From Gammaproteobacteria bacterium (GTDB taxonomy: Bacteria > Pseudomonadota > Gammaproteobacteria > Arenicellales > JAJDZL01): 64,000 bases of DNA. The stretch covers positions 492 through 64,491 of the forward strand of contig JAJDXD010000138.1 of NCBI GenBank assembly GCA_022823405.1, written 5' to 3'. The notes beneath the pieces are model-generated. The model saw only the letters and a list, made by a program, of their open reading frames with translations, had not been told where the DNA came from and made no database searches. Positions 1 to 64,000 of this stretch are shown piece after piece. The position numbers were made by a program, and so were the translations under genes. The number at the start of each line of letters is the position of its first letter. Position 1 is the stretch's first letter.

Positions 1-490
1 ACTTTAGTCGAGATAGATCTCTGTCTCGGTCTCGCTCAATATCCCTAGCCTTGATCGCAGCACGCTTATCGTACTGCTTCTTCCCCTTGGCCAGAGCAAA
101 TTCCAATTTGACTCTACCATCACTCCAATAGAGCCGAGTCGGAATCAGAGAATACCCCTTCCTTTCAACTGAACCGATTAGTCGGTTAATTTCTACCCTA
201 TGTAAAAGCAGCTTACGACTACGCGTGGGATTCACTACTTCGTGAGTAGACGTTGTGGCATCCGGCGAGACATGAGCGCCGATCAAGAACAACTCACCGC
301 CATTCGGAGTAATATAGCTCTCTTTGAGATTCGCTCGATTATTCGCCCGCATACTCTTAACTTCCCAACCATGCAGAACAATACCTGCCTCATAGCGCTC
401 TTCGAGATGATAATCATGGGAAGCTTTTCTATTCGTCGTAATATTGTGACTTGAATCTTGCTTCTTTTTTTTCTTCACTCGCCCAACCAT
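1..490 (-). CDS. smpB: SsrA-binding protein SmpB (3' end runs off the window start)
   Basis: Absent from the ORF track because it is open at the window edge. My reverse-complement translation from ATG 490-488 reads MVGRVKKKKKQDSSHNITTNRKASHDYHLEERYEAGIVLHGWEVKSMRA...RLYWSDGRVKLEFALAKGKKQYDKR, the canonical SmpB pattern. Confidence 0.9.
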   Translation of the reverse strand, partial: MVGRVKKKKKQDSSHNITTNRKASHDYHLEERYEAGIVLHGWEVKSMRANNRANLKESYITPNGGELFLIGAHVSPDATTSTHEVVNPTRSRKLLLHRVEINRLIGSVERKGYSLIPTRLYWSDGRVKLEFALAKGKKQYDKRAAIKARDIERDRDRDLSRLK

Positions 491-1494
491 TACCTTGACC
501 GACGTCTCGAACTTCGTTTACGGGTTGTTTTCACAGGTGTTGTGTCAAAAACTTCACCGAGTTTTTCCTCGATGTCTGCCATCGTCGGCTTTCGCATCGG
601 CTTGTAGTGATCAAGACTCACTCGCATTTTTCGAACATGATCGTATTTTGTACCGCAGCAACCACCGATGATCGTTGCACCTGTACTTCGTGCAATCTGA
701 GCATACAAATACATCTGCTCTGGTGTAGCGGTATAACGAATCTGTGTACCCTCCCAGACAGGAATGCCGCAATTGGCCTTTGCAATATAGTGAAACATAT
801 TTGGATATGCGTTTGACATTTCAAGAGTTGCAGCAACGGTCTGAGCAGGACCAACACCACAATTTGAACCGATTGCAAAGGGCTGAACATCCATCTCAAG
901 ACAAATTTCAACAAATTCAGCTGGGCTGATTCCCATCATAGTTCGACCATTCGTGTCGAAACTGCCACAAGCCGCAAATGGTAATTTGGTCGCCGCTGCA
1001 CCTGTTGCCGCGGCAATCAGCTCTTCTCGCGATGAAATAGTTTCAATCCATAAAAGGTCGCATCCTCCCCGCTCCAGTGCCAGTGCCTGGTCTGTAAAGG
1101 CTTGAACCGCCACATTCTGTTTTACGGTTCCGACTGGCTCAATCAACTCTCCTAAAGGTCCCATAGACCCTGCCACAAACACATCTCTGTCAGCTTGGTT
1201 CGCTGCATTGCGTGCAATTTCCGCTGCTTTCTCATTCAATTCAGAAACCCGGTTCTCACTACCGTGCAATTTCAATCGCATGGAATTGCAGCCAAAGGTG
1301 TTTGTCAGAATTACATCAGACCCGGCTTCAACAAATCCACGATTCAATTCAAACACTCGTTCTGGATAATCAGCATTCCAAAGTTCTGGGGCATCTCCTG
1401 AAACTAGACCCATGTCAAACAGATTGGTACCTGTTGCACCATCCATCAACAGGCTATTCATCTCACCGAGTGCGGCCAAGAATGATCTACTCAC
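490..1494 (-). CDS. Homocysteine S-methyltransferase family protein (betaine- or S-methylmethionine-homocysteine methyltransferase-like)
   Basis: 334-aa ORF with LLMDGATGTNL near the N-terminus, ILTNTFG, and the C-terminal zinc-ligand motif GGCCGT. It has an unusual basic tail, TTRKRSSRRRSR. The stop TAA overlaps the smpB ATG (TAATG). Confidence 0.8.
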   Translation of the reverse strand: MSRSFLAALGEMNSLLMDGATGTNLFDMGLVSGDAPELWNADYPERVFELNRGFVEAGSDVILTNTFGCNSMRLKLHGSENRVSELNEKAAEIARNAANQADRDVFVAGSMGPLGELIEPVGTVKQNVAVQAFTDQALALERGGCDLLWIETISSREELIAAATGAAATKLPFAACGSFDTNGRTMMGISPAEFVEICLEMDVQPFAIGSNCGVGPAQTVAATLEMSNAYPNMFHYIAKANCGIPVWEGTQIRYTATPEQMYLYAQIARSTGATIIGGCCGTKYDHVRKMRVSLDHYKPMRKPTMADIEEKLGEVFDTTPVKTTRKRSSRRRSR

Positions 1495-1728
1495 TGTGTG
1501 TAACCCTCCGACGTTTCCCTATGCCATTGATTTTGCGTCAACTAAATCAGATTCTTTTCTCGAACACATTGAACTATCCAACGCCAGCAACTACTGTTTC
1601 ATCAATTTTCCGATAAACATAGCAATGGCTATAATTCACTTAACTGGCGATAAGTTCGATATGTGCAGACGGACTGTTGCCATTGACTGACGAACAAGTT
1701 CTTCCAACATCACCGACCTCAAATATTC

Positions 1729-2133
1729 ATGAGTTTTCGACTATTGAACTCAGCGATTTTGACGCTATTATGTCTGCTTCCTCTGCAAGCGTTCAGCGCC
1801 ACGCAATTGATGATGTTTAACTCCGATTATTGTACTTGGTGTCATAAATGGGAGGAAGATATAGGTGGAATCTACCACTTGACACCGGAATCCTGCCAAG
1901 CTCCGCTGGAACGGTATGATTTTGATAGCGGCGACTATCCTGAATCCCTAGACATGGCGGAACCGGTCATTTATACCCCAACATTCGTGCTGTTCCACAA
2001 TCAACAGGAAGTTGGGCGCATCACCGGATATCCAGGGCCTGATTTCTTTTGGATTGAACTTGATGACCTCATTAAGTCCAACCTCTCGGAACCGATTCGA
2101 CTGTCAAATTCTCAGAACTGCAGTCAGTCCTGA
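1729..2133 (+). CDS. Periplasmic thioredoxin-fold protein, SoxS-like (CxxC = CTWC)
   Basis: Signal peptide MSFRLLNSAILTLLCLLPLQAFSA and a CTWC redox motif. TPTFVLF...GRITGYPGPDFFW resembles SoxS-type thioredoxin-like proteins. Confidence 0.6.
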   Translation: MSFRLLNSAILTLLCLLPLQAFSATQLMMFNSDYCTWCHKWEEDIGGIYHLTPESCQAPLERYDFDSGDYPESLDMAEPVIYTPTFVLFHNQQEVGRITGYPGPDFFWIELDDLIKSNLSEPIRLSNSQNCSQS

Positions 2134-2141
2134 TTCAAGAT

Positions 2142-2618
2142 ATGCGCCCTTTTTCTTCGTCAGGAACGACTTACAGTCATACGTCAATCGTCGACTTATC
2201 TTGTAAAGAGATGTTTCATATCGTAAATGATGTCGAGTCATATCCCGAATTTATTAGTTTCTGCAATGCCGGCAGGCTGGACCAGATGCATGCAGACGGA
2301 TATACCGCGAGTATCGAATTTCATATAGGTAAGTTTAGTAAACACATCACAACTCGTAATTTCATTTCACCGTATTCATCGGTTTCAATGAAACTGGTAT
2401 CAGGTCCATTCAAGCGGATGAACGGCACATGGACTTTTTCGGAACTTGGGGAGAATAAATGCCAAGTCAACCTGGAAGTAGAGTACGAATTTTCAAATCG
2501 AGCAACCGCGCTTGCTCTAGGCCCATTTACAAAAACCCTGCCAAAAGTAATGCTTGAAAGTTTTAAAAGCGAAGCCAGACGCAGATGTATGAATCAGCAA
2601 TTGGCCAATCGGAATTGA
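2142..2618 (+). CDS. ratA: SRPBCC/CoQ-binding family protein RatA (YfjG-like)
   Basis: MFHIVNDVESYPEFISFC...KLVSGPFKRMNGTWTF aligns by eye with E. coli RatA (MYQLVNDVQSYPQFLPGC...LVDGPFKKLIGGWKF). It holds the conserved position next to smpB. Confidence 0.8.
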   Translation: MRPFSSSGTTYSHTSIVDLSCKEMFHIVNDVESYPEFISFCNAGRLDQMHADGYTASIEFHIGKFSKHITTRNFISPYSSVSMKLVSGPFKRMNGTWTFSELGENKCQVNLEVEYEFSNRATALALGPFTKTLPKVMLESFKSEARRRCMNQQLANRN

Positions 2619-2628
2619 CAATTTCAAG

Positions 2629-2958
2629 ATGAAAAATTCAACTCAACTTCAAACCGGCGGTAAGCGCATTTCAGTCGAAGTCGTTTTTGCGGGAGAATCC
2701 AGGCAAGAAATTGTCCACCTTGAACTTCCGGGACAAGTTACCGCACGACAAGCGGTTAATCAGACTAGTCTCAGCACCGACTATCCAGAGTTTGATTTTT
2801 CTTCTGCCCCGCTCGGGGTCTTCGGAACAAAAGTTCCAGACAATTTTCTGCTTGCTGACCGGGATCGGGTCGAAATCTATCGTCCCCTGCAACAGACACC
2901 TCAGGAATCCCGGCGTCGACGTGTTACTTTAGCAAGGAAACCAACTGATCAAAAGTAA
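2629..2958 (+). CDS. RnfH family ubiquitin-like protein (YfjF/RatB-like)
   Basis: 109 aa with ISVEVVFA...FGTKVPDNFLLADRDRVEIYRPL, typical of the RnfH family. It lies immediately downstream of ratA, as in enterics. Confidence 0.8.
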   Translation: MKNSTQLQTGGKRISVEVVFAGESRQEIVHLELPGQVTARQAVNQTSLSTDYPEFDFSSAPLGVFGTKVPDNFLLADRDRVEIYRPLQQTPQESRRRRVTLARKPTDQK

Positions 2959-2961
2959 AGA

Positions 2962-4605
2962 TCAGCTGTTTTCTTCTATATGACGGGCGCGCAAATCGTT
3001 CCGCTTGACTTTGCCAGTCGTGGTTAAGGGTAGATCATCGATATACTCAATCATCCTTGGGTACTCATAGGCCGCCAATCGCTGTTTGACAGAGTTCTGA
3101 ATGTCATCCGTCAGTGATTCAGACGGTACTTCACCTGGTTTCAAGACGATATATGCCTTGACCGCTTCACCTCGCAACTCATCAGGTACGCCAATAACTG
3201 CGACTTGTGCGATAGCTGAGTGCTTAATGAGACAGTCTTCAATTTCTCCAGGCCCAATCCTGTATCCAGCACTCGAAATAACATCATCCTTGCGGCCCAC
3301 AAACCATATGTATCCCTCATCATCTTTGTAGCCCATATCGCCTGTTGCCCACCACTTACCAATAAACTTATCACGGGTGGCTTTTTCGTTTTTCCAATAA
3401 CCAGCTACCATAACTGGATCATCGCGATCCGCAGCCAGTTCACCGATTTCACCTGCGGGTAAAGCAGTTCCATTTTCATCAACCGGTTCGACTCGATGCC
3501 CAGGATAACTTTTGCCTATTGATCCGGGTCGAACTTCCATAACTTCTGCACAATTTCCGCAGATGTAATTGAATTCGGTCTGTGCCCACATTTCATTGAT
3601 TTCAATTCCGAAAGCTTCCTTTCCCCAAAGGAAAAGTTCAGATCCGAGTGATTCTCCCGCAGACATGATTGTGCGCATTTGAATATCAAACTTTAGTCTG
3701 AAATTTCCCAGCTGACGCAGCATTTTTAGCGCCGTTGGTGGGATAAACCCATTTCGAACCTGGTACTTTTCCATGAGATGACAGGCTTTTTCGGCATCGA
3801 ACTTACCGCCATCATAACCAAGTACCGGCACTCCATAGTAGAGCGAAGGAATCAATGCATCTAGCAATCCACCGGTCCATGCCCAATCAGCCGGTGTCCA
3901 GAAAAGATCATATTCCTGAGGAAAGAAATTGTGAGACATTTCAAACCCAGTCAAATTGCCGATTAGACAGCGATGGGGAGCAAGCGCACCTTTTGGTGGC
4001 CCTGTCGTTCCGGACGTATAAACAAGATAGGCTGGATCTTCGGAAAGCGTGTTGACGATTTCAAAGCAATCACTCGCTTTTTCAAGCAAACTCCAAAATC
4101 CTCTGTCGCTATCGCAATCAATGATTGTTTCAAGTGCTGGCAGCTCATCACGAATGGATTCAATCAAGTCAACGTGTGCAGAATCCGTAATCACCACCTT
4201 GGTGCCGCTGTTATTCAAACGGTAGCCCACTGCTTCCGGACCAAACAGTACAGAAAGTGGAAGCGCTATTGCGCCAATTTTGTAAATTGCCAAGTGGCTG
4301 ATAACGGTCTCTGAACGTTGCGAGAGAACAATGCCTACGCGGTCTCCCTTTTCAACGCCATAATGCTGCAAGACATTAGCAAGCTGATTTGACAGTCGCT
4401 TTAGATCCGAAAATGTGAATTGGCTCGTTTCACCCGCTTTGTTTTCACAATAGATCGCAACCGAATCACCTGAATGCTCGGCGTGTCGGTCGCAAGTCAC
4501 ATGAGCGATATTGAAATGCTGAGGGATGTTCCATCGAAATCGCTTGTAAATTGCATCCCAGTTGCCCCATTCCGGCCTTATCAATCTAAATCTGTCGTTA
4601 TTCAT
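2962..4605 (-). CDS. AMP-forming acyl-CoA synthetase (medium-chain/MMPA-CoA-ligase-like)
   Basis: 547 aa with the adenylate-forming motifs YTSGTTGPPKG, GEIGEL and TGDMGYKDDEGYIWFVGRKDD, plus a C-terminal GKVKR. The start overlaps the upstream gene stop by 1 nt. Confidence 0.85.
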   Translation of the reverse strand: MNNDRFRLIRPEWGNWDAIYKRFRWNIPQHFNIAHVTCDRHAEHSGDSVAIYCENKAGETSQFTFSDLKRLSNQLANVLQHYGVEKGDRVGIVLSQRSETVISHLAIYKIGAIALPLSVLFGPEAVGYRLNNSGTKVVITDSAHVDLIESIRDELPALETIIDCDSDRGFWSLLEKASDCFEIVNTLSEDPAYLVYTSGTTGPPKGALAPHRCLIGNLTGFEMSHNFFPQEYDLFWTPADWAWTGGLLDALIPSLYYGVPVLGYDGGKFDAEKACHLMEKYQVRNGFIPPTALKMLRQLGNFRLKFDIQMRTIMSAGESLGSELFLWGKEAFGIEINEMWAQTEFNYICGNCAEVMEVRPGSIGKSYPGHRVEPVDENGTALPAGEIGELAADRDDPVMVAGYWKNEKATRDKFIGKWWATGDMGYKDDEGYIWFVGRKDDVISSAGYRIGPGEIEDCLIKHSAIAQVAVIGVPDELRGEAVKAYIVLKPGEVPSESLTDDIQNSVKQRLAAYEYPRMIEYIDDLPLTTTGKVKRNDLRARHIEENS

Positions 4606-5909
4606 TACCAGTACCGAATGGCTTGAGTGTACATGCTTTCCAGATCTTCTTCAGTCACTTCGCATGGAGCATTACTCAACAGACGCTGCTGCATAAAGGC
4701 TCCTTGAGCCAACTCTCCGATGTCATTCTCGTCGTAGCCAACTTCTGAAATCCCGTTTGGAATTCCAGTGGCTTTCATCATAGTCTTCAGATGTTCGCCC
4801 AGTGCTTCACCCGCCTCTAGTTCAGTGGCACCGCCAACATCGGCTGACAGTAGTTTGGCACCTTCCAAATGTCGCCACGGACAGGATGATGCGGTAAACC
4901 GAAAAGCGGCTGGCGCATTAACTACGACAGAAATTCCGTGCGGAACCAGTGGGTGGTTCGAAGGATAACCTTCGGGAAAATAGTCCTTCACCAGTCCTGC
5001 GACCGAGTAGGACATCCCGTGTGGGACGTGAACACCGCTATTGCCAAACGCTATTCCTGCGAGTGTTGCAGCCAGCATCATTCCATGACGCGCTTCTTTA
5101 TCACTGGCATCCTCAACGGCTCGAACCAAGTACTTACCAGTCAGCCAAAGTGCTTGCCGACAGCCCATATCACTATACGGATTGGCCCCCTGACTCAGTG
5201 GGCGTACACCATTAGCGGGTCGCTTTCGTGCAGTATAGGGTCTAGCAGTATATGACTCCAACGCGTGACACACCACATCAAAACCGCTTGCGGCAACTAC
5301 GTTCCCTGGTAAAGATTCTGTGGTATTGGGATCGACAACAGCTCGTGTTGGCTTTAATTTTGAAGAAGCAATTCCTGTCTTGACGCGCTTTTCGAGAAAA
5401 TCAAAAACCGCAATACCCGTACACTCGCTTCCAGTTCCCGAAGTAGTTGGACAGGCAATATGAGGCGTCAAATTGCCAGGAACGGGCAATCCTTCACCGA
5501 CCGGTGCGTTGACATAATTCAAGAAATCAGCCGGATAAGTACTGTATAGATTCGCTGCCTTGCAGGTATCAATGACTGAGCCGCCACCAATCGAAATAAA
5601 CCCATCAAACCGTCCTTCAATGGCAAATCTGGTTGCTTCCTTAAACGACCTGTCTGTCGGTTCGATACTCACCTCATCGTAGATTTCGTACTCAATTCCA
5701 GCTCCGTGAAGTCCCTGTATAGCAGAATGTACGAGTTCCAGATTCTTGACAACTGGGTCAGTAAACAATGCAACTCTTGTCATCCCGAGTTCTGTCGCAT
5801 CGTAATGCAACTCCTCAAGTGCATCGGGGCCATATTTGATCGAACTGAAATCTACCGCGAAAACAGACTCCTGCCCCGCTGCATACTGATAATGATGACA
5901 GCAGTTCAT
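4605..5909 (-). CDS. Iron-containing alcohol dehydrogenase, hydroxyacid-oxoacid transhydrogenase (ADHFE1)-like
   Basis: 434 aa. IGGGSVIDTCKAANLYSTYPADFLNYVNAPVG...PTTSGTGSE...GFDVVCHALESYT closely follows the HOT/ADHFE1 pattern as I remember it. Confidence 0.8.
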   Translation of the reverse strand: MNCCHHYQYAAGQESVFAVDFSSIKYGPDALEELHYDATELGMTRVALFTDPVVKNLELVHSAIQGLHGAGIEYEIYDEVSIEPTDRSFKEATRFAIEGRFDGFISIGGGSVIDTCKAANLYSTYPADFLNYVNAPVGEGLPVPGNLTPHIACPTTSGTGSECTGIAVFDFLEKRVKTGIASSKLKPTRAVVDPNTTESLPGNVVAASGFDVVCHALESYTARPYTARKRPANGVRPLSQGANPYSDMGCRQALWLTGKYLVRAVEDASDKEARHGMMLAATLAGIAFGNSGVHVPHGMSYSVAGLVKDYFPEGYPSNHPLVPHGISVVVNAPAAFRFTASSCPWRHLEGAKLLSADVGGATELEAGEALGEHLKTMMKATGIPNGISEVGYDENDIGELAQGAFMQQRLLSNAPCEVTEEDLESMYTQAIRYW

Positions 5910-5941
5910 TGAAAGTCAATCAGCTCCGTAATTGCTTAATT

Positions 5942-7712
<1,771 letters not shown>

Positions 7713-7716
<4 letters not shown>

Positions 7717-8273
7717 TCCACATCTCCCAATACAAAGAACTCGCCCGCACTCCAAACCCCAAATTGTTGGCCAGTATCGCTGATGCGTTCAGTTCCGAGT
7801 TCCACCAACTGATAATAGACATTGCGAGCAATCAGTCCCTGTAATCCATCTCTCACTTCAATATAGGGCGACGGCTCACCGTCTTCGGTAAACGCCACCC
7901 ATATACGATGATCCGCATCGGCAAGGATAATGTCATCAGTTCGAGTTCGAAAATACAGATTCTGATGCTCATCCTGTCCCTGTTCATCAACTTGAACAAC
8001 CAGGAACGGTGCATCTTCAACTTGAATACGAAGTTTTTCCACGGGAGTGACAAGGTAATGCTCTCCATCATCGTCCTTGCGCAACACAGTCGAAAATAAC
8101 CGCACCAATCGCTGTCGACCGATCGGTGAACCCATGTAGAACCAGGTACCGTCGCGCGCGATTCTGATATCAATATCACCACAAAATTCAGGATTCCATT
8201 TATGTACAGGTGGCAAACCCCTTTTCGAAATCTGCGCGGCCAGACTCATCGGGTCGGATGTTGCTTCACTCAT
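7713..8273 (-). CDS. DUF1285 family protein
   Basis: PPVHKWNPEFCGDIDIRIARDGTWFYMGSPIGRQRLVRLFSTVLRKDDDGEHYLVTPVEKLRIQVEDAPF matches the DUF1285 signature from memory. I set the start at ATG 8273 (MSEATS), overlapping the upstream stop by 8 nt. Confidence 0.7.
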
Positions 8274-8661
8274 GGTCACTTTTTGGTACAGGTCTTGGTC
8301 GACCGTTTTGGTCAATTGCAACAAATGTGAAACGTCCCTCTGTAACTTTTTCAACATCACCGCTTGAACGACGACGAACCCAAGTTTCAACCTTAACTGC
8401 AATAGAGGTCGTTCCGATTCTTAGTGTTGAGCAGTAACAACTGACAACATCACCTACATAAACCGGCAGATGAAAAGTCATTGCATCGACAGCGACGGTA
8501 GCAACTCTCCCTTTGGCGACTTCATAAGCATGTATACCACCCGCAATATCCATCTGGGACATAATCCATCCACCAAATATGTCGCCACTCGGGTTGGCAT
8601 TCGCTGGCATCGCCACGGTACGAAGCGATGCTTGTTTCCTATTTGAGGCTAAAGGACTCAA
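8266..8661 (-). CDS. Acyl-CoA thioesterase, hot-dog fold (YciA-like)
   Basis: ANPSGDIFGGWIMSQMDIAGG...VATVAVDAMTFHLPVYVGDVV is the YciA-type pattern. Confidence 0.8.
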   Translation of the reverse strand: MSPLASNRKQASLRTVAMPANANPSGDIFGGWIMSQMDIAGGIHAYEVAKGRVATVAVDAMTFHLPVYVGDVVSCYCSTLRIGTTSIAVKVETWVRRRSSGDVEKVTEGRFTFVAIDQNGRPRPVPKSDHE

Positions 8662-9129
8662 TCTGACTTAGAACGCTAAATTCGGGTAAACAAATTATTT
8701 TGAAACTGATGAGACAGAAAGCAAGCAAATTGGCTAAAGCGTTGTTCCTTCCGTCAGTTAATTTCGCACAGAATTCGGAGCAACCTGTTCTTCTCTAAAA
8801 TTTTAAGTTAACACTTGAATCAAGAGCTTGAAGAATCTGCGAAACTCCATTTTCATTTGAGGAACAATAACGGGTACAAGGGGGAGTAATTTTTTAACGC
8901 AACCGGCGTGAGCGTTGATATCAACTGATGTCCGTAGGCTTTCTCCAATGTACTGATGCGTCTGAATGACCGTTATGTTTCTTTCGCTACGGCCTTCATG
9001 ACAGGTACCACCCAAAGTGTCAGTGTCTGTTATCCGGAAATTAAATTGCTATTTCTTTTGAATAATCGACTCTTCTAGTTTTTCAACTATGGCGCGAATT
9101 ACGAGAAATTATTCAAGAGCATCTCATAT

Positions 9130-10368
9130 TCAGTCATATGTTCTGGTATCCTGAATGACAACGCCATCTTTAGGTAACGAACCAGGCGCTTCAAAGCTGA
9201 CATCTGCTCGTAGCTTACAAACCTCTCGAGCTGCTTTGGCGATTTTTTGCTGTAGTTCTTCTGAATGATCAGTAGATTCACACTTCAAATGCATTTGATC
9301 CTGGTGGTTTTCACTGCTTATGACCAGTCTAGCTCTAGAGACCTCTGGAAACCGCTTCACAATCTCAGCGATTTGTATCGGCTGCACAAACATACCGCGT
9401 ACTTTGGTTGTCTGATCAGCACGTCCCATCCAGCCTTTGATTCGTGTGTTGGTACGACCGCAAGGGCTCTGTCCTTCCATAACCATAGACAGGTCTCCGG
9501 TTGCAAACCGAACCAGTGGATAGTCGGGATTAAATACGGTAACCACAATTTCACCAACCTCACCCGGTGCGACTGGATCACCGGTACCTGGCTGCACAAT
9601 CTCAACGATCACACCTTCATCCAAAATCAATCCTTCCATGGCTTCTGATTCATAAGCAATCAACCCGACGTCAGCTGTCGCGTAAGCTTGCAACAACTGA
9701 ACACCTTGATCTCTGATATCTTCTCTAAGTGAAGGAGGCAATGCCTCACCGGATACTAGCCCCCTTTCCAAAGAAGAAAGATCGGCACCCGATTCAACTC
9801 CGGCATCCAGAATGATCTTCAAAAAAGATGGAGTACCTGTATAGGCCTGAGGCCGCAGTGCTGCAATAGCTTGAACCTGTAATTCGGTTTGCCCGACTCC
9901 TGCCGCGAATACCGCACAACCCAACTCACCGATGGCACTCTCCAGCATCATGCCAGCCGGTGAGAAATGATATGAAAATGTATTATGAACCAGCATTCCC
10001 TTGCGAATTCCTGCTGCGAATAGAGCTCGACACAAACGCCATCCATCCGGGCGACTGGTCTGAGGCTCATAAATCGGACCTGGTGAAGCAAATATACGCA
10101 CCAGATTAGCGGGATCATAAGCTGCCAAACCTCCAAACGGTGGCTGTTCCTTTTGCAGTCGACTTAGATCGGATTTTCTGACAAGTGGCAGCGTCGCCAA
10201 TGCTTCGCGCGAATCGATCGACTCGAGATCGAATTCTGACAGTTGCTGTCCAAAGAAAGGGGCTTTGGATGATGCGTGAATCAGCTGTCCTGGAAGTGCT
10301 GAAAACAGTTCCTGCTCTCGCACCTCGGGGTCACGGACTTCTAGGGAATCGTAAAATTCAGTAGCCAT
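9130..10368 (-). CDS. Phenylacetate-CoA ligase (PaaK)-like adenylate-forming enzyme
   Basis: 412 aa of short PaaK/F390-synthetase type. Features include GTPSFL, ATGDL, and a C-terminal ACT-like region. It is the last gene of the ABC cluster. Confidence 0.7.
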   Translation of the reverse strand: MATEFYDSLEVRDPEVREQELFSALPGQLIHASSKAPFFGQQLSEFDLESIDSREALATLPLVRKSDLSRLQKEQPPFGGLAAYDPANLVRIFASPGPIYEPQTSRPDGWRLCRALFAAGIRKGMLVHNTFSYHFSPAGMMLESAIGELGCAVFAAGVGQTELQVQAIAALRPQAYTGTPSFLKIILDAGVESGADLSSLERGLVSGEALPPSLREDIRDQGVQLLQAYATADVGLIAYESEAMEGLILDEGVIVEIVQPGTGDPVAPGEVGEIVVTVFNPDYPLVRFATGDLSMVMEGQSPCGRTNTRIKGWMGRADQTTKVRGMFVQPIQIAEIVKRFPEVSRARLVISSENHQDQMHLKCESTDHSEELQQKIAKAAREVCKLRADVSFEAPGSLPKDGVVIQDTRTYD

Positions 10369-10476
10369 GAGGGGGTTGCGACGCTGGATTTACAGAATTG
10401 TTCGCCGACTTGAATTGCAGTTGATCAGAAATGATCAAGGTTGAGACTGAAACGTCATCAACTTGTGTGAATTAAC

Positions 10477-11313
10477 TTACGCCAGCCAGCGCTTTCGCCG
10501 CCGGTAATGTTTAACGTTTCGGAAGCTTTTTCGGTTTTCACCGCTGACGCCGAGATAAAACTCTTTTACATCTTCATTCTGTAGCAGGTCTGAAGCATTT
10601 CCATCCATCACTACTCTGCCATTTTCAAGAATGTAACCGTATTGAGAATAGCGAAGCGCCATATTCGTATTCTGTTCAGCAAGCAAAATGGTCACGTGTT
10701 CGTTCTCGTTAAGCCTTTTGATGATCTCAAAAATTTCCTCAACCAGCGTTGGTGCCAGTCCCATTGAAGGCTCATCAAGCAAAATAACTGATGGTTTCGC
10801 CATCAGTGCTCTGCCCACTGCTGTCATCTGCTGTTCGCCACCAGAAATATATCCGGCAACACCAGTTCTTCGCTCTTTAAGCCGCGGAAAATAACTGTAG
10901 ACCAGCTCAAGGTCTGCCTGGATGGCAGCTCGCCCATCCCTACGTGTGTATGCACCCGTTAGCAGGTTTTCCTCGACTGTAAGGTGCTCAAAACAATGTC
11001 GACCTTCCATCACCTGCGTAACACCTCGAACCACCAAATCGGAGGGTGTGAGGGCATCAACGCGTTCGCCACGATAAATGATCGAACCTTTCGTGACTTC
11101 GCCACGCTCAGCGCGCAATAGGTTGGAGATTGCTTTGAGGGTGGTTGTTTTGCCTGCGCCATTGGCTCCGAGAAGGGCAATGATGCCCCTCTCGGGAACC
11201 TCTAATGACACGCCTTTCAGAACGAGAATAACCCGGTCATATATGACCTCAATGTTATTGACACTGATTATCGCTTCGCCGTTTGTGCTTGACGATTGTG
11301 TTGACTCGTTCAC
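10477..11313 (-). CDS. ABC transporter ATP-binding protein, LivF-like (HAAT family)
   Basis: Walker A GANGAGKTT, signature SGGEQQM and Walker B ILLDEP. Confidence 0.85.
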   Translation of the reverse strand: MNESTQSSSTNGEAIISVNNIEVIYDRVILVLKGVSLEVPERGIIALLGANGAGKTTTLKAISNLLRAERGEVTKGSIIYRGERVDALTPSDLVVRGVTQVMEGRHCFEHLTVEENLLTGAYTRRDGRAAIQADLELVYSYFPRLKERRTGVAGYISGGEQQMTAVGRALMAKPSVILLDEPSMGLAPTLVEEIFEIIKRLNENEHVTILLAEQNTNMALRYSQYGYILENGRVVMDGNASDLLQNEDVKEFYLGVSGENRKSFRNVKHYRRRKRWLA

Positions 11314-11344
11314 AAATAGACCTTAGTGTGCAAAAATTAAGACA

Positions 11345-12685
11345 TTAACCGCAATCTGATCCCATGCTCATGCCTGCACGCGGCGTGATTCCTTTTTCCG
11401 CTGCATAGGCCATTGAACTATCCATAATCATCGGGTCCACGATTGACTTGTCAGTTTCAATCCAGTCGGTTACTTCAACCCACTTGGAGCCATCCCAACG
11501 ACTGAATTTCACTGGACCACCGCCTTCGTGATCAGCACAGGTAACCGTGAGCGGGGCCATGAGACCATCCGCACCGAGTTCCTTGATACGCTCGGCAGAA
11601 ATGCTAAGATTTTCAAGCCCCCATCGCATCTCTTCACCAGAGAGAACTTTAGTGCCATACTTCTCTTGAGCGATGCGAATCGCTTCGGTTGTAACGATGC
11701 CGGCCACAACGCCGCGATTGTAGTAAATCGTTCCGACACGTTGCGGTGAAATGTTACCCTGACCCGCGCCATGAACGATATCAAGCATTTCCGCGATAAC
11801 CGGAAAATCAGAACCGGAAGGGTGGAATCCGGCGGCAACATAACCCACTGCGGCCTTACCGGCAGGGATAACATCCTCTTCGGCTCCACTCCACCAAACA
11901 CCAACAATTTTGTCAGCTGGGTAGCCGACTCGTGCAGCCTCTTTCAAAGCGGTTGGATTCATGACTCCCCAACCTCTCAGGATGACGTAGTCAGGCTTGT
12001 ATCGACGTGCAATATCAAGCCAAGCAGCTTTCTGGTCCAGCCCCGGATGGGCTACCGGATAGTGTTTCACTTCAAAGCCGTACTTTTCGGCCTGCACATT
12101 CAACACGGGAATAGTTTCCTTTCCGTAACTACTTTCGTGGTGGAGGTTGGCAATTTTCTTACCCTGCAGATTTCCCATGCCGCCTTCCTGCATACCGATG
12201 TATTTGATCTTTGCAGTATTCTGGCTCCAGTAATTGGTAATCAATGGAAAAATCCATGGAAATACCTTACCGTTGGTAGCATCTGTTCGGCCGTATCCCA
12301 TCGAGATAACCGGAATTTTGTCAGCAGTTGCACGTTCGATCAGACGATAGGTGATTCCAGTGCTGAGTGGATGCACCACTGTGGCACCGTGTTCACCTTG
12401 ATTTTTCAGACGTTCGTAGCACTCAACGCCGCGGTCTGAGTTATATGCGGTCTCACACTCTTCCCAAACCATCTTGACGCCGTTGATACCGCCATCACGC
12501 AGGTTAAGGAGTGCCAAGTAGTCTTCAAATCCGCCAAAAAAGCCGGAACCACCTGCCGCATACGGTCCAGTTCGGTAGACGAGCGCTGGAAAGAACTGTT
12601 CCATATCCTGCGCTTGTGAAACTGAAAATGGAACTACAGACATAACCATCGCGGTCAGCGACAGCACAATGGATTTAAGTTTCAT
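11345..12685 (-). CDS. Periplasmic substrate-binding protein, type I PBP (Leu/Ile/Val-binding family, extended)
   Basis: Signal peptide MKLKSIVLSLTAMVMSVVPFSVSQA. ATG 12685 is preceded by GGGAGG. It sits inside the liv-type operon, and the ligand cannot be inferred. Confidence 0.8.
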   Translation of the reverse strand: MKLKSIVLSLTAMVMSVVPFSVSQAQDMEQFFPALVYRTGPYAAGGSGFFGGFEDYLALLNLRDGGINGVKMVWEECETAYNSDRGVECYERLKNQGEHGATVVHPLSTGITYRLIERATADKIPVISMGYGRTDATNGKVFPWIFPLITNYWSQNTAKIKYIGMQEGGMGNLQGKKIANLHHESSYGKETIPVLNVQAEKYGFEVKHYPVAHPGLDQKAAWLDIARRYKPDYVILRGWGVMNPTALKEAARVGYPADKIVGVWWSGAEEDVIPAGKAAVGYVAAGFHPSGSDFPVIAEMLDIVHGAGQGNISPQRVGTIYYNRGVVAGIVTTEAIRIAQEKYGTKVLSGEEMRWGLENLSISAERIKELGADGLMAPLTVTCADHEGGGPVKFSRWDGSKWVEVTDWIETDKSIVDPMIMDSSMAYAAEKGITPRAGMSMGSDCG

Positions 12686-12794
12686 ATTATTTACCTCCCA
12701 CACTGTGGACTAACAAATTAAGGTTGAAACAAAATAAATATGTTAACACCGCAACTCTAAGAATATTGAACGAATTGGAATTTTGAACAATAAG

Positions 12795-13922
12795 CTAGTA
12801 CGGAAAAGGCCATTGACGGAGCTTTTCCTTGATAATCTGCCACATTCGTGCAAATCCAAGGGGTTCAACAGCCAGAAAGAATACGATCGTTCCACCATAG
12901 ACGATCAGCTCCAAGTTCGCCAGTGCAGCTCCCGAAAGAGTCCCCTCTCCCAGATTAGAAGCCACAATATTCAGAAACGGTGGTAACAGCACGATAAACG
13001 CCGCCCCCAGGAACGACCCCATAATCGAACCCAGCCCGCCAATAATAATCATGAACAGAATCGTAAATGAGCGGATGAGATCGAAGGCTTCAGTATCTGC
13101 ATTTCCCACATATGTGAACACATAGAGGGCACCGGCCACTCCGCAGTAAAACGAACTGATTGCGAAAGCGAGGAGTTTTGTCCTGAGTGGTCGTATACCA
13201 ATAATTTCAGCGGCAATATCAAAATCGCGGATTGCCATCCACGCCCTTCCTGTCATGCCGCGTACTAGGTTCTTGGCCAGCAGTGCCAGAACCACCACAA
13301 CAGAAAGTGTCAAAATGTACTTTGCTTCCGGAGTGGCATTTGGCCCGGAGACGATGACGTCAATCGGTGCCAGGAAATCCAATGGTCCACCTTCATGTGC
13401 CAGGGATCCAAATAGAGTCTGCGTTGGCGCCGACGCGACTCCCGCAGGGTCATAGTTCGTAAACCAGCCGACGTGATCGAAAATCCAAAGCAGAAAGAAC
13501 TGTGAAGCCAATGTTGCAACTGCCAGATAAAATCCCTTGATTCGAAGCGATGGAATTCCAAATATCACACCGACAGCCGCTGCCATCAATCCTGCCAGAA
13601 TAAAGTCAATGACTAGTGGAATTTCAGGCAGACGCAACACCAGGTTATAGCAGCCGAATGCACCGACAGCCATAAAACCACCGGTTCCCAATGACACTTG
13701 GCCGGCATAACCCGTCAACAGATTCAGCCCCAGTGCGGCTAATCCAAAAACCAATAACTGAGTCAAAATTGGTCCCATCAGATACTGACTACCAGACAAT
13801 GGCGGCCAGATATATGCGATCAATAGAATTAATATGACCCCGATTCTGTCATTCGTCAGCGGGAATATAGCTTGGTCAGCTGGATAACTGGACTTGTACT
13901 GTCCGACTTCCCTATAAAACAT
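12795..13922 (-). CDS. ABC transporter permease, LivM-like
   Basis: 375-aa polytopic membrane protein with the LivM-type pattern GQVSLGTGGFMAVGAF. Confidence 0.85.
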   Translation of the reverse strand: MFYREVGQYKSSYPADQAIFPLTNDRIGVILILLIAYIWPPLSGSQYLMGPILTQLLVFGLAALGLNLLTGYAGQVSLGTGGFMAVGAFGCYNLVLRLPEIPLVIDFILAGLMAAAVGVIFGIPSLRIKGFYLAVATLASQFFLLWIFDHVGWFTNYDPAGVASAPTQTLFGSLAHEGGPLDFLAPIDVIVSGPNATPEAKYILTLSVVVVLALLAKNLVRGMTGRAWMAIRDFDIAAEIIGIRPLRTKLLAFAISSFYCGVAGALYVFTYVGNADTEAFDLIRSFTILFMIIIGGLGSIMGSFLGAAFIVLLPPFLNIVASNLGEGTLSGAALANLELIVYGGTIVFFLAVEPLGFARMWQIIKEKLRQWPFPY

Positions 13923-13940
13923 TTGCTACTTCCCCGAACA

Positions 13941-15167
13941 CTACACTCGTTCAATGATTTTTTCGCCAAACATGCCCTGAGGACGGAACATCAAAAAGAA
14001 CATTCCCAGCATATAAGGCGTCCAGTTTTCTGTACCGCCACCGAAGTAAGGAAGTCCAACAAAAACTTCGAATAGTTTTTCGGTTGCACCGACGATCAAT
14101 CCTCCAATAATTGCACCGGGGATTGATGTAAACCCACCAATAATAATGACTGGCAATGCTTTGAATGCCAAAAGGGAGATACTGAACTGTACGCCGAGTT
14201 TTGAGCCCCACATCAATCCGGCAACCAATGCAACGATTCCCGCTGCAGCCCAGACGACAGCCCAAATATTTTTTAGCGGAATACCCACACTCAATGCGGC
14301 CTGGTGGTCGTCAGCAACCGCTCTAAGTGCCCGACCGACACGAGTCTTCTGGAAAAAGATTGCCAGTGCAGTAACCAGAACGGCGGCTATAAATCCTGCC
14401 CAAAGATCAAACTGGCTGAGATACAACCCTCCGATATTGAAAGGAACATCCGGAATCCCAATATCCAGCGCATGCACATCAGCATCCCACACGCCTTGAG
14501 CGACACCTTCGATGACATAGTTCAAGCCGATGGTTGCCATAAATAAAATAATCGGTTCCTGGTTTACCATTGGTCGAAGCACGATTCTCTCGATAGCAAT
14601 TGCCATACCGATGACAATAACGAGTGTCACTGCAAATGCCCGGTAGGTAACCGCTCCGTCACCAACCAGGGCAACCACAGCCAGACCCAGCAAAACGCCG
14701 ATTGCCCACTTGGGTGATTGAACCGCGGTAGTCAGCATCAGGAACAGAAGCATTGTGACAAACACAGCTCGCCACATATTCTGCCCGCCATCAACGAAGA
14801 ATGCCAGCACCAGCAGTAACACGGCGGTAACAAACAGCGGAACCCGTTTCAGATATTTGTCCGCAAACACCTTGACGGAGCCGGCGTGTCCCTTCTGCTG
14901 GGCCTGATACAGCAGGTACATGGCCGCTGATACAGCCGCCAGCCCAATTGCCAGCCAACCGGTCCACATCCAAAAATCCCCGGCGACTTCAGTCAAAAGA
15001 ACAAACGTCAGTGCACCGAATAGCACCAGTGCTCCCTGTGCAAAATTGAAGATTGAAGAAGCCTTGAAGATCAAGACCAGGCCGAGCGCTACCAGGGAGT
15101 ACATAATCCCGGACAGCAGTCCGCCAACCAAAACCTCAACAAAAAATAAAAAATCTGCAAAATTCAT
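13941..15167 (-). CDS. ABC transporter permease, LivH-like with extra membrane insertion
   Basis: FNFAQGALVLFGA...ERIVLRPM...ALPVIIIGG is the LivH pattern. I place the start at ATG 15167 (MNFADF), 20 nt after the LivG stop; the ORF track uses GTG 15197. Confidence 0.85.
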   Translation of the reverse strand: MNFADFLFFVEVLVGGLLSGIMYSLVALGLVLIFKASSIFNFAQGALVLFGALTFVLLTEVAGDFWMWTGWLAIGLAAVSAAMYLLYQAQQKGHAGSVKVFADKYLKRVPLFVTAVLLLVLAFFVDGGQNMWRAVFVTMLLFLMLTTAVQSPKWAIGVLLGLAVVALVGDGAVTYRAFAVTLVIVIGMAIAIERIVLRPMVNQEPIILFMATIGLNYVIEGVAQGVWDADVHALDIGIPDVPFNIGGLYLSQFDLWAGFIAAVLVTALAIFFQKTRVGRALRAVADDHQAALSVGIPLKNIWAVVWAAAGIVALVAGLMWGSKLGVQFSISLLAFKALPVIIIGGFTSIPGAIIGGLIVGATEKLFEVFVGLPYFGGGTENWTPYMLGMFFLMFRPQGMFGEKIIERV

Positions 15168-15186
15168 ACTGATCCACTCTAAGTTA

Positions 15187-15999
15187 TCAGTGTTCACCCA
15201 AATAGGCGCGAATCACATCATCATTCGTACGCACCTCATCCGGCGGGCCGTAAGCAATTCGTTCACCATGGTCGAGTACCACGACATGATCAGATATATC
15301 CATGACCACTCCCATATCGTGCTCAATGAGTACAACGGTCGTACCGAATTCGTCGTTGACATCCAGCACAAATCGAGCCATGTCTTCTTTTTCTTCGAGA
15401 TTCATTCCCGCCATTGGTTCATCGAGCAACAGAATTTTGGGCTCCATCGCAAGGGCCCGACCCAGTTCAACACGCTTCTGCAACCCGTAAGGCAATTTTC
15501 CAACCGGGGTCTTTCGAATGCTCTGGATTTCCAGAAAATCGATAATTCCTTCAACAAACTCCCGCTGCGCCACTTCCTGATCCCGGGCAGGATAGTACAG
15601 AGCTTCACTGAGAAAGTTGCTTTTTACCTTGACGATCCTTCCAGTCATGATGTTGTCTAGAGTGGACATCCCTTTGAACAGAGCAATATTCTGAAAAGTA
15701 CGAGCAAACCCCATTCTGGCAACCTGCTCTGGTGAAGCTGAAGTTCGATCCACTCCTTCAAACCTGATCGTTCCCTCACTGGCTTTGTAGAATCCACTGA
15801 TCACGTTAAGCATTGAAGTCTTTCCGGCACCGTTAGGGCCGATGATTGAGAATATTTCGCCTTCATACACCGAGAAACCGACATCCTGCAAAGCCTTGAC
15901 ACCTCCAAAGTTGACGAAAACGCCGTCAACTTCAAGAATGAATCCCTCAAATTCCCGAACGCGTTCGGTATCGTGTGCTTGCGATGCTTCAGTATCCAT
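15187..15999 (-). CDS. ABC transporter ATP-binding protein, LivG-like
   Basis: Walker A GPNGAGKTS, signature LPYGLQKRVEL and Walker B LLLDEP. Confidence 0.85.
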   Translation of the reverse strand: MDTEASQAHDTERVREFEGFILEVDGVFVNFGGVKALQDVGFSVYEGEIFSIIGPNGAGKTSMLNVISGFYKASEGTIRFEGVDRTSASPEQVARMGFARTFQNIALFKGMSTLDNIMTGRIVKVKSNFLSEALYYPARDQEVAQREFVEGIIDFLEIQSIRKTPVGKLPYGLQKRVELGRALAMEPKILLLDEPMAGMNLEEKEDMARFVLDVNDEFGTTVVLIEHDMGVVMDISDHVVVLDHGERIAYGPPDEVRTNDDVIRAYLGEH

Positions 16000-16008
16000 C
16001 GGATTGTA

Positions 16009-17958
16009 CTAACCAGTTTTTTTCATGTGATCGAAGACTTGGGCGTCCTGAATCTCAAGGTCAGCAATCATCATGCCCTTACGTCCATCTTCAAACGTCA
16101 CTTCGTTCTCAATATGCCCGTTACTGACGTCAGAATACAGTGCTTCAACCAAGCTCCCATACCGTTCCAAAACGATCCTGCGACGCACCTTTCTTGTGCG
16201 CGTCAACTCACCGTCATCGGCATCAAGTTCCTTGTGCAAAATCAAGAATCGCTTGATTTGTGAACCGGAAATTTCGCTGTCTTTCGAAAGATCCATATTA
16301 GTTTGCTCGATACAGTTTTTGATCATTTCGTAGACTTGCGGATTCGCCGCCAATTCCTGGTAACTGGCGTAGGCAACGTTTTTGCGTTCAGCCCAGTTGC
16401 TTACGGCATCCAAGTCAATATTGATGAATGCGCTAACATGATCCTCCCCGTCTCCGAATGTGACTGCCTCCCGAATCTGTGGAAAAAACTTGAGTTTGTT
16501 CTCAAGGAATTTTGGCGCAAAAAGCGTACCGTCATTCAACCGACCAACATCTTTGACTCGGTCGATGATTTTCAGGTGGCCCGCATCGTCAAAGTACCCC
16601 GCATCGCCTGTAAAAACCCAGCCATCGCCGGTACGCGTTTCCAGAGTCGCTTCGGGATTCTTGTAATAACTCTGAAAAACTCCGGGGCTTTTATATTGAA
16701 CCTCTCCAGTCTCCGAAATTCGAACATCAACACCTGGAAACGGAATGCCACAAGTATCAGGTTGGACATCATTATCTTTCTGAACAGTGATATACACCGA
16801 TGCTTCGGTCTGACCATAGAGTTGTTTGACGTTTATTCCAAGCGAACGGAAAAATTCAAAAATTTCCGGTCCGATCGCTTCACCTGCAGTGTACGCAATC
16901 CGTACCTTGCTGAAACCCATCGTATTTTTTAGTGGTCCATAAACCAGGATGTCCCCGATCAGATAGAGAAGCCGGTCAAGCAATCCAACAGACTCCTTTT
17001 GCAGAATCTGAATTCCGCAGCGTTTGGATACTCGGATGAAGTAGTCAAACATTTTTCGCTTGATCCAACTCGAATCTTCCATACGTACTAAAACGGTGGT
17101 CAAAATATTTTCAAATATTCTGGGAGGGCTGAAAAAATAGGTTGGACCAATTTCCTGCATATCGTGCATGACAGTCGCACCACTCTCCGGACAACTGACG
17201 CAGAATCCAGCAACATAAGACTGTGCATAGGAAAAAATGTGATCACCAACCCAAGCCATCGGCAGGTAGGCCATACACTCTTCTTTTTCTGTCAAATTGT
17301 CAAAGTCAATTGAATTGATGACTGTGATCAAGATGTTCTCATACGTCAGAATGACTCCCTTTGGATATCCGGTCGTACCTGATGTATATAAAATAACCGA
17401 AATGTCGCGTGTACTGCCTTTATTGACTTCCGCTTCAAGGTAGGCTGGGTTTTCACTTTCGAATTTTTGGCCTTCCTGAATCAGACTGTCATAACTTTCC
17501 AGATGGGCAATCGAATAATGTCGCATGCCACGCGGGTCGTCATAATAAATGTACTGAAGCTTGGGGCAACGATCTGATATCTCCAGCAACTTGTCAACCT
17601 GCTCCTGATCCTCAACCAGAGCAAATCGAATATCGGCGTGATTTATGACATATTCCATCTCCTGCGCAACCGAGTCCTGATACAACGGAACTGGAATTCC
17701 ACCGAGTGATTGCGCAGCAGCCATGCCCCAGTAAAGTCGCGGTCGATTGTCCCCGATAATGGCGAGTTTGTCTCCTCGTCGGAATCCTGAAGCCGCCAGT
17801 CCACAGGCTAAACTTTTGACCTCATCAACAACCTGAGACCAAGTCCATGTCTGCCAGATGCCAAAATCCTTTTCTCGAATTGCCGGACGGTCGGGTGTGG
17901 TCTGTTTCCGGTTAAACAGCAGTTTGGGAAATGTATCTAAATTGGGATCTAATTTCAT
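16009..17958 (-). CDS. Long-chain-type AMP-forming acyl-CoA synthetase (FadD-like)
   Basis: 649 aa with YTSGTTGYPKG, YGQTE and TGDAGYFDDAGHLKIIDRVKD. It is the first gene of the ABC cluster. Confidence 0.85.
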   Translation of the reverse strand: MKLDPNLDTFPKLLFNRKQTTPDRPAIREKDFGIWQTWTWSQVVDEVKSLACGLAASGFRRGDKLAIIGDNRPRLYWGMAAAQSLGGIPVPLYQDSVAQEMEYVINHADIRFALVEDQEQVDKLLEISDRCPKLQYIYYDDPRGMRHYSIAHLESYDSLIQEGQKFESENPAYLEAEVNKGSTRDISVILYTSGTTGYPKGVILTYENILITVINSIDFDNLTEKEECMAYLPMAWVGDHIFSYAQSYVAGFCVSCPESGATVMHDMQEIGPTYFFSPPRIFENILTTVLVRMEDSSWIKRKMFDYFIRVSKRCGIQILQKESVGLLDRLLYLIGDILVYGPLKNTMGFSKVRIAYTAGEAIGPEIFEFFRSLGINVKQLYGQTEASVYITVQKDNDVQPDTCGIPFPGVDVRISETGEVQYKSPGVFQSYYKNPEATLETRTGDGWVFTGDAGYFDDAGHLKIIDRVKDVGRLNDGTLFAPKFLENKLKFFPQIREAVTFGDGEDHVSAFINIDLDAVSNWAERKNVAYASYQELAANPQVYEMIKNCIEQTNMDLSKDSEISGSQIKRFLILHKELDADDGELTRTRKVRRRIVLERYGSLVEALYSDVSNGHIENEVTFEDGRKGMMIADLEIQDAQVFDHMKKTG

Positions 17959-18143
17959 TTTTGATCTGAATTGGTGGCAAAATTTCGATTCAAAGTGAGC
18001 CAGCAGGAATTCACAAAAGGTATTAGTTTATCCGAATTGACTGTTTTTTTGAACCAATTTATTTGTTTTTGTCGTTCTAACTCTGAAGCAGTTCAGCCGT
18101 CTCTTGGCTTTGAAGCGCGAAATGATTCACCAGATGCGATTCT

Positions 18144-18566
18144 CTAGCGCAGTACACGAATGATGCGCTGCGCAGCTGACCGAATCTCATCCGGGTTCCC
18201 AGGATTCAACTTCCAGTTGATCTTGAGATCATCGCCCAAAGTGCGCGGAATGATGTGCATGTGAAAATGCAGTTCTGATTGCGCGGCACCTTTGCCGTTT
18301 GCCTGCACAAGACTGACACCATCAGGAGCCAAAGCCTTACTTATGGCAGTTGCGACTCGCTTTGCTGTCGCCAACACGTGGGCAAGTTGGTCATCAGGTA
18401 CTTCATAAAGATTCTGCCAGTGATGTTTTGGAATGATCAAAGTATGTCCGTACGCAATAGGGTTTATGTCCATGAACGCAAGGGTATTGGAATTCTCATA
18501 AACTTGGATACTGCTGATCTCACCTGCAACAATCTTGCAGAATATACACTCTGAATCAAAACTCAT
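18144..18566 (-). CDS. HIT (histidine triad) family nucleotide hydrolase
   Basis: CIFCKI near the N-terminus and the histidine triad HFHMHIIP. Confidence 0.85.
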   Translation of the reverse strand: MSFDSECIFCKIVAGEISSIQVYENSNTLAFMDINPIAYGHTLIIPKHHWQNLYEVPDDQLAHVLATAKRVATAISKALAPDGVSLVQANGKGAAQSELHFHMHIIPRTLGDDLKINWKLNPGNPDEIRSAAQRIIRVLR

Positions 18567-18593
18567 GTTGAATCCTCCAAATTGAAACAGATT

Positions 18594-19655
18594 TTATAAC
18601 TGGGAAGTACGGTCAATAAGCATGGCATCCCCATAGCTGTAAAAACGAAATTGTTGTGCAACAGCATATCGATAGGCAGCCATCACCCGATTCAGTCCAC
18701 CAAAAGCACAGACCAACATCAACAGTGTTGATCGCGGCAGATGAAAATTGGTGATTAGCGCGTCGATCACCCTGAAATTAAATCCCGGTTTAATGAACAG
18801 GTCGGTTTCTCCCATATACGGGTGCAATGTACCTTTCTGCGCTGCTGTCTCAAGTACCCTGACTGTGGTCGTTCCAATCGCGATGACACGCCTTTGATGA
18901 GCTCTTGCTCGATCAACTGCGTCGCAGACTTCCTGCGAAACATGGCAGCGCTCGCTGTGCAGCCGGTGTCGGAACACATCTGCATCGCGCACTGGAGCGA
19001 ACGTTCCTGCACCGACATGCAAAGTTACATAGTGAATTTCTACCCCGGCAGTTTTGAGTTGTTGAATAAGAGTTTCGCTGAAATGAAGGCCTGCTGTCGG
19101 TGCTGCAACTGATCCATCATGTCGGGCATAAACTGTCTGATACCGATCCTGATCTCCGGATTCGGCAGGACGGTTGATGTATGGCGGAAGGGGTACTGAA
19201 CCATAGCGATTAATCATCGATTGAATGCTCACTCCCGGTTCAGCTTGTAAAACAAACAAATCTCGATTTCGGCCAATAATAGTCAGTTCAAATTTGTCAT
19301 CTACAAAAATAGAATCATCAATCCGTAACGGTCGGCGGGCTTTTAATTGAGCCTGCATTTGACTCTCATCTTCCACTCTTTCAACCAGAATTTCCACCCG
19401 ACCACCGGTTGACTTACGCGCCGCCATTCTGGCAGGAATGACTCTGCTGTCATTGCAGATTAAAAGATCGCCTGGCTTTAGAAGTTGACCGAGTTCAGAA
19501 AACCTTATCTCAGTCAAGTCTGCGTGATGGTTATCGACGACTAGAAGCCGACTTTGGCTGCGTTCGTCTGCAGGATACTGGGCAATCAGCCTGTCGGGCA
19601 GGTGAAAATCAAACTGTTTGAGTTGGAGACTGCTGTGCGACTGATTTCCCTGCAC
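18594..19655 (-). CDS. queA: S-adenosylmethionine:tRNA ribosyltransferase-isomerase
   Basis: FDFHLPDRLIAQYP...PLPPYI...FYSYGDAMLI is the QueA pattern. The start is uncertain. GTG 19655 lies just after the sseA stop, while the ORF track uses GTG 19703 and an ATG lies at 19694. Confidence 0.9.
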   Translation of the reverse strand: MQGNQSHSSLQLKQFDFHLPDRLIAQYPADERSQSRLLVVDNHHADLTEIRFSELGQLLKPGDLLICNDSRVIPARMAARKSTGGRVEILVERVEDESQMQAQLKARRPLRIDDSIFVDDKFELTIIGRNRDLFVLQAEPGVSIQSMINRYGSVPLPPYINRPAESGDQDRYQTVYARHDGSVAAPTAGLHFSETLIQQLKTAGVEIHYVTLHVGAGTFAPVRDADVFRHRLHSERCHVSQEVCDAVDRARAHQRRVIAIGTTTVRVLETAAQKGTLHPYMGETDLFIKPGFNFRVIDALITNFHLPRSTLLMLVCAFGGLNRVMAAYRYAVAQQFRFYSYGDAMLIDRTSQL

Positions 19656-19657
19656 AA

Positions 19658-20497
19658 TCAATTCGACATCGGGCTGTCCGGATGAAGCGCCCATTCCGTC
19701 CACGATCCATCATACATTAGAAGTCCATCCTGGCGAACTTGGAATATGGCCAATAGAATAATTGCCGCGGTTACTCCAGACCCACATGTGCTCACAATCT
19801 GCTGATCTTTGCTAACCGATAGAGAACTCAGCAACTCCGCTATCGCATCCGGACCTTTCATGGTGCCATCTTTATTGAGTACATCACCGTAGTACATATT
19901 GGCACTGCCCGGAATATGGCCACCTCGAAGTCCCGGACGCGGTTCCGGTTCAGTACCATTGAACCGTCCGAGCGATCGAGCATCAACCACGGCGACTGAG
20001 CTATCTGACATCGAATCCAATACCCCTTCGCGTGAAATGATCGCATCAACCAAAGTTTGACTTTGGTAGGTTGAATTTTCAATTTCGTGTGTGTCTTCGG
20101 CTAATCCACCTCCAGCACTTTTCCACGCTTGAAGACCACCATCCAAAACGTTAATGTTCTCATGTCCAAAAGCCCGAAACATCCACCATGCTCGGGCAGA
20201 AGCAACAAAATTTCCACGGTCATAGGCAATAACACGGTCTTGTGCAGATATTCCGAGAGCTCCAACCGCTTCTTCAAATATCTCCTGAGTCGGAAAAACG
20301 TGGGGCAGATTGATCGAAGTATCAGCAATTGTGTCTATATCGAAATAGACAGCACCGGGTATGTGCTCCAGTAGATACGTCTCATAGGCATTGTTAGGTA
20401 CATTTGGCATGTACCATGTCGCATCTATAAATCGAACATCGGAATCATTTTGCAGTGCGAGCGCATCAGCAGCAGAAATTAATGGATCTGAAAACAT
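19658..20497 (-). CDS. sseA: 3-mercaptopyruvate/thiosulfate sulfurtransferase (tandem rhodanese domains)
   Basis: 279 aa with two rhodanese modules, active-site loop CGSGVTA and RGGHIPG. Confidence 0.8.
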   Translation of the reverse strand: MFSDPLISAADALALQNDSDVRFIDATWYMPNVPNNAYETYLLEHIPGAVYFDIDTIADTSINLPHVFPTQEIFEEAVGALGISAQDRVIAYDRGNFVASARAWWMFRAFGHENINVLDGGLQAWKSAGGGLAEDTHEIENSTYQSQTLVDAIISREGVLDSMSDSSVAVVDARSLGRFNGTEPEPRPGLRGGHIPGSANMYYGDVLNKDGTMKGPDAIAELLSSLSVSKDQQIVSTCGSGVTAAIILLAIFQVRQDGLLMYDGSWTEWALHPDSPMSN

Positions 20498-20533
20498 AAA
20501 ACCTCTCGAATTGTCCCAGGTGATCGCAATATT

Positions 20534-21877
20534 TTAAGCGGGGCTTGTTACCTGCGCCTCAATTTTTCGGTACCATGTGGCAAGAAGCAATCCGCGCGCC
20601 AACATGAATGCCATCACTCCAAGCCAAAGACCGTGATTGCCAAAGAGATAAGAACCGGGAAATGCAACGACAAAGAACAAGACCATTGAAATAATCAGGC
20701 AGTTCCTCATTTCAGCTGTTCGAGTCATTCCAATGTAGACGCCATCATATAGAAACGGCCATACGCAGAAAAATGGCGCAATGATGAGCCAGATTAGATA
20801 CTCGCCAGCTGTCTCTTGAACACTATCAATTCCGGTCATCAACCCGATCACAAAGTTCCCGAATAACAGATACACCAGACAAAAACAAAATGCGACGATG
20901 ATGGACCATAACAATGTTACTGCGACGGTACGATTCAGTCGTACGCGATCCTTGGCACCATACGCATTTCCAGCCAATGCCTCTGCAGCATGTGCAAAGC
21001 CGTCCAATCCAAAAGCTAAAAAATGCAACAGGTGCATGAGTACCGCATTGGCTGCCAACACCAAGTCACTCTGCCTGGCGCTCGCCCACATAAAGTAAAT
21101 GAACACGACTTCGAGACAAAGCGTCCGTAGCAGGATATTGACGTTAACCTGCACCAGTTGCACCAGTTTGTCCCGCTGTAATATTTGAAATTCATTCATC
21201 CTCGCCGGCGACATCCGAAGCAGTTTCCAGCAAATTCCAAGACCCACCAATGCGGTTGTAACTTCACTAATCACTGTTGCAGCAGCAACACCAGGCACTC
21301 CCCAACCGAAAGCCATTACAAACAGCAAGTCGAGAACGATGTTCATACCATTCAACAACAACTGCAGGACAAGGGCGGTTCGCATCCGCTGCAGGCCGAA
21401 TAGCATTCCCAGAGTAACGAGATTGAACATCGCAAAAACAGCGCCCCAAACTCGAATGCCATAGTATTCAAGCGCATGTGACTCTACCTGTTCACTTGCT
21501 TCGAAAAACCAGAAAATTACAGAGCCAATTGGCGCTTGCAGCACAATGACCAGTCCACCGACACTCAAGGCAACCACCAGGCTTCGAATAAACGCTGCGC
21601 CTACCTCTGTTTGATCGTTGGCACCGTAGCTTTGCGCTACGAATCCAGTGGTTCCCATTCGCAGAAATCCCACTAACCAATAGATTGTGCTGAAAATCAG
21701 TGCCCCCAACGCTACAGCACCGATATAAGCGGGGTTGGGCAGATGCCCAACGACCGCGGTATCAACCGCACCTGCAAGTGGCAAGCTGAGATTGGCAATA
21801 ATCACCGGCCAGGTGAGATTCAACACTCGACGATGCAGATCGTAATTGCCTTTGTAGTCCAAAATTTGTTTAATCAC
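20534..21877 (-). CDS. MATE family efflux transporter
   Basis: 447 aa with about 12 hydrophobic segments. The N-terminal LTWPVIIANLSLPLAGAVDTAVVGHL is typical of MATE/DinF. Confidence 0.85.
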   Translation of the reverse strand: MIKQILDYKGNYDLHRRVLNLTWPVIIANLSLPLAGAVDTAVVGHLPNPAYIGAVALGALIFSTIYWLVGFLRMGTTGFVAQSYGANDQTEVGAAFIRSLVVALSVGGLVIVLQAPIGSVIFWFFEASEQVESHALEYYGIRVWGAVFAMFNLVTLGMLFGLQRMRTALVLQLLLNGMNIVLDLLFVMAFGWGVPGVAAATVISEVTTALVGLGICWKLLRMSPARMNEFQILQRDKLVQLVQVNVNILLRTLCLEVVFIYFMWASARQSDLVLAANAVLMHLLHFLAFGLDGFAHAAEALAGNAYGAKDRVRLNRTVAVTLLWSIIVAFCFCLVYLLFGNFVIGLMTGIDSVQETAGEYLIWLIIAPFFCVWPFLYDGVYIGMTRTAEMRNCLIISMVLFFVVAFPGSYLFGNHGLWLGVMAFMLARGLLLATWYRKIEAQVTSPA

Positions 21878-21977
21878 TTGAGGTCGATCTCTTCAATCAA
21901 GCGCATCCGGTCCAGCAACGGTTAGGTGAGTTACTGTGCTGCTGATGTAAAATTATGCAACGCCAAAAATCTCTCTA

Positions 21978-22064
21978 GCCGGGATGGCGAAATTGGCAGA
22001 CGCGCCGGACTCAAAATCCGGTGGTGGAGACACCGTGAGAGTTCGAGTCTCTCTCCCGGCACCA
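21978..22064 (+). tRNA. tRNA-Leu (anticodon CAA)
   Basis: Hand-folded cloverleaf: acceptor GCCGGGA/TCCCGGC, anticodon stem CCGGA/TCCGG with loop CTCAAAA, long variable arm, T-loop GTTCGAGTC and an encoded CCA. Confidence 0.9.
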
Positions 22065-22083
22065 ATCAAATTCACAACTCGAG

Positions 22084-22656
22084 ATGAAATTTCTATTTGA
22101 CCTTCTGCCGCTGATTCTGTTTTTCGCGGCATACAAGATGTATGACATATTTGTCGCTACAGGGGTGGCGATTGCTGCATCATTTTTTCAGATCGGCGCG
22201 TTTTGGCTGAAGCACCGTCGATTTGAAACAATGCATGTAATTACGCTGGCTGCGCTGGTGATTTGTGGCGGCATGACGATTCTTCTGCGCGATCCACTTT
22301 TCATTAAATGGAAGACAACAATAGTCAACTGGCTCTTCGCCGCAATTATCCTTTATTCACAATTTTTTACGAAACGCTCAGTGTCCGAAGTACTGTTCGG
22401 TGATAAAGCGCAAATTCAACTGCCGCGTAAAGCGTGGCGATTGTTCAACATGAATTGGGGGATTTTCTTTCTGTTCGTCGGTGCGCTGAACATATATGTA
22501 GCGTTTTACTACGGACTGCATCTTGACGAAGCCACCCGCGAAGAAATCTGGGTGAACTTCAAGGTATTCGGGGTGATTGTACTGACGATTGTCTTTACAA
22601 TCGTTCAGATTTTCCTAATGGCACGATTTGTCAAAGAAGAAGGCGAAAAAATATAA
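22084..22656 (+). CDS. yciB: Intracellular septation protein A (YciB/IspZ)
   Basis: MKFLFDLLPLILFFAAYKMYDIF is the characteristic N-terminus of the family. The protein is 190 aa and polytopic. Confidence 0.85.
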   Translation: MKFLFDLLPLILFFAAYKMYDIFVATGVAIAASFFQIGAFWLKHRRFETMHVITLAALVICGGMTILLRDPLFIKWKTTIVNWLFAAIILYSQFFTKRSVSEVLFGDKAQIQLPRKAWRLFNMNWGIFFLFVGALNIYVAFYYGLHLDEATREEIWVNFKVFGVIVLTIVFTIVQIFLMARFVKEEGEKI

Positions 22657-22749
22657 GCGACATCGATTATTGCTGTTACCGGTCATCAACACTCATATAT
22701 CCCTTAATCTCCTGAATACCAGAAGTTGATACCAGATCTGTCTTAACTA

Positions 22750-25449
22750 TCAACTTGCCGCTTCGACAGCGGGCCTGACTGCCAAGCTGTTTAGGACATA
22801 CCGCAGAATTCCCTTGCTTTCAAAATACTCCCATTCTCTGGGGGTTTCGATACGTACGATGACCCGGAATATTTGATGTGAACCATCATTTCGGATTGCA
22901 GCGACTTCGACCAATTTAGCGCCTTTTTCAATGCCTCTGATGTGGTAGACCTCTTCGCCCGTCAAACCGAGGGAGTTGCGCGTATCACCGTCTTGGAACC
23001 TTAATGGCAAAATGCCCATTCCAAGTAAATTGGAGCGATGAATTCTTTCATAGCTTTCTGCAATGACTGCACGGATACCAAGTAGCAGTGGACCTTTCGC
23101 GGCCCAGTCCCGCGATGAACCGGACCCGTATTCTTTACCTGCGATGACGATCAGAGAAACACGATCCGACCGGTAGCGGTTCGCCGCATCAAAAATGGAC
23201 ATAACTTCACCGGAAGGCATATGGCGGGTCCAACCACCTTCGGTTCCGGGTGCAATTTCATTTCTGAGCCTAACGTTAGCGAAAGTGCCGCGCATCATGA
23301 TTTCGTGATTGCCTCGCCGTGAACCATAGGAGTTGAAGTCTGCTGGACTTACACCCCTATCAATCAAGTACTGTCCAGCAGGACTGGTCGGCATAATCGC
23401 CCCAGCCGGTGAGATATGGTCAGTCGTAATGCTGTCACCAAGCAAAGCGATTGCTCTTGCACCTTCAATGTCGCCAATCTGCTGGCGTTGAGATGGTTTG
23501 ACCATGTCGTCGAAATAGGGAGCTTTTCGAATGTATGTAGAAGACTCATCCCAGTTGTACTGGCTGGAATGCTCTACTGGAATTTTTGCCCATTGATCAT
23601 CGCCTTTGAACACATCAATGTACTTTGACTGAAACAATTCGCTGGTCACAAAGCTGTCAATCACACGATTTATATCTTCCGTACTTGGCCAAACGTCACG
23701 CAGAAATACGTCTTTGCCATTACTTCCCGTACCAATCGGGTCGTTATAGAGATCAACGCACATCGATCCAGCCAACGCGTAAGCGACAACCAGGGGTGGC
23801 GAAGCCAGAAAATTCATTTTCACCGCAGCATGAACCCGGCCTTCAAAATTGCGATTACCAGACAGTACCGAACTGACAATCAATTCACCTTCCTTGATAC
23901 CGTCAGCAACGGGAGCTGGCAATGGTCCACTATTACCGATACAAGTTGTGCATCCATATCCAACCACTGAAAATCCGATTTGCTCCAGCGGTTTCAGCAA
24001 TCCCGAGCGTTCAAGGTACTCAGTAACCACCTGAGAGCCTGGAGCCAGTGAGGTCTTAACCCAAGGTTTGGACTTCAATCCAAGCCTTACAGCATTCTGC
24101 GCTAACAATCCAGCGGCGACGATGACAGCCGGATTTGATGTATTGGTGCAGCTCGTAATTGCTGCAACCACAATGTCTCCATCAGAAAGATCCACCGACT
24201 GATGGTCTATATCAACTGCAACCGATTTCGTCGCAGATTCTTTACCGCGAACTTGGGACAGGTGCTGCGACACCTGACTCTTGGCATCTTTCAAAAGCAA
24301 GCGATCCTGTGGCCGTTTTGGACCGGCAATACTGGGTAGAACATCTGCCAAGTTCAGTTCAACTATTTCGTTAAATCGGATGTCGTCGCCACTGTACCCG
24401 CGCTCTCTGAACATGCCCTGATGCCGGGCATAAGACTCTACCAGATTCACTGATCTTTCAGACCGGCCAGTCAGACGCAGATAGTCGAGCGTGCTCGCAT
24501 CAATTGGAAATATTCCACATGTTGCACCATACTCCGGCGCCATGTTGGAAATAGTTGCCTGGTCTGATACGGACAAATGATCCAGTCCATCGCCGTAAAA
24601 TTCAACAAATTTTCCAACCACTCCGTGCTTTCGCAACATCTGCACAACAGTTAATACCAGATCGGTTGCAGTCGCCCCTTCCGGCAAAGAGCCGCGCAGC
24701 CGGCAGCCAACCACTCTTGGGAACAGCATTGCAATGGACTGACCCAGCATTGCTGCTTCAGCTTCGATGCCTCCGACTCCCCAGCCCAATACGCCAATAC
24801 CATTAATCATGGTTGTGTGGGAATCAGTCCCCACCACGGTATCAGGAAATGCTTGCAAGACTCCATTTTCTGGTTTTTCAGATACCACCGATGCAAGGTA
24901 TTCAAGATTGACCTGATGCACAATCCCGGTCGATGGAGGCACGACACTGAATTGTGCAAAGGAGTTTTGACCCCACCGCAGAAACGAATAGCGTTCAGCA
25001 TTTCGACGATATTCCAAAATGGCATTTAGGTCGACTGCGTTACGGGCGCCAAAGTGATCGACCATCACCGAGTGATCAATCACGAGGTCCGTGCGAATCA
25101 CTGGATTGATCGCTTTGGGGTCATAACCCATTGCTGCCAAGGCATCGCGCATGGCTGCCAAATCGACAATCGCCGGCACCCCGGTAAAATCCTGCATCAG
25201 CACCCGTGAAGGTGAAAATCCGATTTCAATATCTGGTGGGTTGTTCTCCTGCCACTCTGCAACAGTCAGAATCTGATCTTCTGTTACATCGATGCCATTC
25301 TCATGTCGCAGCAAGTTCTCGAGCAATATCTTGAGTGAATACGGCAATGTATGAATGTCGTATTCGCGCGCGAGACTCTCAAGCGAGTAAATTTCATACG
25401 ACCGTCGGTCGACTTCCAGGATTGTGCGGCAATCAAAGCTGTTATTCAT
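22750..25449 (-). CDS. acnA: Aconitate hydratase A
   Basis: 899 aa with the Fe-S ligand regions TDSHTTM, ITSCTNTSNP and GCTTCIGNSG. Confidence 0.95.
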   Translation of the reverse strand: MNNSFDCRTILEVDRRSYEIYSLESLAREYDIHTLPYSLKILLENLLRHENGIDVTEDQILTVAEWQENNPPDIEIGFSPSRVLMQDFTGVPAIVDLAAMRDALAAMGYDPKAINPVIRTDLVIDHSVMVDHFGARNAVDLNAILEYRRNAERYSFLRWGQNSFAQFSVVPPSTGIVHQVNLEYLASVVSEKPENGVLQAFPDTVVGTDSHTTMINGIGVLGWGVGGIEAEAAMLGQSIAMLFPRVVGCRLRGSLPEGATATDLVLTVVQMLRKHGVVGKFVEFYGDGLDHLSVSDQATISNMAPEYGATCGIFPIDASTLDYLRLTGRSERSVNLVESYARHQGMFRERGYSGDDIRFNEIVELNLADVLPSIAGPKRPQDRLLLKDAKSQVSQHLSQVRGKESATKSVAVDIDHQSVDLSDGDIVVAAITSCTNTSNPAVIVAAGLLAQNAVRLGLKSKPWVKTSLAPGSQVVTEYLERSGLLKPLEQIGFSVVGYGCTTCIGNSGPLPAPVADGIKEGELIVSSVLSGNRNFEGRVHAAVKMNFLASPPLVVAYALAGSMCVDLYNDPIGTGSNGKDVFLRDVWPSTEDINRVIDSFVTSELFQSKYIDVFKGDDQWAKIPVEHSSQYNWDESSTYIRKAPYFDDMVKPSQRQQIGDIEGARAIALLGDSITTDHISPAGAIMPTSPAGQYLIDRGVSPADFNSYGSRRGNHEIMMRGTFANVRLRNEIAPGTEGGWTRHMPSGEVMSIFDAANRYRSDRVSLIVIAGKEYGSGSSRDWAAKGPLLLGIRAVIAESYERIHRSNLLGMGILPLRFQDGDTRNSLGLTGEEVYHIRGIEKGAKLVEVAAIRNDGSHQIFRVIVRIETPREWEYFESKGILRYVLNSLAVRPAVEAAS

Positions 25450-25588
25450 CTTTGGATTTCTTTAGTAGTTGCGAACAGACCGCGGTGTAATCAGGTAATG
25501 ACAAAATGAGTCATCGCATCGAAGGGCTCAAATCGACATTGCAGCAGTTTAAACCGCAAACTCGAACTTGATTCGACTCGAATTTTAA

Positions 25589-25620
25589 CGCCGCACCCCA
25601 TATTCAAACGAGGTGCGGCG
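25589..25620 (-). terminator. Rho-independent terminator candidate downstream of hsp20
   Basis: 9-bp GC-rich stem, CGCCGCACC (25589-25597) paired with GGTGCGGCG (25612-25620). On the minus strand it is followed by TTAAAATT. It lies about 25 nt past the out-of-frame stop at 25645. Confidence 0.6.
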
Positions 25621-25644
25621 AAACCGATTGATTCAGAAATTTCG

Positions 25645-26084
25645 TCAGTCAACGTTAATAGAAATCGTTTTGTGTTTTTCCGATTTCTTTGGTACGGTCA
25701 GATGCAAAATTCCATCACTGTAGGAAGCCGAAATTTTGTCCTGTTTATATTTCCACGAAACTTAATTGTTCGCAGGTAGGTGCCAATGCGACGCTCGTGT
25801 TGCACCCAGTAGCCACCTTCGTGGCTGGTTCTTTCAACATCCGCATTGATTGTCACGGTTCCAGCGGAGCAGGATAGTTTTACCGCGTCTTTGCTGACGC
25901 CGGGCATTTCGATGCTAGCGTAGTAGGCTGATTCATCTTCGTAAATATCTACAGCAGGAGTTAACTCGTGACTTGTCTCTTGCGCGGCGGCAGGTTTTGC
26001 ACCCAACAGCTGCTGGAAAAGATTGTTTGGATCGTCTGGATAAATGTAATACCCACCGAACGGTGAGGCAATTTTCTGTACCAC
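25645..26084 (-). pseudogene. Hsp20/alpha-crystallin small heat-shock protein with an apparent 1-nt deletion near the 3' end
   Basis: The ORF 25698-26084 has the sHSP core (TPAVDIYEDESAYYASIEMPGVSKDAVKLS...ERRIGTYLRTIKF) but ends in non-homologous residues. The conserved end QDKISASYSDGILHLTVPKKSEKHKTISINVD, including the I-x-I motif, is open in another frame (25645-25761). Confidence 0.7.
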
Positions 26085-26329
26085 CGAGCACCCCTTGTAT
26101 GCGTCCTAATCGTTAAATCAATAACGGATTTGTTCGGAGTCAGTGCGTTGCACGAAGCTGGGCGAAAAATGTGCAAAATACACCTGATTATTAGGACGAA
26201 TTATAAGCAACCAACTTGAATATTTCCTGCAAATTAAGGTTAAGAATAGACCTGTAATCAGGTACTGGTGAGATGGTTTTCTCAGTCCAAATTGTGGATT
26301 CCAGGTTGGATACTAATCACAACTTTCCA

Positions 26330-26422
26330 ACCATCCGTATTTCAACTCATTTCCACCGTTGCAACCTGTACAGCCACAGTCAGGCAAAGGCACCGTTAAT
26401 CGAATTTCTCATAGGACTGATT
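26330..26422 (-). pseudogene. Decayed 5' fragment of a Sel1-repeat paralog
   Basis: The 18-nt string tttctcataggactgatt (26405-26422) is identical to 28960-28977, the RBS/ATG region of the intact Sel1 gene. After a frame shift it encodes LCLTVAVQVATVEMS, compared with LCLALVLLLGTVELS in the intact signal peptide. It is interrupted by stops. Confidence 0.5.
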
Positions 26423-26474
26423 GCGGCACCAAATTGAATCAAGTCGATTCAGGAATCATACACTGCTATTCACA

Positions 26475-28037
26475 CTAAGCACTCATGACGCGTTCACTGA
26501 TTCCTTGAACCGCTGCATGAGCCGCTAGTACGGCACCTTCCTGCCAACCGGGCAGTGCAGATGCCTGGTCACCGGCAAAATAAATCGGACCATCTGGTTT
26601 TTGCAGTGTCTCCCTGATTTCGTTACTGTAAGCCCACCCACCTTTTTGGAATGGAACTTTCAGCCACGCTCGGCTGACCCCGGTAGCTATTTCATTTGCG
26701 TATCCGGAATGAATCTGTTCACCTTGATTAATTGCAGCCTGCAGACGCTCTTGGGGAGTCATTTCTGAAAATCGCAAACCGGGTTCCTTGCCCCAGATAT
26801 AGGCTCCCATGAGTATTCCATTCTCACGATGATAACCGTATGGCGGATACCAGATCTGTGTAATGTCTTGATCAGTCCACGAGATTCCACCATAAATGGC
26901 TTGATCCTCTTCCCAAAAGCGGCGACTGGTCTGATAGGCGATCTTTACCGCCGGGACAAATTCCAGCGATTTGATTGCACCGAGATAATCTTTGAAGAAA
27001 TCATTCGGGATATCTACCAGCACCGGTGCGGGTATGGTGCAAATTGCGAAATCGGCATTGACTACAACGGTTTGACCGTTCATCACCGGTTGCTGTACCA
27101 CGATTCGAACACCATCCGCACTTTTTCTAATCTCCTTGACGATGGATCGGTATTGAATGAGCGTACCAACTCGTTCATTAAATGCATTGACGATCGCATC
27201 CATGCCACCGACAGGTTGAAACAATGTCGGATTTTGGTTGAGAAATTGGTCAAAATGAAGTTTGTAAATCCAAAAATCGGATTGGAGCAACTCATCAAAT
27301 GCAAGGGGAGAATTCAATTCCCCGGATTTGAGGCCCGCGTTGATTTGCTGGCGCTTAAAACCGCCGCGACTTGAACCTTTATACTGTCGGTTATCGTCTA
27401 GATCTCCATACTTTTCCAACATCGCCAAGATTCGCTCTTTGTCTTCACTCGTGAATTCAGAATCCAAAGCGTTTCGGTCAATCGCCTTGGCAAGCAGTTC
27501 TGCGATATAGCCGCGCATATCAGTATTCACTTGTCGAGATGCCACAGCTTTACCGTTAAACCGCTCCCGATTGTGGAATAGTGCCGCCCGGTTGTCATTC
27601 GTAAACACCTCAAGCTCAACACCAAATTCCTTGCAATAAGCGAGAATTGTTCGATGGTGGTAGGGAATTCGCGCAGGACCCATATTTGCATACAGATCAG
27701 GTCGGCTACCAAATTGCACGTTTTGCCGACTATCACTCTCTTCGAGCAGGTCGCCGCCTCGTACCGTCAAATTTCTCCCACCTGCACGCTCAGTTGCTTC
27801 CAAAATTGTGCAGTCATAACCCGCCTTCGATAATTCGTACGCCGCAACCAGACCTGAGATACCAGCACCTAGAATTACCACACTTCGGCCGTTACCCGAA
27901 CCGCTTGGGAGACTGAGCTGGCTAGCGCTGGCAGTGCCGATTCCCGTCATTCCCAAGGCTTGCATGCTCCGATACACTGCCCCTACGCCGCCGATTGAAC
28001 CGACAGTTTGAAGAAATCTGCGCTTGGTAATATTCAT
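26475..28037 (-). CDS. Tat-exported flavin-containing amine oxidase (monoamine / L-amino-acid oxidase family)
   Basis: ATG 28037 is preceded by AAGGAGG. The protein has a twin-arginine signal MNITKRRFLQTVGSIGGVGA, the FAD dinucleotide fold VVILGAGISGLVAAYEL, and a C-terminal FAGDQAS. Confidence 0.8.
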   Translation of the reverse strand: MNITKRRFLQTVGSIGGVGAVYRSMQALGMTGIGTASASQLSLPSGSGNGRSVVILGAGISGLVAAYELSKAGYDCTILEATERAGGRNLTVRGGDLLEESDSRQNVQFGSRPDLYANMGPARIPYHHRTILAYCKEFGVELEVFTNDNRAALFHNRERFNGKAVASRQVNTDMRGYIAELLAKAIDRNALDSEFTSEDKERILAMLEKYGDLDDNRQYKGSSRGGFKRQQINAGLKSGELNSPLAFDELLQSDFWIYKLHFDQFLNQNPTLFQPVGGMDAIVNAFNERVGTLIQYRSIVKEIRKSADGVRIVVQQPVMNGQTVVVNADFAICTIPAPVLVDIPNDFFKDYLGAIKSLEFVPAVKIAYQTSRRFWEEDQAIYGGISWTDQDITQIWYPPYGYHRENGILMGAYIWGKEPGLRFSEMTPQERLQAAINQGEQIHSGYANEIATGVSRAWLKVPFQKGGWAYSNEIRETLQKPDGPIYFAGDQASALPGWQEGAVLAAHAAVQGISERVMSA

Positions 28038-28151
28038 TTTGCAAACAACCTCCTTGTTTAATTTCCGCAAATAAAAACCAGAATCAGGTTTGTTTCAAGC
28101 GTTGGTGGGACAGATTCTTTCTCCTGAAACGCGAGTTGGATGTTGGCTATA

Positions 28152-28967
28152 TCAACAACCCTTGTAGTACTTATTCGTGCATTCACGAGCGAGTTCCAGG
28201 GCTTTTGATATGTCGGCAGAGCTCATGCGTTCCGCAACTTCATCCCTATATTCTTTTGCATTCTCGCTCCCTATTTGTGCGGCAATGTCGAACCACATGT
28301 AGGCGTAAACATCATCCTGTGGAACGCCGTATCCGTTTTCGTACATCACACCCAAAGCAGATTGGGCCCAGCCACTTCCCTGCTGCGCCGCCCGAGTAAA
28401 CCACATGAACGCGGCTTCATCGTCTTGTGATACGCCGTATCCGTAGTAGTACATTGTGCCCAAATTGAACTGGGCAACGGCAACTCCCTGCTCAGCCGCC
28501 AGTGAAAGCCACTTGACCGCAGCTTCATAGTCCCATGGAACGCCATCTCCGTTGTAGAACATCGTACCCAAATAGACTTGAGCTATGGTTTTCCCCTGTT
28601 CGGCTGCCAGTGAAAGCCACTTGACCGCAGCTTCATAGTTCCGCGGAACGCCATCTCCGTTGTAGAACATCTCACCCAAATGGATTTGAGCCATGGCTTT
28701 CCCCTGTTCGGCCGCCAGTGAAAGCCACCTGACTGCGGCATCATAGTCCAGCGGCACACCTTTTCCCTCGGTATACATGTAACCTAAAAACAACTGCGCA
28801 GTGGCATCCCCCTGTTCAGCCAAAGGTTTCAATAGACTCAAAGCTGTTTCGCCGTCGCCTAAATTGTAAGCATCAATACCTTTTTCTAATTCAGCACTCC
28901 AACTCAATTCCACCGTTCCAAGCAGTAAAACTAGAGCCAGGCAAAGATTAACAGTCAGTTTTCTCAT
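28152..28967 (-). CDS. Secreted Sel1-like (SLR/TPR-type) repeat protein
   Basis: It has a signal peptide followed by about six 36-aa repeats of the form A.KW...AAEQG...AQ..LG.MY..G.GV..D. Confidence 0.85.
   Translation of the reverse strand: MRKLTVNLCLALVLLLGTVELSWSAELEKGIDAYNLGDGETALSLLKPLAEQGDATAQLFLGYMYTEGKGVPLDYDAAVRWLSLAAEQGKAMAQIHLGEMFYNGDGVPRNYEAAVKWLSLAAEQGKTIAQVYLGTMFYNGDGVPWDYEAAVKWLSLAAEQGVAVAQFNLGTMYYYGYGVSQDDEAAFMWFTRAAQQGSGWAQSALGVMYENGYGVPQDDVYAYMWFDIAAQIGSENAKEYRDEVAERMSSADISKALELARECTNKYYKGC
28498..28713. repeat. Two tandem 108-bp units inside the Sel1 gene
   Basis: Units 28498-28605 and 28606-28713 differ at about 10 of 108 positions by my manual alignment. Flanking repeat units are much more diverged. 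Confidence 0.85.
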
Positions 28968-29148
28968 AGGACTGATTCTAACACTGAACAGGTAAATTCA
29001 GGTGTCTAACGTGATGCTCGTCAATTCGTTCCCAGTTGGAAAGAATTTCTGATATCAAAGAAAAATAGTTCGATTCGGATACTGGTTTGTTCCGATTTCA
29101 CTGCAATTGCAATTTTAACAGGCTGCTCCAGTAAATGGGAAAGCAGTC

Positions 29149-32842
<3,694 letters not shown>

Positions 32843-32843
<1 letters not shown>

Positions 32844-35800
32844 TACGCCGCGAACTCCTGAGCTTCCAATAATTCAACGGAAAGCACTCTTGAAACATTA
32901 GGTTCTGGCATTGTTACGCCAATCAATGAATCAACTGATTCCATCGTAATCTTGTTATGGGTGATGACAATCATTTGCGTATTGTCTGACAGGGCATGCA
33001 GGCTGTAACACAATCGATGGACATTCTCATCATCAAGCGGTGCATCAATTTCGTCCAGCAGGCAAACCGGGGACGGATTCAGTTGAAATAATGACAGAAT
33101 AAGCGCAACTGCGGTTAACGCTTTTTCTCCTCCCGAGAGTGCCTGGATGTTATCTATGCGCTTGCCTTTTGGACGAGCATAAATTTTCAATCCGGCATTA
33201 TTCGGATATTCGCCAATCAGTTCGAGGTGTCCACTACCACCACCAAACAGTGAGGGAAGTAGTCTTTGAAACTCAGAATTTACAAAACTGAAGGTTTCGT
33301 TGAACCTGTCTCGCGACTCTTTGTCAATTTTTCTGATCGTCTGCTGCAACGTTTCCATCGCGCGCATCAGATCACTATACTGTTCGTCCATGTAGGACTT
33401 ACGTTCGACTTCCTGCTCATACTGTTCGACTGCAACCAGATTTACTGAGCCTATACTTTCGATACGCTTTTCAAGCCTTTCATATTTTGCTGTTGCCTCC
33501 TCATGGTCGAAGCTATCATCCAAACTCGCTACAACAGTTTCAGCATTCGACTTTCGATCCGAAATTTTTTGTTTGAGTTCTTCAGACTGCGCACTTAGTC
33601 TGCCAAGTTCAATATTTTGCTGCTGTAATTTCTGATTGATTTCTTCCACACCAAACTGATTCTGGACGCGTGATTCGTCTAGTTTGCGGCGTCGAATCTC
33701 TGCTTCCTCAATCTGGTTTCTCACTTGAGCTAATTTTGAATCGACAGTTTTTCTCTTGGAGACCAGATCATCCAGACTCACTTGCAGCGAATCAGTAGGA
33801 TCGCCTCTAGACGCAAGTTTCACTTCGAGAGATTCCATTTCGGAACGAAAATCTGACACGCGTTGTTCAAGATCGGATAGCGAGGATTCAGCGAGATTTT
33901 GGTTAGCGACGAAATTTTGTGCCTGAAGTTCCAGCTGATAGCACTTGTGAACAGTTTCACTGACAGATTCATGCATCGCTTTCAACTTTTGTGAAAATGC
34001 CTTCGACTGCACCATCTGCGCTTCTCTTTGCTGCTCCGCTGCGGTAAGTGCTTCAGTTTCGGTCTGCAAATGACGCTGTAGGGCAGTCTGATCAGTTTCC
34101 AGGCGCACGCGAGCACCGCCTAGATGCTGTTTTCGGTCGCCCAATTCAGCGAGCTTTGTGACGGTCTGAAGACGCTGAACTTCAGACTCATTCAATTTTG
34201 TGCGAATCTTCTCAAGTTCATCAATTTTGGTCACAAGATAGCTGCGCTTTTGACCAAGCTTGAGTTCAAGATCTGAAACCTGACTTCGTAATGTGTCGAT
34301 CTGGTTCTTTTTCGCTTCCTCAATTGCATCGAATTCCTCTACCTGCTCTCTCAGATCATGAATTAGGCTAGCGGTTTCGAGTCTTCCCGTTGACTGATCA
34401 TCTCCAATTGCAGGTGCAAACCAGTTGACGCCCACCATCGAACCATCCGCAGTGACGACACATTCATTGGCACTTAGCTGACCTTTCATCGACATGGCAC
34501 TCGTCAAAGTGTCTGCTGTGTAGACACCTGCCAGCAATTTTTCTGCACGCTGATTCGGACTCTTGACATGTTGGGCGAGGCTATCGAACCGTAATTCCAA
34601 TTCCGAATCGACACCTCCATTAACAAAGTACTGTGGCGTTGAAAATTTCTGACTGTCTGCAGCACGCATAACTACTGAAATATCGTCAACACAGAATGCA
34701 CCCAACTTTTCTCCAAGCACGCGATCGACAGCTCTTTCCCATCCATCTGACACGGTTACGGTTGTGTACAACTCCTTTGAATCGGCCAGTTGATGGTCCT
34801 CAAGCCAAATCGAAAATTCTTCATCATCTTCAGTTGGGGATCCACCCAGACTTCTTTCGAGAGCGGCCAGTTGTACCCGTGTATCCCGGGCACTTTCCCT
34901 TAAGCTCTCCAATTCAACAGCATACTGATCAATCTGTGTTCGTCGCTCGGACAGGTCAGATTCCATCTGATGAATTTGTGCCTTTAACTCGTCGCATTCG
35001 ACTACAACACCATTCATCACTTGCTGAGACGAATCCTCTACAAACTGAGAAGATATGTCCTCAAGCCGGGAGATTTCTTTGGTTACCGATTCTAACGATT
35101 CGAGCGTTGCAGTCAAATTATTTCGATTCTCTGCCAATGCTGAAAATGCCGATTCGCGTCGCCGTACCGCTTCAATGACCTGCTGCTCCAGTTTCTCCGC
35201 CAAAATCTGATTCTCAGAATGCTGGCTTTCTTCCTGATTCAGATTTGATTGTTCCGTTTGCAGGATTTCCTTGGTGCTGCTCAATTGGGCCAGAACTCGC
35301 TCATGCTCCATCGCAGCAGACTTGGCCTTGTCTCGCTGGTTGGTGATCGCTCGTTCAGTTTCTCCAATTTGAACTGATTTCGCACGAATTTCGTCCTTGG
35401 TGCGTTCAATTTCTTCAGCGCATTCCTTAATACGCCGGTCGAAATCTGAAATATCTGCATTGATTCGAAACTGCTCCATTTGAACGTCAGTCAGTGTCGA
35501 CTCCAGATTAAGTCGGTGCTGGCGTGCCTTTTCCAAATTCACCTCTACCGCCCGAACACCTGCCGTGCGCTTTTCGAGTTCCAGATCGAACTCTGATTTG
35601 GAAGCATGCAAATCGGAAACCTGATGGTTCATTTCCCGCCATGCATAGGCCAGTAACTGAATTTTGAGACTATCCAGCCGCTCCTTGTTCGAGGTATACC
35701 TGCGTGCCTGATCAGCCTGATATTTGAGTTGTCGAATGCGTTTTTCTATTTCGAGACGCATGTCATTCAAGCGTTCGAGGTTATCCTCAACTCGATTTAA

Positions 35801-36349
35801 CTTCAAAAGCGTTTCGTGTCGCTTTTCTCGAAATTTCGACACACCAGAGGCTTCTTCAATAAACTCGCTCAGATTTTCTGGTTTGCCTTCGACAATTCGG
35901 CTGATCATGCCCTGTTCAATAATGGAATAGGAGCGCGGTCCAAAGCCCGTTCCGAGAAACAACTCTCTGACATCACGGCGGCGAGCGCGGGTACCATTGA
36001 TGAAATATTCAGATATACCGTCTCGCGTGACCGTTCGTCTGATCGAAATTTCAGCATATCTTTCCCACTGCCCGCTACATTGACTGAGTGAATTGTCAAA
36101 CAGCAACTCGACACTGGCCTGACCTGCCGGTTTACGCTGTGCAGACCCATTGAAGATGACGTCATCCAATGTTCCACCGCGTAGGCTCTTGGCAGAAGAC
36201 TCACCAATGACCCAGCGCATTGCATCAATGATGTTTGATTTACCCGACCCATTTGGGCCAACGATGCCGCTCAGAGACCTCGGTACGTGAATCGTAACCG
36301 GGTCAGCAAATGACTTGAATCCGGCAATCTTGATGCTTATGAGGTGCAA
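32843..36349 (-). CDS. smc: Chromosome segregation protein SMC
   Basis: 1168 aa with Walker A GPNGSGKSN, long coiled coils, a hinge, a C-terminal LSGGEKALTA signature and LLDEIDAPLD. Confidence 0.95.
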
Positions 36350-36419
36350 GTACTACGTTCCCTGTTTACGGTTGTTTGAAACTCAAATTCACACCAGTGC
36401 GAAGGAACAAATTTAAAAA

Positions 36420-36438
36420 TTTGCGTTCACGACGCAAA
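36420..36438 (-). terminator. Hairpin terminator candidate after the GST gene
   Basis: TTTGCGT (36420-36426) pairs with ACGCAAA (36432-36438) around a 5-nt loop. A/T runs flank both sides, so it could act bidirectionally. Confidence 0.45.
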
Positions 36439-36454
36439 ATTTTTTTCCTTCCTA

Positions 36455-37060
36455 TCAGTCATGTGGAATGGTGTTTTTCAACGAAGGTCGTTCGCAGACA
36501 GATTGGTGCCAGACTTCCAAATTCGAGCGACCTTCCCGCCAATTCTCCATACTAAATCGGAAGTCGAGATACTCTAGTGCACAGGCGACTGTCAACTGAC
36601 CGATCTGAAATCCGCCTGATAATTGATCTGAATTTCTTTCAAGGACATTGAGTGTTCGTTCAATCGCAGCCTTACAGCGATCCTTGAATACTGGAGATTG
36701 CTGCTCCTCGGGACGCCTGCTTTCCATAACCCGGCCAACAGATGCATCCAGGATTCCGTCACCAAGTGCCTGCAGTCGCAAAGCAGCCCAACGGGATACG
36801 CCATCTGGCGGAAATAGTCTTGGTGTTGTACCCAGACTATCAAGATATTCACAGATCACGGGTGAATCAAATAACACCTCACCATTTTCAAGTGCCAAGG
36901 CAGGTACCTTGCCAAGTGGATTTTCCTGGCCCAAATCAGTATCAGGCGCGAATGGGTTGGTCAACACGTTCTCAACATGGTTTTCCAGGCCACATTCAAT
37001 AATGGTTGCAGAGACTTTGCGAACAAATGGAGAAGTTGTTGAATAACGCAATTTCAGCAT
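36455..37060 (-). CDS. Glutathione S-transferase family protein
   Basis: 201 aa with a thioredoxin-like N-domain (SPFVRKV...KVPAL...SPVICEYL) and a helical C-domain. Confidence 0.8.
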   Translation of the reverse strand: MLKLRYSTTSPFVRKVSATIIECGLENHVENVLTNPFAPDTDLGQENPLGKVPALALENGEVLFDSPVICEYLDSLGTTPRLFPPDGVSRWAALRLQALGDGILDASVGRVMESRRPEEQQSPVFKDRCKAAIERTLNVLERNSDQLSGGFQIGQLTVACALEYLDFRFSMENWREGRSNLEVWHQSVCERPSLKNTIPHD

Positions 37061-37231
37061 GGGAAGCTCTCTTGAAATGAAGTGAGGTGTAGCCCTTGAT
37101 TGACGAATGCCAATCTAAATCTTGCAAAAATTGGGCAAATGTGGTACAAAAGCCGTTTTCCAAACTCGGAATAAAAATTAACGACACGACTTTTTTTTCG
37201 GTCACTATATTTTACAAAGCAACACACCAAA

Positions 37232-37675
37232 ATGGTTGAAAATTTATTTAATTCTGATTCTGATACAGACGTTTTAAGCTTTGTACCATATTCTCCTGGG
37301 AAGAATGAGAAGTACATGAGCAAAAAGCAACGAGAACACTTCATGCGCATTCTTACGGATTGGCGCCAGAGTTTACTGGACGAGTCCACTCGTACAGTGA
37401 CAACATTACAGGATGAAACAATCAACCATCCAGACCCGACTGATCGGGCGAGTCAAGAAGCCGATATGTCTATTGAGTTGCGTAATCGAGACCGGGAACG
37501 GCGTCTGATTCGAAAAATAGAAGAATCGATTGCACGGCTTGAATCTCGCAATTATGGATTCTGTGAAAGTTGTGGCGTGGAAATTGGACTTGGGAGGCTG
37601 GAAGCACGGCCAACCGCGACTTTGTGTCTGGACTGCAAAACGCTAGATGAACTGAAAGAGCGTCGAATGTACTAA
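37232..37675 (+). CDS. dksA: RNA polymerase-binding transcription factor DksA
   Basis: Coiled-coil region with DxxDxA-like acidic tip (DPTDRASQEAD) and a four-Cys zinc finger CESCGVEIGLGRLEARPTATLCLDCK. Confidence 0.9.
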   Translation: MVENLFNSDSDTDVLSFVPYSPGKNEKYMSKKQREHFMRILTDWRQSLLDESTRTVTTLQDETINHPDPTDRASQEADMSIELRNRDRERRLIRKIEESIARLESRNYGFCESCGVEIGLGRLEARPTATLCLDCKTLDELKERRMY

Positions 37676-37735
37676 TGTGCCATTCGCTCTGCGGCTGCCA
37701 ACTGTCTCGCATCTAATCACCACGTCATAGGGCAT

Positions 37736-38515
37736 TTACCAATACCTGCACGGGGGTGGAATCGCCGGCAGCGGGTATTCTTCGGGATACGAGGCCGAAG
37801 TAAAGTAAAGTCCATCAGCCGGTGCAGTTATCCCTGCGAGAGTTCGGTCTTTCTGCTCAAGTACATGCCGAGCCCAGTCAATGTTCTGGTCCCCGCATCC
37901 AATCGATAACAGGACTCCAACGAAGTTTCTGACCATATGGTGCAAGAATCCACTGGCTTCGATATCGAACCAAAACCAATTGTCTACCTGTCCAACATCT
38001 AACGTTGTCACTGTTTTGACAGGTACTTTGTTCCGGCAGCGCGATGAACGAAACGCACTGAAGTCGTGTGTACCAATCAGTGATGAGGCAGCTTCCCTCA
38101 TTCGCTCTAGGTCTAAAGAGCGAGGAAACCAACTGATGCGCTTTGCCAGGTAGCTGGGACGAACCCGACGATTTAGCAGCACATAACGATACCTGCGACT
38201 CACAGCGCTGAAACGCGCATGAAAATTCTGGTCCACCTCCTTGGTCCAAATCAGGCTGGCACCTACTGGAAGTTTCGCATTAGCACCCATCACCCAATTG
38301 AACTCATTTCGCTGGCTGTCAGATTCAAAGTGAAAGACCTGTCCACAGGCATGCACCCCAGTATCAGTACGACCGGCACAATGTACTCGGACCGGATGAT
38401 CCGCAATATCTGTCAACGCTTTTTCGACGGCTTCCTGGACCGTTGGCTGCCCGTGCTGAATTTGCCAGCCGCAAAATCGGGAACCGTCATATTCGATACA
38501 GCCAGCAATTTTCAT
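37736..38515 (-). CDS. truA: tRNA pseudouridine(38-40) synthase
   Basis: MKIAGCIEYDGSRFCGWQ...CAGRTDTGVHA (catalytic Asp)...RRYRY...HMVRNFVG. Confidence 0.9.
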   Translation of the reverse strand: MKIAGCIEYDGSRFCGWQIQHGQPTVQEAVEKALTDIADHPVRVHCAGRTDTGVHACGQVFHFESDSQRNEFNWVMGANAKLPVGASLIWTKEVDQNFHARFSAVSRRYRYVLLNRRVRPSYLAKRISWFPRSLDLERMREAASSLIGTHDFSAFRSSRCRNKVPVKTVTTLDVGQVDNWFWFDIEASGFLHHMVRNFVGVLLSIGCGDQNIDWARHVLEQKDRTLAGITAPADGLYFTSASYPEEYPLPAIPPPCRYW

Positions 38516-39208
38516 TAGTTTTGAGGTACTATCGAGCAGAATTCTTCTGGCACTGAACTGGATGGATTTCCTCGCTTGCTCTCATCTCTCAGATGTAACT
38601 CTCAAATCGGCGTGGTTTCCTACGGTGAATCCAAAAAAGCCTGTACACGCCAAATTCCATTCCCTTGAACGAATCACCTAAATTTCATCAAGTTCAATTC
38701 CGATGTGCTTTGACCTGTCACCACTGTTCATTTTTCGCTAGCATTTTACAGCGTCAAAAATATTGATGGTAAGTCCAGAATGCGCAACACGTGGTTAACA
38801 GACAGAAATGCGTGGATTGGCCACTAAATTTCCCAGTTTCATCACGAACAGATGTCGCTCTGAATTCACTTATCATCACCAACAGCAGCTGACGAGTAAA
38901 CATGGTCTACCGAGGTTTTTCACCTAGTTCGTATCATTAACTTCAAGTGGGTGGTTCTGCACAATGACATCGCTTAAATTCTGACGCACACGATCATCTC
39001 AAGCGGCTCAAATTTCGCTGCTAATAACCGGGTCGAGTACTAATTTCAAAATTCATTTTCTCAACATCCTGAGAATACCTATTGCACAAACGTTGATGAC
39101 AGCATTCCAATGAATCCATTTGTTCGATTGCTGGATGTCGATTCACTTAAAACATTCAGACTGATCAAACTTTTTCGCGACTTCTACTGAAATTCAGCAA
39201 ACGATCGA

Positions 39209-40480
39209 TTGAGTATAATCATTGCCACTTTTCACGCAGTCGCGGTGGTGCCTTTGAATTCAAACATTAATTCAGAAACTGACTCATTTCGGTCAGGTCC
39301 CGACGAAACCGGTCATTTCGGCATTTATGGTGGCCGATTTGTCGCAGAAACACTGATGCCGCTGATTCTGAACGTTGAAAAAGCCTACCGTGCGGCGAGC
39401 AATGACCCCGATTTTCAAAATGAGTTCGATTACTACGCCAAACACTACATCGGCCGACCCAGTCCACTCTACCATGCCGCTCGACTGAGCGAGCATCTTG
39501 GTGGCCCCAAAATCTACTTCAAGCGAGATGAACTGAATCACACTGGTGCACACAAAATCAACAATACGCTTGGGCAAATCTTGCTCGCACGGCGGATGAA
39601 AAAAACTCGCATCATTGCTGAAACTGGAGCCGGGCAACACGGAGTTGCAACTGCAACAGTGTGTGCGCTGTTCGATCTTCCTTGTGTGGTTTACATGGGT
39701 GAAACCGATATTGAACGCCAAGCTCCCAATGTGTTCCGAATGAAATTGCTGGGTGCCGAAGTGATACCCGTTACCTCGGGAACCGGCACACTCAAAGATG
39801 CTATGAACGAAGCGCTACGCGACTGGGTGGCAAATGTTGATACCACTTTTTACATTATCGGAACTGTCGCCGGGCCGCACCCCTATCCAGAAATGGTGCG
39901 AAACTTTCAAAGTGTGATTGGAAACGAAACTCGTGAGCAGATTCTTGAAGCCGAAAACCGGTTGCCGGACTGTTTAGTGGCCTGTATTGGCGGCGGTTCA
40001 AACGCAATGGGGCTTTTTCATCCATTTCTTGATCATCCAGATATCCAAATTATTGGCGTGGAAGCAGCCGGTCTAGGAATTGAAACGGGCAAACATGCTG
40101 CCTCGATTACAGGTGGACAACCAGGTGTATTACACGGCAATCGAACTTATTTGCTACAAACAGATGACGGTCAAATTATTGATGCCCATTCAATCTCCGC
40201 AGGGCTTGACTATCCGGGCATCGGACCAGAGCACTCCTGGTTACATGAATCTGGCCGGGTTTCTTACGTTTCAGTTACCGATCAGGAAGCACTGGAAGCA
40301 TTTCAGCTGTGCTGCCAGACTGAAGGCATCATTCCAGCACTGGAACCCGCTCACGCTCTGGCACATGTCATGAAAATCGCAAAACAGTTTGATCCCAGTC
40401 AGATCCTGGTAATGAACATGTGTGGTCGCGGAGATAAAGACGTATTTTCGGTGGCTGAAGCTTTGGGGACAAAACTGTGA
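39209..40480 (+). CDS. trpB: Tryptophan synthase beta chain
   Basis: [16 protein letters not shown]...[11 protein letters not shown] (PLP lysine)...GGGSNAMG. The start is uncertain: TTG 39209 per the ORF track, with in-frame GTGs at 39245 and 39248. Confidence 0.95.
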
Positions 40481-41316
40481 ACCAAAGTAATCTGTCTGAC
40501 ACTAGGATAACGCGCTGTTTCGCGAAACTCGCAAATCAGAATCGTAAGGCTTTTGTTGCCTTTCTTACCGCAGGTGATCCGGATTTTCAGACTAGCAAAC
40601 AGCTTGTATCAGGACTGCCAGCAGCCGGTGTCGATGTTATTGAAATCGGCATGCCATTTTCCGACCCAATGGCCGACGGCCCGTCCATTCAAGTTTCTAG
40701 TCAGAGGGCTCTCAGAAATGGTATGACCCTGGTAAAGACTCTTGATTTGGTGAGGGAGTTTCGAAAGACTGATGACGCAACCCCAATCGTTCTGATGGGT
40801 TATTACAACCCCATCTATCGATATGGTGCTCATCGCTTTGTACAAGAGTGCGCCGAAATTGGCGTCGACGGGTTGATTATTGTTGATTTACCACCGGAAG
40901 AGGATAAGGAACTTTGCGAGCCAGCTCTGACCGCAGGCCTGCACTGGGTCCGATTGGTTACCCCTTCCACTGATGATGACCGCATTGATGCGGTGCTTCA
41001 CAACGTCAGCGGGTTTGTGTACTACATTTCAGTATTGGGTGTAACGGGCACTCGTAGGGCCATGGCAGACCATATAGAGGTGGCTGTTTCGCGTCTTCGA
41101 AAATACACCAAACTACCAATCGCAGTTGGCTTTGGGATAAAAACTCCAGAGCATGCCAGCGCCGTTGCAGAACATGCCGATGGAATTGTGGTTGGTTCGG
41201 CCATCGTTGACATGGTCAAAGCCAATCTAGACGAAATTGGCAAACCCAATGCAGAACTCGTCGACCGCGTTCATGATTTTGTGCGCGATATTGCCAAAGG
41301 TGTTGAAAACGCCTAA
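40477..41316 (+). CDS. trpA: Tryptophan synthase alpha chain
   Basis: [11 protein letters not shown]...[18 protein letters not shown]...GFGI. There is a 4-nt overlap with the trpB stop. Confidence 0.95.
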
Positions 41317-41331
41317 AACAACTACTGGTAG

Positions 41332-42192
41332 TCAGGCTTCGGGCGCTTTGTCTAACCGTTTGAGGTAATTGAGCGCCGTTTTTCTTTCGCTGACGTTTCC
41401 GCATACCAAGATTTCGACGGCCAAAGATTTGACCTGATCGGTTTCACCCATTTCAAACGCAATACGAACCAGGTCTAGCAATGTTTTCACATTTCCAAAT
41501 TCAGTCATTGGTCCTAGCAGTTCCTGGAGAGATTCAGCATCAATCTCAAACGCGGTAGATGGTTGCGGCACAACCTCTTCCGGATATCTGTCAGGAGAAA
41601 TCAGACGTCCTAATTCCGCAGCGTGACGACAGATTTCCTCGTCAGCATTGAGGCCATTGGGAAAAATTTCTTCCACCAGCGATTCATAGGCCGCGGCATT
41701 ATTACGAGTGGCACAGCAGGCTAATGAGTAAATCATGGCTCCGATATCGTTTGGCTGTTTACTGCGCTTACCAAGCAAGACCTTTTCCGCTCCAGCAATG
41801 TCTCCATCACGCAAATACTGTATGACACTGACGGGTGCAACTTTGTCAGCCCAAGCTATTGTTTCAGCTAGCTTTTGCTGCTGTTCTTTCTTGTCTTTTG
41901 TATCTTGATACTCGCCTTTGGGAGGACTTGGCTTTGGTTCTGACTTCTTCGGAGAGACGAGTGTTAGTTCAAACAATACCAAACCTGAAGTGAGTACAAA
42001 TAGCGCTCCGAAAAAAACCAAAGCGACTATCAGTAACCAAACGACACGCGCTGATGGATCCTGTTCACTGCGCTGGACAACCCATTCCCAAAAATCCTTG
42101 AGGTGCTCACCCTCAATTTGGGTTGCTTCCAGCAGCAGGTAAGAGAATGTCTGCTGTAGAGCCGAGACTAACGAGGTCAGTTCGAATTCCAA
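41332..42192 (-). CDS. Short FimV-family protein (TM anchor plus FimV C-terminal motif, no LysM region)
   Basis: One TM segment VVWLLIVALVFFGALFVLTSGLVLF, a K/E/P-rich linker, and a C-terminal TLLDLVRIAFEMGETDQVKSLAVEILVCGNVSERKTALNYLKRL resembling the FimV C-terminal domain. It sits next to asd, where fimV lies in Pseudomonas. Confidence 0.55.
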   Translation of the reverse strand: MEFELTSLVSALQQTFSYLLLEATQIEGEHLKDFWEWVVQRSEQDPSARVVWLLIVALVFFGALFVLTSGLVLFELTLVSPKKSEPKPSPPKGEYQDTKDKKEQQQKLAETIAWADKVAPVSVIQYLRDGDIAGAEKVLLGKRSKQPNDIGAMIYSLACCATRNNAAAYESLVEEIFPNGLNADEEICRHAAELGRLISPDRYPEEVVPQPSTAFEIDAESLQELLGPMTEFGNVKTLLDLVRIAFEMGETDQVKSLAVEILVCGNVSERKTALNYLKRLDKAPEA

Positions 42193-42352
42193 TTGTTCTT
42201 GCGATACTGAGAATCAATGGTTTGTTGATTCAAATGAATTGCTTTCCAAATAGGTATTTTAGATTCTGACCTCATTCAAAAAAAACCTGTTAATCGTTCC
42301 TGTCGGGAACACCCATACCTGGTGCAGCAACACTGCAAATAAACAGGCAGAT

Positions 42353-43369
42353 TTAGACTGTACCGTAGATGAGGTATTCGGCAATTTGAATGCTGTTTAA
42401 GGCACCACCTTTCCTGACATTGTCAGAAACGATCCACAGATTCAGGCCCAAGTCATGGGAGATGTCTTCTCGAATGCGACCGACAAAAACATCATCTCGA
42501 TTCGCAGCCTCAGTGACTGCTGTTGGATATAACAATGCCTGCGGATCATCTACAACCGTGACACCTTTGGCTTGATGCAGCAACTCACGCGCGTCTGACG
42601 CAGTCAGTTTGTCCCGGGTTTCAATGTGAACGGCTTCGGAATGACCGAAAAATACGGGAATCCGGACGGTTGTTGGATTGACCCGAATGGTGTCGTCTCT
42701 CAATAACTTTCGAGTTTCCCACACCATTTTCATTTCTTCCTTGGAATATCCATTCTCCTGAAATACATCAATATGTGGAATCGCATTGAACGCAATCTGC
42801 CGAGGTGCAACCTCTGCTTCAATCGGCTTGCCATTCAAAAGTGCGGCTGACTGATTGGCCAGTTCATGCACTGCTGATCGCCCAGCTCCTGAAACTGACT
42901 GATAAGTACACACATTTATCCTATCTATTCCAACAGCATCATAAATTGGCTTGAGCGCGACAACCATCTGAATCGTTGAACAATTCGGATTTGCGATGAG
43001 ATGGTCTTCTTCAGTCAATACATCTGCATTCACTTCGGGGACCACCAGCGGAATTTCAGGCTCATACCGAAATCTTGATGTATTGTCAATGACGGTACAG
43101 CCTTGTTCCACCGCTTTTCGTGCATAAACGTCTGAAACACTTGCACCAGCAGAGAACAGCCCGTACTGAACACGCGAAAAATCGAATTCTGACAACAAAC
43201 CGACCTTTACCGGCTGGTCGTGAAATTGCAGTGTCGATCCCGCGGATCGCTCACTACCCAAAGGATAAATATTTCTGATCGGAAAGTCCCGCTCTTCCAA
43301 TATGGACATCATCGCTTCACCGATCATTCCCGATGCTCCAACAACTGCTACATCAAAATTTTCCCGCAT
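42353..43369 (-). CDS. asd: Aspartate-semialdehyde dehydrogenase (short ~340-aa form; a USG-1-like paralog is not excluded)
   Basis: Rossmann motif VAVVGASGMIG, active-site Cys in NPNCSTIQM, and SVSGAG. Confidence 0.8.
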   Translation of the reverse strand: MRENFDVAVVGASGMIGEAMMSILEERDFPIRNIYPLGSERSAGSTLQFHDQPVKVGLLSEFDFSRVQYGLFSAGASVSDVYARKAVEQGCTVIDNTSRFRYEPEIPLVVPEVNADVLTEEDHLIANPNCSTIQMVVALKPIYDAVGIDRINVCTYQSVSGAGRSAVHELANQSAALLNGKPIEAEVAPRQIAFNAIPHIDVFQENGYSKEEMKMVWETRKLLRDDTIRVNPTTVRIPVFFGHSEAVHIETRDKLTASDARELLHQAKGVTVVDDPQALLYPTAVTEAANRDDVFVGRIREDISHDLGLNLWIVSDNVRKGGALNSIQIAEYLIYGTV

Positions 43370-43400
43370 AACAGGCCTTCCTGTTTCCTCTAAATGATCC

Positions 43401-44489
43401 TCAATTCAATCGCTGTGATAATTCACTTAGAACTTCTGTTCCCATCCGTTCAGTACCAACTTTTTCGGCACCTGCAAAGTATATATCAGGCGTTCGCAAT
43501 CCCCGTTCAATCACGCTCTCAACAGACTGTTCTACAAGATCAGCCAAATTGTCTTCTTTCATGGTATAGCGTAGCAGCATCGCCAACGACAGGAACATTG
43601 CCATCGGATTGGCCTTGTCCTCTCCTGCTATATCCGGGGCAGTACCGTGAACCGGTTCATAGAGTCCTTTCTGGTTGTTATCCAGTGAAGCAGATGGCAA
43701 CATTCCAATTGATCCGGTTAACATCGCGGAGATATCTGAGAGTATGTCGCCAAACATATTTGTGGTAACAATGACATCAAACTGTTTAGGATCTCGAACG
43801 AGTTGCATCGCAGCGTTGTCGACCAGCATGTGAGTTAATTCAACATCCGGATATTCCGTTCCAACTTCAGTCACCACCTCCCGCCAAAACTCCGTTGTTT
43901 CCAGCACATTCGCTTTGTCAATTGAACACACCCGATTACCTCGCTGACGGGCAATATTGAAAGCAACATGAGCGATTCGTTTCACTTCATCATCATGATA
44001 AACCAAGGTGTTTATCCCGCGGCGGCGGCCGGATTCCAACGTTTCCACACCCCTTGGCTCACCAAAATAAATGCCTCCTGTCAGTTCCCGAATGATCAGA
44101 ATATTCAGCCCTGCAACAATTTCGTCTTTCAGCGATGACGACGACGCGAGAGACGGAAACAGAATCGCTGGCCTAAGATTTGCGAACAGGTCCAATTCAC
44201 GACGCAGGCGCAGAAGTGCCGTTTCAGGCCGTTCTGATCTTGGTAAATTGTCCCATTTCGGACCACCGGCAGCACCAAATAGAATGGCATCACAAGCTCT
44301 TGCCTTAGACAATGTCGATTCAGGAAGAGAGTGCCCTGTCTTGTCATAGGCTGCGCCACCCAAATCTGCATACTCCAAATTTACATCCAGACCTGCCGCA
44401 TCGCGTAAATGCTCAACCACGCGAACGGCCTGGGAAACGATTTCAGGGCCAATCCCGTCACCGGGAATCACCAATATGTTTGTCGTCAT
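43401..44489 (-). CDS. leuB: 3-isopropylmalate dehydrogenase
   Basis: [13 protein letters not shown]...[10 protein letters not shown]...NMFGDILSD...[11 protein letters not shown]. Confidence 0.95.
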
Positions 44490-44556
44490 CTGATTGACTC
44501 CTTGAGAAAGAAACGTTTGTTAAAATTTAAAGTTGACAGGAAAACTGATCGCCGAA

Positions 44557-44997
44557 ATGAAACGAAAAAAAACAGCACATATCGACACGACGTCTGCCAA
44601 CTTTAGAAATCTGGTGATTTCGTTGTCTGATTCTGTTGGACAGCACCAGATTTCAGTTGTCCGCGACGCCATGCATCCGAACGCGCTGATATCATCTGAA
44701 GCCGTGCATTATGAACTGGTCAAGAAGATTTTTCGAGATATTTATCGGGCCAATCGCTGTTATCACCTCAATGCGACCGTTGACTGCCATAAAACCTTTG
44801 ATGTGCTTGGTAAGATTCACGCTGAACTCGTCGATTCAGAAAAAACTGATGTGGATCAGATTGGGCTGTTACAGAACATAGGTGAAGCGACTCGAGTATT
44901 TTTTGAAGCCCACAACTCCTGCCCATCCAATCAGACACCTGACTCAAAAAATTCTTCGGTCACACCGTTAGGCACAGTTGCCAGATTGATACGTTAG
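44557..44997 (+). CDS. Hypothetical protein (no recognisable motif)
   Basis: It is the only long ORF in the leuB/aroC gap. ATG 44557 (MKRKKTAH) is preferred over TTG 44533. The stop overlaps the convergent aroC stop by 4 nt. Coding status is unproven. Confidence 0.35.
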
Positions 44998-46157
44998 TCT
45001 TCTCCTGTCGCTTCAAATTCACCACCTGCCAGTTCGGATCGCTCAATTTCTGATGATTCGTCCGTTTCACCCGGAATAATTGGCACTGGCGGTATCACAT
45101 CGGCATTTTGACCGCGATGTCTGAGAGCGTGATCCATCAACACCAAAGCCAGCATTGCTTCGGCGATTGGTGCAGCTCGCAAACCCACACACGGATCATG
45201 CCTTCCCGTCACTGAAATACTAGCAGGCTCACCACTCACGTTTACCGTCTGTCCAGGTAACACAATACTCGAAGTTGGTTTGAATGCCACGTTTACGACA
45301 ATTGGCTGACCGGTGGAAATGCCGCCGACAATGCCGCCTGAATTATTTGACAAAAAACCCGAGGGCACTATTTCGTCACGATAGTCTGATCCTTTCATTG
45401 TGGCACTCTGAAATCCCGCACCAATTTCAACGCCTTTAGCTGCGTTGATACCCATCATTGCCGAAGCGATGTCCGCATCCAGACGGGAATAAACCGGTTC
45501 ACCCCAGCCCACTGGAACATTATTTGCCACTGCCGTCACCACCGCGCCGACAGAGTCTCCAGCACGGCGCAACTCGTCAATATACTCTCCAAGTCGTTCG
45601 ACCTCAGACGGGTCCGGCCAGAAAAACGGATTGTTGTCTACAGAATCCCAATTGTGGGACTCTGGCTTTATAGGGCCAATCTGCGATACATAGCCGCGAA
45701 TCTCAACACTGTAGCGCTCGCGTAGATATTTCTTGGCAATGGCGCCAGCAGCAACCCGAAGCGCGGTCTCCCGCGCCGACGAACGTCCGCCGCCTCGATA
45801 ATCTCTGATGCCGTACTTTTGCAGATAGGTGTAGTCTGCATGTCCAGGACGAAATCGGTCGGCAATGGCAGAATAGTCCCTTGAACGCTGCTGGGTATTT
45901 CGAATCAACAGGCCGATTGGTGTGCCCGTGGTTCGATTCTCAAACACACCAGACAGAATTTCTACCTCGTCAGACTCGCGCCGCTGTGTCGTGTAGCGGG
46001 ATCTGCCAGGTTTGCGTCGATCGAGTTCTGGCTGAATATCAGCCACCGTTAACTCCATGCCTGGTGGACAGCCATCCACAACACATCCAAGCGCCTCTCC
46101 GTGACTCTCGCCGAATGTGGTTAGAACAAACAGCTTTCCAAATGAATTACCTGACAT
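44994..46157 (-). CDS. aroC: Chorismate synthase
   Basis: [20 protein letters not shown]...GRSSARETA...RHDPCV. It has an acidic C-terminal extension. Confidence 0.95.
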
Positions 46158-46329
46158 CAGTTAATTCTCCCGAACACCTCGTCGGCAGGCTGAGTCTATC
46201 GCTGCGTTCAGTGGGTAAAGTGGAATAATGCGGCGCAACTGACTGACTTGAGACATGATCTGCAATCCCTCTCGGTCAGAATTTCTACGGCCTGAAACAG
46301 TTCTCACAGGTTTCTATCGACAGTCTTCG

Positions 46330-46896
46330 CTAAGTTATGGGCAACGTAACACCAATTTGCCCCTGATACTTACCTTTTCTATCTCGATACGATGTTTCGC
46401 ACGGCTCGGAAGCTTCAAAAAAAATAACTTGCGCCACACCCTCATAGGCGTAAATTTTTGCAGGGAGCGGTGTTGTATTCGAAAATTCAAGTGTGGCGTA
46501 TCCTTCCCACTCCGGCTCGAATGGTGTTACATTGACGATGATGCCACATCGGGCATAGGTCGATTTACCGAGACAGACGGTCAGCACATTACGCGGGATT
46601 CGAAAATACTCAATGGTCCTGGCTAAAACAAAAGAATTTGGCGGTATAACACAGACTTCGCCGTAAAAGTCGACAAAGCTGGAATCGGAAAATTCCTTAG
46701 GATCAACGATGGCTGTGTGAATGTTTGTGAAAATTTTAAACTCGTTTGAGCAACGGATATCGTATCCATAGCTCGACGTACCATAGGAAATTACCCGCTT
46801 GCCGTCATTTTGACTGACTTGCTCAGGGACAAACGGCTCAATCATGCCATGCTTTTCCGCCATTTCACGGATCCATTGATCTGATTTAATTGACAC
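46330..46896 (-). CDS. dcd: dCTP deaminase
   Basis: MSIKSDQWI...SSYGYD...the pattern matches Dcd, and it lies next to apbC/metG as in other gammaproteobacteria. Confidence 0.95.
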
Positions 46897-46910
46897 GACT
46901 GTGTTCCGCT

Positions 46911-48002
46911 TCAGGTGTTTTGAATGACAATCGATGGGAAATCGCTTGTGAAATCCTTCTTCTGTTGAGAGAGCCGGGCGGCGGCCGTACGAGCAATTTT
47001 GCGGTAGATTTGTGCTATTTCACCGTCGGGATCATTGACTACCGTTGGCCTGCCGCGATCTGCATCGCGTCTGATTCTTACGTCGAGCGGCACCCCGCCA
47101 AGGTAGCCGACACCGTATTCCTCGGCCATCCGCTGACCTCCTCCTTCACCAAAAATATGTTCCTGGTGTCCACAATTACTACAAATGTAAGTGCTCATGT
47201 TTTCAACGACACCGAGCACTTCAATTTCAACTTTCTCGAACATTCGATACGCTTTCCGAGCATCCAGCAGTGCTATATCCTGTGGAGTGGTCACGATTAC
47301 TGCACCACTCACCGGTACCCGCTGGGCAAGTGTCAGCTGCGTGTCGCCCGTGCCAGGTGGCAGGTCAATCACCAGATAATCCAAATCGGTCCACGCGGTT
47401 TGCTTGAGCAGCTGCTCAAGTGCCTGAGTGACCATAGGACCTCGCCATATCATCGGCGTTTCCTCTTCGATCAAGAACCCAATTGACATGGTCTGGAGGT
47501 GGTAACTGAATACCGGCTGCATTGACTTTCCATCCTTGGATTGTGGTTTGCCCCGCACCCCCATCATACGCGGCTGACTCGGGCCGTAAATATCTGCATC
47601 CAGAATGCCGACTTGCGCACCCTCCGACGACAGTGCCAGTGCCAGGTTTGCAGAAACAGTGGACTTCCCGACACCACCCTTGCCTGAAGCCACCGCGATC
47701 ATATTTTTTACATTCGGGATTGGCGATACACCCTTTTGCACTGAATGTGAGAAAACCTTGTTACTGACAGACACTTCAATTTCCGAAACGCCATCAATTC
47801 CATCAAGACGGCTTTCGATTTCCGCACGAAAATCTGGAATGCAACTCTTGGCTGGGTATCCCAATTCAAGTGTCACCTTTACCCGCTGATCATCAACCAG
47901 AATTTCCTTGATTTTTCGGTCGTCCACCAACGAGGTTTCCGAATGAGGATCTTGAATCGTCTGCAATGCTGATTCAATATCGGATTTGGTTACGGTTGTC
48001 AT
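46911..48002 (-). CDS. apbC: Fe-S cluster carrier ATPase ApbC/Mrp
   Basis: Deviant Walker [11 protein letters not shown], the CxxC motif CSNCGH, and an N-terminal DUF59-like domain. Confidence 0.9.
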
Positions 48003-48184
48003 AAAGGTTGTTCGAATTCCAAGGGGTTAAACCGTTGCACGACGATCGAATTCGCCTGCATACTGACTGGAAAGAAATAAAATAATGGCAGAACGCTATA
48101 CTGCGTACCGGTAAACACATTCAGTATCTGACTGGTGCGCATATTTTAGCATACCGCGGAACAACTGCTTGATGGTGACAGCAG

Positions 48185-48213
48185 TCAAATGAATTGCTGA
48201 TCAATTCATTTGA
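48185..48213. promoter_or_regulatory. Perfect 12-bp inverted repeat upstream of metG
   Basis: TCAAATGAATTG (48185-48196), loop CTGAT, CAATTCATTTGA (48202-48213). Flanking bases extend the pairing imperfectly. It lies 48 nt upstream of the metG ATG in the apbC/metG divergent region. Confidence 0.3.
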
Positions 48214-48260
48214 TCGCTGCTTCAGCCAACATCCCCATGATCTAATCAAGGTTATCTGAA

Positions 48261-50249
48261 ATGCACAGAAAAATTCTTGTCACGAGCGCTTTACCATACG
48301 CAAATGGCCCGATTCATCTCGGGCACATGGTTGAGTACATCCAGACAGATATTTGGGTTCGATTTCAGAGAATGAATGGCAATCTGTGTTATTTTGTATG
48401 CGCGGACGATGCACACGGCACGCCGATAATGCTACGCGCCAGAAGTGAAAATCTGACGCCTGAACAGTTGATTCAGCACTATCAGGAAGCACATGAGACA
48501 GATTTTGCTGATTTCAATATTTCTTTCGATAACTACCACTCGACTCATTCTCCTGAGAATCGAGAACTTGCCGAGTACATTTACCTGCAACTGAAAAAAG
48601 GTGGTCACATTCGTCGAAAGGTGATTAATCAGGCTTACGACCCGGGTGAAAATATTTTCTTGCCCGACAGATTTGTCAAGGGAACCTGCCCGCGCTGCGG
48701 TGCTGAAGATCAATATGGTGACAGTTGCGAAAAATGCGGTGCAACCTATACACCTTCCGACCTGAAAAATCCAGTTTCGGTACTTTCCGGTCTACCACCC
48801 GAACACCGTGAATCTGAACATCTGTTTGTGCGTTTAAGCAACTTTAATGACATGCTGCAGGACTGGGTTGGTAATGAAATTTCACAAAGTGAGGCTCGCA
48901 ACAAACTGAAAGAATGGTTTGATGTGGGCTTGACGGACTGGGATATTTCTCGTGATGCCCCTTATTTCGGATTCCGGATTCCGGAAGAAGAGAACAAATA
49001 TTTTTACGTTTGGCTGGATGCTCCCATCGGGTATATGGCCAGTTTCAAGAATTTTTGCGACCGTGAAGGCATTGATTTCGATGCCTTCTGGAAAGATGAG
49101 GAGCAGACTGAACTGTACAACTTTATCGGTAAGGACATTTTGTATTTTCATGCCTTGTTTTGGCCGGCCATGCTTCATGGTGCCGGTTTTCGCAGACCGA
49201 CCGATGTCTACTCGCATGGCTTCCTGACCGTCAATGGCAAGAAAATGTCCAAGTCACGCGGAACCTTTATTATGGCCCGCACTTATCTAGACCATCTGAA
49301 CCCGGAATATCTGAGATATTACTACGCCGCTAAACTGAACGAAAAAATTGAAGACCTTGATCTTAATCTTGAGGATTTCGTTCAGCGCATTAATTCGGAT
49401 TTGGTTGGTAAAGTCGTCAATATCGCCAGTCGCTGTGCGAAGTTCATATCAAATCGGTTTGAAGGCAGACTCAGCACCGAACTGGATCACCCTGAACTGT
49501 ATCAAGAACTGGCAGATGCGCTTTCTTCCATCTCAGAATTCTATGAGAATCGCGCTTTCAGCAAGGCTATGCGGAAGATTATGGCTCTTGCCGACAAAGC
49601 CAATCAGTATGTCAATGATGCCCAACCATGGGTTATCGCGAAAGATCCCGCACAGGTGAATCGGTTGCACAATGTGTGTACGCAAGGCATCAACATGTTT
49701 CGCGTACTCATTTACTATCTGGCACCCGTGGTGCCGGACTTGGCTCGTCGCAGTGGTGAATTCTTGAATGATTCGATTGATCAGCTTGAAAAAGTTCAAA
49801 CGCCATTGCTTGATCATCAGATTTCACCGTATGTCCACCTGATGACACGGATTCAACAAAAGGATGTCGATGGAATGATTGATCAATCCATGGAAAAGGA
49901 AGCGGCCCTTGATACGAGTCACGACAACATTATTTCTATAGAAGATTTTGCCAAGGTTGATCTTCGTACCGCGTTGATTATTGAAGCATCGGATGTTGAG
50001 GATTCAAACAAACTGATTCGCCTGAAGGTTGATCTCGGTACCGAAACCAGGCAGGTATTTGCTGGAATCAAGGGATATTATTCACCAGATGAGTTAGTCG
50101 GTAGGAAGGTTGTGGTGGTGCGCAACCTTAAACCGAGGAAAATGAAATTCGGCACTTCCGAAGGTATGATTCTGGCGGCTGGTGATGATGATGGCCTGTG
50201 GCTGATCGACCCCGGCAAGCAGGTTGGTCTTGGTGTACCTGTCAATTGA
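48261..50249 (+). CDS. metG: Methionyl-tRNA synthetase
   Basis: The HIGH motif (ANGPIHLGH), KMSKS, the zinc knuckle CPRCG...CEKCG, and a C-terminal tRNA-binding domain. Confidence 0.95.
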
Positions 50250-50905
50250 ACTCGCACTCGAATTCAGATTTAACCGTCTCAGACATTGACCAGTGTTTGC
50301 CACAGACACAGTGCACGGTTTGTGGATATCCGGGCTGTCTTGAATACGCTAATGCGTTGTTCAACAACGAAGCACAAATCAACCGCTGTCCTCCGGGTGG
50401 TGCGGTTACCCTGTCCGCGCTGGCTAGTCAATTAAATCATCCAGAAATTCCGCTGGCAGATGATTGTGCCCCTTACGCGGGTCGCTTCGTTGCTGAGATT
50501 ATTGAATCGGAGTGCATTGGATGCACCCTTTGCATTGACCCTTGTCCTGTCGATGCCATCATTGGGGCATCACGACAGATGCACAGTGTATTGACTGATG
50601 ATTGTACTGGTTGCGAGTTGTGCCTCAAATTTTGCCCGGTCGATTGTATCGTAATGGTCAAACATTCCGATCATCGGGAAGGTGAAACCTGGCCCGAATT
50701 TTTGGATTCAGAAGTCAATCGCTGGAGACTTCTGGCATCCCGTCACCGATCGCGGATGCAGTTTCAGCAAGATTCAACGGATGATGTCCAACCTGAAGAA
50801 ATAAAGCAGGAAATTCGAAAAGCAGTTAATCGCGAGCGGACAAAGCGGTGGAAGTCAAAAAAGCGCGCCACACGTCTTTTACACTCTCAAGCTTCAAGTA
50901 AATGA
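50246..50905 (+). CDS. RnfB-related soluble ferredoxin (4Fe-4S clusters)
   Basis: [14 protein letters not shown]...NRCPPGG followed by two CxxCxxCxxxCP motifs. It lies between metG and nth, as rnfB does in Pseudomonas. I place the start at TTG 50246, overlapping the metG stop; the ORF track uses GTG 50198. Confidence 0.7.
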
Positions 50906-51561
50906 ACGCTAAGAAAAGATTCGAAATTTTTGCAAGGCTAAAAGCCGCTAATCCGAACCCAACGACCGAACTGAATTACCGCAGCAACTTTGAACTGCTG
51001 ATCGCGGTCGTTCTGTCCGCCCAGTCAACCGACAAGGCCGTTAATCAGGCTACCAACAAACTGTTTACCGCAGCACCTGATCCTCAATCAATGCTGGACC
51101 TGGGCATTGATGGACTCCGTGAAATGATAAAGTCAATTGGTCTATTCAACAGTAAGGCTAAGAATATTCTCAGCTTGTGCAAAATTTTGATCGATAAGCA
51201 CGATGGAAATATTCCGTCCAATCGAGTCGATCTGGAAGCACTGCCTGGGGTGGGACGAAAAACTGCAAATGTCATTTTGAATACTGCGTTTGGTCAACCG
51301 ACTATCGCGGTTGACACACATATCTTTCGAATTTCAAACCGAATTGGTCTGGCACCCGGCAAGAATGTCATCGAAGTGGAACAGAATTTGTTGAAATGGG
51401 TACCAAGAGAGTTTATGGTTGATGCCCACCACTGGCTGATTCTTCACGGTCGGTACACCTGCACTGCAAAAAAGCCAAATTGCTACTCATGCGTCATTTT
51501 CGACTTGTGTGAATTTTCTGGAAAGCAGGAATATGCTGACATACAACTTCAAAAGGCATAA
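50902..51561 (+). CDS. nth: Endonuclease III
   Basis: The HhH-GPD motif (LPGVGRKTANVIL), catalytic-region DTH, and a C-terminal Fe-S cluster Cx6CxxCx5C. Confidence 0.95.
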   Translation: MNAKKRFEIFARLKAANPNPTTELNYRSNFELLIAVVLSAQSTDKAVNQATNKLFTAAPDPQSMLDLGIDGLREMIKSIGLFNSKAKNILSLCKILIDKHDGNIPSNRVDLEALPGVGRKTANVILNTAFGQPTIAVDTHIFRISNRIGLAPGKNVIEVEQNLLKWVPREFMVDAHHWLILHGRYTCTAKKPNCYSCVIFDLCEFSGKQEYADIQLQKA

Positions 51562-51571
51562 AGGCGAGTGA

Positions 51572-52009
51572 ATGACGACTGAAACCAATGAACGTCAGTT
51601 CCTGTTTGACATTTGGTACAAAGTTCAGAACAAAGAAAAGCTCAATGCTACTGAAAAGATGATCGGCAAAATCATCGAAATGCACCCAGAAGTGGACAGT
51701 GTGCTATCAAATCCTGAAGTTTTTGCTGACCATCAATTCGACATTGACGAACCGGACCCTTTTTCTCACCTTGGTCTACACGCCATCGTAATGGAAATGG
51801 TGAGCAATGACTCACCAAGCGGTATTCGCTCCATCTATGATCAGCGCGTAAATCAAAGAGGAGATAAACATGAGGCTCAACACGACCTGATGCTGGCTGT
51901 ATTTGACTGGCTAGTCGTCTATGCGGAAGATGAAATGAATGAAGAGCAGGAAAGACAGTTTATCGCTCAACTGCGTGAACAATTCAGTCAGGCAGTCACT
52001 GATAATTGA
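51572..52009 (+). CDS. DUF1841 family protein
   Basis: FLFDIWYK...IIEMHPE...DPFSHLGLHAIVMEM...DKHEAQHDLM matches the DUF1841 pattern as I recall it. Confidence 0.65.
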   Translation: MTTETNERQFLFDIWYKVQNKEKLNATEKMIGKIIEMHPEVDSVLSNPEVFADHQFDIDEPDPFSHLGLHAIVMEMVSNDSPSGIRSIYDQRVNQRGDKHEAQHDLMLAVFDWLVVYAEDEMNEEQERQFIAQLREQFSQAVTDN

Positions 52010-52097
52010 TCAGCAATGAAGATACTTCAATCTCTATTCAACACCATTACCACATTCTGTGGTGATAATTATGCTTTTCATTCCATTCACTTAAATC

Positions 52098-52123
52098 CAG
52101 ATTGATTGTTTGAAACAAATCTG
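52098..52123. promoter_or_regulatory. Imperfect inverted repeat upstream of the bufferin-like operon
   Basis: In CAGATTgatTGTTTgAAACAAATCTG, the outer arms CAGATT/AATCTG and the inner arms TGTTT/AAACA pair. It lies about 77-100 nt upstream of ATG 52200. Confidence 0.2.
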
Positions 52124-52199
52124 ACAAATCGCAGGTCAAAGTAAGTCACCCGTTTTAGGGGTATTACTTTTTATTCAGTAACTTTTGGAGGACTGACCT

Positions 52200-52460
52200 A
52201 TGAAGTCTCAGAAACTTCTTCTCGCTACAGCGATTAGCGGTGCAATCGCTCTCGGATCATTGACCCTTTCAACCGTCGCGAATGCGGGCGAAGAAAAGGA
52301 AAAATGCTATGGTGTAGCCAAAGCCGGGCACAATGATTGTCAAACCGCCAACAGCTCCTGCGCTGGCACTTCAACCATGGACGATCAGGGTGATGCATTT
52401 GTTCTTCTCCCCAAGGGATTGTGCGGAAAACTCACCGGCGGCAGTTTAGAATCGTCGTAG
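52200..52460 (+). CDS. bufA: DUF2282 (BufA1-type) secreted RiPP precursor peptide
   Basis: GGAGG lies upstream of the ATG. The Sec signal ends in TVANA/GE. The core [25 protein letters not shown]...[11 protein letters not shown] has four Cys spaced as in DUF2282. Confidence 0.8.
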
Positions 52461-52493
52461 ATTTCCCGCAATTTTTCGATTACATGCTTTGAC

Positions 52494-53345
52494 ATGGTTA
52501 CGCACCCGATTCCAGCAGATTCCGTTGGAATCGGACTGCGTGGCGATCACTGTGAATACGTCGCAGTCAATAAGCCGTCAGTTGACTGGTTTGAAATTCA
52601 CAGCGAAAATTATTTTGGACAAGGTGGTGCTCCACACGATTGGTTAAGACAAATCCGTCAAGACTACAACCTCAGCTTTCATGGCGTCGGGCTTTCACTG
52701 GGCTCAACAGATGACCTGAATGTAAAACACCTGGAACGGCTCAAGGAATTGATTCACATTTACGAACCGGGTCTGGTGTCAGAACACTTGTCGTGGAGTT
52801 CAATTGATGGGATCTATCTTCACGACCTTTTGCCACTGCCATTCACAAAAGAAACAATCGTACATCTCGCAAGTCGCATCGAACGGGTTCAGGATATGTT
52901 AGGTCGCACTATCCTAGTCGAAAATGCGTCGACCTATCTTGAGTTCTCGCATTCCGAAATGAGTGAATGGGAGTTCATTAACGAAATCACCCGCCTAAGT
53001 GGTTGTCAATTATTGCTTGACATCAATAACGTATATGTAAATGCCTGCAATCACCAGTTTGATCCGATTGAATTTTTTTCCAAGATATCTCCTAGCGTAG
53101 TTGGTGAGATTCACTTGGCAGGACACACCGTGAAGAATTTGCCGGAAGGTACAATTCGTATTGACACTCATGACCAGAGAGTCTGCGACGATGTCTGGCA
53201 TCTATATGAAGCCGTTGCAAATCGCTTTCATGCGGCACCCACTCTGATTGAATGGGATAAGGAACTACCGGAATTTTCCGTTCTGATGGATGAAGCAAAT
53301 ATCGCTAGAAGCTACCGCCAGGAGATGCAAAGTGCAGCTGCGTGA
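52494..53345 (+). CDS. bufB: DUF692 / MNIO (multinuclear non-heme iron oxidase), BufB-like
   Basis: GIGLR...VDWFEIHSENYF...SFHGVGLSLGS...VSEHLSW...ENASTYL...HLAGH is the UPF0276/DUF692 signature. Confidence 0.85.
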   Translation: MVTHPIPADSVGIGLRGDHCEYVAVNKPSVDWFEIHSENYFGQGGAPHDWLRQIRQDYNLSFHGVGLSLGSTDDLNVKHLERLKELIHIYEPGLVSEHLSWSSIDGIYLHDLLPLPFTKETIVHLASRIERVQDMLGRTILVENASTYLEFSHSEMSEWEFINEITRLSGCQLLLDINNVYVNACNHQFDPIEFFSKISPSVVGEIHLAGHTVKNLPEGTIRIDTHDQRVCDDVWHLYEAVANRFHAAPTLIEWDKELPEFSVLMDEANIARSYRQEMQSAAA

Positions 53346-54120
53346 GTTGCAAAGTCAATTTAGTGCTGAAATTCTTTGCGGAGAAAATACAAGCATACAA
53401 ACACTTGTTGAACAGCGCGGTTTTCAAGCCAAACAGCGAATTAGTGTTTATCGGAATAACATATTTGCAACCCTGACTGAAACACTATCCAACATATTTC
53501 CTGTTAGCTGTGCAATGGTTGGTGAAGAGTTCTTCAATTCAATGGCGCGAATCTATATTCGATCCCATACACCAGACAGTGGGAATCTGCATGACTTTGG
53601 CGAACACCTGCCGTCTTTTATTGAGTCCATGCCCGAACTCAGTAACTATCCGTATTTGTCTGCACTCGCCGAAATTGACTGGGCCTGCCATCAGGCGTTT
53701 CACTCGGTATCAGCGACTGCTCTTGATATCAGTAGTCTGGGTGATTTTTCACCCGACAACTACGAAGACCTGCAGTTTGAGTTTCACCCCTCAATACACA
53801 CAGTCAAGTCCAAATATCCGATATTTGATATTTGGGACTTCGCGACGTCGAATGGCCACGCTGACACCATACCGAACATCAAATCTGAAGGGCAACAAGT
53901 TCTGATTCATCGCTCCAAAAGTGGTGTAAAAGTTGTAAACATCGAAGACGAACTATTTCAAATGATCAAATCTCTTCGAGAGCATAAAACGCTCGGAGCG
54001 ACTTTTACCTCAACTCTTGATTTAAATCCCGAATACAATTTGAAAGAAGGATTGAATCGCCTGTTTTCGTTTGGCGTAGTATCCACAATTACGGTTAAGC
54101 GTAGCATCGTTCATCAATAA
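53332..54120 (+). CDS. bufC: DUF2063 protein, BufC-like partner of the MNIO
   Basis: LRELQSQFSAEIL...RISVYRNNIFATLTETLSNIFPV...GEEFF is the DUF2063 N-terminal pattern. GTG 53332 is preceded by AGGAGA at 7-nt spacing. The ORF track's alternative is ATG 53290. Confidence 0.75.
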   Translation: MQLRELQSQFSAEILCGENTSIQTLVEQRGFQAKQRISVYRNNIFATLTETLSNIFPVSCAMVGEEFFNSMARIYIRSHTPDSGNLHDFGEHLPSFIESMPELSNYPYLSALAEIDWACHQAFHSVSATALDISSLGDFSPDNYEDLQFEFHPSIHTVKSKYPIFDIWDFATSNGHADTIPNIKSEGQQVLIHRSKSGVKVVNIEDELFQMIKSLREHKTLGATFTSTLDLNPEYNLKEGLNRLFSFGVVSTITVKRSIVHQ

Positions 54121-54147
54121 TTCTACTTCTCGGTCCTGGAAGAACTT

Positions 54148-54588
54148 ATGGCTGCAATCATTCAACTTTATCGAAAAATACTCTGTCTGCTAAATTGTGG
54201 GGCACCGATTGCTGATCTGTTGCTGCGACTTTGGGTGGCAAATGTCTTTTGGAAATCTGGACTGACCAAAATAGCCAACATAGATACCACCATGTATCTT
54301 TTTGAATATGAATACGCTGTGCCAATTGTGCCATTTGAATTGGCAGCTTACATGGCGATTTTTGCGGAACTGGTCTTTCCAGTGCTTTTGGTACTTGGGC
54401 TGGCAACTCGAGCAACTGCCGCAGCACTTTTTGTTTTTAATGCCATGGCCGTTATATCGTATCCGTCATTGAATCCCGCTGGGATAGTTCAGCATCAAGT
54501 GTGGGGCATCATGCTATTGATCCCGCTGTTTCATGGAGCCGGGGCAATTTCACTTGACCACTTCATAAACAAGCGGTTTCCCAAGTAG
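54148..54588 (+). CDS. DoxX family membrane protein
   Basis: 146 aa with four hydrophobic segments and LLRLWVANVFWKSGLTKI, typical of DoxX. It is the fourth gene of gig/buf-type operons. Confidence 0.8.
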   Translation: MAAIIQLYRKILCLLNCGAPIADLLLRLWVANVFWKSGLTKIANIDTTMYLFEYEYAVPIVPFELAAYMAIFAELVFPVLLVLGLATRATAAALFVFNAMAVISYPSLNPAGIVQHQVWGIMLLIPLFHGAGAISLDHFINKRFPK

Positions 54589-55631
54589 TGCCTTCAATGG
54601 ACTTGCTTAACGACACAATTCCAGTCGTAACTGACACATTCAATGATCTGTCGCTAGATTCCAGCAGTTCAATCAAGCGCTGGAATTTTTTCTCCACACT
54701 CCATGCAAATGGAATCAGAGGGCTAACTCGCGCCAAAATTCGGGAAGTTCAGGTCAATGTAGGTAAACTCTGCAATCAGGCGTGTAATCACTGTCACGTG
54801 GATGCAGGCCCCAATCGAACTGAAATCATGACTTGGGAAATCATGGAAAAAATCGCCCGCTGGTGTGTCGATAACCAGGTCGAATCAGTCGATATAACCG
54901 GTGGAGCACCGGAACTCAACCCGAATTTCAGACGTTTCGCCAACACCTGTCTCGCGAACAACATGTTAGTTACCTCGCGATGCAACCTGACAGTGTTGCT
55001 GATCGATGGGCAAGAGGACCTCGCCGCCTGGTATGCCGAGCGCCGAGTGAAACTGATCTGTTCGCTGCCCTGTTATACCAAGGACAATCTCGAGCAGCAA
55101 CGTGGTAAAGGTACTTTTGGACAGAGTATCAGTGCCCTGCAAATTTTGAACAAGCACGGCTACGGCATCCTTCCACACCTGGAGCTAGACCTCGTTTATA
55201 ACCCCAACGGAGCATTTCTGCCACCGGCTCAGGATTCGTTGGAAGCAACTTACAAAGTTCGTCTTGAAGAAGATTTCGGTATTCATTTCAACCGACTTTA
55301 CACGCTTACGAATTTACCAATCAGCCGCTTCCGACACTATCTGAAACGAACGGGGGAATATGACGGCTACATGAACCTTCTGCAGCAGAAATTTAATCCG
55401 CAGACAGTACCAAACCTGATGTGTCGACACATCATCAGCGTAGACTGGTTAGGGAGAATCTACGACTGTGACTTCAATCAGATGCTGGATATTCCAGCTG
55501 GCTGGCACAAGCCTAGATATCTCTGGGAACAAGATCTTGATCAGTTCACGAATGACCGTATTGCAGTCGATTCCCATTGCTTTGGGTGTACAGCTGGTGC
55601 GGGAAGCAGTTGCGGCGGTTCACTCGCGTAA
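54588..55631 (+). CDS. Radical SAM / Cys-rich domain protein, ArsS-like (TIGR04167-type, Cys form)
   Basis: The radical SAM motif CNQACNHCHV, then ITGGAPELNP, LVYNP, YDCDFNQ, and a C-terminal HCFGCTAGAGSSCGGSL. GTG 54588 overlaps the DoxX stop by 1 nt; an alternative ATG lies at 54597. Confidence 0.8.
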   Translation: MPSMDLLNDTIPVVTDTFNDLSLDSSSSIKRWNFFSTLHANGIRGLTRAKIREVQVNVGKLCNQACNHCHVDAGPNRTEIMTWEIMEKIARWCVDNQVESVDITGGAPELNPNFRRFANTCLANNMLVTSRCNLTVLLIDGQEDLAAWYAERRVKLICSLPCYTKDNLEQQRGKGTFGQSISALQILNKHGYGILPHLELDLVYNPNGAFLPPAQDSLEATYKVRLEEDFGIHFNRLYTLTNLPISRFRHYLKRTGEYDGYMNLLQQKFNPQTVPNLMCRHIISVDWLGRIYDCDFNQMLDIPAGWHKPRYLWEQDLDQFTNDRIAVDSHCFGCTAGAGSSCGGSLA

Positions 55632-55640
55632 TTCTTTAAA

Positions 55641-56381
55641 CTATTTGACCAATCGCTGTCGATACGCTTCAAAAGCAACCACCCCAACCGCAACAGAAAC
55701 GTTAAGACTTGAAATTTTGCCCCGCATGGGTATGCAGGCGAGCTGATCACATCGCTTTCTGGTTCCAACCCGCATTCCAGTCTCTTCCGTGCCGAATACC
55801 AGCACGCATTTTTCCGATAGATCTAAATCGTAGACAGATTCGGTCGCATCGTCTTCGAGTCCCACGACAAAGTATTCCTGCGACTTCAACTCATCCAGCG
55901 TACGAATGAGATTTGATGCGCGGTAAATCGGGGTGGTTTCCACCGCTCCCGCCGCTGTTCGAGAAACGGTCGCTGTAAGCGCGCAGCCGCGACTGCGGGG
56001 TAGAATGACGCCTCCCGCACCAGCAGCGTTGGCACTTCGAAAGCAGGCACCAAGATTACGCGGATCCATAATTCCATCCAAAGCAACAAGCAGATTTGAA
56101 TCCGAAAGCGTACCAAGCCATTCCGATAAACTTTTACCGTGCGTGTCACCGACCCGAAAATGGCTGAGAATAATAACTCCCTGATGTTTGTTTCCTTCAG
56201 AGATCTCAGCCAGATCACTGTTTGGCAAACGTTTGATTTTGATCCGGCGACTTCTTGCAATTTGCTCAATTTCCCGCAAGCGACGATCTTGTCGTTTGGC
56301 ACTTAATAACACCGTTTCAATATCGTCTGCGCGGTTTTTCAGCATCGCGATGGCGACATGTATGCCGTAATGTTTTTGCAT
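55641..56381 (-). CDS. rlmB: 23S rRNA (guanosine-2'-O)-methyltransferase RlmB (SpoU/TrmH family)
   Basis: The SpoU motifs (LDGIMDPRNLGACFRSA, LVFGTEETG, IPMRGKISSLNVSVA), and its position downstream of rnr. Confidence 0.85.
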   Translation of the reverse strand: MQKHYGIHVAIAMLKNRADDIETVLLSAKRQDRRLREIEQIARSRRIKIKRLPNSDLAEISEGNKHQGVIILSHFRVGDTHGKSLSEWLGTLSDSNLLVALDGIMDPRNLGACFRSANAAGAGGVILPRSRGCALTATVSRTAAGAVETTPIYRASNLIRTLDELKSQEYFVVGLEDDATESVYDLDLSEKCVLVFGTEETGMRVGTRKRCDQLACIPMRGKISSLNVSVAVGVVAFEAYRQRLVK

Positions 56382-56482
56382 TTTGAAATTTACTTTAGAT
56401 GCGTTGTTAATTCAGTTCGATTCGCAATACCAGGTCTTTACCAAGTTCTGTTTATGAAAGCCATCATCCCAAGAATCTATTG

Positions 56483-58429
56483 TCAAGCCAGTTCAAAATT
56501 GACGTGACCCAACTCAGGATCGGCACCCGCGACTCTGACTTTCAAGCTGTCACCAATGCTGAAACGCCTGCCAGTACGGTCGCTGACCAGATTTCTTGAC
56601 GATTCTTCATAAGTGAAATATTCACGCCCCAAATCCGATACATGAATCATACCGTCAACATACGGTGAATCCAATTGAACAAATACTCCAAAACGTCTGC
56701 AATCGGTAACGACCGCATCAAACCTCTCTCCTACACGTGATTTCATCAGTTCCGCCTTAAGCCAACTTTCAGCATCCCTCGCACAGCTTTCTGCACGACG
56801 CTCCGTTCGGGAACTCTGCTCTGCAACTGATGTGAGTACCGATTCTTCAGGATTATCTCCGGTGTTATTCAATACGCGTTTAATCATTCGGTGAACGACC
56901 AAGTCCGGGTATCTTCGAATTGGTGAAGTGAAATGCGTATATTCGGAGTAATTCAATGCGAAGTGAGAACTGTTCTTTGAAGAGTAAATTGCCATTTCCA
57001 GGCTACGCAGAAGGTGAATCTGGAATGCAGAATACATCGTAGGACTTCGCTTTCTCAACTGGTCAGACACAATCTGGTAGTGCACCAATGTCGATTCTGA
57101 GGTCAATTTATGTCTCACACCAATGTCGGACAGCATTTGATTGATGAATTGCAGATTAGCCTCTTTCGGCGAACCATGAACCCGATACATTCCGGCATCC
57201 GGATAATGTTCGGCGATAAAATTTGCTGCACATGTATTTGCCGCAAGCATTGCCTCTTCTATCAAGCTGTGAGATAGAAACTTTTGGTCTTTGGAGACAT
57301 CTACCACCGCCCCTGAGGAATCAAAATTAATACTCGGCGCCGGTATATCCAAATTCAATGCACCTCTCGCATTTCTCGCCACCAATAATATTTCGTGCAG
57401 TTCAAACAATCGCTGAATGTTATTCGAAACTTCGTCAGTCCGCGTCCCGTTGATTCCTGAATTTGCTACTTCTTCATAATTCAACCTTGCCCGAGACCTA
57501 ATCACAGCTTCGTAAAATCTATAGGAATCGACCGTTCCATTGGCACTGACGGCCATTTCACAGACCAGTGCCAGTCGATCCAAGTCGGGTTTCAGCGAGC
57601 ACGCTTCACTAGAGAGCTCAGGTGGAAGCATCGGTACAGATTGACAAGGAAAATAAATCGATGCGCCTCTTTTCAAAGCCTCAGCATCGAGCAAAGTTCC
57701 AGGTTTGACGTAGTGAGCGACATCAGCGATTGCAACCCACAATCGATATCCATCATGCTCTGAGCGTTCACAGTAAACAGCATCATCATGATCTTTGGCA
57801 TCTCCCGGATCAATCGTCACGAAGGCCAGGTCCCTTAAATCTTTACGGTTAGCCACTTCACTTTCCGTGCAGATCAAAGCGACATCGTCCAAATCAGTTT
57901 TCATGCGCTTAGGCCAATTCTTCCGAATTCCGAATCTGGTCAGCGCAACCGCCGCTGCCACATCACACCGATTGTCCAAAATTTGATCGATCGAACTAAG
58001 TTCCCAAACAACACCTCGGCGCGGTCGTGTCGGCTGTCGTTTCAAAGTCGCAATCACATACTGATTGTGAGCAATTGATTGTAGTTTCTCAGAAGTTTCA
58101 ACCCTACCGGGTACAAATAAACCGATAGGTTCCAAAGTAGGTGTCAAGCGTGACATTCTGTGTCTAACTCGCAGGACAACCTGACACACTCCAAGAGACT
58201 CTACACTTAATGACTCAGGACTGAATTGGATTAATTCTTTGTGCAATCCGTGTGCGTCAGACACCCGATCCCCAGGCAGCAAAACTGGACAATCCACAGC
58301 GGGAAGCTTCAATAACTCTCCGTTATCTTTTCTTAACCAAATTTGACGAATGCTTGCATACTCAACGGTCGCGCAAGTCCGTTTGGGCTGCATTTTGGCG
58401 CGAGATTTGCGGCCTCTCTGCTTCTTCAT
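56483..58429 (-). CDS. rnr: Ribonuclease R (short form)
   Basis: RNB catalytic region (TIDPGDAKDHDDAV, YFPCQSVPMLP, HFALNYSEYTHFTSPIRRYPDLVVHR) and a C-terminal S1 domain. It shows rnr-rlmB synteny. Confidence 0.85.
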   Translation of the reverse strand: MKKQRGRKSRAKMQPKRTCATVEYASIRQIWLRKDNGELLKLPAVDCPVLLPGDRVSDAHGLHKELIQFSPESLSVESLGVCQVVLRVRHRMSRLTPTLEPIGLFVPGRVETSEKLQSIAHNQYVIATLKRQPTRPRRGVVWELSSIDQILDNRCDVAAAVALTRFGIRKNWPKRMKTDLDDVALICTESEVANRKDLRDLAFVTIDPGDAKDHDDAVYCERSEHDGYRLWVAIADVAHYVKPGTLLDAEALKRGASIYFPCQSVPMLPPELSSEACSLKPDLDRLALVCEMAVSANGTVDSYRFYEAVIRSRARLNYEEVANSGINGTRTDEVSNNIQRLFELHEILLVARNARGALNLDIPAPSINFDSSGAVVDVSKDQKFLSHSLIEEAMLAANTCAANFIAEHYPDAGMYRVHGSPKEANLQFINQMLSDIGVRHKLTSESTLVHYQIVSDQLRKRSPTMYSAFQIHLLRSLEMAIYSSKNSSHFALNYSEYTHFTSPIRRYPDLVVHRMIKRVLNNTGDNPEESVLTSVAEQSSRTERRAESCARDAESWLKAELMKSRVGERFDAVVTDCRRFGVFVQLDSPYVDGMIHVSDLGREYFTYEESSRNLVSDRTGRRFSIGDSLKVRVAGADPELGHVNFELA

Positions 58430-58492
58430 CTATATATGTCAAATTGTGATGCCCTTCGGCCGCCTGCCAACGACCGCATGTTGTATCCGAGT

Positions 58493-59233
58493 TTAGCGGA
58501 CGGTTTCGACCGGATCAAGGCAATCGGGATTGTTGTATGCTGGGTAGTTAATGCGAGTGGAAATTGGATCAGCGGTCATTTGTTCTTCTGGATATGGAAC
58601 AGCCAACTGCAACGCCAATTGACTGTTACTGCCCAACCAGTCATCCCAGTTCTCCGGGTCAAGGATAACTGGCATTCGAAAATTTGAATTATGAATCTTT
58701 TCCATTAGCGCGTTCGCTTTCGTTGTGACAATCGTACAAGACACAAACATTGAGCCATCCTCTGTCCGACCGTGCTCCCAAAGACCGGCAAATGCCATAA
58801 CGGGCTGTTCACAGTGGTAAATGTGCCATGGTTGCTTACGTTTCTGACCTTCAACAATTTGCCATTCGTAAAAACCAGTGGCTGGAATCAGGCATCGTTG
58901 AGATTTCTTCCAGGTGTTTCGGTAGCTGGGTTTAGCAGTCATCGATTCGCTTCTAGCGTTTGCTGTCGAAAACTTCGGCACCTCTGAACCTGCCCAATAA
59001 GGAATCAAAGGCCAAATCGCGCTTTGCAAAAGGCGTTGTTTTTCAGAACTTAACCGAACAACCGGAATTTTGGTCAAACCTTCGTCATCAGCCGTCTTGA
59101 CGACGGTTTGTTTCACCGATGGGCTAATGTTGTAAGACTTGGAAAATGACTCAATTTGAACGTTTTCGTTCAAAATGTCGAATGTCGTCATCAACGCATC
59201 CGCATCAGTGAGGATGTTAAAGCGTCCACACAT
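58493..59233 (-). CDS. yedK: SOS response-associated peptidase (SRAP/YedK), abasic-site processing protein
   Basis: The N-terminal MCGRF with catalytic Cys2, and the PAYN and FYEW motifs. Confidence 0.85.
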   Translation of the reverse strand: MCGRFNILTDADALMTTFDILNENVQIESFSKSYNISPSVKQTVVKTADDEGLTKIPVVRLSSEKQRLLQSAIWPLIPYWAGSEVPKFSTANARSESMTAKPSYRNTWKKSQRCLIPATGFYEWQIVEGQKRKQPWHIYHCEQPVMAFAGLWEHGRTEDGSMFVSCTIVTTKANALMEKIHNSNFRMPVILDPENWDDWLGSNSQLALQLAVPYPEEQMTADPISTRINYPAYNNPDCLDPVETVR

Positions 59234-59254
59234 GATGAATTCACAGATTGAATT

Positions 59255-59332
59255 TGGCGCGCCCGGAGGGATTCGAACCCCCGACTCCCAGATTCGTAGT
59301 CTGGTACTCTAATCCAGCTGAGCTACGGGCGC
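59255..59332 (-). tRNA. tRNA-Arg (anticodon ACG)
   Basis: The reverse complement is GCGCCCGTAGCTCAGCTGGATTAGAGTACCAGACTACGAATCTGGGAGTCGGGGGTTCGAATCCCTCCGGGCGCGCCA. It folds as a cloverleaf with anticodon loop CTACGAA. Confidence 0.9.
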
Positions 59333-59380
59333 AATTTCAAGGCAGAGTAATTCGTTAATCTATTCATCCAAATTCTGCCT

Positions 59381-59469
59381 TGGCGGAGAGGGTGGGATTC
59401 GAACCCACGATGGGGGTTGCCCATACTCCCTTAGCAGGGGAGCGCCTTCAGCCGCTCGGCCACCTCTCC
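59381..59469 (-). tRNA. tRNA-Ser (anticodon GCT)
   Basis: The reverse complement is GGAGAGGTGGCCGAGCGGCTGAAGGCGCTCCCCTGCTAAGGGAG...GTGGGTTCGAATCCCACCCTCTCCGCCA. It has a long variable arm and anticodon loop CTGCTAA. Confidence 0.9.
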
Positions 59470-59535
59470 GGTAATGATGATGACTGATCATAGCTTCGAT
59501 GAAATCAATGCCAGCCGGAGAAAATTCACCGGTAT

Positions 59536-59718
59536 TTACTCTTCTTCTTGCGCCTTTTCATTTTGTATGCGTTCGTAAATCTCTTCACGATACACACTGA
59601 CACTTTTAGGAGCGTCAATACCCAAACGAACCTGATTCCCCTTAGTCCCGAGAATTGTGACAGTAATATTGCCGTCTATTTTTACGGATTCTCCAATCCT
59701 TCTTGTCAATATTAACAC
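59536..59718 (-). CDS. csrA: Carbon storage regulator CsrA/RsmA
   Basis: [51 protein letters not shown] is near-canonical CsrA. Confidence 0.95.
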
Positions 59719-60077
59719 AAGTTAAAAACCTCCTAGCGTTGCAGAACTGTCCGTAGAACCACTCTGCAAATTGTCTAAATAAAACCAATCCTTCGATGAA
59801 CCGGAGTTAGAGATCCAGCCTAACTTCGTTGATCGTATGTGACCAAATCAGGTAATTATATGGTGAGAAGAATGCACTATGTTGCTACCCTGCAATTCGA
59901 AAAACGCCGCCCGCTGCCTGGCAGAATTTGAATAACGATTCATTTGTCGATACAGCCTGCCGCACTTGATCCCAAGACTTGCCTACATCGCACTGAGAAC
60001 ACCGTCCATGTCTGAATAACTCCTGAAACATGGCTTGTGATAAGTGGAAATTAGGTAAATTTATAACCATGCGGATT

Positions 60078-61340
60078 TCAGCTACGGAATTGACTCTGTG
60101 GACCAAATTCTTCAATGGGCTCGTGTTCTTCGCTGAGCCCAAACGCATTATGTAGTGCTCTGACACCGAGCTCTACATATTTTTCTTCTACGATAACAGA
60201 AATTTTAATTTCGGATGTCGAAATCATCTGAATGTTAATACCTTCTTCGGCCAATACGCGAAACATTGTCGTTGCAACACCTGAATGTGAACGCATTCCA
60301 ACACCGACTAGAGAGATTTTAGCGATGTCATCCGTAGCGACGATGTCCTGAGCACCGATTTGAGGAATAACTTCTCTCAAAATTCGAAGGCTATTATGAA
60401 ATTCAGTTCGGTCCACCGTGAAAGTCAGATCAGTGTTGTTGTCACTTCCGACATTCTGAATGATCATGTCAACATTAATTTGAGCGTCAGCGATAGGCCC
60501 AAATACTTTGGATGCAATTCCAGGCCGATCCGGAACGTTTTTGATAGTCAATTTAGCCTCATTAATGTTGTAGGCAACACCCGTAATTTTGGGTTGCTCC
60601 ATTCGATTTTCCTCCGAAGTGATCAAAGTTCCCGATACATCACGAAATGATGACAGGACGTGTATGGGTACACCATACTTGTAAGCAAATTCCACTGCGC
60701 GGATCTGAAGTACCTTCGCACCTGAACTTGATAGTTCCAGCATTTCTTCAGCTGTGATTCTGGAAAGAACGCGGGCATCTGGAACAATCCTGGGGTCTGC
60801 TGTTAAAACACCATCCACATCGGTGTATATCCGGCAGACTGATGCTGGCAGTGCTGCAGCCAAAGCGACTGCGGTTGTATCCGAACCGCCGCGACCCAGT
60901 GTGGTAATGTCGCCATTTACATTTACACCCTGAAATCCAGCAACCACAACAATGGTCCCTGACTCCAAATCGCTCAATATCCCATCGCGATCAATATGCT
61001 CGACACGTGCCTTACCATGCATGGTGCTGGTTTGAATCGGAACCTGCAAGCCTGTATAGGATCGGGCACTATAACCCTCGCGTTCTAAGGCCATACAGAG
61101 AAGGCCTATTGTTACTTGTTCACCTGTACTCATCACAACATCCAGTTCCCTGGTGGAGGGCTCAGGTGAAATTTGATGAGCCAACTGAATCAGTCGATTG
61201 GTTTCGCCTTCCATGGCAGATAGCACAACAACAACACGATAACCATCCTCAACCGTGCGAATCACCCGGTTCGCAACTCGATTGATCTTTTCGACTGTAC
61301 CGACGGATGAACCACCGAACTTTTCGACAACAATATCCAT
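60078..61340 (-). CDS. lysC: Aspartate kinase (monofunctional class, tandem ACT domains)
   Basis: VEKFGGSSV, VVVLSAM, LGRGGSDTTA, and two C-terminal ACT-like repeats. It shows alaS-lysC-csrA synteny. Confidence 0.9.
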   Translation of the reverse strand: MDIVVEKFGGSSVGTVEKINRVANRVIRTVEDGYRVVVVLSAMEGETNRLIQLAHQISPEPSTRELDVVMSTGEQVTIGLLCMALEREGYSARSYTGLQVPIQTSTMHGKARVEHIDRDGILSDLESGTIVVVAGFQGVNVNGDITTLGRGGSDTTAVALAAALPASVCRIYTDVDGVLTADPRIVPDARVLSRITAEEMLELSSSGAKVLQIRAVEFAYKYGVPIHVLSSFRDVSGTLITSEENRMEQPKITGVAYNINEAKLTIKNVPDRPGIASKVFGPIADAQINVDMIIQNVGSDNNTDLTFTVDRTEFHNSLRILREVIPQIGAQDIVATDDIAKISLVGVGMRSHSGVATTMFRVLAEEGINIQMISTSEIKISVIVEEKYVELGVRALHNAFGLSEEHEPIEEFGPQSQFRS

Positions 61341-61406
61341 GCTTATCGTGTTAACCTGAATCAGTAATCAGAAATTTGTGTGAATTGCGGCAGTGGGTCT
61401 ACGAAT

Positions 61407-63995
61407 TCAGGCAATGACGGTTGATACGGCTTCAAGTGCTGCATCAAGCTTGTCTCCTTCCGCACCCCCGCCTTGTGCAAGATGTGCTTTCCCACCACCT
61501 TTGCCACCGACGATCGGTGTAATTTTTCCAATGATGTCGCCAGCATGAAGACGATCAAGCCAGTCTTCTGAAACAGAGCAAATCAATGTCGCTTTGCCCT
61601 TGTTCAATGAACCCAGAACGATCACCCCAGAATCGAGTTTCTGCTGCAGCGATGAAAGGATGTTTCGTAAATCACGTACGTCCGTATCATCGTGTCGACG
61701 TACCAATAGCGGAATGTCTCCAACCTTCTCCACCGAAAGAGTACCATCATCACCACCGCGAGTGGCCAATTGCGCCTTAAGATCGGAAATTTGCCGCTCA
61801 AACAATCGATTGTTTTTCAAAATTTGTGCGACTGAATCTCGCAATTCACCGACGCCAGTATGCATCTGACGCGCAACTTCGGAAAGCATCCGCGATTCTG
61901 CCTGCATCAACTCAACCGCCTGGGTACCGGTCAAAGCTTCAATGCGACGAATTCCAGAAGCAATGCTGGACTCATCAACAATCTTGAACAGTCCTATATC
62001 ACCGGTACGATCAACGTGAGTACCCCCACACAATTCAAGTGAATAATCTCCCATTGCAACGACGCGTACTCTTGCATCATACTTTTCACCGAATAGTGCT
62101 GCGGCACCTTTGGCCTTCGCCGCGTCCAGGTCCATCAGTTCTTTCGTAACCGAATAGTTCTGGCGAATTGCATCGTTCACCTCGCGTTCGATTTTCTCCA
62201 ACTCCTCACCGCTCAGTGCAGAATCATGTGCGAAATCAAAACGTAGTCGGTCCGAAGCAACCAGAGAACCTTTTTGCTGAACGTGCGAACCTAGGTTGTT
62301 CATTAATGCTGAGTGCAAAAGATGCGTAGCCGAATGATTGTTCATTGTCGAATAGCGAAGTTCCGCATCAACCTCAGCCGAAACTCTATCGCCTACTTGA
62401 AACTCACCCTTAACTACACTGCCGATGTGCCCGATTACCTTACCTGATACATATTGTGTGTCGTCCACCCGAAATTCACTACCGTTGATCACAATAATCC
62501 CATGGTCACCAACCTGACCACCGCTTTCGGCATAGAACGGTGTCGATTCAAGAATCACTGTTGCGTTGTCACCTTCAATCACAGCAGTTTCATGGCTGCC
62601 ATCGACGATGATTGCAGCAATATCACTTTCTTCCTTCATGTTTTGGTAGCCACTGAACCGAACCTCAATGTCCAGATTTGGAGATTTCGAATCAAGCACC
62701 TCAAATTTGCTTGCCTGCTTGGCTCTGTTACGCTGCTCCTGCATGCACTGCTCAAACCCTTCGGTATCCACAGTGAGATTCATTTCTCGTAGAAAATCCG
62801 CGGTCAAATCCAAAGGAAATCCATACGTGTCATACAATCGAAAAGCGACATCACCCGGCAGTACGGTGCCACCTAGGCCAGCAAGCTCCCGGTCGAGTAT
62901 CTTGAGTCCCTGGTCGAGGGTTCTGGCAAACCGTTCCTCCTCTTTCAACAGTACGCGCTCAACCTTGTCTCTTGCATTTGGCAGTTCGGGGTAAGCATCA
63001 CCCATCTGTTCGACCAGAGAGCCAGTCAATCGATGAAAAAATGGCTCCTTGCAACCGAGTTGATATCCATGACGAATTGCCCGTCTGATTATCCGACGCA
63101 ACACATAACCGCGACCTTCATTGGATGGTGTCACACCATCCGTGATCAGAAATGCTGCTGAACGTATGTGGTCCGCAATGACTCTCAACGATTTGCTGTC
63201 ATGGCTGTCGCAGCCAACCGAACTGGCCGCATCGTGAATCAATGCGCTGAAAAGGTCGATGTCATAATTACTGTACACACCCTGCATAACGGTCGAAATT
63301 CTTTCAAGCCCCATCCCAGTGTCAACCGACGGTTTTGGTAAAGGTGTCAAACTTCCATCAGCAAGTCGCTCATATTGCATGAAGACTAGGTTCCACAATT
63401 CGACATAGCGGTCCCCATCCTGTTCTGGCGTACCTGGAGGACCACCTTCGATTTCAGGCCCATGATCATAGAAAATCTCAGAACACGGACCACAAGGCCC
63501 GGTGTCGCCCATCGCCCAAAAGTTGTCAGAAGTTGAAATGCGGGTAAACCGCTCACCTGGTATGCCAATCTGATTGAGCCAGACTTCAGCCGCTTCGTCA
63601 TCTTCGGTATATACAGTTACCCATAGGCGATCTTCCGGCAGCATGAATCCGCGAGTCAGCAAATCCCACGCGAAATGAATAGCGTCGCGCTTGAAGTAAT
63701 CGCCGAAACTGAAATTGCCCAGCATTTCAAAAAAGGTATGGTGTCGTGCGGTATAGCCAACGTTTTCCAGATCATTGTGCTTTCCTCCAGCCCGTACGCA
63801 GCGCTGGGCAGTAGTCGCGCGTTTGTATGGACGTTTGTCAGCACCTAAAAAGACATCCTTAAACTGCACCATTCCGGAGTTGGTGAAAAGCAGCGTTGGG
63901 TCATTACCAGGAACCAGCGGACTGCTCGGCACAATCTCGTGTCCCGAGTCTGCAAAATACTGCAGAAAAGTCTCTCTAATCTGTGTAGTTTTCAT
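61407..63995 (-). CDS. alaS: Alanyl-tRNA synthetase
   Basis: 862 aa with FTNSGMVQFK, the editing-domain HxxxH (HSATHLLH)...CGGTH, and a C-terminal DHHA1-like region. Confidence 0.95.
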   Translation of the reverse strand: MKTTQIRETFLQYFADSGHEIVPSSPLVPGNDPTLLFTNSGMVQFKDVFLGADKRPYKRATTAQRCVRAGGKHNDLENVGYTARHHTFFEMLGNFSFGDYFKRDAIHFAWDLLTRGFMLPEDRLWVTVYTEDDEAAEVWLNQIGIPGERFTRISTSDNFWAMGDTGPCGPCSEIFYDHGPEIEGGPPGTPEQDGDRYVELWNLVFMQYERLADGSLTPLPKPSVDTGMGLERISTVMQGVYSNYDIDLFSALIHDAASSVGCDSHDSKSLRVIADHIRSAAFLITDGVTPSNEGRGYVLRRIIRRAIRHGYQLGCKEPFFHRLTGSLVEQMGDAYPELPNARDKVERVLLKEEERFARTLDQGLKILDRELAGLGGTVLPGDVAFRLYDTYGFPLDLTADFLREMNLTVDTEGFEQCMQEQRNRAKQASKFEVLDSKSPNLDIEVRFSGYQNMKEESDIAAIIVDGSHETAVIEGDNATVILESTPFYAESGGQVGDHGIIVINGSEFRVDDTQYVSGKVIGHIGSVVKGEFQVGDRVSAEVDAELRYSTMNNHSATHLLHSALMNNLGSHVQQKGSLVASDRLRFDFAHDSALSGEELEKIEREVNDAIRQNYSVTKELMDLDAAKAKGAAALFGEKYDARVRVVAMGDYSLELCGGTHVDRTGDIGLFKIVDESSIASGIRRIEALTGTQAVELMQAESRMLSEVARQMHTGVGELRDSVAQILKNNRLFERQISDLKAQLATRGGDDGTLSVEKVGDIPLLVRRHDDTDVRDLRNILSSLQQKLDSGVIVLGSLNKGKATLICSVSEDWLDRLHAGDIIGKITPIVGGKGGGKAHLAQGGGAEGDKLDAALEAVSTVIA

Positions 63996-64000
63996 GCTGA

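Follow-up and report, generated by a model that had tools for sequence, protein, structure and literature searches.

A predicted ArsS-family radical SAM gene at the end of a lineage-specific extended bufferin operon

Bufferins are peptides that bind and buffer copper. Within a stretch of 64 kb from a gammaproteobacterial contig (the window, meaning the whole of the DNA analysed) we find a bufferin operon that appears to carry one gene more than usual, and profile scores and gene order identify this predicted last gene of a lineage-specific, extended operon as one encoding an ordinary ArsS-family radical SAM enzyme (rSAM, used below for the gene and its product). Taken as a whole, the reading we favour is that an ArsS-family enzyme is encoded by the fifth gene of a single ECF-promoted unit, that its place beside the bufferin genes was inherited, and that its substrate is not BufA. 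We hold this combination to be, on balance, probable.

The radical SAM gene and the operon it follows

The features of the region, in window coordinates, are these.

52046..52066, + strand: terminator-like hairpin with a weak T-run, found by consensus scan between the DUF1841 stop (52009) and bufA
52112..52140, + strand: ECF/sigma-E-like promoter motif GAAAC-N18-GTCAAA (-35 element 52112-52116, -10 element 52135-52140), 60 nt upstream of the bufA ATG
52187..52192, + strand: Shine-Dalgarno sequence GGAGGA of bufA, read from the sequence and conserved among aligned loci
52200..52460, + strand: bufA, BufA1-type (DUF2282) bufferin precursor of 86 aa with a signal peptide and four Cys (PF10048, 81.1 bits)
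52494..53345, + strand: bufB, MNIO bufferin maturase (NF050167, 383 bits, cutoff 310; PF05114, 352.7 bits)
53332..54120, + strand: bufC, DUF2063/HvfC-type partner (PF09836, 82.3 bits)
54148..54588, + strand: doxX (bufD), DoxX-family membrane protein (PF07681, 67.4 bits)
54597..55631, + strand: ArsS-family (TIGR04167) radical SAM/DUF3641 gene of 344 aa, assigned by family profile scores
55641..56381, - strand: convergent SpoU/TrmH-type RNA methyltransferase gene (PF00588, PF08032), with an RNase II/R-type gene next to it

The original prediction had assigned the last gene of the operon to the ArsS-type radical SAM family and proposed a check with two family models. Both matched. TIGR04167 scored 421 bits (E 2.4e-126) against a curated cutoff of 300 bits, with residues 46-346 covering model positions 2-303 of 303, and PF12345/DUF3641 scored 183.8 bits on residues 211-345. 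Furthermore, PF04055 matched with 42.7 bits. The CX3CX2C motif reads CNQACNHC (C59-NQA-C63-NH-C66, numbered from the ATG) and is invariant in 27 aligned homologues. The C-terminal tail is HCFGCTAGAGSSCGGSLA, as had been predicted, and in the alignment of homologues HCFGCTAGAGSSCGG is conserved in the Cys-rich tail of DUF3641; at the tail position the residue is Cys rather than Sec, and translation ends at a TAA codon. We scored a position as family-conserved when it was at least 90% conserved in 73 other TIGR04167 members, and rSAM is unchanged at 94 of 95 such positions. The sole change, F145W, is common to a sister clade that keeps glycosyltransferase partners. In sequence, rSAM does not depart from those family members whose neighbours are ArsM or arsenosugar glycosyltransferases. 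Like ArsS (TIGR04167; PF04055 plus PF12345), the protein matches the model over its full length and has the CX3CX2C motif, the DUF3641 domain and the CFGCTAGxGSSCGG tail. An AF2 model (mean pLDDT 75.8) places the radical SAM core from about residue 45 and leaves residues 1-26 disordered. Together the scores and motifs directly support family membership, indicating that 54597-55631 is predicted to encode a bona fide, ordinary ArsS-family radical SAM enzyme.

The same prediction had described a 347-aa ORF opening on a GTG at 54588, with an alternative ATG downstream. The ORF, its 1-nt overlap with the doxX TAG and the ATG, at 54597, are all present; the GTG is the weaker choice of start. The N-termini of rSAM homologues line up at ATG 54597, and on an independent contig the gene is called from this codon, so that rSAM most likely starts at the ATG, encodes 344 aa and follows doxX after an 8-nt gap.

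In the genes before it, the core of the predicted BufA, including its four Cys, aligns with 29 other BufA sequences. The bufC start may be the GTG at 53332 (called on L001) or an in-frame ATG at 53290, and both overlap the end of bufB. The NCBIfam HvfC model scored 38.8 against bufC, below its cutoff of 142, and the HvfX family model 61.9 against doxX, below its cutoff of 80; in a neighbour-joining (NJ) tree the DoxX of the window nests among the DoxX proteins of bufABCD operons. The terminator-like hairpin before bufA may close the transcription unit that precedes it. The convergent SpoU/TrmH-type gene begins 9 nt past the rSAM stop and marks the 3' boundary of the unit, as it does in L002-L003 and L163-L167. 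Genes around the unit belong to the housekeeping core genome and are uniform in composition, and the flat GC profile of the window (0.42-0.50) gives no sign of recent horizontal insertion of the buf genes.

The first four genes thus defined by their profiles resemble the bufferin 1/gig operon (Leprevost et al. 2024, PMC11626156; PMC12452194), with a DUF2282 precursor, BufB, a DUF2063 protein and DoxX in the canonical order; the window differs in adding a fifth, co-directional ArsS-family gene. We found no description of such a fifth gene in PMC12452194 or PMC11626156. The former gives the bufferin core as precursor, MNIO, DUF2063 and DoxX, with other conserved genes "in extremely low proportions", and its text mentions neither ArsS nor DUF3641 nor any term in arsen-, in agreement with the view that a radical SAM partner lies outside the described buf/gig architecture.

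Gene order across related loci

The comparison covered about 170 related loci; the rSAM-seeded genome loci numbered at least 80 and are a sample, not a census. One proposed way of refuting a link was that the adjacency be unique to this genome. At least nine Arenicellales-type genomes (64-92% identity) and two other metagenome lineages (L124, L126) share the string bufA-bufB-bufC-doxX-rSAM. It is kept in two of nine genomes despite rearrangement upstream of bufA, and the L163 and L167 rearrangements break upstream of bufA and spare the doxX-rSAM junction. The gap between doxX and rSAM is 7-12 nt in Arenicellales-type loci. The gene order and its conservation within this lineage are therefore observed directly.

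Outside the lineage the two parts come apart. Arenicellales-type loci read DUF1841-bufABC-doxX-rSAM, L005-L007 read DUF1841-doxX-rSAM, L010 reads nth-rSAM, and L008, L009 and L011 read FIST-rSAM. Among DoxX-seeded metagenome loci, counting only those with both flanks readable, 3 carry both buf and rSAM, 30 buf without rSAM, 5 rSAM without buf and 10 neither. As to the neighbourhood survey that had been suggested, the adjacency is conserved in the Arenicellales-type lineage, but of the 33 related buf operons whose flanks can be read just 3 have rSAM. Likewise, doxX-rSAM stands without bufABC in 8 loci whose upstream flank is readable (L005-L007, L110, L130, L142, L143, L159), and in the sister clade such a pair is followed by TIGR04282/TIGR04283. 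In L119, opposite-strand TANGO2 and HpcH aldolase genes separate doxX from rSAM. BufA cores are identical in alignment whether rSAM is present or absent. Several loci are near-identical, so that these counts are not phylogenetically independent. Together the results indicate that buf and rSAM would be two separable modules sharing an inherited gene order.

In the rSAM NJ tree the rSAM-only loci are basal, and there rSAM stands alone at the metG-rnfB-nth locus. We propose that the position of rSAM, downstream of metG, an rnfB-like gene and nth, is old and fixed in this gammaproteobacterial clade, that a bufABCD cassette landed just upstream of it in an ancestor common to the Arenicellales-type and sister lineages, and that the buf and rSAM modules may afterwards have been lost independently in different descendants. 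This order of gains and losses is tentative, as the trees are neighbour-joining trees with no support values and DoxX is short.

The putative promoter and two other readings of the junction

The motif GAAAC-N18-GTCAAA, which we tentatively take to be of the sigma-E type by its likeness to consensus sequences, has a single match in the window, both strands counted, against 0.92 expected in the 128 kb. Both elements are conserved, with a diverged spacer, in L002, L003, L004, L163, L164, L166 and L126. Among the 11 buf loci that contain rSAM, 8 have the motif ahead of bufA, and among the 11 loci without buf, 7 have it ahead of doxX, besides a variant in L142; buf loci lacking rSAM have it once in 28, off-register, and the background is 0.02 per region. 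Directly upstream of rSAM in rSAM-only loci it occurs at about the chance expectation (3 of 68), and a good-looking site in that position in L008 was set aside at this rate. Consensus match and phylogenetic footprinting point to 52112..52140 as a putative promoter. It would set the operon apart from several related buf operons, which have sigma-54-type promoters.

From bufA to the rSAM start, consensus scans showed neither a terminator nor a sigma-70-like site, and in the last 400 nt of doxX they found no promoter-like site. The sigma-70 promoter scan gave 3 promoter-like sites against 6.9 in shuffles, none of them at the doxX-rSAM junction. The conserved ECF/sigma-E-like motif that heads the unit makes it plausible that the genes are transcribed together and regulated jointly under stress. 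The earlier suggestion that rSAM rides on the bufA-bufB-bufC-doxX transcript can be graded as likely, given the short gaps, the lack of internal sites in these scans and the motif; rSAM is probably co-transcribed with the buf genes, and the five genes would most likely be read from the single ECF/sigma-E-like promoter about 60 nt before bufA. Inherited gene order in the Arenicellales-type genomes suggests that there, when the envelope or metals cause stress, the enzyme and the copper-buffering peptide are probably expressed together.

The neighbourhood could also carry no biological meaning, the adjacency being purely incidental, with rSAM expressed from a promoter of its own inside doxX and sharing no regulation with the buf genes. 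We think this unlikely. It would fit an rSAM position downstream of nth that is older than the buf cassette, the physical uncoupling of doxX and rSAM in L119, and the uniform housekeeping block all around; likewise 18 of 71 TIGR04167 members outside the clade have no recognisable partner nearby. However, gaps of 7-12 nt are too small for an intergenic promoter, the end of doxX is free of promoter-like sites, and the only conserved promoter-like element heads the string and seems to have moved to doxX upon bufABC loss. Furthermore, the rearrangements in L163 and L167 cut upstream of bufA, not between doxX and rSAM.

Another explanation, to which we give a similarly low probability, has DoxX (BufD) working with the ArsS-family enzyme as a functional module of two genes, the bufferin genes being passengers on a shared promoter. 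The membrane-bound DoxX would then aid the radical SAM chemistry, for example by redox reactions linked to quinones or thiols, or by dealing with the substrate or product at the membrane. The eight loci that keep doxX-rSAM after bufABC has gone argue for it, as do the short gap (8-53 nt in those buf-less loci for which it was determined) and the motif kept directly upstream of doxX. Across loci with rSAM proteins 79-90% identical, DoxX remains intact, at 69-93% identity, indicating purifying selection. Caulobacter BufD, moreover, is dispensable for bufferin modification and copper protection (PMC11626156). Against it stands the limitation of the pairing to this clade: none of the 75 remaining rSAM-seeded loci, the basal rSAM-only L008-L011 among them, was found to have a DoxX neighbour. 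Most related buf operons have DoxX without rSAM, and buf-less DoxX proteins form one clade nested among buf-linked ones in the NJ tree, so that a single bufABC deletion chancing to spare doxX, followed by vertical inheritance, explains the pattern. A fuller form of this idea is a shade less probable still: P(ECF)-doxX-rSAM would be a conserved, membrane-linked stress module that makes or detoxifies organo-metalloids, in which BufD/DoxX works with the ArsS-family enzyme and the bufferin genes ride along.

Family partners and the likely substrate

As had been stated before, the window holds no arsM or other ars gene: Pfam searches of the other roughly 40 ORFs gave housekeeping genes only, and tblastn with the neighbours of family members (ArsM-type, TIGR04282, TIGR04283, TIGR04169, FAD-reductase, PHO4) found no match. 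Likewise, arsM, arsenosugar glycosyltransferase and TIGR04169 genes were not found in the 6-10 kb on either side of the units in the nine Arenicellales-type loci, L002-L004 and L163-L167 included. Of the TIGR04167 members outside the clade, 53 of 71 have an ArsM-type, TIGR04282/TIGR04283, TIGR04169, FAD-reductase or PHO4 gene within 5 kb. A methyltransferase downstream of rSAM in L166 was considered as a metalloid methylase on a weak TehB match and rejected, being a generic class-I enzyme below all cutoffs and present in L166 only.

Downstream of the orthologues in the sister clade (61-65% identical) lie TIGR04282 and TIGR04283 genes in convergent orientation, whose families NCBIfam calls "arsenosugar biosynthesis glycosyltransferases". 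Exactly this rSAM/TIGR04282/TIGR04283 set, with rSAM at the same chromosomal position, is present in the closest orthologues outside the Arenicellales (L005-L007, L110, L124, L142, L159 and others), whereas the window and its close relatives have the convergent SpoU methylase and RNase genes downstream instead. The gene studied here thus differs from its family in context, ending a bufferin operon with the usual partners absent from the window and the nine-locus flanks. Characterised ArsS converts dimethylarsenite to 5'-deoxy-5'-dimethylarsinoyl-adenosine (DDMAA), that is, it places adenosine onto arsenic (PMC13598754). By analogy with the family, C59, C63 and C66 would bind a [4Fe-4S] cluster, SAM would be reductively cleaved, and the 5'-deoxyadenosyl group would be put onto a small soft-metalloid substrate. 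The enzyme would then act on a small molecule of its own and not on BufA. An activity in metalloid handling, co-regulated with a metal-stress peptide, had been one of two roles proposed for it; this is compatible with our data and draws some support from the ECF-like motif, and as a role we infer it.

The other proposed role, tailoring of the Cys-rich peptide, finds no support in the comparison. Here rSAM would be a new BufA tailoring enzyme acting on Cys or thiooxazole before export, which we consider very improbable, and adenosylation or any other modification of bufferin by rSAM is less likely than the DoxX-rSAM stress module. The idea draws on the tight coupling of rSAM as the last buf-operon gene in the conserved string, and on analogy: radical SAM enzymes reportedly have a precedent in thio(seleno)oxazole RiPPs (Lewis et al. 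2021, as cited in PMC11626156), where SbtM-type maturases (TIGR04082) are likewise encoded next to a thiooxazole-forming system. But rSAM scores 25 bits against the SbtM model (cutoff 350), and the best scores with peptide-maturase HMMs are 15-34 bits against cutoffs of 265-850. It differs from SbtM in domain architecture and does not co-vary with the precursor. Profile search found no SPASM signature, and the AF2 model suggests neither an RRE nor an extra N-terminal domain. A PDB sequence search gave only weak YydG matches, with no solved ArsS structure to compare. Foldseek with the model gave generic radical SAM matches at TM ~0.5, among them the RiPP maturases SkfB, SuiB, anSME and EpeE and, equally good, the small-molecule enzymes BlsE, DesII, MoaA and viperin, so that these matches cannot tell the two kinds apart. 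The family-typical residues of rSAM, the BufA cores that are the same with or without it, its persistence without bufABC and its absence from most related buf operons all speak against a peptide-tailoring role, which is unlikely. Finally, E. coli is protected by bufABCD without further genes, and the bufferin modification is reconstituted by BufB together with BufC (PMC11626156).

A bufferin-operon variant in an order-level clade

Either proposed role had been put forward as new biology; what we describe amounts to a lineage-specific variant of the bufferin operon, conserved across an order-level clade, and not clearly to new biology. It also carries a caution. Joined to a RiPP operon at a distance of 1 nt or 8 nt, the gene resembled one for a new tailoring enzyme, and comparison locus by locus indicates separable modules. 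If the ECF/sigma-E-type promoter holds, an ArsS-family enzyme would be placed in a metal or envelope-stress regulon. The point of real interest is that doxX, the putative promoter and rSAM have outlasted bufABC, a natural experiment on the role of BufD/DoxX. If true, the DoxX-rSAM module would offer a first way into the function of DoxX in bufferin operons and would link copper buffering to metalloid chemistry.

An ArsS-family enzyme behind a bufferin operon

The 347-codon open reading frame at window positions 54588-55631 was confirmed from the sequence. Its product scores 421 bits against NCBIfam TIGR04167 ('arsenosugar biosynthesis radical SAM (seleno)protein ArsS'; cutoff 300), and 183.8 and 42.7 bits against Pfam DUF3641 and Radical_SAM. 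It harbors both the cluster motif CNQACNHC and the tail HCFGCTAGAGSSCGG. The frame encodes, as originally predicted, an ArsS-family radical SAM (rSAM) enzyme, and it is an ordinary, well-conserved member. The proposed GTG start at 54588 does share one base with the doxX stop. It is nevertheless the less likely start, because the N-termini of 26 aligned homologues line up with ATG 54597 and an identical protein on an independent contig is called from the equivalent ATG. The protein thus probably has 344 aa and starts 8 nt past doxX. The four genes upstream form a canonical bufferin-1 operon.

Genes of the co-directional string in the window
bufA, 52200-52460 (+): DUF2282 precursor with four Cys (profile search)
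bufB (+): MNIO, 383 bits on NF050167 (cutoff 310)
bufC (+): DUF2063 (profile search)
doxX, or bufD (+): DoxX family (profile search)
rSAM gene, 54597-55631 (+): ArsS family

The bufB/bufC overlap at 53290-53345 (14 nt with bufC starting at GTG 53332, 56 nt with ATG 53290) suggests that the MNIO enzyme and its partner are translationally coupled. Core-genome housekeeping genes fill the remaining window: a branched-chain amino-acid ABC transporter, aconitase, ligA, smc, zipA, trpBA, asd, leuB, aroC, dcd, apbC, metG, nth, RNase R, alaS and others. Downstream of metG, a stand-alone RnfB-like Fe-S protein (FeS and Fer4_21 domains) and endonuclease III (nth) are translationally coupled (50198-51561), a pair kept in all related loci (ORF clusters 10 and 12). 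ORF annotation of the rest of the 64-kb window revealed no ars, selenium or copper-resistance genes, and tblastn found no match within it to the usual neighbours of the family, confirming that arsM and other ars genes are absent from this stretch.

We examined these usual neighbours by scanning reference genomes with an alignment of homologues, which gave a sample of at least 80 loci; flanking ORFs were clustered and recurrent clusters named by Pfam and NCBIfam. Among the 71 loci listed outside the window's clade, 53 have a recognisable partner within 5 kb: TIGR04282/TIGR04283 'arsenosugar biosynthesis glycosyltransferases' (23 loci), an ArsM-type methyltransferase (22), an FAD disulfide reductase (16), a TIGR04169 peroxidase-like protein (12) or a PHO4 transporter (6). 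None of these lies within 5 kb in the other 18, and a locally 'orphan' member is therefore not rare. A MAG named Arenicellales (L064) carries a second, distant type of the gene (2331-3236), which shares 51% identity with that of the window and has an FAD disulfide reductase directly upstream. Locus L008, labelled Arenicellales too, reads FIST-rSAM and has neither buf nor doxX, so that Arenicellales as an order is heterogeneous at this locus.

Gene order and history of the locus

The adjacency of the two modules is not peculiar to the window's genome. The string bufA-bufB-bufC-doxX-rSAM recurs in a 92%-identical relative (L002), in two Arenicellales MAG chromosomes (L003, 70% identity; L004, 67%) and in five more complete genomes (L163-L167, 64-71%), always with a convergent SpoU methylase next. 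It survives intact also in two loci whose sequence ahead of bufA was exchanged, for a transposase in L163 and an ABC transporter in L167. Positions 1-2809 of L163 hold a Transposase_29 gene, a SocA_Panacea-domain gene and small ORFs in place of the metG-nth-DUF1841 block, with bufABCD-rSAM untouched. In one genome, L166, two additional co-directional genes follow the rSAM gene (7272-8257). One is a 100-aa ORF that matched no family; the other encodes a 228-aa class-I SAM methyltransferase whose resemblance to TehB/DVU_1556 is weak and under every cutoff. No counterpart of either was found in the window or any other locus.

Gene order in close relatives
L010: rnfB-like, nth, rSAM
L008, L009: metG, rnfB-like, nth, FIST, rSAM
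L011: metG, rnfB-like, nth, unclassified ORF, rSAM
L005-L007: ...nth, FIST, DUF1841, doxX, rSAM, then convergent TIGR04282 and TIGR04283
Arenicellales-type (window and relatives): ...nth, DUF1841, bufABC, doxX, rSAM

Thus the place of the rSAM gene is fixed within a conserved core-genome block, and by gene order the inserts ahead of it, bufABC and doxX, are what varies. In an NJ tree built on the enzyme (no support values), Arenicellales-type, doxX-bearing and rSAM-only loci group in one clade, the rSAM-only loci basal and the other two branches sisters. The DUF1841 gene (window 51572-52009) is a direct neighbour of bufA in several lineages, whether these have the rSAM gene or not (L084, L092, L094 and, convergently, L123), an adjacency conserved as well as that of buf and rSAM.

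A metagenome scan seeded with seven DoxX sequences, unbiased as to the rSAM gene, gave 80 loci. Counting those with both flanks readable, buf and rSAM occur together in 3 (L119, L124, L126), buf alone in 30, rSAM alone in 5 and neither in 10 (odds ratio 0.2, Fisher p 0.09, without phylogenetic correction). Presence of bufABC therefore gives no raised chance of an rSAM gene: the adjacency is conserved in Arenicellales-type loci, but 30 of the 33 DoxX-seeded buf loci so counted lack this enzyme, which is no regular buf partner. In L119, two opposite-strand genes (TANGO2 family, HpcH aldolase) separate doxX from the rSAM gene, and co-transcription is impossible there.

In an NJ tree of DoxX, all sequences from doxX-rSAM loci without buf fall into one clade inside the buf-linked DoxX, and Arenicellales-type DoxX is sister to buf operons without the rSAM gene. 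In the simplest history, a bufABCD cassette would have arrived just upstream of a resident rSAM gene and bufABC would later have been deleted in one sub-lineage, the rSAM gene being absent from other DUF1841-bufABCD lineages (e.g. L094, L084). Read from these comparisons, the juxtaposition is inherited gene order of two separable modules.

Buf operons vary in other ways too. L112 has a non-canonical order (bufA 4557-4820, doxX 5001-5378, bufB 5407-6222, bufC 6215-6811), and in L131 and L132 doxX lies on the opposite strand to bufABC. Just upstream of bufA in L119 (~2830-3080) and L094 (~1860-2030), translation gives the C-terminus of another BufA-like peptide (e.g. ...DAWVY.PKGTC...GGTL...), which suggests tandem duplicated precursor genes.

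A promoter-like element and the retention of doxX

In the four Arenicellales-type loci measured (L001-L004), 7-12 nt separate doxX from the rSAM gene; in most other doxX-rSAM loci, whether or not they have bufABC, the distance is 8-53 nt. The very GC-rich 261-nt doxX-rSAM spacer of L153 (751-1011), with a long hairpin-rich fold (~-148 kcal/mol), may be an inserted repeat or MITE-like element. A scan for sigma-70 promoters and terminators from bufA to the rSAM start found nothing. When the stretches preceding bufA are aligned, a bipartite motif stands out, GAAAC-N16-20-GTC(A/T)xA (window 52112-52140), 60 nt ahead of the bufA ATG, with both elements conserved and the spacer diverged. It resembles the sigma-E/AlgU-type ECF consensus (GGAACTT-N16-TCAAA). 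No other match occurs on either strand of the window, with 0.92 expected anywhere in 128 kb.

The motif lies upstream of bufA in 8/11 rSAM-containing buf operons and upstream of doxX in 7/11 buf-less doxX-rSAM loci, with a variant in L142 (two of the four non-matching contigs, L147 and L153, have too short an upstream stretch to judge), versus 1/28 rSAM-lacking buf operons, off-register (background 0.02 per region; Fisher p 1e-6, loci not independent). Directly upstream of the rSAM gene in rSAM-only loci it occurs at the chance rate (3/68). The promoter-like element thus stands at the head of whichever string has the rSAM gene as its last member, and it would have remained in place on bufABC loss. 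Instead, clear sigma-54-type promoters of the textbook form TGGCAC-N5-TTGC precede bufA in the rSAM-lacking operons L088, L106, L107 and L154, and different lineages seem to wire bufferin operons to different sigma factors. The motif pattern is the best available support for one stress-responsive transcript from bufA to the rSAM gene. Together with the short gaps and the absence of an internal sigma-70 site or terminator, it makes the predicted placement of the gene on the buf transcript probable.

DoxX is intact in all buf-less loci, at 69-93% identity where the rSAM proteins are 79-90% identical, which indicates purifying selection on doxX. Because Caulobacter can do without BufD/DoxX in both the maturation and the function of bufferin (PMC11626156), the retention of doxX with the promoter and the rSAM gene is noteworthy. 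That the three are kept together would fit DoxX and the enzyme being a functional pair. We regard such a pair as rather improbable, since none of the other 75 rSAM-seeded loci listed has a DoxX pairing and one deletion with subsequent vertical descent is enough to explain the distribution.

Role of the enzyme

Tailoring of the Cys-rich bufferin peptide, one of the two proposed roles, is very unlikely: operons with and without the rSAM gene cannot be told apart by their BufA cores (EKCYG..KAG.NDCQT...CAG...C), and of the 95 positions with 90% or more conservation across 73 family members in other contexts, buf-linked enzymes keep 94. The one substitution, F145W, also occurs in the sister clade that retains the glycosyltransferases. 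Peptide-maturase models all score far under cutoff (SbtM, thio(seleno)oxazole maturase, 25 bits vs 350), and the AlphaFold model (mean pLDDT 75.8) displays a radical SAM core from about residue 45, without a recognition domain. Foldseek returned generic radical SAM similarity only (TM ~0.5), alike to small-molecule enzymes (BlsE, DesII, MoaA, viperin) and peptide enzymes (SkfB, SuiB, anSME, EpeE); a sequence search of the structure database found no solved ArsS structure for comparison. Likewise, BufB and BufC are enough to modify bufferin, and E. coli needs only bufABCD to be protected from copper (PMC11626156). A published survey of MNIO clusters reports additional conserved genes merely 'in extremely low proportions' and does not mention the ArsS family (PMC12452194), in agreement with the view that the described buf architecture includes no radical SAM partner.

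The characterised ArsS-family reaction converts dimethylarsenite to DDMAA by radical adenosylation (PMC13598754). By analogy, the window's protein most likely performs radical adenosylation of a small metalloid substrate. Together our data indicate that in Arenicellales-type gammaproteobacteria the rSAM gene closes an extended bufferin operon. An ECF-type promoter probably drives it, and the enzyme is therefore likely co-expressed with the copper-buffering peptide.
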